The translations under genes and the position numbers were made by a program. The notes below the pieces were generated by a model. That model was not told the origin of the DNA. It worked only from the letters and a program-made list of their open reading frames with translations, and did not search any database. A stretch of 38,977 bases of DNA. It comes from Thermoproteota archaeon. GTDB lineage: Archaea; Asgardarchaeota; Jordiarchaeia; Jordiarchaeales; Freyrarchaeaceae. The stretch is taken from the NCBI GenBank assembly GCA_029258835.1, contig JAPDJY010000087.1, positions 1 through 38,977 on the forward strand. The letters are read 5' to 3'. Of this stretch, positions 1 through 38,977 are shown piece after piece (positions within the stretch are counted from its first letter, which is position 1; the number at the start of each line of letters is the position of its first letter).

Positions 1-265
1 GTCAACGTTCTCCATATCCTACATTGGAACAGACCCGAAAGTTAGACTGGAAAAACCCGTTATCAACGCTGTGATATGGCTTGACGGAACAAGGCTTGAA
101 ACCCCATCCTCAAAAACGGTAAGACACTGGGGTGGCTTCATGCATAAGCTCGGCGAGGTAAGCCCGGACGACGTAAGGATCGGCATGAGAGTTAAAGCCG
201 TCTGGGAGCCCCCTGAGAAGCGTAGAGGCTCGATCCTCGACATAAAATACTTTAAGCCGGTGTAG
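1..265 (+). CDS. DUF35-family Zn-ribbon/OB-fold protein (5' truncated by window edge)
   Basis: Frame open from base 2 (STFSISYIGTDPKVRLEKPVINAVIWLDG...GGFMHKLGEVSPDDVRIGMRVKAVW...GSILDIKYFKPV); typical DUF35 OB-fold C-terminus. Confidence 0.85.
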   Translation, partial: STFSISYIGTDPKVRLEKPVINAVIWLDGTRLETPSSKTVRHWGGFMHKLGEVSPDDVRIGMRVKAVWEPPEKRRGSILDIKYFKPV

Positions 266-276
266 GAGGGGTTGTG

Positions 277-756
277 ATGGCTGAACCATATAAGCCCCCA
301 TACGTCGGGTCTATCACCCGACACTGGGATGAAAGCAACATAGACAACTACTACGAGTACCCTGCTGGCTTCGCTGCGTCAAGGTTCTTCCACGAGCTTA
401 AGGAGAACGGGAGAATAGTGGCTAGTGTGTGCAAGGCATGCGGGTGCAAAACCCTCCCCCCGAAAGCCTTCTGTCCGCGCTGCTTTAAAAGCGACGTCGA
501 CTATGTTGACGTGGGGTTGAGAGGGACTGTCTACACGTTCACCGTATCCTATGTTGACTTAGACGGTTCAAGGCTTGAGAAACCAATAATATGGGCGTTA
601 ATAGTTTTCGACGGTGTCGAGGGGGGAATGATCCACAGACTGGACGAGGTTGACCCTGAAAGCGTCCAAGTGGGCATGACGGTTGAAGCTGTTCTAAGAC
701 CGAAAGAAGACAGGATAGGCAGCATACTAGACATAAAATACTTTAAACCCCCCTAA
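277..756 (+). CDS. DUF35-family Zn-ribbon/OB-fold protein (acyl-CoA-binding, thiolase-associated type)
   Basis: CKACG...PPKAFCPRC Zn ribbon, GTVYTFTV, VQVGMTVEAV; RBS GGAGGGG upstream. Confidence 0.9.
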   Translation: MAEPYKPPYVGSITRHWDESNIDNYYEYPAGFAASRFFHELKENGRIVASVCKACGCKTLPPKAFCPRCFKSDVDYVDVGLRGTVYTFTVSYVDLDGSRLEKPIIWALIVFDGVEGGMIHRLDEVDPESVQVGMTVEAVLRPKEDRIGSILDIKYFKPP

Positions 757-916
757 CTCCTTTTTCTTTAAGAGTTTTCGGGAAGAAGCTTTAATGATGG
801 AAGTGTAACGCTCAAATCATCCTTTGCGGGCATACGTCAATTTTTGCTTTTCCGATGTTTCGTCTAAAAGTGTTAAAGTGCCTCTTGCCATGCTGAGGGT
901 CCTAGAGGATGGTTTG

Positions 917-1393
917 ATGAGGTTTGAGATCCTATTCTTCGACGAGCTCTCAGGCGAGGATATAAACGAAATATGTAGGGTTTTTAATGAGGCCTTCTTC
1001 TTGGCTAGGGGGGCTTTGCCTCGTTACTTAGAAGTCGGGGAGAGTGGATGGGCAGATATGGAGTTTGGAGGCGTGTGGCTGCTGTCTTAGGGGCAGGGAT
1101 CGTGGACGTATTGTTTCAACGGTCTAGGGCCTATCGGCACGGTAGTATACTTAAACCCTCAACGTGTGGGGGCCGTCGTAGCTTCCCTCACCGAAAAGCT
1201 GGAATCTTTGAGAGTACCGTTAATTCTTACTGCAGTAACGTCAACGGTTAAAATGCAGGTTAGGAGGGGAGGATCCCTCCCTCTAGGAGGGCGTACCACA
1301 GCTATGATCCTTCCCGTAGGGAAAAGTGTATTTATGAGGAAGGAAAGGATTTACGTGCCTGTGGAGCATGTTTGGGGAATGGTAGCACTCTAA
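917..1393 (+). pseudogene. Disrupted gene, possibly a GNAT-like acetyltransferase remnant
   Basis: ORFs 824..1090 and 1166..1393 are in the same frame, separated by TAG at 1088-1090; N-terminal MRFEILFFDELSGEDINEICRVFNEAF resembles GNAT helix 1; an alternative frame gives RVAAVLGAGIVDV. Confidence 0.4.
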
Positions 1394-1426
1394 CCCATAG
1401 CTAGGGTTCCCGGTTTGGTGTGAAGG

Positions 1427-2053
1427 ATGAACGATGAGGAAGAGCTCGTTGCATGCGTTAAGCTGGAAGGTGGAAACGTTATAATTTACCCTTTAAGTAG
1501 GGGGGAAGCTCACAAGTTCAATGTCCCCCACATTGTCGTGAGGGTGCTGGGTTTTAACAGGGACGGCTTACTCCTCGTTCAGAAAAGATCTAAACTTAAG
1601 AAGAGTAATCCTGGAAAGTATACTGATACGGCTTCAGGCCACGTTTCTCCTCATGAAGCGTCAAGCCTAACCGGGTTGGCTTCGGCTGCAAGGAGGGAAC
1701 TTCTAGAGGAAATGGGCGTAGACGGGGAAATCTCCTTCTTCACAGGCCCCATCTACGACGAGGAAGACAATGAAGTGAACTACGCCTTCTTAGCACTTAT
1801 AAATAGCACCCCTGCCTTCGGGAGCGAGGTGGACCCAGAGGGAAGCGGCTTCAAGACACCAAGCGAGTTAAGGGAGATGCTGTCGTCCCAGCCATTTGTT
1901 CACATTGCCAAGTTTCTTTGGGAAATGTTCTTGGAGAAGTATCCATGCTTAGACGACGTTAAACGGTTGGCGTCTGGTTTTAGGTCTGCTGTTCCGGGAA
2001 AAGACCTCAGGAAGGATCTAGCATCCCTCCTAACACCCCGCCAGTCCGGGTAA
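1427..2053 (+). CDS. Nudix hydrolase (YfcD/IPP-isomerase-like fold)
   Basis: LLVQKRS..K...PGKYTDTASGHV and Nudix box AARRELLEEMG. Confidence 0.85.
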   Translation: MNDEEELVACVKLEGGNVIIYPLSRGEAHKFNVPHIVVRVLGFNRDGLLLVQKRSKLKKSNPGKYTDTASGHVSPHEASSLTGLASAARRELLEEMGVDGEISFFTGPIYDEEDNEVNYAFLALINSTPAFGSEVDPEGSGFKTPSELREMLSSQPFVHIAKFLWEMFLEKYPCLDDVKRLASGFRSAVPGKDLRKDLASLLTPRQSG

Positions 2054-2134
2054 CCCTTAAATTTAAAGGCTCTCTTGTTTTCTAGTTTCTTGAATAAAAC
2101 CTGCTGGAAACAACCTTGTAGGGAGGATTTCCAC

Positions 2135-4087
2135 TTGGTTAGTGATGTTCTCATCGACGAGCCCGGAAGGAAAGTCTTGCTTCTTGGAAACGAGGCCGTT
2201 GCGAGAGGAGCCCTGGAGGCTGGTGTTGGTTTTGCTTCAACTTACCCAGGGACTCCTGCCAGCGAGGTTGGCGACACGCTGGCTGAAGTAGCCAAGGAGC
2301 TTCCTGGACTTGTGTTTCAGTACTCGACGAATGAGTACGTTGCACTAGAAAACGCGATTGGGGCTAGCTGGAGTGGCGTCCGCTCCCTTTGCGCCATGAA
2401 GATGGTTGGCATGAACGTGGCTTCAGACCCTCTCTTCACGCTGTGCTACTGTGGAGTAGGGGCGGAGGGTGGACTCGTAATAGTTAATGGTGGGGACCCA
2501 AGCTGCATTTCAAGCACAAACGAACAGGATAATAGGTACTATGGGTTGCACGCTCACATGCCGGTGGTGGAACCATCTAACCCGCAGGAGTGTAAGGACT
2601 TCACCATTACAGCCTTCGACATATCAGAGGAGTTCGACGTGCCCGTTATGCTTAACATGACAGCTAGGACAAGTCATTCTCTCGGAGCCGTAACCCTTGG
2701 AAAGCTTAAGCCGCCGAAGGAGGAAGGGTACTTCGTAAAGAACTGGGCTAAGTACTTCAGCGCCTTGGTTATAGCCGTTACAAACAAGCAAAAGCTCCTC
2801 AGGAACATGAACAGGATTGCAGAGGAGTACGCCTACAACACCCCCCTTAACAAGATCCTTGAAGGGAAGGGAAGAATAGGTATAGTTACCTCGGGCGTCT
2901 CGTACAACTACACGCTCGAAGCCTTAGACATGCTAAAAATCTACGATGTTCCAATCCTTAAGCTGGGTTTAGCATACCCTCTCTCCCGTAAGCTTATAGC
3001 CGAGTTCGCAGGGGACCTTGACACGATAGTTGTGATGGAGGAGCTTGAAGGCTTCCTTGAAGACGAGCTGAAGAAGATAGCGTATGATGAGGGTTTAAGT
3101 GTCAAAATAGTTGGAAAGGCGCTTTTCTCCCCTGCAGGAGAGCTGAGCGTCGACGACGCCGTAATGGCGTACAGCAAAGTTTTCGGTGTAGAGTCCCCGG
3201 TAAACCCTCAAGAACTAGCCATGAAGACGCTAGGCTTCACCAACCTCTTGCTTATGAGGACCCCGGGCTTCTGCCCCGGATGCCCTCACAGGGCGACCCT
3301 TTATGCCATTAAAAAGGCCATAGAGGGTAAAGGGTACGACGTGGTGTGGGGAGGCGACATAGGATGCTACGCCAACGCGACGCTTCCGCCATTTAACATG
3401 AGCGACTTCATGGTTTGCATGTCAGCTGGAATAAGCATCGCCTCAGGCATAAGCTTCAAGAGTAAAAAACAGAAAGTGGTCGCGTTCATAGGCGACTCCA
3501 CGTTCTTCCACACAGGTATGCCAGCCGTCCTCAACTGTGTCTGGAACAACGCAGACATACTGATAGTGGTTATGGATAACAGGTGGACTGCCATGACAGG
3601 ACACCAGCCCCACCCTGGAACCGGTCTCTCAGCCACAGGGAAGGCCAAGGCGATAGACATAGCCGAGGTTTGCAAGGCACTTGGGGTAGACTACGTGAGG
3701 GTGGTTGATCCCTTTAACCTTAACCATGCCATCTCCGTCTTCGACGAGGCCTTTAAGCAGAGCGGAGTCCGCGTCGTCGTCTCCCGTCAGGAGTGCATAC
3801 TCCAAACTAAGAGACGTATGAAGGAGATAGAAGAAGAAAAGCTGAGGAAGGGAATTGAAGAGTACTACGAGGTCGCAGAGCACATCTGCATATTCTGTGA
3901 GGAGTGTGTGAAGGAGTTCGGCTGCCCCGCCATAACGGTAGACGAGTTTGAAGGAAATAAAGTTTCAAAGATAGACCTTGCAAGATGTGTGAACTGCGGC
4001 GTCTGCAAGGAGCTCTGTAAGGGGTGCGCCATAACAAGGACTAAGATCTGGAGGAACGCTTCAATCCTTGAGGAGGCTAAAGCATGA
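2135..4087 (+). CDS. iorA: Indolepyruvate ferredoxin oxidoreductase alpha subunit
   Basis: LLGNEAVARGALEAGV, YPGTPASE, FCPGCPHR, GDIGC, TPP motif GDSTFFHTG...DNRWTAMTG, C-terminal 2x[4Fe-4S]; TTG start at 2135 after GGGAGG. Confidence 0.95.
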   Translation: MVSDVLIDEPGRKVLLLGNEAVARGALEAGVGFASTYPGTPASEVGDTLAEVAKELPGLVFQYSTNEYVALENAIGASWSGVRSLCAMKMVGMNVASDPLFTLCYCGVGAEGGLVIVNGGDPSCISSTNEQDNRYYGLHAHMPVVEPSNPQECKDFTITAFDISEEFDVPVMLNMTARTSHSLGAVTLGKLKPPKEEGYFVKNWAKYFSALVIAVTNKQKLLRNMNRIAEEYAYNTPLNKILEGKGRIGIVTSGVSYNYTLEALDMLKIYDVPILKLGLAYPLSRKLIAEFAGDLDTIVVMEELEGFLEDELKKIAYDEGLSVKIVGKALFSPAGELSVDDAVMAYSKVFGVESPVNPQELAMKTLGFTNLLLMRTPGFCPGCPHRATLYAIKKAIEGKGYDVVWGGDIGCYANATLPPFNMSDFMVCMSAGISIASGISFKSKKQKVVAFIGDSTFFHTGMPAVLNCVWNNADILIVVMDNRWTAMTGHQPHPGTGLSATGKAKAIDIAEVCKALGVDYVRVVDPFNLNHAISVFDEAFKQSGVRVVVSRQECILQTKRRMKEIEEEKLRKGIEEYYEVAEHICIFCEECVKEFGCPAITVDEFEGNKVSKIDLARCVNCGVCKELCKGCAITRTKIWRNASILEEAKA

Positions 4088-4725
4088 AGAAGTATAACAT
4101 CCTCATAGCCGGAGTCGGCGGTCAAGGGGTGGTAACCCTAGGGCTTTTACTCAAGTATGCTGCGATAAAGGAAGGCATCATGGTGGCTGGGACGGAGACG
4201 CGCGGAGCATCCCAAAGGGAAGGATCAGTAAACAGCCATGTAAGGTTCGCCGTCCTAGACCCCGGAGAGGAGTACGATGAAAGACGCGGGATACACTCCT
4301 CCCTGATCCCGTCTGGAACAGCCGACCTGATCATGGGAATGGAACCCATGGAAACACTAAGAAACATAAAGTACGTTTCAAGCTCTGGCATAGTAATAAT
4401 GAACACCTATGAAATATGGCCAATCCCCGTTAGAACAGGGGAAGCCACCTATCCCCCAATAGAGCAGTACGTCGAAGCCGCTAAAACATTCACGCCAAAC
4501 GTCTACCAAGTTAACGTCAACAAGATGGCCGATGAAAAGTATGGAGGATACACCCTGGCAGGAACTATAATGCTTGGTATAGGATTCGCAACAGGTAAAA
4601 TCCCCCTCCGAATGGAGTCGATCGAAGACGTCATAATGGAACGCCTAAGCAATCCCGAAGGAAACATAGACGCCCTACACTACGGATACGAAGAAGGGAA
4701 AAAACTAATCGGCTCCAAAACGTAA
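4084..4725 (+). CDS. iorB: Indolepyruvate ferredoxin oxidoreductase beta subunit
   Basis: IAGVGGQGVV, ETRGASQREGSV; start overlaps the iorA stop (ATGA). Confidence 0.93.
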   Translation: MKKYNILIAGVGGQGVVTLGLLLKYAAIKEGIMVAGTETRGASQREGSVNSHVRFAVLDPGEEYDERRGIHSSLIPSGTADLIMGMEPMETLRNIKYVSSSGIVIMNTYEIWPIPVRTGEATYPPIEQYVEAAKTFTPNVYQVNVNKMADEKYGGYTLAGTIMLGIGFATGKIPLRMESIEDVIMERLSNPEGNIDALHYGYEEGKKLIGSKT

Positions 4726-4857
4726 AACCTGCTAAAAAAGGACGCCCCTTAAAGCCGCATTCCCCCTTGAAGCTCAAGTGTAAACAGATTTTTAAGCCCC
4801 TTCCCACCCCTTTCTCCCTTAGTAGCATGCGTCATCCCGCATCACCCGTAGCAGACG

Positions 4858-5406
4858 CTAAAACAGCATTCTACCTCTAAGCCGGTGAAGGTATGTTAGC
4901 ATCCTGAACGTGCCTAGGAACCCATAAAACGCGGTTGCTAGAAGAATGGGTAAAGCCAGAACCCGCACGTCCCACGGGAATGTACACATGCTCGTTGGTG
5001 CGGCGAGAATGTACGAGACCGTTGCAGCTGGTACGGTGTAAAGGGCCAAGTGTCCCACCTCGCTTAGCACGATTTCACCCCATCCAGCCCTCCTAGCCGC
5101 TTTAACCATTAGCTCGAAGTACTTTTCTTCTCCCACACCCTTAACAAACCATGCACCCTGAACGTTCCCCGCCGCAAGAAGCAACGACAAGGTGAAGACG
5201 AAGACCGCTAAGGAAACGTGAAGCGATGCCAAGAAGACTACTGGCAGCTGCAGGAGGATAGCCCCCTTCCAGCCCAGCCTCCCGATAATCCGCCCAGTTT
5301 CAAGTTTAAGCCTTGGAGTAACATACCATGTTGAAAGCAGGTCAAGCCCTCTCCCAGCGGAAGCGACAGCCATGTTAAAAATTGGAACCCACCATTCCTG
5401 AAACAT
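4858..5406 (-). CDS. Hypothetical polytopic membrane protein
   Basis: 182-aa ORF with about 5 hydrophobic segments; 9 bp downstream of the preceding minus-strand gene. Confidence 0.7.
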   Translation of the reverse strand: MFQEWWVPIFNMAVASAGRGLDLLSTWYVTPRLKLETGRIIGRLGWKGAILLQLPVVFLASLHVSLAVFVFTLSLLLAAGNVQGAWFVKGVGEEKYFELMVKAARRAGWGEIVLSEVGHLALYTVPAATVSYILAAPTSMCTFPWDVRVLALPILLATAFYGFLGTFRMLTYLHRLRGRMLF

Positions 5407-5415
5407 AATGACACC

Positions 5416-5820
5416 TCAAACCTTTATCTTGCTCAGCCACCTCGATCTTTTAACCGCTTCAGGGCTAACCTCAACAACCCTCCCACCTACAATCACAAGA
5501 TGCACTATGGAAATAGTAGACCCAGAAATCTTCGCCGCCTCCTGTACAGCGTAGTGAAGCTGAACGCAATGAGGCGACCCGTCAATAGTGAGAACGGTCA
5601 CGCTCTTCGGCGGTCGCCTCAGCCTGAACATGTACGCCAACTTGTAAACAAGCATGTTAACATGCTCCTCCTCCAGACACACCGAAAGTGCCGTACGCCC
5701 CTTCGAAACATCGCCGAAAACCTCAGGATACTCCACCGGAACACACGAACCGTAAATAAGAATGTCCCTACCCTGAACTAAGCGGCTCCCCGCATTAGTA
5801 TCAATAAGCCTCCAGGACAA
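5416..5820 (-). CDS. Conserved Cys-containing protein (often labelled '4Fe-4S ferredoxin'-associated domain)
   Basis: IYGSC, VCLEEEH, TIDGSPHCVQLH motifs; likely TTG start (MSWRLIDT) after GGAGGG. Confidence 0.7.
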   Translation of the reverse strand: MSWRLIDTNAGSRLVQGRDILIYGSCVPVEYPEVFGDVSKGRTALSVCLEEEHVNMLVYKLAYMFRLRRPPKSVTVLTIDGSPHCVQLHYAVQEAAKISGSTISIVHLVIVGGRVVEVSPEAVKRSRWLSKIKV

Positions 5821-6018
5821 GCATAACCCTCCTAACCCAAAAATTAACCCAACAACTATAAAACTATTAAATGGAAAATATCTCACCTACTATAAAAATC
5901 ATCAGCATGAAAAAGGCGCTTACCTTAAAAAGAAGCATTCACGTGGCAAGCAGCAACAGGGTTCACGCTTGATAGGTTTTTATGGGTAATGTGGTTTTGG
6001 TTTGTTAGGCGTTTCCCG

Positions 6019-7167
6019 TCATCGGGCTAAGCCCTGATGTGGCATTCGGGGTACCGGAGCCCACACCCGAAGGTTCAGGACAGCAGCAACATCCCTATCA
6101 AGAACGACCCACACCCACACCCACACCCACACTTGCACCTCATCAATCTGCCCCGATGGGCTGCCATGGTATGACAGATGGGGCATGTCCTGGAGGAATA
6201 GGATGGGTTAACGTGCCCGGCCGGGAGCCCAGCCCCCCAGCTTGTACCCTAGCACGAGCTGGAATGTTCTTGCGTTCCACTCTGAAAGCCTGCGGCTGAT
6301 TCCTTTGCCCCCGGAGAACCCTGCCCTTAACGCCCTCCAGGTCCTCGAGTAGCGCGCCGCTACGCAACCCCTCCAGCTCCCCGGCTATCCTAGCCGTCAG
6401 CTTATGCATGAAATTCCCGGCCTATCCTTTTCCCTCCTGGAGTACTTCCGCATCAGCCTCCCAGCCGCCCTGGGCTTACGCCCGGATAGCTTCTGTATTC
6501 TTCTCCTCTTCTCCTCGTAGGCCCTGTGGACGTGGTGTGGCTGCCTGGGGCCGTACCTGACCACTCCCCCGTCGGTCAGGGCGGCCACTTGGTTGGGTTT
6601 GCGTCGAACGAAGCCCAATCTCTGGGATTGACGCTTCCGCTTTCCACTTTTTCTTGAAGTTGACTATGAGCCCGTTCTCCCTCGGTAGTCCGCCGATGGC
6701 GTCGAAGTCCCTTGGCAGGTAGTCATACCTTGCCAGGTTTACTTCCAGGTGTCGTTTACCCGGTTCGATGCTGATTTTTAGTTTTCCATCCCTGCACGTG
6801 AACAGCGTTGATTTTACGTAGACCGTCTTCCCCGCTACTTTGGGTTTGGATTTCGCCCTCCCCTGTTGTACAGTTTTATCCACCCTTGGCCAGCCCTATG
6901 GCCGAGTTTATGGCTGAGTCAGCGTAGTGCTTTGAGTACTTCCAGCCCTCTAGGAGGATACTCCTCAACCTTCTCCTATCCCCGGCCCTGAAGCTTAGGC
7001 GGGCCTTTCCACCTTCTGGGTGGGTGACGTGGCTCATGACGTGGTTCATGATTTCTTTCAGCGCTTTCTTCTTTGCCTCAAAGTATGCTTCCATCAGGTC
7101 TTTCGGGGCTTCTATGGGAGCCTTATATGCTTTGGTTGCGGTTGCTTCCCCCTTTGGTATCTTTCAC
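6019..7167 (-). pseudogene. tnpB: TnpB (RNA-guided RuvC endonuclease) pseudogene with multiple frameshifts
   Basis: KAYKAPIEAPKDLMEAY..., WKYSKHYADSAINS, RuvC-I WASFDAN, FMHKLT..LLEDLEG (RuvC-II), RRLSEWNARTFQ, VNPSYSSRTCPIC, DRDVAAVLNL (RuvC-III), spread across different frames. Confidence 0.85.
6107..6131 (+). repeat. Hexanucleotide tandem repeat (CCCACA)x4
   Basis: cccacacccacacccacacccacac seen directly, within the tnpB Zn-ribbon coding region. Confidence 0.9.
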
Positions 7168-7307
7168 CTCTCCGGGCCTTGTGTCTTCCGCTTGGGGCTC
7201 GCCGCCCTGACCCCTCCCTCCTTGGCCCACCTGGCAACGGTGTGCCCGCCAACCCGAGGAGCTCGGCGACCCCGCCGCTCCCCAACAATTCCCTCCCCTC
7301 CCACCAT
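7168..7307 (-). pseudogene. IS607 TnpA N-terminal HTH remnant
   Basis: Joining frames gives ELLGSGGVAELLG/VGGHTVARWAKEGGVRAA/PSGRH, matching the IS607 HTH pattern; the catalytic domain is absent. Confidence 0.6.
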
Positions 7308-7558
7308 ACACACCACAAACACCAAAACAAGCAACCAAACATAAAAACCTGTCTAAAACACAACAGCTACACAAGGCAAAACCCCAACTTAACCACAAGT
7401 TTATATCACATTTCCCCTCAAGTCAACCTACTCCCATTTTGGGATGAACAATCGCTTTAAAATATCATGTGAAAAGCCCCCAACACCAAACCGACGATAA
7501 AAGAAAAATCAAAAAGAAGAGGGGAGAATCTCTCCATCCGTTTCAACGTTTTCCAGTT

Positions 7559-8029
7559 CTATTCTTTTGCGAACACGTAGGCTAACACTCCGCCAATAAG
7601 TGCAAGCATTGCTCCAACGTTGAAGAACACCAAGAAGCCTATTAATCCGAAGATTAGGCAGAGGGCGGCGCCTGCCTTCATCCCCTTCCAGCTTAGCAGG
7701 CCGCCAATGATTATTAGTATCCCGATTATTATCAGGAGTATGCTATAGGCGTATATGCCGCTGCCCAGGGTGCCCATCATGCTGGGGAGGAGACCGACGA
7801 AGATCGTGAGGTTGCTTAGGATTAACTGGAGAAGTGGAAGCGCTGTTATAACGGGGGCAAACGTCTCGGGGCTGATTGCGTAGGCGGCAAGCGCTGACAT
7901 TATCGTGTTGTTTATAGCGCTGGGTATTGGCATTAGGAGTGCGCCTACCCCTAACGCGTAGATTCCGCCGATTACTGATAGTATTGCCCATGCTGATAGC
8001 ATTTCCTTTTCAGAAACAGTTTCAGCCAT
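7559..8029 (-). CDS. Hypothetical membrane protein
   Basis: 156 aa, almost entirely hydrophobic helices; RBS GAGGGAG. Confidence 0.75.
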   Translation of the reverse strand: MAETVSEKEMLSAWAILSVIGGIYALGVGALLMPIPSAINNTIMSALAAYAISPETFAPVITALPLLQLILSNLTIFVGLLPSMMGTLGSGIYAYSILLIIIGILIIIGGLLSWKGMKAGAALCLIFGLIGFLVFFNVGAMLALIGGVLAYVFAKE

Positions 8030-8153
8030 TTCTCTCCCTCACTTTCTCTTTCACTCTTAGCAAGACCTCCCACCGGCATTTATAAATTTTTTCTAGCCGT
8101 GTGCTTTCCCATTCGACAATCAACTTAACACCTGCGCCATGGCTTCAATAAGG

Positions 8154-8182
8154 TTTATATACTTTTTTAGGTCATCCTAAAA
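8154..8182 (+). promoter_or_regulatory. TATA box plus DtxR/IdeR-like palindromic operator
   Basis: TTTATATA (8154-8161) followed by TTTTAGG-TCAT-CCTAAAA (8165-8182), which resembles DtxR-family TTAGG...CCTAA boxes. Confidence 0.75.
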
Positions 8183-8191
8183 CAGGTGTAG

Positions 8192-8881
8192 GTGTTGACG
8201 CAGGAGCACGAACTTTCCATTTCAGAGGAAGAATACATAGAGGCGCTTTACAATCTTATGGAGGAAGGGAAGACTCACGTTCGGACGAGTGAACTAGCCG
8301 AAAGACTCGGCGTCTCCCCTCCATCTGTAACCGAGATGGTGAAGGGTCCCCTTGCAAGGAAGAAGCTGGTCGTGTACACCCCGTATAAGGGTGTCCGTTT
8401 GACGGCTAAGGGGCGTGAAGCGGCTGCACGGGTTGTGAGACGGCACAGGATTGCTGAGCGCCTCTTAGCGGACATTGTAGGGGTCGAATGGGAGAAATGT
8501 CATGAAGAGGCCTGTAAGCTCGAGCATGCTTTAAGCGATGAGGTAGCTGATAAGCTGGCAGCCACCTTAAAGAACCCTGCCACGTGCCCTCACGGGAACG
8601 TGATACCCCCACCTACAGGGGAAATAAGGGATGACGGGAGCAAACCCCTCCTAGAATTCTCTCCTCCCTTAAGGGTTAGGGTTGTGAAGATAGTTCGGGA
8701 AAGCCGCAACCTGCTAAGGCGGCTAGCCGCTATGGGCATTCTGCCAGGGGTCGAACTTAAAATAGTTAAAAGGGCTCCATTTAACGGGCCGATCTTGGTC
8801 GATTTAGATGGCTTCCAAGTGGCGCTTAGCGGCGACATCGCTAAGTCCATCATGGTTATTCCGGTGGTGGACGGAGCTTAG
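8192..8881 (+). CDS. DtxR/MntR-family metal-dependent transcriptional regulator with C-terminal FeoA/SH3-like domain
   Basis: EEYIEALY, LGVSPPSVTEM, RRHRIAE, EEACKLEH, CPHGNVIP; C-terminal RRLAAMGILPG...APFNGPI. Confidence 0.93.
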   Translation: MLTQEHELSISEEEYIEALYNLMEEGKTHVRTSELAERLGVSPPSVTEMVKGPLARKKLVVYTPYKGVRLTAKGREAAARVVRRHRIAERLLADIVGVEWEKCHEEACKLEHALSDEVADKLAATLKNPATCPHGNVIPPPTGEIRDDGSKPLLEFSPPLRVRVVKIVRESRNLLRRLAAMGILPGVELKIVKRAPFNGPILVDLDGFQVALSGDIAKSIMVIPVVDGA

Positions 8882-8892
8882 GCGGTGCCATC

Positions 8893-11157
8893 ATGGATGG
8901 AAGGAAGGCTGAAAAGCCTAAGATGCGTGGTAGAAGGTTAACTATTTTTCTAGCTGGTGTGCCGAACGTTGGTAAGAGTGTGTTCTTTAACAGGCTCACA
9001 GGGATAAATGCCATAGTCTCCAATTACCCTGGAACCACGGTTGAAGTCATGAGAGGCGTAGCCGGCGTTGATGGGGAAGAGGTTGAGATTACGGATCTCC
9101 CCGGCACGTACAGTTTGGGGGCCCTCTCGGAGGACCAAGAAGTGGCTGTAAGGGCGATACTTGAGGAGAACCCTGACGCCATAATAAACATTGTTGACGC
9201 AAGCAGGCTTGAGCGAAGCCTCGTCTTAACCCTTCAACTCTTAGAGCTTGGAATCCCTGTTGTTGTCGCCTTAAACCAAGTTGACTTCGCCGAGAAACGC
9301 GGGATCATGGTAGACCATGCCGCTCTTTCGAGAATGCTAGGAGTACCCGTAATTCCTACAGTCGCAACCAAGGGCGTTAACGTGAAAAGGGTGTTGGACT
9401 CCGCCGTTAAGGTGGCGGAACGGAGAAAACAGGAGTACTTCACGCTTCTCCGCGAGGTTCCCCCTCCTCCGAGGAGGGGGCGCGGTTTCGGGTACGCGTG
9501 GGGGAGGCGTATCCCACCACTAAACGTTCACGGCTCCCGTAGGGGAATAGGGTACTCACCCCCAATTGAACACTACATAGGAAGAGTTGAACGGGCAATT
9601 ATGCGGTGCTACGTAGACGGGAGGGTGGCTCCGAGAGTTATAGCGAAGTGGCTTTTAGAGGGCGACTTGAAAGCCGCCGAAATAGCGATGGGAGGCAGGA
9701 TTCCAGGATGGCTCCTCGTCGAGACCGAAGCCGTAAGGCGTGAAATGGAGTGGAACTTCGGCGAGCCGTCCTCAATCAAAATGGCCAAGGAGCGCCTTTC
9801 CCTTGCAGGGTGGATCTCACGCCAAGTAGTCAGGGAAAAGGTTAGGAGGAAGCCTACTTTACAGGAAAGGCTCGACTCGCTTCTTCTCTCCTACTCAACA
9901 GGCATACCCTTCCTACTACTCGTCTTAGCGGGAATTTTCGCCATCATCTTTCTTGGTGGCGGCTGGCTTGAGTCCCTGATCGCATCAGCCTTCGAAGACC
10001 ATATAGAGCCTCTCTTAGAATCGTTGATAGGATATACCACCGTTGACTACTTTCTAAGTGCCACGTCTAACCTAGCGTCGCTCTACGGTGAAGCATACGC
10101 TTACCTCCTTAAGCTAGTAGTTGAAAACTCCTTCTCCTACCAGATACTGGCAAAGTTCTTCTTGATTGACGGGTTAATGACTGGTGTTGAGGCAGCGTTC
10201 TCCATAGCGTTCCCATACGTGGTCACGTTTTACATAGCCTTAGCCATCCTCGAGGATACAGGGTACCTTTCGAGGATAGCCTACCTCATGGATCTCGTCC
10301 TTCACAAGTTTGGGCTTCATGGAAAATCGATAATTCCCTTAATATCAGCTTTGGGATGCAGCGTGCCGGCCATAATGTCTACGAGGATACTGGAAAGCCG
10401 GAAGCAAAGGCTGATGGTCACATTCCTAATAGTACTCCTTCCATGCTCGGCGAGAACGGCGATAATACTGGGGTCCATAGGCTACTACGGGGGGATCCAG
10501 TATGCGCTGGCAATATACGCCCTAGTCGTTGGAATAGTGGCTTTGCTCTCCGTGGCGCTGAGCAAAGTTCTCCCGGGTGTTTCCCCCAGTATGCTTATGG
10601 AGATGCCGCCATACCGTGTGCCAGCGCTTTCATCACTTGCCTCAAAAACTTGGATAAGGACTAGAGAGTTCTTCAAGATAGCATTTCCCTTAATAATAGT
10701 TGGAAGCCTAATTTTAGCTCTCTTAGAAGTCTTAAACCTTATTGATCCTATCCTCTATGCTTCAGCAGGCTTCATGGAGAATGTCCTTGGCTTGCCATCC
10801 ATAACAAGCGTAACATTGATCTACGGGCTTCTCAGAAAGGAAATGGCTCTTGAAACACTTCTCGTCATAGCAAAGCTTAAACTCGGCGTCAGCGACATGT
10901 TCTATTTCATGACCCCAATGCAAATGTTCATCTACGCCCTTGTGGTAACCCTTTACTTCCCCTGCATAGCAACCTTTGCCGTAATATTCAGAGAAATGAA
11001 CTTGAAGACAGCCCTCGCAATCAGCGCTTTAGCAATCATGTTAGCCATCTTGACGGGTGCAACGGTATACCATGTCTACCTCCTGCTTAACCCTACAGCC
11101 CCAGAACCACTAATAACAAATTTAATCAACACGTTAACCTTCATGAACCAGTCGTAG
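8893..11157 (+). CDS. feoB: Ferrous iron transporter FeoB
   Basis: G1 GVPNVGKS, NYPGTT, DLPGTYSL, NQVD; membrane part LEDTGYLSR, GCSVPAIM, PCSAR, MEMPPY, LYFPCIAT. Confidence 0.95.
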   Translation: MDGRKAEKPKMRGRRLTIFLAGVPNVGKSVFFNRLTGINAIVSNYPGTTVEVMRGVAGVDGEEVEITDLPGTYSLGALSEDQEVAVRAILEENPDAIINIVDASRLERSLVLTLQLLELGIPVVVALNQVDFAEKRGIMVDHAALSRMLGVPVIPTVATKGVNVKRVLDSAVKVAERRKQEYFTLLREVPPPPRRGRGFGYAWGRRIPPLNVHGSRRGIGYSPPIEHYIGRVERAIMRCYVDGRVAPRVIAKWLLEGDLKAAEIAMGGRIPGWLLVETEAVRREMEWNFGEPSSIKMAKERLSLAGWISRQVVREKVRRKPTLQERLDSLLLSYSTGIPFLLLVLAGIFAIIFLGGGWLESLIASAFEDHIEPLLESLIGYTTVDYFLSATSNLASLYGEAYAYLLKLVVENSFSYQILAKFFLIDGLMTGVEAAFSIAFPYVVTFYIALAILEDTGYLSRIAYLMDLVLHKFGLHGKSIIPLISALGCSVPAIMSTRILESRKQRLMVTFLIVLLPCSARTAIILGSIGYYGGIQYALAIYALVVGIVALLSVALSKVLPGVSPSMLMEMPPYRVPALSSLASKTWIRTREFFKIAFPLIIVGSLILALLEVLNLIDPILYASAGFMENVLGLPSITSVTLIYGLLRKEMALETLLVIAKLKLGVSDMFYFMTPMQMFIYALVVTLYFPCIATFAVIFREMNLKTALAISALAIMLAILTGATVYHVYLLLNPTAPEPLITNLINTLTFMNQS

Positions 11158-11393
11158 AAAGAAAAACAGCGTTGTCCATTTTAGCTCCGCCACTTAAACG
11201 GTTAGAGGCTCCTCCCTCCACGATGCCGACTCTTCCGTTGAAAGAGAGCCTTCGCTACCTCCCCTGCGTAATCCATCATTCTTTCACTCATCTACCGAGG
11301 GGAAAAAAGAAAATTCTAATAAGGGAAGTTTAATGATGATATTCCCTATGATTCCTTTTCCCTTTAAACCGTTTTTAGAATGGAGGGTTTAAA

Positions 11394-12191
11394 GTGAAGT
11401 ATGAAACATTGAGTGTTAGGGTCGAGGATGGTGTAGCAATCATAACGCTAAGTCGACCTGATAAGCTTAACGCTCTCGACGAACAGGCAGCACGCGAACT
11501 TCTCCAAAGCCTTAAGGAGTGCGAAAAAGACGAAAACGTTAAAGTTGTTGTGATCACAGGGGAGGGAAAGGCTTTCAGCGCTGGGGGAGATATAAAGGGA
11601 ATGATGAAGTCAATAGAGGAGGGGAATCCGGGAGAGTTCATGGACTCCCTAACTAAACCTCTCTACGAGGTTGCCTTGCACATAAGAAGAATGAGCAAGC
11701 TGGTGATAGCGTCGGTTAACGGGTACGCCATGGGCGCCGGTTTCAACCTTGCAATCGCATGCGACATAGTTTTGGCATCAGAAAAAGCCATGTTCGCCCA
11801 AAGCTTCATCAAGCTAGGCTTAATACCTGGCATGGGGGGAACATACCTCCTAACACGCTTAATAGGCCCGTTAAGAGCCGGCGAGCTCTTTTACACTGGA
11901 AGGACAATAGACGCCCAAGAAGCCCTTTCACTGGGAATAGTTAACCGCGTCGTCCCCCACGAGAAACTCCACGAGGAGACCATGAAGCTGGCATCGTCTT
12001 TGGCTAGGGGGCCAACTCTCGCCCTAGCCAGAACAAAAATGCTCCTAGAAAAGGCCATGCACGCCCCCGAAATGAGCAGCCACCTGACGGAAGAACGATT
12101 AATGCAAATAGAATCAGCCAAAACCAGAGACTATGAGGAGGGGGTAAGATCCTTCATAGAAAAAAGGAGTCCGGACTTCCAGGGAGAATAG
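11394..12191 (+). CDS. Enoyl-CoA hydratase/isomerase (crotonase), PaaG-like
   Basis: RPDKLNAL, AFSAGGDI, VNGYAMGAGFNLAIACD, GLIPGMGG. Confidence 0.9.
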   Translation: MKYETLSVRVEDGVAIITLSRPDKLNALDEQAARELLQSLKECEKDENVKVVVITGEGKAFSAGGDIKGMMKSIEEGNPGEFMDSLTKPLYEVALHIRRMSKLVIASVNGYAMGAGFNLAIACDIVLASEKAMFAQSFIKLGLIPGMGGTYLLTRLIGPLRAGELFYTGRTIDAQEALSLGIVNRVVPHEKLHEETMKLASSLARGPTLALARTKMLLEKAMHAPEMSSHLTEERLMQIESAKTRDYEEGVRSFIEKRSPDFQGE

Positions 12192-12203
12192 GAGGGGAAA
12201 CGC

Positions 12204-13451
12204 TTAACCTAATATTTTCCTGTATATTTCACGTTGTACCAGGTATCTTAGGATCTCCGAGCTTCCAGCTCCTATCTGCGCCATCTTAGAATCCCTTAAA
12301 TATCTTTCTAGCGGATATTCGCGGGTCATGCCGATGCCGCCTGCAACTTGTATGGCGTCTAAGCATATTTTCACTGTTAGATCTGCTGAGAAGAACTTTG
12401 CCGCTGCAACCTCCTTAGTGGCTTTGAGTCCGCTGTCAATCATCCTTGCAGCACGCAGTACCATTAGGCGTGAGGCCTCTATGGCGGCGTACATCTCGGC
12501 TATTTTAAAGCTTACTCCTTCAAACTCTCTGATGGGTCTTTTGAACTGTATTCTTTCGGCGGCGTACTTTGCTGCTATTTCGAATGCTGAGCGTGCGATT
12601 CCTATGTACTGGCTCGATGTGAACGTTCTCTCGCTGTCTAACCCTTCCATAAGCACTTTTAAGCCTCCGTTCTCTTCGCCTAAGAGGTTTTCCTCCGGTA
12701 TCTTGCAGTCCTTGAAGACAAGGTGGCTGTTGACGGATCCCCACCTGCCGATGAGCTCATAATCTTTGACTGCCTTAAATCCTTCGGTGTCCGTTGGGAA
12801 TATAAACGCACTTATACCCTGATGCCTTTTCACGTGGGGGTTAGTTACGGCGTAAAGTAGCAGGTACTTGGCCCTGCTGCCGTTCGTGATGAACCGTTTC
12901 TCTCCGTTAATCACATAGTAGGATCCTTTCTTTTCCGCTCTCGTCCGCATTCCTCCTATTGCGTCGCTTCCCCCCGTTGGCTCTGTTATGGCTATTGCCC
13001 CGAGCTCTTCTCCGGTCATGATCGGCTTAAGAAACCTCTCCTTCTGCTCTTTTGTGCCGAACCTGACGATGGGCATGGCGTAGAGTACCGCTGATGCGCC
13101 GTAGGTTACGGCGACCGCGTAGCTTGCGGCTGAAAGCTCCTCTCCAAGTATCACCTGGTAGACCAGTCCTTTCCCCATGCCCCCCAGCCCTTTTGGGAAG
13201 GATACTCCGATGTATCCCTCTTCCCCCATCTTCTTAATGATGTCATGTATTAAGTCGAAGTTTTTCTCCCTGTCTATCCTATCGGCGAGAGGGAGGACTT
13301 CCCTCTTAACGAAATCCCGGAACTTCATCCTAAACCTGTTCTCCTCCTCCGTGAAAAAGTGAAGGGATCCCTCATCCAAGCTATAGCCAAACTCGACGTT
13401 TAAGTCCTCAAAACCTATGTGTCCTTCACGCGGCAACAAGGAAACCTCCAT
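12204..13451 (-). CDS. Acyl-CoA dehydrogenase
   Basis: AITEPTGGSD, INGEKRFITNG, RIQFKRPI, AIQVAGGIG, IGAGSSEI. Confidence 0.93.
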   Translation of the reverse strand: MEVSLLPREGHIGFEDLNVEFGYSLDEGSLHFFTEEENRFRMKFRDFVKREVLPLADRIDREKNFDLIHDIIKKMGEEGYIGVSFPKGLGGMGKGLVYQVILGEELSAASYAVAVTYGASAVLYAMPIVRFGTKEQKERFLKPIMTGEELGAIAITEPTGGSDAIGGMRTRAEKKGSYYVINGEKRFITNGSRAKYLLLYAVTNPHVKRHQGISAFIFPTDTEGFKAVKDYELIGRWGSVNSHLVFKDCKIPEENLLGEENGGLKVLMEGLDSERTFTSSQYIGIARSAFEIAAKYAAERIQFKRPIREFEGVSFKIAEMYAAIEASRLMVLRAARMIDSGLKATKEVAAAKFFSADLTVKICLDAIQVAGGIGMTREYPLERYLRDSKMAQIGAGSSEILRYLVQREIYRKILG

Positions 13452-13620
13452 TTATTTTGAGTTAACGTAACATTGCAACCTCCTACTAAAAATTTCTCAT
13501 TTAAAACGTCTCCTCCACTTACCTGTTACGCGTCGCCGCGCTCACCGCAGGCTAGCAAAGGTTTAAGTTGCTTTCCTCAACAATAAACAGTGGTAGGCCT
13601 CGGAGAGGAGGAAGAATCGG

Positions 13621-14523
13621 TTGAGAGCTGAGGAAGTGAAGAGGATAGGTGTGCTGGGAGCGGGAACGATGGGTCACGGCATAGCGCAGGTTTGTGCTAG
13701 GAGTGGATACGAGGTTGTGCTCGTCGACGTGAAAGATGAGATCCTTAAGAAAGCTCTAAGCCTGATAAGGTCTGGCCCCTTCGGCCTAGAGAAGCTAGTT
13801 CAAAAGGGGAAGATGAGCGAGGACGAGCTGGAAGCCACCATGGGTAGAATTAAGCCCTCAACGTCACGTGACGACCTTGAAGACGTAGACTTCCTAATTG
13901 AGGCGATCCCGGAAAACGTGGAGCTTAAAAAGAAGGTTTTTTCAGAGCTTGACGCCCTCTGCAAGGAGAAAACAGTTTTCGCGTCAAACACTTCGGGAAT
14001 ACTCATAAGCGACCTTGCATCCGCGGTGGAGAGGAAGGACAGGTTCATAGGCATGCACTGGTTTAATCCAGCACCGGTGATGAGGCTAATAGAAGTTGTC
14101 AGGGGGCCTTTAACCTCCGATGAAACCTTTAACTTAACAGTTGAGCTTTCAAGAAGACTTGGAAAGGTTCCCATAGAAGCAAAGGACTCCCCAGGATTTT
14201 TTACGACACGCTTTGTGGATTGCTGGCTTATGGAGGCAGTCAGACTCTTTGAAGCAGGCATAGCGGGGATAAAGGAAATAGACGATATGTGCAAAATGGC
14301 CTTCGGCTTCCCTATGGGCCCCTTCGAGCTCATGGACCTGATAGGCTTAGACACCATATACCATGTTGGAGAATACCTCTACAGTGAAACCCATGAAGCA
14401 CGCTACGCACCCCCCATCACACTGAAGAAACTTGTCCTCTCAGGGTACATAGGCGACAAGAGAACCAAGCCCGGGAGCAGGGGAGGATGGTACGATTTCT
14501 TCAAGATAGAAGGTGGAGGTTGA
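13621..14523 (+). CDS. 3-hydroxyacyl-CoA (3-hydroxybutyryl-CoA) dehydrogenase
   Basis: GAGTMGHGIA, EAIPE, ASNTS, GMHWFNP, PMGPFELMDLIGLD. Confidence 0.93.
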   Translation: MRAEEVKRIGVLGAGTMGHGIAQVCARSGYEVVLVDVKDEILKKALSLIRSGPFGLEKLVQKGKMSEDELEATMGRIKPSTSRDDLEDVDFLIEAIPENVELKKKVFSELDALCKEKTVFASNTSGILISDLASAVERKDRFIGMHWFNPAPVMRLIEVVRGPLTSDETFNLTVELSRRLGKVPIEAKDSPGFFTTRFVDCWLMEAVRLFEAGIAGIKEIDDMCKMAFGFPMGPFELMDLIGLDTIYHVGEYLYSETHEARYAPPITLKKLVLSGYIGDKRTKPGSRGGWYDFFKIEGGG

Positions 14524-14530
14524 GTCTGGG

Positions 14531-15325
14531 ATGAAAGTTAAGCTTGAAAGGGACTCTGACGAGAGAATCGCTTGGGTAAAGCTAAACTATCCTGAAAGAA
14601 TGAACGTCCTACACTTAGGCATGCTTAAGGATCTTTACAATGCTCTTACTAAAGCAGACAGGGATGACAAGGTTTCCGCCATAATCATAACTGGCGAAGG
14701 AGGGGTGTTCAGCGCTGGAGCGGATTTAAGGGAAATAATGAAGCAAGACTTCAAGGAAGGGGTTAGGTGGCTTAAAGCATACTGGGACGTTCTAGAACTG
14801 GTGAGAGAGACTGGAAAGCTGGTTGTTGCGGCTGTAAAGGGAGCTTGCGTTGCGGGAGGACACGAACTAGTCATAATGTGCGATTTAGTGGTTGCCGGTA
14901 AGTCCGCTAGGTTCGGACAGCCCGAAATCTTAGTTGGCTCGACGGCTATGGGTGGAGGAGTGCAAATGCTGCCACTAATCATCGGCGAGAAAAGGGCTAG
15001 AGAACTCGTCTTCACAGCCCGTCTCCTAAGCGCGGAGGAAGCATACCAACTGGGCTTGGTTAACAGGGTGGTCGAGGATGAAGAGGTTGAAAACGAGGCT
15101 CGTAAACTAGCGCTGGAAGTGGTGGATAGGGTAAGCCCCCAAGCTTTCCGGGTGATTAAGTCATGCCTCAAGTACTGGACGGATCTTGCAATGCTCAACT
15201 GGCAGCTGGCAAGAGACTTAACGGCAATGGTTTGGACATCGGAGGAGTTCAGGGAGAGAGGTAAAAGTTTCCTTGAAAAGAGGAAACCTACTCCGAGGAG
15301 GTTTCTAGGCATAACACCCTACTGA
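14531..15325 (+). CDS. Enoyl-CoA hydratase (crotonase family)
   Basis: FSAGADL, AGGHE and GQPE (both catalytic Glu positions present). Confidence 0.9.
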   Translation: MKVKLERDSDERIAWVKLNYPERMNVLHLGMLKDLYNALTKADRDDKVSAIIITGEGGVFSAGADLREIMKQDFKEGVRWLKAYWDVLELVRETGKLVVAAVKGACVAGGHELVIMCDLVVAGKSARFGQPEILVGSTAMGGGVQMLPLIIGEKRARELVFTARLLSAEEAYQLGLVNRVVEDEEVENEARKLALEVVDRVSPQAFRVIKSCLKYWTDLAMLNWQLARDLTAMVWTSEEFRERGKSFLEKRKPTPRRFLGITPY

Positions 15326-15425
15326 AGGGGGAAAGAAGTGCTCTTCTTCTCAAAGCTTTCTTTTCCACCCGAGAAAAGAGCTAATCACCGGTAAACCTTA
15401 AGGTTTCCGCTTCCCGTCCAGCTTT

Positions 15426-16532
15426 TCACCCTTCCTTTTTAATTGCTTCCAGTATTTGCTCTGCATGCGACTCCTTAAGCTCGAAGACTGGTGTTTCCCT
15501 AAGGACGTTTTCTACCGTGGCCGCGTCTGGGGTGAACTCGTCTAAGTTTCTTATGGGGTAAGACGTCAGCCACGTCTCGTAGTGTATCGAGTAGGGTGCC
15601 CGAACCGTCCCATTCGGTTTGAGAGGCGACGGGTCTATAAGGATCTGGTCTGCCCTCTCAGCTTTCTTAGCAACCTGTGTTGTTGTTACAGGCTTCCCTC
15701 TACGCGTTACCCTGTAGAAGACTTCCTTCTCATCCCTTGGCATGTCCTGTATTTTCTCCTCCACTTTTTTCTGGATGAAAGCGACGATGTCCTTGTAGAG
15801 GGAAAAGTAGTCCTTGTATCCCTCAGGCAGCCCATGCTCCCCGAGCCTAGCCCACACCTGCAACTCTCTTGAACCTGAAAACTTAACTGCCGGTTTAACA
15901 CCGTACTCCTCTAGGCACTCGCAGGCAAGCCTGCAAACAACCTTAACTGGCTCAAGTTTATCTCCAAACATCTTCCCAGCACTTACGTCGAACACAAGCC
16001 AGTCGGGTCTTCTCTCCTCAAACCTGTGGATTACGGGGAGGAAGTCGACGGCGTGCAGGTCAACTAGGTCAAGCAAGTCCCCTTCGCTCCTAATGACTAT
16101 GGGCTGCTTCCTCGGCTTATACCTTGCATACCTCACGAAAGACGGATTAAGGCTATTGATAGGATCCTTCTCATCGGAGAAAACCTTAACAACAGAGACA
16201 GCCCTCCCCTCAAGGTAGGGCATCATCAACTTCGCCACCCTCGGGTAATACTTCCTAGCTAGGTAAACAGCCCGGTAAGACCTGTTTAGCTCGTTCCAAA
16301 CATGGTTCAGCCTCTCCTCTAAGCGTTCAATCCCCCTTGGAAGTATCCTGAAGGCTCCATTCCTCTCCTCCACCATCCCGGCGTCTACAAGCCGTGAGAG
16401 AACACTTCTAACCTCCTCGTCAGACACCCCGGCATCTCTTGAAACCTTCTCGCAGATATGGCCCCCGTCGAAAAATTTTCCAGCCTTTTTAATGCTAAGA
16501 ATCAGCAGGACGTGATCCTCCACCTCAGCCAA
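15426..16532 (-). CDS. Winged-helix + LigD polymerase-like (AEP/PrimPol) domain protein
   Basis: N-terminal wHTH (VSDEEVRSVLSRLVDAGMVEERNGAFRILPRG); RPDWLVFD, VKFSGSR, ILID, RAPYSIH align to LigD-Pol motifs. Confidence 0.8.
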   Translation of the reverse strand: MAEVEDHVLLILSIKKAGKFFDGGHICEKVSRDAGVSDEEVRSVLSRLVDAGMVEERNGAFRILPRGIERLEERLNHVWNELNRSYRAVYLARKYYPRVAKLMMPYLEGRAVSVVKVFSDEKDPINSLNPSFVRYARYKPRKQPIVIRSEGDLLDLVDLHAVDFLPVIHRFEERRPDWLVFDVSAGKMFGDKLEPVKVVCRLACECLEEYGVKPAVKFSGSRELQVWARLGEHGLPEGYKDYFSLYKDIVAFIQKKVEEKIQDMPRDEKEVFYRVTRRGKPVTTTQVAKKAERADQILIDPSPLKPNGTVRAPYSIHYETWLTSYPIRNLDEFTPDAATVENVLRETPVFELKESHAEQILEAIKKEG

Positions 16533-16757
16533 AAATCCACCCTCCTACAACGTAACACTCCTCTAAAGCAACCCGTCATCTAACATCATTTCCCCACAAT
16601 CTCGCTAGAAAAAACAGCCACTTCACCGTTTTTAAACAATTCTAATATCTTTTCTTAATTTCTTAAGTCTCCCTTCCCTTAAGCCCTTTAAAAAAAATAG
16701 GGGAATGGCACGCCTCTCCCCTGCTTCCATTCCAATGGGCTCTCGCGCACCTTTCTG

Positions 16758-18293
16758 TCACTCGTTAAGCTCCCTGTACATTTTCTTAAGCTTCTTATAT
16801 ATGAGCTTAAACTTCGGATACAGCTCATCATATATCTCCTTGTTTTCAGGGTTCGGTTCAAACTCCTTTCTTACAGGCACAACTTTCTCCAGCTCGTCGA
16901 AGCTCTTATAGTATCCTAGTCCTACAGCCGCCGTGAGGGCTGCGCCCCGTGAGCCAGCCTCTATTGGATCCTTCATTTGCCTTATTTTCTTACCGGTAAT
17001 GTCTGCCAGTATTTGACACCATACATCGCTCTGTGCCCCTCCTCCGATAAGATTAATCGAGGGAACCTGTCCTATAAGCTTCTGCACACCTTCAAGCATC
17101 CACTTTATATGGTATGCAACGCCTTCTAGAATCGCTCTCAACACGTGCTTGTCCTCGTGTATCAAGCTTAAGTTTATGAATCCGCCCCTAACAGTATGAT
17201 CGTTTAACGGGCAGCGCTCCCCGAACATCCACGGTGTGAATATGAGTTTCCTAGACCCTGGCTCCGCCTCGGCTGCAATCCTGTCCATCACATTGTAAAC
17301 GTCTACCCCCTCCTTCTCAGCCTCAACCATGTACCTGTAGCCTAGGTTGTTCTTGAGCCACTGATAGCAGACGCCTGAGCACTCTTGTTCTGCTACGAGA
17401 ATGTACTTCGTCGGGTCGGCGCTGCAGATGCTACCGATATAATACGATATGCTGAGCTTTCTCTTCGTGACCGGGGCAACTACCCAGCTGCTCGTCCCTA
17501 TGTAAGCGTGAACCTGGTTCTCCCTCACTGCTCCGCTGCCAACGGTTGCTGCGGGGATGTCGCCGCAGCCACAGACAACCTGCGTCCCCTTCTTAAGGCC
17601 AAGGTCTTTAGCAGCCTCGGCTGTAAGCTCTCCAACCACCGTCGGCGAGGGAACAGTATCGCAAAGCTTCTCCATGGGTATACCCGCCTTCCTGCAGATG
17701 TTCTCCGACCACCTCATCCTCCCCTTCCTAGAGTCAAACATCCAGGTTACGCTGGCGCAGTCCCACGAGGTCACGTACTCCCCGGTGCACCTGTATATTA
17801 AGTAGTCTTTTGCATCCAGAAGCTTGTAGGCTTTCTCGAAAACGTGAGGCTCATTCTCCCTTAGCCACACTATTTTTGATATGACGTCCTTCGGGCCGGG
17901 AGCTCCACCAGTTATCCTCACAAACGTTATCAGCATTGAAAGTATGTTGCCCGCCAGCTTCCTAGCCTGATCGTGAGCCCTAGAGTCAAGCCATATTATC
18001 GCTGGCCTAAGCGGCTCGCCGTTCTTGTCGACCGGCACCAGCCCCGCCATCTGAGCAGATATCGATATAGCTTCAACGTCATCTGGCTTGATTTTAGCTG
18101 CCCTAAGGGCTTCTTTTGAGGACTTGGTTGTGGCAGCCCACCACTCCTTAGGGTTCTGCTCGGCCCAGTCAGGCTGCGGATGGTAAAGCTCGTAGCCTGC
18201 AATAGCGGAGCTAACCAGTTCACCTTTAACAGTACAGATGGTTGCCTTAACGCTGCTAGTACCAAAATCCCAAGCCATAATATAGCCGGGCAT
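16758..18293 (-). CDS. FGGY-family carbohydrate kinase (xylulokinase-like)
   Basis: DFGTSSVKA, WAEQNP, AIIWLDSR, GCGD, YIGTS, GERCP, GGGAQSDVWCQILAD. Confidence 0.92.
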   Translation of the reverse strand: MPGYIMAWDFGTSSVKATICTVKGELVSSAIAGYELYHPQPDWAEQNPKEWWAATTKSSKEALRAAKIKPDDVEAISISAQMAGLVPVDKNGEPLRPAIIWLDSRAHDQARKLAGNILSMLITFVRITGGAPGPKDVISKIVWLRENEPHVFEKAYKLLDAKDYLIYRCTGEYVTSWDCASVTWMFDSRKGRMRWSENICRKAGIPMEKLCDTVPSPTVVGELTAEAAKDLGLKKGTQVVCGCGDIPAATVGSGAVRENQVHAYIGTSSWVVAPVTKRKLSISYYIGSICSADPTKYILVAEQECSGVCYQWLKNNLGYRYMVEAEKEGVDVYNVMDRIAAEAEPGSRKLIFTPWMFGERCPLNDHTVRGGFINLSLIHEDKHVLRAILEGVAYHIKWMLEGVQKLIGQVPSINLIGGGAQSDVWCQILADITGKKIRQMKDPIEAGSRGAALTAAVGLGYYKSFDELEKVVPVRKEFEPNPENKEIYDELYPKFKLIYKKLKKMYRELNE

Positions 18294-18457
18294 GATTCCT
18301 CCCTCCACAACAAATGTTAAATCCCCTATACACTTTATAAGGATAGTCTTAGCCTTAACGGCTAAAAAACAGGATTGACCTTCCAATCCACCTTCACGCT
18401 TCTCTCTCAGCTGATCGTAACACCTTTATGAACCTTCCTTATCACTTAAAGTGGGGG

Positions 18458-19687
18458 ATGATCGAAGTGGGAGCGCTTATAGACACTGTAAAGGAGATTT
18501 GCAGCTCCATCGGTCCCCGCCCTGCTGGCAGCGAAGCAGAGGCTAGGGCTGCTGAACTAATAAGGTCTCGCTTAGAGCCGCTCTGCGATGAGGTGGTTGT
18601 TGAAGAGTTTAGGGTTCACCCTAGAGTCCTTCAGGGACTGATAGTCTTCATGGCTCTCATGTACCTTGCAGCCTTCATAGTGTACTTTCTCATGCCTCCA
18701 GTAGCGTTCCTCCTAGGCATAACAAGCCTTCTCATACTGTACCTGTCTAGGATGAGGGGGAAAGCCGTCCTCGACTGGATGTTTCCCGAAGCGACCTCCC
18801 AGAACGTGATAGGCAAAATAAAACCGCGGGGGGAAGCAAAGAGGATCTTGGTCTTCTCTGGCCACCACGACTCAGCATACCTCATGCCTTTATTCTGGAA
18901 GCACAAGCCTAAGCTAGCCATGATACAGAACATAGCTGTTGGATGCCTAGCCCTCCTAACAGTGCTATCAGCCGTTAAGTCTGCTTGGATCTTCCTTTAC
19001 GGTGGAAGCAGCATCCTAGAAGGCCCGTTAGGCTTCATAACTAGAGGGTTAACGGACTACGTTCTATCATTCAACCTCTTCGACTACTTCATGGTGGTGC
19101 CCTTAGTAGGCCTCATCGTCACATTTTACTTCATGCGGAACATGGTTACGAGCACCCCCTGCATGGGAGCTAACGATAACCTCTCAGCAGTAGCCGTAAT
19201 ACTCTCCCTAGCAGAGGAGGTCTCTAAGAGAAAGCCCAAGAACACCGAGGTTTGGATCGTCAGCTTTGGATCTGAGGAGCCAAGCACCAAGGGCTCCAAG
19301 TTCTTCGCTGAAACCCATAAGGAAATAGCGGACAAAGCTCTCGTCGTCAACTTGGAAACGGTCGGGCAAGGTGAAATCGGCATTATCTCAAAGGAGAAGT
19401 CGGTCGGCGTAACACTGTCAAAGGAAGTTGTAAACTTGATCTTGGAGGCAGGAGAAAGAGCGAAAATACCCGTCAGAACCGTTGAAATAGGGTACGGTAA
19501 CACCGACGCATCGTCGCTTGTGAGAGGGGGAATTAAAGCAGCAACCATATTTGGCATGGACGAAAACGAGCTTTTCACCCTCTGGCATACGCCAGAAGAC
19601 GTTCCCGAAAACTTAGACGAGGAAAACCTTCAAAAGGTTAAGAAGTTGTGCATGGAAATTCTCCGCATTGTAGACTCTTCCAGCTAA
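18458..19687 (+). CDS. M28-family metallopeptidase with inserted transmembrane segments
   Basis: GPRPAGSEAE, GHHDS, GANDNLSAV, GSEE, NLET, TDA, WHTPED; hydrophobic helices inserted. Confidence 0.88.
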   Translation: MIEVGALIDTVKEICSSIGPRPAGSEAEARAAELIRSRLEPLCDEVVVEEFRVHPRVLQGLIVFMALMYLAAFIVYFLMPPVAFLLGITSLLILYLSRMRGKAVLDWMFPEATSQNVIGKIKPRGEAKRILVFSGHHDSAYLMPLFWKHKPKLAMIQNIAVGCLALLTVLSAVKSAWIFLYGGSSILEGPLGFITRGLTDYVLSFNLFDYFMVVPLVGLIVTFYFMRNMVTSTPCMGANDNLSAVAVILSLAEEVSKRKPKNTEVWIVSFGSEEPSTKGSKFFAETHKEIADKALVVNLETVGQGEIGIISKEKSVGVTLSKEVVNLILEAGERAKIPVRTVEIGYGNTDASSLVRGGIKAATIFGMDENELFTLWHTPEDVPENLDEENLQKVKKLCMEILRIVDSSS

Positions 19688-19712
19688 ACACCTCCCCTTT
19701 CTCCCATTTATT

Positions 19713-20249
19713 TCAAACGTTTACTTCTCTAAGTTTTTCTCTGTAGCGTCTAGCCAAGCTAACATAGATCTCCTTATACCTAGTCCAAAGCTTTACGTGT
19801 TCTTCCGTCACGTCACCTATCACCTTCGCCGGGACGCCTACAGCTATCTTTCTATCAGGAACCTCCTGCTTAGACTTAACAAGGCATCCCTCTCCTACTA
19901 TCGCCCATGTTCCTACCGTCGCGTAATCGCTTACAATAGCCCCCATTCCTATTACAGCGTAGTCCCTTATAGTACAGTTATGGACGATCGCCCCGTGCCC
20001 AATGCTAACCCAGTCTCCTATGACGCATATTTCACCAGGTCTAGCATGGACGACGCAGTTCTCCTGAATGTTCGTTTTATTTCCTATTCTGACGCTTCCA
20101 TAGTCACCCTTTATCCTAGCTCCAGGACCTATAAAGCACTCTCTTCCTATGACAACATCTCCTATTACATCTGCACTATGAGAAATGTACGTTCCTTCCC
20201 CTATCCTTGGACGCCTACCCTCAAACTCATAAACACCCAAAACCTCCAC
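19713..20249 (-). CDS. Gamma-class carbonic anhydrase family protein
   Basis: Hexapeptide repeats, IGDV.IG, NIQENCVVH, IGHGAIVHNC, GVPAKV. Confidence 0.92.
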   Translation of the reverse strand: MEVLGVYEFEGRRPRIGEGTYISHSADVIGDVVIGRECFIGPGARIKGDYGSVRIGNKTNIQENCVVHARPGEICVIGDWVSIGHGAIVHNCTIRDYAVIGMGAIVSDYATVGTWAIVGEGCLVKSKQEVPDRKIAVGVPAKVIGDVTEEHVKLWTRYKEIYVSLARRYREKLREVNV

Positions 20250-20615
20250 CTCACGTTAAGGGTTACCGAAGCATCACATTTTCCCTCACGTTACTGTTTA
20301 AACCTTTCGAAATTTGACATTCAGTCGCAATTTAGACGTCACAGTTACCTCAGACGTGAATAAACACTTAAAGTTAGATAAAGTTAGAGGTGTAGTTTAG
20401 AGAACAACTAATTATTAAGAAAAGAAGCCAAATGACACCCAAATAAATAGCAAGAACGTTTCCCCCACTTGAGGGGAGCTAAAAGAAGGGTATTGATTTT
20501 AATTCAACAAATCGCTTTTTAACAACCCTTGTCTTCCAGTTTTTGATGGACGTTGACGGCGTTCTTTCTAGGTAGCAGCACTCTTTTTCATATTCGTTTT
20601 TTCTCGAAGATTATT

Positions 20616-21272
20616 CTATGACGTTATTGTAGCCTCGTTAGGAAGCGTTTTAACTATAAGCTTTCCTAGCGCTCCTAGCGACGCGAAAAACTTTTTCCAT
20701 TTTTCATTTTTCATTAGTTCATTTAATGCTTCGCCATATATTAAGGTGAGAAACGTTTCACCATCTAGGTCTGTCTCTTTTCCTTCGTATTTCCTACTAA
20801 CAGCAACTATGTTCTTCACCATTTCCTCCGCTAACTCCTCCATGAGGTCTGATGAAACCTGTAAGTACCTGCCCCGCCCAACTTCAACCATCTGGAAAAG
20901 GCTTATAATCCCCCTTAACCTTTCAAGCTGAACCTCAATGTACTGTTTTTTAATCTTTAAGGGGGCTTTATCGTAATCGACCACGAAGAGGGTTGCGGTG
21001 GGCTCATAGTACTTTTGCAGTATGCCGTGCTCCCCCACCACGCTTCTCTGGACGCTTATTATCCCATACTCCCTCAAGATCTTAAGATGGTATCCTACAG
21101 AGGACTTGTTTATCCCTAACGCCTCTGAAAGCTCAGTCTCCGTCATAGGCTTCTTCAAAAGGAGCCTTAGGATCTCTTTACGCATTGGATCAGACATAAT
21201 GTGTATGCTCTCTGGGTCGCTGAGCACGACTACCGCCCGTCTAGGCATAAGGCTCCCTACCCTTCCGCTCAA
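20616..21272 (-). CDS. ArsR-family winged-helix transcriptional regulator
   Basis: SDPMRKEILRLL..PMTETELSEALGINKSSVGYHLKILREYGII...KYY. Confidence 0.85.
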   Translation of the reverse strand: MSGRVGSLMPRRAVVVLSDPESIHIMSDPMRKEILRLLLKKPMTETELSEALGINKSSVGYHLKILREYGIISVQRSVVGEHGILQKYYEPTATLFVVDYDKAPLKIKKQYIEVQLERLRGIISLFQMVEVGRGRYLQVSSDLMEELAEEMVKNIVAVSRKYEGKETDLDGETFLTLIYGEALNELMKNEKWKKFFASLGALGKLIVKTLPNEATITS

Positions 21273-21451
21273 ATCTTTTAGAAGGAAAACATTTATAACT
21301 TACCATTCCCTGATTAGTATTACGAATTGTATCGTTTTCAACTATAATACCGATAAGACAACTTAATTAAATTTGCCTTCCCTCCAATCGCCTAACTTCT
21401 CCCTTCAGCTACCATAGATCCAAATAGGCCAATGAATGGATGGTGGGAGGA

Positions 21452-22225
21452 ATGAAAGCAGTTATAGTTGCAGCTGGTAACGGGTCAAGGCTTCGCCCCC
21501 TCACGTTGAAAACTCCGAAGCCCCTCCTGCCAGTCCTAGGCAAACCCCTAATAGTCCACGTGCTCGACGCTTTAGCTAAAGTGCAGGTGGACGAGGTGGC
21601 AGTAGTTACAGGATACCTAGGAAGTAAGGTTAGACGATACCTGAAACCATGGGTGGAGCAGTTAGGTGTTAAGGTTCATTTCATCCATAACCACGAGTAC
21701 GAGAGAGGCAACGGCGTCTCCCTCAAGGTGGCGAGAAAACTCATCAAGCGAGAACCTTTCCTCCTGCTGATGTCCGACCACATAGTTGATGCTGAAGCGA
21801 TACGCCTCCTACTCAATGAAGGAGAGGGCACAAGCCTATGCGTAGACAGAACTCCACATCTCCCTCCACAGCTCAACGACGCCACCAAGGTGCTGGTGGA
21901 CAAGGAAAACTACATAATCGACATAGGTAAGGAGATCCCAGAGTGGAACGGCGTCGACACCGGGGTATTCCTCTGCGACCCGGTGGTGTTTGACGTTGCA
22001 AGCCTCCTCGCTAGGGAGAGGTTCACCGTCACCATAACGGACTGTATGAGGTGGCTCATAAGAAATGGAAGACCTATAAGGGCCGTCGACGTGTCAGGCT
22101 TCCTGTGGCTTGACGTCGACACGCCTGAAGATATGGAGTTCGCAGAGAGGATACTGGGAGGAGTGGAAGGTGCCTCAGAGCTGGGATGGGATAGTGTCAC
22201 GCTCCCTCAACCGGAGAATTTCTAG
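21452..22225 (+). CDS. Inositol-1-phosphate cytidylyltransferase (IPCT)-type nucleotidyltransferase
   Basis: AAGNGSRL..PKPL, YERGNGVSL, LLMSDHI, CVDR, DATKV, VDTGVF, WLDVDTPED. Confidence 0.85.
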   Translation: MKAVIVAAGNGSRLRPLTLKTPKPLLPVLGKPLIVHVLDALAKVQVDEVAVVTGYLGSKVRRYLKPWVEQLGVKVHFIHNHEYERGNGVSLKVARKLIKREPFLLLMSDHIVDAEAIRLLLNEGEGTSLCVDRTPHLPPQLNDATKVLVDKENYIIDIGKEIPEWNGVDTGVFLCDPVVFDVASLLARERFTVTITDCMRWLIRNGRPIRAVDVSGFLWLDVDTPEDMEFAERILGGVEGASELGWDSVTLPQPENF

Positions 22226-22874
22226 GCCTATTGCAAGATTCCTCTCCAAGCACCGTGTGGTTACCCCGAACCAAGTCACCGTTTTAAGCTTTTTAGTAAG
22301 CCTTCTCTCTCCGGTAGCATTCTACTTTGGAATTCAACTCTTAGGAGGTATCCTAGCCCAGCTGTCATCGATCTTAGATGGCGTAGACGGGGACCTAGCT
22401 AAAATGACGGGGAAGACGACTCCCTTCGGCGGATTCCTAGACTCGGTTCTCGACCGGTATGCTGACGTAGCGATCCTAGCTGGAATGGGCTTGTATGGTT
22501 TCTTCTTTGAAGGCTTAAAGTACTCTCCTGCCTTCTGCTTACTTGCAATACTGGGAGCCCTCATGGTAAGCTATAGCCGCGCTGCATCAGAAAGGATCCC
22601 CGGCTTCTCTTTCCAGTCGCCAATAAGCAACTACCTCGCAAACCGTGACGTTAGGCTCTTCATCATCTTCATAGCGTCGATCCTCTCCTTTGTCTCCGTC
22701 GCTTTCTCAATCATGATCCCAGTCATCTCGTACTCTCTAATCGTAATAGCGGCGATCACGAACCTCACCGTTGCAAGGCGGCTGCTAGAAGTTCGCACCT
22801 GGCAATCTTCCAATGCGAGGAGTCAGCTACAAGGGATGGTTAGCCTATCTAGCAGGTTTAACCACCCAACTTAG
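22170..22874 (+). CDS. CDP-alcohol phosphotransferase, di-myo-inositol-phosphate-phosphate synthase (DIPPS)-like
   Basis: DGIVSRSLNRRISRPI, TPNQVT, DGVDGDLA...GGFLDSVLDRYAD, MVSYSRA, RDVRLF; adjacent to IPCT. Confidence 0.85.
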   Translation: MPQSWDGIVSRSLNRRISRPIARFLSKHRVVTPNQVTVLSFLVSLLSPVAFYFGIQLLGGILAQLSSILDGVDGDLAKMTGKTTPFGGFLDSVLDRYADVAILAGMGLYGFFFEGLKYSPAFCLLAILGALMVSYSRAASERIPGFSFQSPISNYLANRDVRLFIIFIASILSFVSVAFSIMIPVISYSLIVIAAITNLTVARRLLEVRTWQSSNARSQLQGMVSLSSRFNHPT

Positions 22875-23648
22875 ATGGTGTCCTTCTTGAAGCGTCTCAA
22901 AGTTTTCGTCTGCGGCTCGGTCGGATACGGCGGAAAAGAGGAAGTAACGTCCCTTCAACACTTCCTTAAATCCGCTGGCTTTGACGTCATAGACCAGTTT
23001 GAAAACGGAGACTATGCTGACGTGGAGGACTTTAGAGGGAAACACGACCTGTGTAGAAAAATAGTTTTAAGCGACCTTCAGAAGTGCATGAAGGCAGACG
23101 TGGTGGTGCTAGTGGCTTCCAGGCCGAGCTTCGGAGCAGCCATCGAATCCTTCACAGCAGCGACTAGGGGGAAACCCGTTATAGCATACTGCCCCGAGAA
23201 GACTCGCTCTCCATGGCCACTGCACATAGCCCAGTACGTGGCGAGGAGCAAGGAGGAGCTCGCCTCTCTGCTCCAGAAGATTAAAAGTCCATCTCCCAAG
23301 TTCAAGATCAGGGTGATACCCAACGTTCACAGCGGTCACAAAGCCAAGTTCACCTATGATGGCTTCACATGCCTATGCCCGGTCACGGGAAAACCGGACA
23401 AAGCAAAAATAGAAGTAGAATACATCCCCCGCAATAAACTCATAGAGTACGAGTCCCTCAGCGACTACTTCAAATTCTTTAGGGGGAAACCTCTTCACCA
23501 TGAGGAAGTAGTATCCATCATTCTAAAGGACCTAATGGAACGTGTAGAACCAGAGTACATTAAGGTCACAGCAGAGTTCAAGGAGCGGAGCGGGGTAAAG
23601 GCCACGGTATCAAAGCAAGCAGGGAAGATTCGCCCTTCCCACTGCTAG
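22875..23648 (+). CDS. Fusion: nucleoside deoxyribosyltransferase/DNPH1-like N-glycosidase domain + QueF/QueF-like T-fold domain
   Basis: N-terminal VFVCGS...DLQKCMKADVVV..PSFGAAIE..GKPVI; C-terminal FTCLCPVTGKPD..IEVEYIP...HHEE...ERSGV. Confidence 0.8.
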   Translation: MVSFLKRLKVFVCGSVGYGGKEEVTSLQHFLKSAGFDVIDQFENGDYADVEDFRGKHDLCRKIVLSDLQKCMKADVVVLVASRPSFGAAIESFTAATRGKPVIAYCPEKTRSPWPLHIAQYVARSKEELASLLQKIKSPSPKFKIRVIPNVHSGHKAKFTYDGFTCLCPVTGKPDKAKIEVEYIPRNKLIEYESLSDYFKFFRGKPLHHEEVVSIILKDLMERVEPEYIKVTAEFKERSGVKATVSKQAGKIRPSHC

Positions 23649-23698
23649 GGGTCAAGGAAAAATTAAGAGGGGAGAAGCCCTATTTTTACTTTTACCTT

Positions 23699-25042
23699 CT
23701 AAAGTTTGGTTAGCGCCTCCTCCGCTGCCTCGGTTATCTGGTACGTTATAGGCGAACTGGTTAAAGCTGGATGCGTGCCAAATTGAAACGTTGCAACCTC
23801 CTCAGCTGTCATGCACTTCTCTATCATCGAGACAAGTATGTTTGTTACCTCCGCCGTCGTCGCTCCTCCAGCCACCTGTCCACCTATAAGTATACCTGAC
23901 CCCTTCTCGAATAGGAGTTTAACTTTCATTTCCCGCGTGTTGGGCATGGATCCCGGATGCTTGTCCGGTGCCTTAAACTCCCCGGTGATATACTCAAATG
24001 ACTCCTCCCTTGCAGCCCTCTCCGTTAACCCTGCGACGCCGAGGGCAAGGTCTCCTATAATCGTTGAAAAGCTGCCTATACAGCCGATGTTCACCCTTTT
24101 CAAGGAGAAGAGGTTTGCCCCTGCAATTCTCGCCTCCTTCGTGGATATCGACGCAAGCCTGAGAGCCGTCGGCTTATTGGTGAAGAACGAATACTTCTCA
24201 GCGCAGTCGCCGACAGCGAAAATGTCCTCGTCACTCGTCCTCATGTACTTGTCAACCCATATGCCCTTTCTCTCTCCGATCTTCAAATCAGCCTTCTCTG
24301 CGAGCTCGGTGTTTGGCTTCACACCTATTCCTATTAATACTAAATCTGCCTTAAGCGCCTCCCCGCTGCTAAGCTTCACCTTCTCAACTTTTCCGTCGCC
24401 TGTTATTTCCTCGGCTCTCTCGTTTGTCCTGAGCGTTACCCCCCTCTCAGCCAGCTTCTGCTCCGCCATTAAACAATAGTCCTCATCGAATGCCAACTGA
24501 AGGCAATGAGGCAGTAACTCTACTATCGTAACATTCAGCCCTCTCTTAGCAAACTCGTCCGCAAACTCTACACCTATAAATCCGCCTCCTATGATGACAA
24601 CGTCCCTAGCCTTCTCGAGGGCAGCCATCAGCCTACTTAAGTACTCCACGTCCTTCCTTACGACAAACACGTTTTCTAGGTTCACTCCAGGTATAGGCGG
24701 AACCACTGGAGAGGAGCCAACCGCAAGAATGAGTTTTTCATACTCCAGTTTGTCCCCTTTCGAAAGAGTAAGCGACTTTTCATCCCTGTTTATCGACGTG
24801 ACCTCGTCAACTATTATTTCAATGTTCCTATTTAAAAGAACAGCGTCCGGTATCAGGTTTTTCCTAACATCCTTTAGAGTTCCGTAAATATATGGAACCC
24901 CGCAGGGAACAACGACCTCCTTCTCCCTTCTAACAACGGCTATACTTGCATTTCTATAATGTCTTCTCGCAGTGATAGCAGCTGTAACACCAGCAGCACT
25001 GCCTCCAATAACGACTACATCCTTCTTCACACTCTTCACCAT
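23699..25042 (-). CDS. FAD-dependent pyridine nucleotide-disulfide oxidoreductase (CoA-disulfide reductase/NADH oxidase family)
   Basis: IGGSAAG, redox Cys in VPCGVPY, IGGGFIGVE, IFAVGDC. Confidence 0.9.
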   Translation of the reverse strand: MVKSVKKDVVVIGGSAAGVTAAITARRHYRNASIAVVRREKEVVVPCGVPYIYGTLKDVRKNLIPDAVLLNRNIEIIVDEVTSINRDEKSLTLSKGDKLEYEKLILAVGSSPVVPPIPGVNLENVFVVRKDVEYLSRLMAALEKARDVVIIGGGFIGVEFADEFAKRGLNVTIVELLPHCLQLAFDEDYCLMAEQKLAERGVTLRTNERAEEITGDGKVEKVKLSSGEALKADLVLIGIGVKPNTELAEKADLKIGERKGIWVDKYMRTSDEDIFAVGDCAEKYSFFTNKPTALRLASISTKEARIAGANLFSLKRVNIGCIGSFSTIIGDLALGVAGLTERAAREESFEYITGEFKAPDKHPGSMPNTREMKVKLLFEKGSGILIGGQVAGGATTAEVTNILVSMIEKCMTAEEVATFQFGTHPALTSSPITYQITEAAEEALTKL

Positions 25043-25436
25043 CCGCTGAAATGCCAGTATACGTTGTAACAGCAAATGTAACAGCAATTTAAAGCTTCCA
25101 TTAGTAAAAAATAGCAAAAGTTAACATAGTTAAGTAGTAATCTATATGCATCAAATACTGTTAAGTCATAAAATATTCGAACGGTCGCGTTAAGCAGAAC
25201 AGACGCAAGAAAGTTCTAACCTTAAATGTTAAACCCTGTTTCTTACCCGTCCAGTTTACCTCTTAGCGAAGTAAAATCCCAGTAAGATCGCAGCACTAAG
25301 GAAAATTAAACTCGGGAGACTGCGCCATCTTTACCAAGTTTGCTAGTTTTTAGGTTAGTTCAAGCATAAAGTTAAAGTGAAGCCGGCGTTTATCACTTTA
25401 GATTATAAAAAAGAGGCGTTTTTTCAATTCTGAAGC

Positions 25437-26234
25437 TTATTTAACGAGTTCCTCGATTATTTCATTGGCAACCTTCCTACCTGACAGAAGCATTCCGCTG
25501 AAGATGGGCCCCATTCTGGGTCCACCATAGAGGGCGCAGACGGCCATCCCCGAGGCGTAGAGTCCCGGGCATACCTCACCTGTTTTTTCAACGACAAATT
25601 TTTCTCCTGAAGGAGCGTTCATCGACTTCTCTCCCTTTATTTCTATGTTAAGCTCGGGGATCTTCCTTGAGGCGACGGACACCACCTCGGCGTCATGTCC
25701 CGTGCAGTCAACTACTGCACGCGCTCTCACGGAAACAGGGTCGACGTGAAGCCCTGACATGGTGACGGCGCTCCATTGAATCACAACGCCTGTTATCCTC
25801 AGCGGGTTTAAGGAGTACATCAGGTCTTCAACCGTTACCCCAAAAACGACTTTTGCACCAGCGTCTATGGCTGCAACCGCAAGCTTCGCCATCATCTCGG
25901 CTGCATCAACTACGTAGACGCCGTCTTCCACTTCAACCAGGTCGCACCCTGTGTCTCTTAATATTTCATCAGCTGGCTTGGAAACGATAACCTTATGCCA
26001 GAGCATCCCGCCTCCGCCTATCCCGCCTCCGTAGGAAAGCCTTCTCTCGAAAACCACCGTTTTCAGTCCGGCGACTGCAAGATACTTGGCTGCTGTTAAC
26101 CCTGATGGCCCCGCTCCAACGATGACCACGTCCGAATCCGCTATCTTACTCCAATCTTCAGCGGCAGCCTTAACTATCTCCCTAGTAATCGTGACTTCGT
26201 CAACCTCTTTGGGCGCCATCTCCATAACCTTCAT
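25437..26234 (-). CDS. thi4: Thiazole synthase Thi4 (His-type, sulfide-dependent)
   Basis: [44 protein letters not shown]. Confidence 0.93.
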
Positions 26235-26465
26235 CTTATGGAACCCCCAATTTAGCTAGTTTCAAAATAACGTAGTCTAAATTAATTCTTTCGCTAAGTC
26301 AGCGTCAAAGGTGGTCATTTTCCCCTATCTTTTCATCAACCCAACGGAAACTTAAACACCTACTCCCCAGCCTCTTCGTGAACCCCCTTAACCGAAACCT
26401 CATCATGGTGATTCCTAAACTTTATTAAGGGTGTTTTTCTGCCTCTGTTTGCGGTGGTGTGGCTA

Positions 26466-26759
26466 ATGGTGGTAGGGGAAGTTAAGGTTATTCCTCTAGG
26501 TGAAGGAGTTAGTGTGGGCAGGTTTGTGGGGGCAGCCATAGAAGCATTGAGACAGGCAGGAGTCAAGGTCATTCCAGGCGCCATGTCGACGGTCATTGAA
26601 GCCGGCAGCATCGAAGAAGTTTTCCAAGCAGTAAAGTTAGCCCATGAAGCCGTCTTCAAGGAAGGTGCTAAACGCGTGGTTACATCAGTTGTGGTGGACG
26701 ACCGGAGAGATAAGCCTGCAACAGTGGAAAGCAAGCTTAAAGCCATCAGGGAAAATTAA
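26466..26759 (+). CDS. MTH1187/YkoF-family thiamine-binding protein
   Basis: VIPLGEGVSVGRFV, GAMSTVIE, DDRRDK....SKL. Confidence 0.88.
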   Translation: MVVGEVKVIPLGEGVSVGRFVGAAIEALRQAGVKVIPGAMSTVIEAGSIEEVFQAVKLAHEAVFKEGAKRVVTSVVVDDRRDKPATVESKLKAIREN

Positions 26760-27248
26760 GAAACCAGTTTAGAGGGCTAACTGCAGTCTTACCCAAGCAA
26801 ACCTAGCGGCTTAAACTTTCCCGAGCGGATAGTGTTGAAGGGCAGGAGGAGCGCCATCTACCATAAGCCATCGCTGTTCCTCTGTTTACCCCAATAGTTC
26901 CCGGCTTCATCCCTGTCATCTACCTCGCTCAGCTTAACCCTCCACACTTCATTATATATTTTTTAGAGGACTCTAATCATAGGCGGCTGGGAGTTACCCT
27001 TTCGCTCTCCTCTTGAAGACTTCCTCCTGTTCATCTACCCTCCAGACCTAGAAGCAGCTCATCTCAACTTCATGGACTCCACTGTCTGGAGGTGGTTTGT
27101 CTCCATCCTCCTAATAAGTCCTAACCGTGGAAGGCCAGCCCCAGAAACAACACGCCACTATTCACACTGCGGCGGGGGAAGAGTGTTAGAAAAGAAGAAG
27201 TAAGGTTGGTTTTTCCATACGCCAAAAGAACATTAACTGTTAGGAAGC

Positions 27249-28088
27249 CTAAAGTTTTGCCATCACTCTAACTATTTCCGGGAAAATCCTTTCGGCGACG
27301 TCTCTCCTGCTACCTCCATGGGTTATCACCAAGTAGCGCCCTTCGCACACTTCCTCGGCGCACTCCAAAACAATCCTTGCAAGTTTAGGGTAAACTTCCT
27401 CTGTCAACCCTCTGTCACCATAATCCCCCTGGCACGTGTCGTGCCCAAATAGATGTATTATCATCACCGGCCTGAACTTTCTCACTCTTGGTATGAACTC
27501 CTCCTCGACGAGGCGTAAATATTCCTCATCGGCCACCTTCCACCCCACGTTCACATCGACTTTCGTTCCCTCATCCTCCACGGTATCCATGCTGCAGAAG
27601 CAGACGTGAAGCACGTCTCGATCTCCCATGAAGATCGACCTTGTACCATCCCCGTGATGGCTATCCGTGTCGATGATCGCGTACCTTTCCCTGCCATAGG
27701 TCTCCCTCATGTACGCTACGACCGGGCCAGTGCAGGAGACGTATGTTCCACCCCATGCGCTGGATGGCCCTGCATGGTGTCCTGCCGCCACGTCGAACAC
27801 AAGTGCGTTCTCCAGCTCACCTGTCCTTATTTTCTCAGCCGCTTTGATGCATCCCCCAACGGAAAGCATAGCTCCCTTACGGTACCACGACCTTTTCAAG
27901 TTTTCAACCAGCTCTCTACTGTGAACTTTAAGTAAAATTTCTTCGGAGACCTCCTTCGGCTCGATAAGCACGACGTTTGGGTTGTGTAGGAGGTCGCCGA
28001 GCACCTCGGGAAATCTGGCGAACTTGTCTCCTATCACAGGCCAGTCTTTACCCTTAAACTCTTCGTGGAAGAATACTCCGGTAACCAT
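27249..28088 (-). CDS. Histone deacetylase / acetylpolyamine amidohydrolase family protein
   Basis: LKVHS, GHHAG, IIDTDSHHGDGT, GHD..GD. Confidence 0.85.
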   Translation of the reverse strand: MVTGVFFHEEFKGKDWPVIGDKFARFPEVLGDLLHNPNVVLIEPKEVSEEILLKVHSRELVENLKRSWYRKGAMLSVGGCIKAAEKIRTGELENALVFDVAAGHHAGPSSAWGGTYVSCTGPVVAYMRETYGRERYAIIDTDSHHGDGTRSIFMGDRDVLHVCFCSMDTVEDEGTKVDVNVGWKVADEEYLRLVEEEFIPRVRKFRPVMIIHLFGHDTCQGDYGDRGLTEEVYPKLARIVLECAEEVCEGRYLVITHGGSRRDVAERIFPEIVRVMAKL

Positions 28089-28216
28089 CCTCCACCCTCC
28101 GGTGAGGAAACATCCAAGCATCCCTTCTTGAAACCTTTTCATAGAGGAAATACTTTTTTAAGTTTATTTCCAGTATTTTTTTCCTTAACTACCGAACTTA
28201 AAGGGAGGGTTTCTTT

Positions 28217-29596
28217 TTGGGCGATATAAAACCTGTTGTTTTAGACGAAGAAGAGATAGTTTCCCTTCTGACTACGCTGACGGAGGAGGAGATCTCCTTA
28301 GCCGGCTCTAGAGCTCTTGTCCCTATTAAGAAGCCTGTTTTCTTCGAAGGGGTACCTGCCAGCGCAAGGGTAAAGGACTTGGATGGGAAGGAGTATATCG
28401 ACTTCACTTCTCAGGCTTGGACCCTCAGCGTCGGGTTTTGCCATCCAGATGTGTGCTTCGCAGCGATAGAGCAGATAAAACACTTAACCCACATCAGAAA
28501 TCACTTCTTCACCGTGCCACGTGTCAAACTTATCAATAAGCTTGTGGAGATCGCACCGGGAGACCTTGAGAAGGTCGTTTTAAACACTCAAGGAGGCTCC
28601 GTCGCCATAGAGGCAGCCCTTAAACTGGCAATGATCAATAAGCCTAGAGCCCACCTCTTCGTGACGGCTTGGGGGGGCTACCACGGCAACACTCTTGCCA
28701 CGTTCGCGGCTACCCACTACATGAGAGAATTGGTCAGGTTCACCTCCTTCGGCTTAGACAGGTTCGTCAAGATCCCCTACCCTTACTGCTACCGTTGCCC
28801 GTTTAACCTTGAATACCCAGACTGCAGCTTGGAGTGCTTAGAGTTCTCGAAGAAGATGCTTGATAAGGGTGTCGGCGCCCCACTAATAGGAATCCTGATA
28901 GAACCCATTCTAGGGTCGGGCGGCGATGTCCCCCCACCTCCAGAGTACCTTAAAGAGTTGAGGAAGTTCTGTGATGAAGCCCGCCTTCTCCTGATCTTCG
29001 ACGAGTCACAGACAGCCTTTGGAAGGGTCGGGAGAATGTTCGCGTCCGAACTATTCGACGTCGTTCCGGATATAATGGCTCTAACAAAAGCCATCGGCGG
29101 CGGCTTCCCTGTAGGAGCCACCTTAGCAAGGAAGAAGCTTAAAAGTTTCAGTCCAGCGGAACAGCACAGCACGTTCTCAGCGAACCCTGTCGCATTCGCA
29201 GCGGCACTGATAAACATCCACGTCATACAGAAGCTGAACTTGCCTAGGAGAGCCGAGGAAATGGGGAAGTACGTTAGGAAACGGTTAGAGGAGCTTCAGG
29301 AGAAGTACGAGGTTATAGGTGATATACGTGGACCAGGACTCTTCATAGGCGTAGAACTTGTTAAGGACAGGAAGACGAAGGAGCCGGCAAACAAGGTGAC
29401 AGAACTTCTCCAGCAAGAGGCGTTGCAACGAGGGCTAATCCTAGGGTTAAGGGAGCCTGACATAACGCTGAAAGGAGACATCATAAGAAACCTCGTACAC
29501 GTTAAACCTCCCCTAGTTATAACGCAGGAAGAAGTTGACAGGGGAATTGAAATATTCGAGGAATCCCTCAAAGCAGCCCTAAGCCAAGCAGGATAA
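28217..29596 (+). CDS. Class III PLP-dependent aminotransferase (GabT/omega-amine transaminase-like)
   Basis: DLDGKEYIDF, YHGNT, EPILG, FDESQTAFGRVG, LTKAIGGG, STFSANP. Confidence 0.93.
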   Translation: MGDIKPVVLDEEEIVSLLTTLTEEEISLAGSRALVPIKKPVFFEGVPASARVKDLDGKEYIDFTSQAWTLSVGFCHPDVCFAAIEQIKHLTHIRNHFFTVPRVKLINKLVEIAPGDLEKVVLNTQGGSVAIEAALKLAMINKPRAHLFVTAWGGYHGNTLATFAATHYMRELVRFTSFGLDRFVKIPYPYCYRCPFNLEYPDCSLECLEFSKKMLDKGVGAPLIGILIEPILGSGGDVPPPPEYLKELRKFCDEARLLLIFDESQTAFGRVGRMFASELFDVVPDIMALTKAIGGGFPVGATLARKKLKSFSPAEQHSTFSANPVAFAAALINIHVIQKLNLPRRAEEMGKYVRKRLEELQEKYEVIGDIRGPGLFIGVELVKDRKTKEPANKVTELLQQEALQRGLILGLREPDITLKGDIIRNLVHVKPPLVITQEEVDRGIEIFEESLKAALSQAG

Positions 29597-29772
29597 GCGA
29601 TTTTCACACCTTTCATTTTCCCATCTAAATATGGCTGCGAAGTTTATGTTAAACTTGAGGATAGTTCGTCTTCTAGTTGATTTTCCATGGGAGGACTTCC
29701 GTTAAAACATCGCTTCCGACAACAGTAGTTTAAAATTACCTTTGGTTTTTAGTCTTTAATGGAGGATCTCTG

Positions 29773-30510
29773 ATGCGAATTGCGGCCACCGGCGACTTCC
29801 ACCTGGGCATTAAGGGCAAGTTTAAAATCGTCTTTACCCTTGAAAACGTTAGGTACTGTCTGAGCAGGTTAGAGTACTTGATGGTAGACGTGTTCCTCTT
29901 CTGCGGAGACCTCTCCATGGAGAAGAAGTATAACGATAACGTTAAAAGCGCCCTCCTTCTCTTAGCATCGACCCCAGCCAAGTACCGGTTCATGGTTATT
30001 GGGAACCATGATTGGTGGTATACCCCAAAACTGAAAAAACGTTTCTTCGACCCCTCAGACCTGAAGATCTTGGACGGTGAAGGGTGCTACTTGGAGGATT
30101 TAAATTTGGGTGTAGCGGGCGTGAGGGGGTGGTACGACTACTCATTTAACATAGGAGTTGATGTTGAAAGGGAGAAGTATGAGTCGGCGCTGAAAGTCAC
30201 CAGCAGAGAACTCCGGAAGCTTGAGAAGGCCTTAAGGGAAATCGAAGATGCCCGAACAAAAATAGTTTTAATGCACTTTTCACCAACAGCCGAAACGGTT
30301 AAAGGAGACCCATGCATGGAGCTATGCGGTGCAAGCGTATTCATGGACGTCATCGAATCGTACGAGGTAAACTACGTCTTCCATGGTCACAGCCACAGGT
30401 GTAGAGACGACGTCCTCGAACGCGTAGTTAACGGGGTGAAAATTTTCAATGTGGCATGCGATAAAAGAGGGTTCACCCCTCTAATCATAGAGCTAAACCC
30501 TTCCCCCTAG
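29773..30510 (+). CDS. Calcineurin-like metallophosphoesterase
   Basis: GDFH, GDL, GNHD, MH, HGHSH. Confidence 0.88.
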   Translation: MRIAATGDFHLGIKGKFKIVFTLENVRYCLSRLEYLMVDVFLFCGDLSMEKKYNDNVKSALLLLASTPAKYRFMVIGNHDWWYTPKLKKRFFDPSDLKILDGEGCYLEDLNLGVAGVRGWYDYSFNIGVDVEREKYESALKVTSRELRKLEKALREIEDARTKIVLMHFSPTAETVKGDPCMELCGASVFMDVIESYEVNYVFHGHSHRCRDDVLERVVNGVKIFNVACDKRGFTPLIIELNPSP

Positions 30511-30560
30511 AAGGGGGCGGGTAAAAGCGAGGCTTTAACAGGTTCCTTGGAGGCTTCTTC

Positions 30561-30863
30561 TTGAGCGGTGAATGGGACACCCGGCGTGAGAGAATTGTAA
30601 GTCTCCTACGGGAGAGTGAAGGGCCTCTCAGCGTAGACCAGATATCCCGGATCTTAGAATTGGACCCCAAGGACGTTCTAGAAGACCTGCGCCACATTGC
30701 ACGGTCACTGCAAAGGTCGAGGGAGCAGCTCGTCGCCCTCCCTCCCAAATGCCTAAAATGCGGCTACGTCTTCAATCTTGACAAGCCGAAGTCTCCATCA
30801 AAATGCCCGAAATGTAAAAGCGAATGGATTGCGAAGCCTCTTTTCAAGGTGGTTCCCCGCTAA
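30561..30863 (+). CDS. HTH + Zn-ribbon predicted transcriptional regulator (COG3357-like)
   Basis: TRRERI, EDLRHIARS, PPKCLKCGY...PSKCPKCKSEWI. Confidence 0.88.
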   Translation: MSGEWDTRRERIVSLLRESEGPLSVDQISRILELDPKDVLEDLRHIARSLQRSREQLVALPPKCLKCGYVFNLDKPKSPSKCPKCKSEWIAKPLFKVVPR

Positions 30864-30866
30864 TCC

Positions 30867-31685
30867 TCAGTTTGTGATGTCTCCACGTGGATTCACAAAC
30901 TTGTTAGAGTCTGCGACCCTCCCTCTAACGCTGCAATCTCCACCTACCGATACTACAGGGTTACCCCCATCACCGCACATGATGAACACGTTTCCCTCTA
31001 TCGTAGCGGTCGAGTAACGTGTTAGGAGGATTCCGCAGCGGCAATCGTAGAACATGTTCCCCCTTAACTCCGCATCAGACTTCTCCATCACAACCACAGC
31101 TGGATCCACTACGTGGCTTACGAACTCATTGTCAACAACTTTAATCCTAGAACCCCACGCTGCGCCTATCCCAAGCATATTCTCTTGGAAGACGCACCTT
31201 TCAACCTTTAAGTCTCCTCCCTTAACCCACAACGCTGCAACTTCATTCCTTGAGAATTCACACCTCTCAACTGAAATCACGCTTCCCTCACAAAGCAGCG
31301 CTCCGTAACCATTACCGTGGAAGCGGCAGCCAACAATCCTTGCCAACCCCATCTCCACGCGGAGCGATGCCTGCAAGCATCCTGTAAACTCACAGTTGGT
31401 TGCCTCCACCCTGCCATACTTAACGTTGAGGACCTCCGCCTCTCCTAGGCTAACCATTGAAACGCCTTCAACCCTAAACCTTCTAACTCCCTCGCAGATG
31501 AAGCCGTACCCGTCAAATACCAGCTTCGTAGCTCCTACTCCTCCCCCCTTAAGGGTTACATCCACCTCAACCTCTAACCCGTCAACCCTATACTCTCCCT
31601 TATCTAGGATTATTTCGTCTCCGGGTGACGCTCTGCGAAGCGCGCTGCTCAGCTCTGTTCCGCCACCTTTCACAGCAACCCTCAC
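30867..31685 (-). CDS. Right-handed parallel beta-helix (CASH/NosD-like) protein
   Basis: ALRRASPGDEIILDKGEY plus repeated I/V-x-x-C/N-x-F-x-x-N units. Confidence 0.8.
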   Translation of the reverse strand: MRVAVKGGGTELSSALRRASPGDEIILDKGEYRVDGLEVEVDVTLKGGGVGATKLVFDGYGFICEGVRRFRVEGVSMVSLGEAEVLNVKYGRVEATNCEFTGCLQASLRVEMGLARIVGCRFHGNGYGALLCEGSVISVERCEFSRNEVAALWVKGGDLKVERCVFQENMLGIGAAWGSRIKVVDNEFVSHVVDPAVVVMEKSDAELRGNMFYDCRCGILLTRYSTATIEGNVFIMCGDGGNPVVSVGGDCSVRGRVADSNKFVNPRGDITN

Positions 31686-31933
31686 ATTGTGCTCCTCCTA
31701 AATCAAAACTATTAATGTTACTAGCAACACCACCTTAATGTTCCGTCCCTTAAGGGTTAACCTTATCAGGTCTATGTCGTTTCAACCATTTATCTTCCAA
31801 AATTTGCATGATAAAGTTGTGTTCTTTTCAAATATAAGCTTTTATCTGGGATTCTTTAACTCCCTAAAAATTTGAATTAACTTAAAGTTACCATGGAAGC
31901 AGGAGTTCTATTGTGAAATTCGCAGTGAAAACG

Positions 31934-33508
31934 TTACCCTTTAAATTCCAGCTCCCTTCTAAGCCTCTTAATAAATCGTATGCTCCATTTAACCTTCACC
32001 TTGGCAAGCCTCTTCGTCTCCTTAAAGTGCATGGTACGAGCAAAATTTTCAGTGTCCCTTTCCAAGTGTCCTATAGCATCCTGTATGGTCTCCCCCTTCC
32101 ATCCTGCCTCCTTTAGACACCTGGCGAGTCCTAGGAGCCCTAAGGCGTCCACCTTGTCGGCATCCCAAAGTATCTTTTCTTCCAAGCTTGTTAATCTTTC
32201 GGGATGGTCGGTGTGATGGCTTAAAATCGCCTTAATGACCTTTTCAAGCCTCTCCTCTGGAATCCTCCCCTCCAGCAAGGATCTAGCAACACTCACCCCA
32301 ATCTCGGCGTGTCTCGCCTCGTCTTTCCCCCTACCCGCGTCGTGGAGTATGCTTGCAAGCCTGACCGCCTCAACGTCTGCATCATACTTCAAAGCCAGGC
32401 GAGTTGAACACGTTAAAACTCTTTTCATATGATCCCACCCGTGGGCTGGGTCTGTTCTCCCTAGAAGGTCTCTAGCCACCATTAAGCACTTCCTCTCAAG
32501 CAAATATCTCCTAACGATCCTTGAAACGTCCATTATTGACGTTTCACCTTTAACGACGTCCCCATATTCAGGCTTGCTGATTATAAGGGGGACATACATT
32601 TCTTCTCGTGAGACGCCGCCATGACTGCCTCTGAGCCTTTGCTCGCTCAGCTCGTAGCCGGGCTGGGCTGCCACCATCAAGTCTCCGCTTCTCTTATTTA
32701 AAAGAGAAATTTTGTCTGCCTCCTCCCGTGAAACGATCAGGTTAAACCTTCCATCCTCTCTGAGTGCCTTCCTAGCTTCCTCCACTTCTCCATCCAAGTA
32801 TATGTGGGCGAACCTGTGGGAAGCGCAAACCACGGGGTTAAAGTCAGCTAAAACCTCGTAAACCCTAATGTTTTCTCTAACCTCGGTCATCCCGTGGTCA
32901 GCGGTCACCACTATAAGGTAATCCTCGTACGACTCCTCCAGCACCTCCCTGATCCTCCCTATCAGCCTGTCGTCTTTTTCTAAGAGCCTGATTTCCTCGC
33001 TGCTCAGGGGTCCAAACTTCTCCCCGACTACGTCGACTCCAGGGAAGTTTACGGCGATAACTTCAGGCTGGTGGGCTTCGATCATCTCTAAAACCTTTGC
33101 CGTAGCATACTCGTCCTGACGCCAAACATCCCTAGCCTGAACTTCCCCTTTAGAGACGACGAGCTTAGCCCCTTTCGTGATCGGCTCACCCACACATCCC
33201 CCACAAGCCACCTCCTCGAAAATCGTTGACGCTTCTACGTAGAGGTTAACGTCGTCGACGTCAAAATCGATCACTCTCCCCTCCTCTGCGTCATAGTAAA
33301 AGTTTCCGACGACGCCGTGCTCTCCCGGAGTGCGCCCGGTAACTATGGAGCAGTGGGCTGTGTAAGTCGCCGTGGGCACAACGGACTTACATTTAAAGGT
33401 CCAGGCTCCCTCGGTCATGACTTCATCCAGCACCGGCGTGTCAGCTTTTTTAAACGCTTTAACGTTGCATCCATCCAAAACAACTATTACGGCGCAGCTT
33501 CCACCCAT
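31934..33508 (-). CDS. Alkaline-phosphatase-superfamily (NPP/phosphonoacetate hydrolase-like) domain fused to an HD domain
   Basis: VLDG, PTATYTAHCSIVTG..PGEHGVVGN, TADHGM, GSHGG; then HGWDH, ILHDAG, H, SHH, DADKVD. Confidence 0.85.
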   Translation of the reverse strand: MGGSCAVIVVLDGCNVKAFKKADTPVLDEVMTEGAWTFKCKSVVPTATYTAHCSIVTGRTPGEHGVVGNFYYDAEEGRVIDFDVDDVNLYVEASTIFEEVACGGCVGEPITKGAKLVVSKGEVQARDVWRQDEYATAKVLEMIEAHQPEVIAVNFPGVDVVGEKFGPLSSEEIRLLEKDDRLIGRIREVLEESYEDYLIVVTADHGMTEVRENIRVYEVLADFNPVVCASHRFAHIYLDGEVEEARKALREDGRFNLIVSREEADKISLLNKRSGDLMVAAQPGYELSEQRLRGSHGGVSREEMYVPLIISKPEYGDVVKGETSIMDVSRIVRRYLLERKCLMVARDLLGRTDPAHGWDHMKRVLTCSTRLALKYDADVEAVRLASILHDAGRGKDEARHAEIGVSVARSLLEGRIPEERLEKVIKAILSHHTDHPERLTSLEEKILWDADKVDALGLLGLARCLKEAGWKGETIQDAIGHLERDTENFARTMHFKETKRLAKVKVKWSIRFIKRLRRELEFKG

Positions 33509-33564
33509 GGTCTCCCATATTCCTCCGTGTTCCATTTTAAACATTGCTTATGCAGTACCGGGGG

Positions 33565-34032
33565 TTAACGGTGCCGCATCTGGAAAAGCTTCCCCTCACT
33601 TTCCCTTAAAACCTCTCTTGCAACCTCACCTAATTCCTCCTTATCTTTCGGGAGGGATGTAAGAAGTTGCTTAATGAAGTCCTCTGAAAAAACTATCGTT
33701 AACACATCCTTGTCCGAGTGGAACGTAGCCTTCGCCTCCTCCCTCCTCTTCGTCGCCGTCACGGTCAGCCTTCCATTTCCAACGGTGCAGCCGGACGAAA
33801 CCTGAAGTCCATCTAAAATGCAGCTCGTAGGAGGCTCTAGGAAAACGGCTGCTTCAACTCTCGACACGCCTCCTAACAGCTTTCTCGCCGTTAACCCCGC
33901 CCTTAAACCCAAAACAAGGAATGGGCCTAGATGCCCGTGGAGGCGGACGGCAAACTTCAGCATTTCCTCAACCTCTCCTTCCTCCATCCCAGCCACCTCG
34001 CAGTCACCCGCCGCCCTCTTCAGCGCCTTCAC
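33565..34032 (-). CDS. FmdE-family protein
   Basis: LHGHLGPFLVLGLRAG, SCILDGLQVSSGCTVGNGRL. Confidence 0.85.
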   Translation of the reverse strand: MKALKRAAGDCEVAGMEEGEVEEMLKFAVRLHGHLGPFLVLGLRAGLTARKLLGGVSRVEAAVFLEPPTSCILDGLQVSSGCTVGNGRLTVTATKRREEAKATFHSDKDVLTIVFSEDFIKQLLTSLPKDKEELGEVAREVLRESEGKLFQMRHR

Positions 34033-34101
34033 ATTGAAACACCAAAGTTAAAGGGAAATGCCCTGTCGGCGACCATGATCCTTGTTTAACATTTATTTCG
34101 T

Positions 34102-35379
34102 TTAAATGTTGCATTTGGCTAGCCCTGTGCTGTATATGCATTCGCTGCAGCTAGGCGTGTTCCCATAGCAGTCGAGCTCGTTCGACCCCGTGAACCAGCA
34201 GTCCATTGTTGAGTATGGGCAGTCGCCACACCAAGGAGTCGACTCTACTATGTTCTTCGTCCTCTCCCTAAACTCCACATATTCCTCTCCATTCCAGATC
34301 TCTTCCAAGCTCCTCTCCTTGATGTTTCCGAAAGAGCATCTTATAACTTTCTTGTAGTGTTTGTTTACGTAGCATTGGTGTTCGTGGAGGTATTCTTGGC
34401 ATGGGGCCACTCCCCCATCCCACCTGATCGTCGTGGCGTTCTTCTCCACGTAGGGGCACTTCCTCGCGTTCACGCTGAAGACAGCTGGCGGCAGCGTAAG
34501 CTTTAAACCGTACTGTGAAGCCACCTTACTAGCCTCTCCGAAAACCCTCTTAACCTTTTCTAGAATGTTAACGTCTACCTCTCCGCTGAGAATTAACGGA
34601 GCGTTGATTTCAGCGTTCATTTCCCTAGCCTTACGCCAGGCATCCATTAAAAGCTCTGCTTTATCAGACTTGATAGGCACCCCCGCGTAAACCGTCGAGA
34701 GGAGGCTCTGCGCTGCCTCCAATATGACTTCCCATCCTCTCCCGAAAAGGTTTCTCCCAGCGTTGATCCCCTCCTCGCTGATGGTCGTATAAGCAGCTTG
34801 CCTCGCCACTTCCTCAGAGTAGGGAATCACATGGGACACTAAAACGTGCTCTACACCCATCTCCGCAACGTCTGCTACGAAGCTGGGCAGCTCATCTAGG
34901 TTTCCTCTCATCACGACATATTCCACCCCAACCTCCACGTCGGAGCTGAACTTTCCAGCTAGGTAGCGTAGGTTTTCTAAAACTGCCCTGCTGTCTATCC
35001 CGTAGCGTATCTTCCTCAACCTTTCCTCGTTCAAACTGTCAAGTGACACGTAGATCGACGTTACACCAGCGCTAACCAGTTTACCCGCAAGACCCCGGGT
35101 GAGAAGCGTCCCGTTAGTCGTCAGGGTTAAGTCTGCCTCACTCTCCCTCTTAACGAACTCAGCCATCTTCACAATGTCAGGGTTCATTAGAGGCTCTCCC
35201 AAACCGTAGAGGACGACCTTGTCAGCCTCCCTCACAGCATCCCTAAGCCTTTTAAAAAGGGAAAACCCCATCACACCCTCCTCTGATGGGTTCCAAGTTC
35301 GTCTTTGGCACATGAAACAGTTCAAGTTGCACAGGGACGAAACCTCAACCTGAATAACGGAGGGCGAACCATCCATCAT
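34102..35379 (-). CDS. Radical SAM/SPASM protein, tungsten-cofactor oxidoreductase maturase-like
   Basis: CNLNCFMC, GLGEPL, TTNG, Cys-rich SPASM C-terminus; follows aor-moaD. Confidence 0.88.
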   Translation of the reverse strand: MMDGSPSVIQVEVSSLCNLNCFMCQRRTWNPSEEGVMGFSLFKRLRDAVREADKVVLYGLGEPLMNPDIVKMAEFVKRESEADLTLTTNGTLLTRGLAGKLVSAGVTSIYVSLDSLNEERLRKIRYGIDSRAVLENLRYLAGKFSSDVEVGVEYVVMRGNLDELPSFVADVAEMGVEHVLVSHVIPYSEEVARQAAYTTISEEGINAGRNLFGRGWEVILEAAQSLLSTVYAGVPIKSDKAELLMDAWRKAREMNAEINAPLILSGEVDVNILEKVKRVFGEASKVASQYGLKLTLPPAVFSVNARKCPYVEKNATTIRWDGGVAPCQEYLHEHQCYVNKHYKKVIRCSFGNIKERSLEEIWNGEEYVEFRERTKNIVESTPWCGDCPYSTMDCWFTGSNELDCYGNTPSCSECIYSTGLAKCNI

Positions 35380-35510
35380 AATAAGAAACCACCATTACCG
35401 CCTGTGGTAACGATCACTGAACACGTTAAAAGGTTTACTTTCACAGCAAGAAGACGGGAAAAGCCGGTCAGGGCCTAAAGCGATGTTTGCAGCAGCCCAA
35501 TTCAAACCTT

Positions 35511-35792
35511 CTAGCCGCCGGCTATCGGCGGAAAGATCGCCACCTGGTCTCCGTCACTAAAGCTAATCTTCGCCTTATCCATCGTCTTCACGTTAACACC
35601 ATTTATGAGGAATAACACATCACCCTTAACATCACCCTCTTTCTCGTCAAAAATATCCTCTTTAACGCCCTTAACCTTCTCGTTTAAGGCCTCCACGAGG
35701 CTTTTAAGGCCTCCATCACAGTCAACTTCAACCTCTTTAACTCCGTATTTACGCCTGAAGTTAGCGTAAAACTTCACTTTAACCTTAGCCAA
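35511..35792 (-). CDS. MoaD/ThiS/SAMP ubiquitin-like sulfur carrier
   Basis: VKVKFYANFR, INGVN, DGDQVAIFPPIAGG (C-terminal GG). Confidence 0.92.
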   Translation of the reverse strand: MAKVKVKFYANFRRKYGVKEVEVDCDGGLKSLVEALNEKVKGVKEDIFDEKEGDVKGDVLFLINGVNVKTMDKAKISFSDGDQVAIFPPIAGG

Positions 35793-35844
35793 GCAAGGCA
35801 CCCGAGAGAAAAGGAAGAAAGGGAAGTATAAAAAATTGCTGGTT

Positions 35845-37665
35845 TTAGGCTAGCTCAAGCTCCTTAAGCTTCTCATCCCTTGGGATCCCTTCCTCCGTCC
35901 ATCCGCGCAGCTCGTAGTACTCTGGCAGCATCTCGCTAAGCTTGTTAACCTTGCCCTTGGACGGCCCCTCAGGCATCTTCTCCTTCAGCAGCCTCTTAGG
36001 CAGCGTATCCTGTCCCCTGACACCTATCATGCTCATTACCTGTCTTTCGAGGTTGTAGATCCTCTCTCCGATCTTTAAGATGTCCTCTTCCGTCATGTCC
36101 CATCCAGTTATGGCTGACAGAAGGGCGGCGAAGTCTGCTGGTCCAAGGGCGAAGGTTACGAACAGGCACACCGTTGCGGAGTTAACCACAGACGTGAAGT
36201 CTTGGAATGTCTTGACCAGCTGGGCCTTCCCCTCTGTTGCAAACCTGTCGACCGGCTCCGGAGCTAGGATCTCTGGGGCGATGGTGTATCCCGTTACGTG
36301 GCAGCCGCCACGGTTAGCTGTGGCGTAGTTAAGCCCGATCCCCTGCGCTCCTCTTGGGTCGTAGGCGGGTAGTTCAAGCCCTTTAACGCTCATGCTAAGG
36401 TCAGGCATCCCATACTTCTCGGCAAGCTTCCTGGAGCCCATCGCTAAATCCGCCCCTATGCCAACCTTGTAAGCGGTTCTCCACACCGCCTCAACCATCG
36501 CCGCAGCATTGCCGAACTCCAGCTTTAACCCTTGAAGCTGCTCCTGCTTAATCTTCTTCCTTTGCACGAGCTCCATTGCACAAGCGATCGTTGAACCCAT
36601 ACTTATGGTGTCTAAGCCGAGCTCGTCGCAGAAGTGGTTTGCTTTAACTATCGCATCTAACTCTTTCACCCCGCAGTCAGCCCCTAACGCCCAAATGCTC
36701 TCATACTCTGGCCCTTCACTATACTCCACGGTGAATGCTCCCTCAGGAACCCTCGTAACCCTCCCGCATCCAATCGGGCATCCCCAGCATGCCCTCCTCT
36801 TAGTTAGGTACTTTTCCGCTAGTGTTTCACCACTTATCATCTCGGCCTCAGGGAACACTCCTGTCTGGAAGTTTCTCGTTGGGAACATCCCATGGGCGTT
36901 TATTATGTTGACAAGCACGGCTGTTCCATACGTTGGCAATCCTTGACCTGTAACGCTGTTCTCCTTTATCTTCTTCAGGGCCTCCCTCTGTGCCTTCTTG
37001 AACTCCCTTGGCTTCGCAACCTCAACCTTCTGCTTTCCGCCCACGGCGATCGCCTTAAGCTTCTTGCTTCCCATAACGGCTCCTACACCGGTCCTTCCAG
37101 CTGCCCTGTGTTCATCGTTAATTATGCATGATATCAAAACTTGGTTTTCCCCTGCAGGCCCTATACAAGCCACACTAACATTTTTTCCCAGCTCGCTCTT
37201 CAGGGTTCTACAGGTGTCGAAGGTGTTCATCCCCCAGAGGTGGCTTGCGCTCCTAAGCTCCGCCTTTCCATCTATTATGGTCAGGTAGACTGGTTCTTTA
37301 GCTGCCCCCCTGATTATTACACCATCATACCCGGCGAACTTTAAGTGTGGTCCCCATTCCCCACCTGAGTTGGCGCTCGCCACCGACCCGGTGAGAGGAG
37401 ACTTAAGCGCCATAACGTGGTATCTCCCACTCGACGGGAATCCTGTCCCCGTTGCAGGGCCTGTTGCGAAAACCAGTATGTTGTCTGGTCCAAGAGGGTC
37501 CAACTCTGCTAGGTTAACCTTCTTCTTCGAAAGAGCTCTTGCGTGCTCCATTATTATTCTAAGAGCTAAGCCTTTCCCTCCTAGGAACATTTTCAGGTCT
37601 TTCTCTTTAAACGTGTAGTCCCCTATTTTACCTGTAGTCAAGTCGACGTCCAGAAACTTCCCCAT
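35845..37665 (-). CDS. aor: Tungsten-containing aldehyde ferredoxin oxidoreductase
   Basis: KSPLTG, GRTGVGAVMGSKKLKA, CWGCPIGC, EYES, DELGLD, YDPRG, RGGCH, YYELRGW. Confidence 0.95.
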   Translation of the reverse strand: MGKFLDVDLTTGKIGDYTFKEKDLKMFLGGKGLALRIIMEHARALSKKKVNLAELDPLGPDNILVFATGPATGTGFPSSGRYHVMALKSPLTGSVASANSGGEWGPHLKFAGYDGVIIRGAAKEPVYLTIIDGKAELRSASHLWGMNTFDTCRTLKSELGKNVSVACIGPAGENQVLISCIINDEHRAAGRTGVGAVMGSKKLKAIAVGGKQKVEVAKPREFKKAQREALKKIKENSVTGQGLPTYGTAVLVNIINAHGMFPTRNFQTGVFPEAEMISGETLAEKYLTKRRACWGCPIGCGRVTRVPEGAFTVEYSEGPEYESIWALGADCGVKELDAIVKANHFCDELGLDTISMGSTIACAMELVQRKKIKQEQLQGLKLEFGNAAAMVEAVWRTAYKVGIGADLAMGSRKLAEKYGMPDLSMSVKGLELPAYDPRGAQGIGLNYATANRGGCHVTGYTIAPEILAPEPVDRFATEGKAQLVKTFQDFTSVVNSATVCLFVTFALGPADFAALLSAITGWDMTEEDILKIGERIYNLERQVMSMIGVRGQDTLPKRLLKEKMPEGPSKGKVNKLSEMLPEYYELRGWTEEGIPRDEKLKELELA

Positions 37666-37861
37666 GTATCCTCCTGGAATAATTCATCCCCCCATCTAGT
37701 CCGAACCAAAAACATTTTGTCTTTTTCGTAAATATGCTTTTCGTAACGTTCGATATGCCCCATTATACCATTCGGCGATCTCGTAACCAGGAAGCACTTC
37801 AACACACGCTAAAGCCGAAAGATATCTTTCAGGAACAGTATTCCCCTTTCTGCAGGTAAGC

Positions 37862-38977
37862 TTACCTGCTACTTAGGATCTCACGGCCAATCATCGTGTA
37901 AATCTTATGGGACTGGTATAGTGAATCTACTAGTACCCCCTCATCTACTCCGTGAATGTTTCGCCCGATAGGGCCTATCTCAACCAGGTTTCGTATCCCC
38001 TTCTGGAAGAAGAATCGCCCGTCCGAGGCTCCTCCTCCCGCATCATAGGATGGAACCAAGCCAAGCTCCTTGTAAACCTTTTCTGCCACTTGGATTATTC
38101 TCGAATCTTTAATAATGTATGGGGTGGCTCCCTCCCTCACATCCAACTCATATCTAAATCTTCCATATTTTCCCCTGAGCTTTTCAAGCTCCCTCCTAAT
38201 AACTTCCTCGACATTTGCCCTTGTAACTTTAGGCGTGTTTCTAACGTCTATGCACATGTTGGTTACTCTAGGCAGGACATTCTCCTTGAATCCCGCCTCG
38301 AAGATCGTCACTGCAAACGTGGTTCTGGGCATAATATCCATTTCATCCCCCGGGTCAAGCCGCTTCAAAAGGAGAGTGAGCTCCGAGCATATTTCTATGG
38401 AACTCGTGTAGTCCATGTAAACCCTTGAAGAATGCATTTCATCCCCATAAACCTTAAGTCTGACAAGTATTATCCCCCTCCTCCCAACCTTTAACTTGAG
38501 GTTTGTGGACTCACCTATCAAAACGTAGTCAGGCTTCTTCACTTTGGATAGCACGTACGCTGTTCCTTTAAGCCCTCCAGTTTCCTCGTCTCCAACAGCC
38601 ATAAGGACTACTTTCCCCTCTAACCCTTCATGCCTTGAGAGCTCCTCGAAGGCTGTGAGCAGTGCAGCTAACCCCCCCTTCATGTCGGCTGCCCCCCTTC
38701 CATATAGCCAACCATCATGGACAACTGGCTTAAGGGGATGCTGGCTCCAAGCGTCGCTACTCCACGGGACAGTGTCCCAGTGACCGTTGAAGGCCAGCGT
38801 TTCCCCTCCCCTAGAAAACTTCACTTCAGCAACCACGTTCCTTACCCCCTCCCTGTCATACACTTTAACCCTAGAGAAGGGTTTAAGGACGTCTGCTATG
38901 TAATCGGCGCACCCACGCTGGTCGCCTGGAGGGTTAGCTGTGTCAAGCTCGATAAGCCTCTTAGCTAGCTTTAAAAC
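37862..38977 (-). CDS. M20 family metallopeptidase (DapE/ArgE-like), 5' truncated by window edge
   Basis: Frame open to the window end (LIELDTANPPG); NGHWDTVP, GRGAADMKGG, DEETGG, IGE, SDG, HGVDE. Confidence 0.9.
   Translation of the reverse strand, partial: VLKLAKRLIELDTANPPGDQRGCADYIADVLKPFSRVKVYDREGVRNVVAEVKFSRGGETLAFNGHWDTVPWSSDAWSQHPLKPVVHDGWLYGRGAADMKGGLAALLTAFEELSRHEGLEGKVVLMAVGDEETGGLKGTAYVLSKVKKPDYVLIGESTNLKLKVGRRGIILVRLKVYGDEMHSSRVYMDYTSSIEICSELTLLLKRLDPGDEMDIMPRTTFAVTIFEAGFKENVLPRVTNMCIDVRNTPKVTRANVEEVIRRELEKLRGKYGRFRYELDVREGATPYIIKDSRIIQVAEKVYKELGLVPSYDAGGGASDGRFFFQKGIRNLVEIGPIGRNIHGVDEGVLVDSLYQSHKIYTMIGREILSSR

Follow-up and report, generated by a model that had tools for sequence, protein, structure and literature searches.

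Nearly all archaeal tRNAs contain archaeosine (G+). 7-Deazapurine nucleotides act as potent antimetabolites, so a cell that produces them plausibly requires some means of clean-up, and yet we know of no salvage or clean-up route for archaeosine nucleotides. In bacteria, QueK and QueL form a queuine salvage route. Qng1 frees queuine from the queuosine 5'-monophosphate of tRNA turnover, which offers a precedent for the logic of salvage (PMC9881137). The canonical archaeal transglycosylase, arcTGT, accepts preQ0 and not the G+ base (PMC5485725). Two kinds of T-fold protein of the QueF family are relevant here. The unimodular QueF, exemplified by Bacillus subtilis YkvM (4F8B), is an NADPH-dependent preQ1 synthase (preQ0 reductase), while QueF-L, exemplified by the Pyrobaculum calidifontis protein (5JYX), occurs in genomes without ArcS, converts preQ0-tRNA and NH4+ to G+-tRNA, and would be expected to have a pocket that is open at N9 for tRNA-bound preQ0. 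Among the N-glycosidases of the nucleoside 2-deoxyribosyltransferase (NDT) superfamily, DNPH1 employs Tyr24, Asp80 and Glu104 for catalysis and two serines (S98 and S128') to hold the 5'-phosphate, and MilB, which accepts ribose, has a phenylalanine (Phe17) where DNPH1 has its tyrosine, the residue that selects for deoxyribose (PMC10603095). Finally, YpgQ hydrolyses (d)NTPs as a Mn-dependent pyrophosphohydrolase, and its relative PenF acts as a 5'-nucleotidase.

The locus described here lies in a stretch of 38,977 nucleotides (contig JAPDJY010000087.1, hereafter the window) from a Jordarchaeial genome, and it encodes a single polypeptide in which an NDT/DNPH1-like domain is joined to a QueF-like domain. 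A full-text literature search (QueF with deoxyribosyltransferase, Archaeoglob*, archaeosine salvage, and DNPH1/N-glycosidase) found no description of an NDT-QueF fusion, in keeping with the initial annotation of the window, whose author knew of no such pathway. Our main reading, to which we give a probability of roughly 0.45, is that the fusion would be a bifunctional 7-deazaguanine nucleotide salvage or sanitation enzyme, taking a nucleotide to its base and then to a processed base.

Domain architecture of the fusion protein

The ATG of the gene for the fusion protein (P0001) immediately follows the TAG of the gene upstream, and the AF2 model of the full-length protein has a pLDDT of 89 and a pTM of 0.83. 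The two-domain architecture proposed in the initial annotation was confirmed in every detail. By profile and by structure prediction, the N-terminal half belongs to the NDT superfamily and the C-terminal half to the QueF family, the matches of both halves being far beyond chance (Table 1).

Table 1. Features of the fusion gene and of a nearby HD-domain gene, with positions in the window
Feature	Positions	Strand	Evidence
Whole ORF, 257 aa, stop codon counted in: NDT/DNPH1-like domain plus QueF-like T-fold domain	22875-23648	+	Family alignment, AF2 model
N-terminal domain, residues 1-137, NDT/DNPH1/MilB fold	22875-23285	+	PF05014 in 21/21 members; profile match to Rcl; Foldseek/VIA Z 16.2-11.5
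C13-G-S-V-G-Y-G19 loop past strand 1, at the position of the DNPH1 GS(I)RGG loop; putatively phosphate-binding	22911-22931	+	Rcl alignment; conserved in family
Asp67 codon, aligned to the DNPH1 general acid (rat D69 / human D80)	23073-23075	+	Invariant 37/37; role per PMC10603095
P84-S-F-G-A-A-I-E91: Ser85 aligned to a DNPH1 phosphate-binding Ser, Glu91 to the catalytic nucleophile (rat E93 / human E104)	23124-23147	+	S85, G87 and E91 invariant 37/37
S112-P-W-P115, signature of the NDT-like subfamily; candidate second phosphate-binding Ser	23208-23219	+	P113 and W114 invariant; S/T at 112
C-terminal QueF-like T-fold domain, residues 145-250	23307-23624	+	PF14489, TIGR03139, 4f8b/5jyx matches
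C166-L-C168-P-V-T-G-K-P-D175: backdoor Cys (bsQueF 53), thioimide-forming Cys (Cys55), general acid Asp (Asp62)	23370-23399	+	Alignment; roles from PMC5372742, PMC13740343
E191-Y-E-S-L-S196, altered QueF motif: Glu78 equivalent kept, Lys80 to Glu, Lys83 to Ser	23445-23462	+	Alignment
H208-H209-E210, equivalents of bsQueF Phe95-His96-Glu97 (catalytic His; base anchor Glu)	23496-23504	+	Alignment
NPP-HD fusion gene, 8 kb from the fusion gene	31934-33544

The N-terminal glycosidase-like domain

Within the N-terminal domain, the initial annotation had recognized an Rcl/DNPH1 pattern with its catalytic glutamate (VFVCGS...DL....ADVVV...PSFGAAIE). This pattern withstood profile comparison, for the family profile places PSFGAAIE91 on PSLGVGYE93 of Rcl, so that Glu91 aligns with Rcl E93, and D67 on Rcl D69. 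Although PF05014 scores P0001 at 22.3 bits, under the 28.8 cut-off, every one of 21 tested members of the family matches it, the best at E 3.9e-7. The AF2 model of the domain (pLDDT 94) most resembles an NDT (7o62, Z 16.2), followed by YtoQ (12.6), MilB (12.4) and Rcl (11.5), and the top eight VIA structure matches all belong to the NDT superfamily. Thus, the domain shares with DNPH1/Rcl and with MilB/BcmB a fold (Z 11.5-16), a PS(F/L)G...E motif and a general-acid Asp; Ser85 aligns with the first of the two phosphate-binding serines of DNPH1, and Ser112, in a loop that lies outside the alignment, is a candidate counterpart of the second such serine, DNPH1 S128'. In contrast to DNPH1, position 11, the site of the DNPH1 Tyr24, is I, F, L, V or M and never Tyr across 37 sequences, and the domain has subfamily signatures of its own, DYSxVxDFR and SPWP. 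The initial assignment to a DNPH1/NDT-type glycosidase therefore stands as regards the fold, the Asp and the Glu, whereas the DNPH1 tyrosine is missing and the site is MilB-like instead. Because that site is hydrophobic as in MilB, the domain looks ribonucleotide-type, which favours a predicted ribonucleoside-5'-monophosphate N-glycosidase over DNPH1 proper.

An exhaustive profile search also recovered many stand-alone proteins of about 130 aa with the same N-domain signatures. On one haloarchaeal contig, a stand-alone N-domain gene adjoins a QueF-like gene that likewise is without the Lys motif. However, a general linkage of the stand-alone form to QueF was rejected, as 80 soil and sediment metagenome loci of the MDYSxIxDFR group had neither a QueF neighbour nor any other consistent neighbour; a scan for QueF linkage with one stand-alone N-domain protein (P0042) on its own also found nothing. 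The stand-alone N-domain so appears to be an autonomous enzyme family that the fusion specialises, and, since such proteins are common in other archaea without QueF, the N-domain is presumably not intrinsically specific for 7-deazaguanine. In a divergent branch (P0033; loci L048 and L051), the N-domain Glu is lost and the whole C-domain signature is kept.

The spread of stand-alone N-domains without QueF is also what would be expected if the fusion were a glycosidase of other or broad specificity whose QueF-like domain senses or sequesters preQ0, or else hydrates preQ0 to the amide (ADG), the latter being chemically conceivable in that a thioimide could react with water as well as with ammonia, a possibility raised in PMC6884629. 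However, the C-domain Cys, Asp, His and Glu have stayed strictly conserved in a clade that diverged long ago, which speaks for turnover and so against binding or sensing only, and we regard this explanation as unlikely.

The C-terminal QueF-like domain

The C-terminal domain matches PF14489 (QueF, E 6.9e-19). Its sequence identity is 36% with B. subtilis QueF 4f8b (E 1e-18) and 27% with the crenarchaeal QueF-L 5jyx (E 4e-10), and its fold matches that of the latter with a TM of 0.9 (normalised to 5jyx). With TIGR03139 (QueF-II), it scores 95 bits, versus a curated equivalog cut-off of 86.9; a score above that cut-off counts against reading the domain as something other than QueF. Conservation of active-site residues was counted over 31 members of the fusion family and 122 other QueF-family representatives (Table 2).

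Table 2. Active-site residues of B. subtilis QueF (roles from PMC5372742, PMC13740343) and their equivalents in the fusion family
bsQueF residue and role	Fusion residue	Occurrence
Cys55, thioimide nucleophile	C168	Invariant, 31/31
Asp62, general acid	D175	Invariant, 31/31
His96, catalytic	H209	Invariant, 31/31
Glu97, base anchor	E210	Invariant, 31/31
Glu78, H-bond to pyrrole N9-H of free preQ0	E191	Invariant, 31/31
Lys80 (= vcQueF Lys96), binds NADPH 2'-phosphate	Glu	31/31
Lys83, QueF motif	D/K/S	31 members
Ser79, substrate contact	Tyr (Y192)	31/31
Phe95, stacking	His (H208)	31/31

The initial annotation had noted the QueF catalytic Cys and Asp (CPVTGKPD) together with the base-binding motif, and these were found as FTCLC168PVTGKPD175 and H208-H209-E210. 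It had also noted that the NADPH motif is replaced by EYESLSD, and this replacement, too, proved to be a property of the family, whose motif reads E-Y-E-S-L-(D/K/S)-x-Y as against E(S/L)K(S/A)hK(L/Y)(Y/F/W) in QueF. Among the other QueFs, the Lys80 position is K in 106/122 and the Lys83 position K in 112/122. The changes specific to the fusion family are Y192, E193 and H208. As in a subset of unimodular QueFs, there is an extra cysteine, Cys166, which is invariant in the fusion family; a role as metal ligand was considered for it and rejected in favour of equivalence to the documented backdoor Cys53, a residue present in 22% of unimodular QueFs that forms a disulfide shielding the catalytic Cys (PMC5372742, PMC13740343). 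In our reading, the C-domain could still form a thioimide on a free 7-deazaguanine base, and its residues make the use of NADPH very unlikely.

Two conventional functions of the QueF family have to be weighed against the salvage reading. One is that of an ordinary NAD(P)H-dependent preQ1 synthase, with the N-domain as an accessory or as the supplier of cofactor binding, which would agree with the TIGR03139 score, with the conserved Cys, Asp, His and Glu and the Glu78 equivalent, and with the Lys that Jordarchaeial members keep at the Lys83 position. However, the fusion family invariably has Glu in place of the lysine that contacts the NADPH 2'-phosphate, so that the sequence departs from the canonical NADPH-dependent QueF that, by the initial annotation, would speak against its interpretation; in addition, the authors of the QueF family definition exclude sequences without the QueF motif (PMC5372742, PMC13740343), and what the N-domain offers is an NDT fold and a complete glycosidase dyad rather than a site for binding dinucleotides.

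The other is that of a tRNA-acting archaeosine synthase like QueF-L, with the N-domain as a nucleic-acid-binding module. The fusion and QueF-L have in common the matching fold, the thioimide Cys, the Asp and the HE pair, and the absence of the NADPH lysines, with Glu at the Lys80 position in both. Yet, in a single pairwise alignment with 5jyx, the N9-H-binding Glu of the fusion falls opposite an Ala of QueF-L. Moreover, QueF-L is without the N-terminal domain, and the net charge of the fusion C-domain is about 0, as in bacterial free-base QueFs. Since the Glu78 equivalent is kept where QueF-L has Ala, the domain fits an order of events in which the free base is released first and QueF-type chemistry follows.

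7-Deazaguanine genes in genomes that carry the fusion

The gene content of the window's genome (2.72 Mb, 94.7% complete) bears on both of these functions. It encodes an arcTGT of 548 aa, an ArcS of 652 aa (DUF5591 + TGT_C2 + PUA) adjoined by RaSEA (TIGR01210, 342 bits), QueC, QueD, and a single QueF-family gene. At 94.7% completeness, it yielded no bacterial-type TGT, no DpdA and no further TGT/DpdA-like gene, and no match to YhhQ (PF02592). The B. subtilis-type model for QueE gave weak matches only, and did likewise in control archaea. With arcTGT, ArcS, RaSEA, QueC and QueD in place, G+ can be made without the fusion protein, and, with only arcTGT and ArcS and no second TGT, there is no consumer of preQ1. 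The fusion is so unlikely to be either the archaeosine synthase or a useful preQ1 synthase of this genome. Similarly, genomes G001 and G003 have arcTGT and ArcS only, with no preQ1 user, and arcTGT/ArcS pairs occur in fusion-bearing Archaeoglobi. A point in favour of preQ1 synthesis is that a bacterial-type TGT is found alongside the fusion in Mnemosynella. Taking sequence and gene content together, we consider a preQ1 synthase very unlikely and a QueF-L-type archaeosine synthase the least probable of the explanations considered. Public records name members of the family either 'preQ(1) synthase' or 'hypothetical protein', and the first of these names is probably wrong for the fusion proteins.

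As to the co-occurrence of pathway genes raised in the initial annotation, arcTGT, ArcS, QueC and QueD are indeed co-present in the window's genome, but an association with QueC across the Archaeoglobi is not significant. QueC was found in 20/32 fusion-bearing versus 52/64 fusion-less genomes, all counted among incomplete MAGs (Fisher p 0.08), and an anticorrelation of QueC with the fusion was accordingly dismissed. The fusion is thus found in genomes that have a de novo route to preQ0 and in genomes that lack one, a pattern that is compatible with recycling as well as with scavenging and that proves neither.

Gene neighbourhoods

In the Archaeoglobaceae, a gene of about 170 aa for a YpgQ-type HD protein lies 3' of the fusion gene in 15 loci, and a gene of about 180 aa for a six-transmembrane MFS half-transporter comes after the HD gene in 13 loci. 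The order fusion-HD-half-MFS recurs in 11-15 loci, the stop codon of one gene mostly overlapping the start codon of the next by 4 nt, while the flanks of the operon differ and are of at least four kinds (FEN1/MoCF, ArgZ-like, AAA ATPase and eIF2-gamma/PIN). In at least two genomes the HD protein is fused, giving single NDT-QueF-HD ORFs of 406 aa (P0186, locus L034) and 417 aa (P0185, locus L039), and open frames of 409 and 460 aa exist in two further genomes (G066 and G061, respectively). The HD partner most resembles YpgQ of B. subtilis (5DQV, E 3e-33), with which it shares the H...HD...D metal motif, and Escherichia coli YedJ; it differs from YpgQ in being operonic with, or fused to, NDT-QueF. 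Taken as a set, phosphohydrolase, N-glycosidase, base-modifying domain and transporter read as a nucleotide degradative or salvage chain. This linkage to a nucleotide phosphohydrolase and an MFS protein points to small molecules, and to that extent argues further against a QueF-L-like action on tRNA.

The same set of genes might also be viewed as biosynthetic, the N-domain acting as a transferase that puts a 7-deazaguanine, itself modified by the QueF-like domain, in place of the base in an NMP or dNMP, with the product destined for DNA, for RNA or for export by the MFS protein as a metabolite. NDT-family enzymes do transfer bases via the same glycosyl-Glu intermediate, halovirus HVTV-1 has dPreQ1 in its DNA and a QueF-like gene but no DpdA, and on the haloarchaeal contig mentioned above the genes for a stand-alone N-domain and a QueF-like protein lie side by side. 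On the other hand, no N-domain homologue was found in 50,697 phage records, the flanking genes are housekeeping genes, the fused partner is a degradative phosphohydrolase, and the hydrophobic residue 11 argues for ribonucleotides and not deoxyribonucleotides. We therefore judge base exchange to be quite unlikely.

The HD/MFS adjacency is absent from the window and from other Jordarchaeia. YpgQ-like HD genes do exist elsewhere in the window's genome, the nearest being on contig C39 and, within the window, inside an NPP-HD fusion gene (Table 1). Upstream of the NDT-QueF gene are split IPCT and DIPPS genes (best PDB matches 2XME/4MND), and downstream are a CoA-disulfide-reductase-like gene and Thi4. 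The IPCT/DIPPS abutment occurs in this genome and a strain variant; it was given no weight as a functional link, as it is not kept in other Jordarchaeia. Nor is there a conserved Jordarchaeial context, since only Thi4, which is convergent, recurs.

A possible salvage pathway

We infer the substrates, the direction of the second step and the physiological role from the domains, their catalytic residues, the loss of the lysine and the gene linkage or fusion. A YpgQ-type HD partner, fused in some genomes, would begin by trimming a 7-deazaguanine NTP to the 5'-monophosphate. The N-domain would then act as a retaining DNPH1/MilB-type N-glycosidase, in which Glu91 would be the nucleophile and Asp67 the acid, and split a 7-deazaguanine ribonucleoside 5'-monophosphate, probably archaeosine-MP or preQ0-MP from tRNA turnover, into ribose-5-phosphate and the free base. 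In the second step, the C-domain would bind that base through Glu210 and the N9-H-binding Glu191, and Cys168 would perform NADPH-independent thioimide chemistry at the C7 substituent, the most likely reaction being interconversion of amidine (G+ base) and nitrile (preQ0), which would let arcTGT re-use the base. The co-operonic half-MFS protein may import precursors or export bases. The idea of 7-deazaguanine nucleotide salvage or sanitation put forward in the initial annotation gains independent support from the operon and fusion with the YpgQ-type HD protein and from the half-MFS gene, the kept N9-H Glu fits it, and the interpretation as a whole is partly supported. The HD operon and fusion, the argument from the N9-H Glu, and the ArcS/RaSEA check are new contributions of the present analysis.

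The most likely specific form of such a pathway would be the recovery of preQ0 from archaeosine nucleotides, a form that is favoured because canonical arcTGT does not take the G+ base. As a dedicated system of archaeal archaeosine recycling, in which the HD and DNPH1/MilB-like activities would strip G+ nucleotides and the QueF-like domain would run from amidine to nitrile and NH3 and thereby supply preQ0 to arcTGT, it nevertheless remains doubtful. A reversal of the QueF-L reaction (amidine to nitrile) is, to our knowledge, without precedent. If the recycling were real, archaea would have in it a counterpart of Qng1 and of QueK/QueL, and the T-fold would gain a new reaction. The proposed logic is common to all three, in that a base is freed and then trimmed for a transglycosylase, whereas the folds are unrelated and the known systems serve queuosine, not archaeosine, in eukaryotes and bacteria, not archaea. 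More broadly, the fusion would add a third, or a reversed, chemistry to the QueF/QueF-L pair. It provides a concrete, cloneable candidate for salvage that is conserved in two thermophilic lineages, and one for which gene fusion and linkage spell out the proposed pathway of HD protein, glycosidase, QueF-like domain and transporter.

Distribution and evolution

A search of 5.8 billion proteins found 31 full-length relatives with 44-64% identity, and all 31 members keep the catalytic residues of both domains. A scan of species-representative genomes found 34 full-length loci, in Jordarchaeia (Asgard), in Archaeoglobaceae and Mnemosynella, and in MAGs labelled 'uncultured archaeon'; within the Archaeoglobi, 32/96 genomes have the fusion. 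In a quick IQ-TREE tree of 153 QueF-family domains, the fusion C-domains form a single group inside QueF, with a long stem of 0.95 changes per site (SH-aLRT 94), and this group splits into Jordarchaeial and Archaeoglobi sets (support 97). This topology points to one origin of the fusion followed by accelerated change, and the long stem along with the family-specific Y192, E193 and H208 points to a new function.

Several apparent extensions of the family were discarded. A bacterial full-length fusion (L056, 30% identical) turned out to be a canonical QueF (ESKSLKLY) behind a spurious high-GC ORF extension, and a search for shorter homologues, as candidates for split forms, gave only two ordinary QueFs. 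A phage origin was likewise rejected, as tblastn of P0001 against phages gave matches to the QueF domain only and the stand-alone N-domain protein P0042 gave none. The window's own stretch is present in hydrothermal-vent and marine-sediment metagenomes from 19 studies. Additionally, a contig from an RNA library is identical to positions 23207-23425 of the window, which hints weakly at expression of the gene in situ.

Genomic context of the fusion gene

Within the window, the NDT–QueF fusion gene follows IPCT and DIPPS genes whose ORFs overlap (best PDB matches of the pair, 2XME and 4MND), with its ATG lying directly after the DIPPS stop codon TAG (22872-22874). This layout is kept in a strain-variant contig and is not kept in other Jordarchaeia. 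A marine-sediment metatranscriptome library contains a contig of 219 nt that is identical to window 23207-23425, a stretch crossing the domain junction of the fusion. Four Archaeoglobaceae loci (L016, L024, L032 and L037) carry a Hist_deacetyl-family gene immediately 5′ of the fusion; in the window and in loci L012-L014 such a gene lies within 3.6-5 kb of it. In Mnemosynella (L035 and L038), the 3′ end of the fusion gene is overlapped by a radical-SAM gene. Additionally, the window encodes another nucleotide-trimming fusion, located 8 kb from the NDT–QueF fusion gene, whose YpgQ-like HD domain shares 35% identity with the HD phosphohydrolase encoded downstream of the fusion in Archaeoglobaceae.

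Features associated with the fusion and its homologues
Feature	Location	Strand	Remarks
IPCT	window 21440-22225	+	split form, di-myo-inositol phosphate
DIPPS	window 22110-22874	+	split form, di-myo-inositol phosphate
Hist_deacetyl family	window 27249-28142	-
Hist_deacetyl family	L016 5171-5995
Hist_deacetyl family	L024 5172-5996
Type I phosphodiesterase/nucleotide pyrophosphatase (PF01663) + YpgQ-like HD	window 31934-33544	-	536 aa
Radical SAM	L035 6723-7658; L038 6725-7654		unclassified, 311 aa
Divergent fusion	L051 5986-6753; L048 4588-5373		P0033-like
P0042	L099 535-939	+	stand-alone N-domain homologue, haloarchaeal contig
P0183	L099 1050-1541	-	QueF-like, haloarchaeal contig
RaSEA (TIGR01210) match	own-genome C14:32238-33185	-	adjoins ArcS; not on the window
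arcTGT	own-genome C1:37909-38880 (L002 1444-3090)		548 aa

Archaeosine genes

In the window's own genome, the arcTGT comprises TGT and DUF5591-like domains, with no C2 or PUA domain detected, and the RaSEA match contains one in-frame TGA. The L035 Mnemosynella genome encodes a bacterial-type TGT (418 aa, 429 bits) in addition to arcTGT/ArcS, and QueC had no match there.

Divergent fusions and separate homologues

In the divergent fusions (L051 and L048), which are immediately preceded by SRP54 and RNase HII genes, the catalytic Glu of the N-domain is gone and the QueF-like signature is intact. On L099, the P0042 and P0183 genes are convergent; P0183, like the fusion, is without the NADPH lysines. 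An SRAP-like ORF adjoins this pair.
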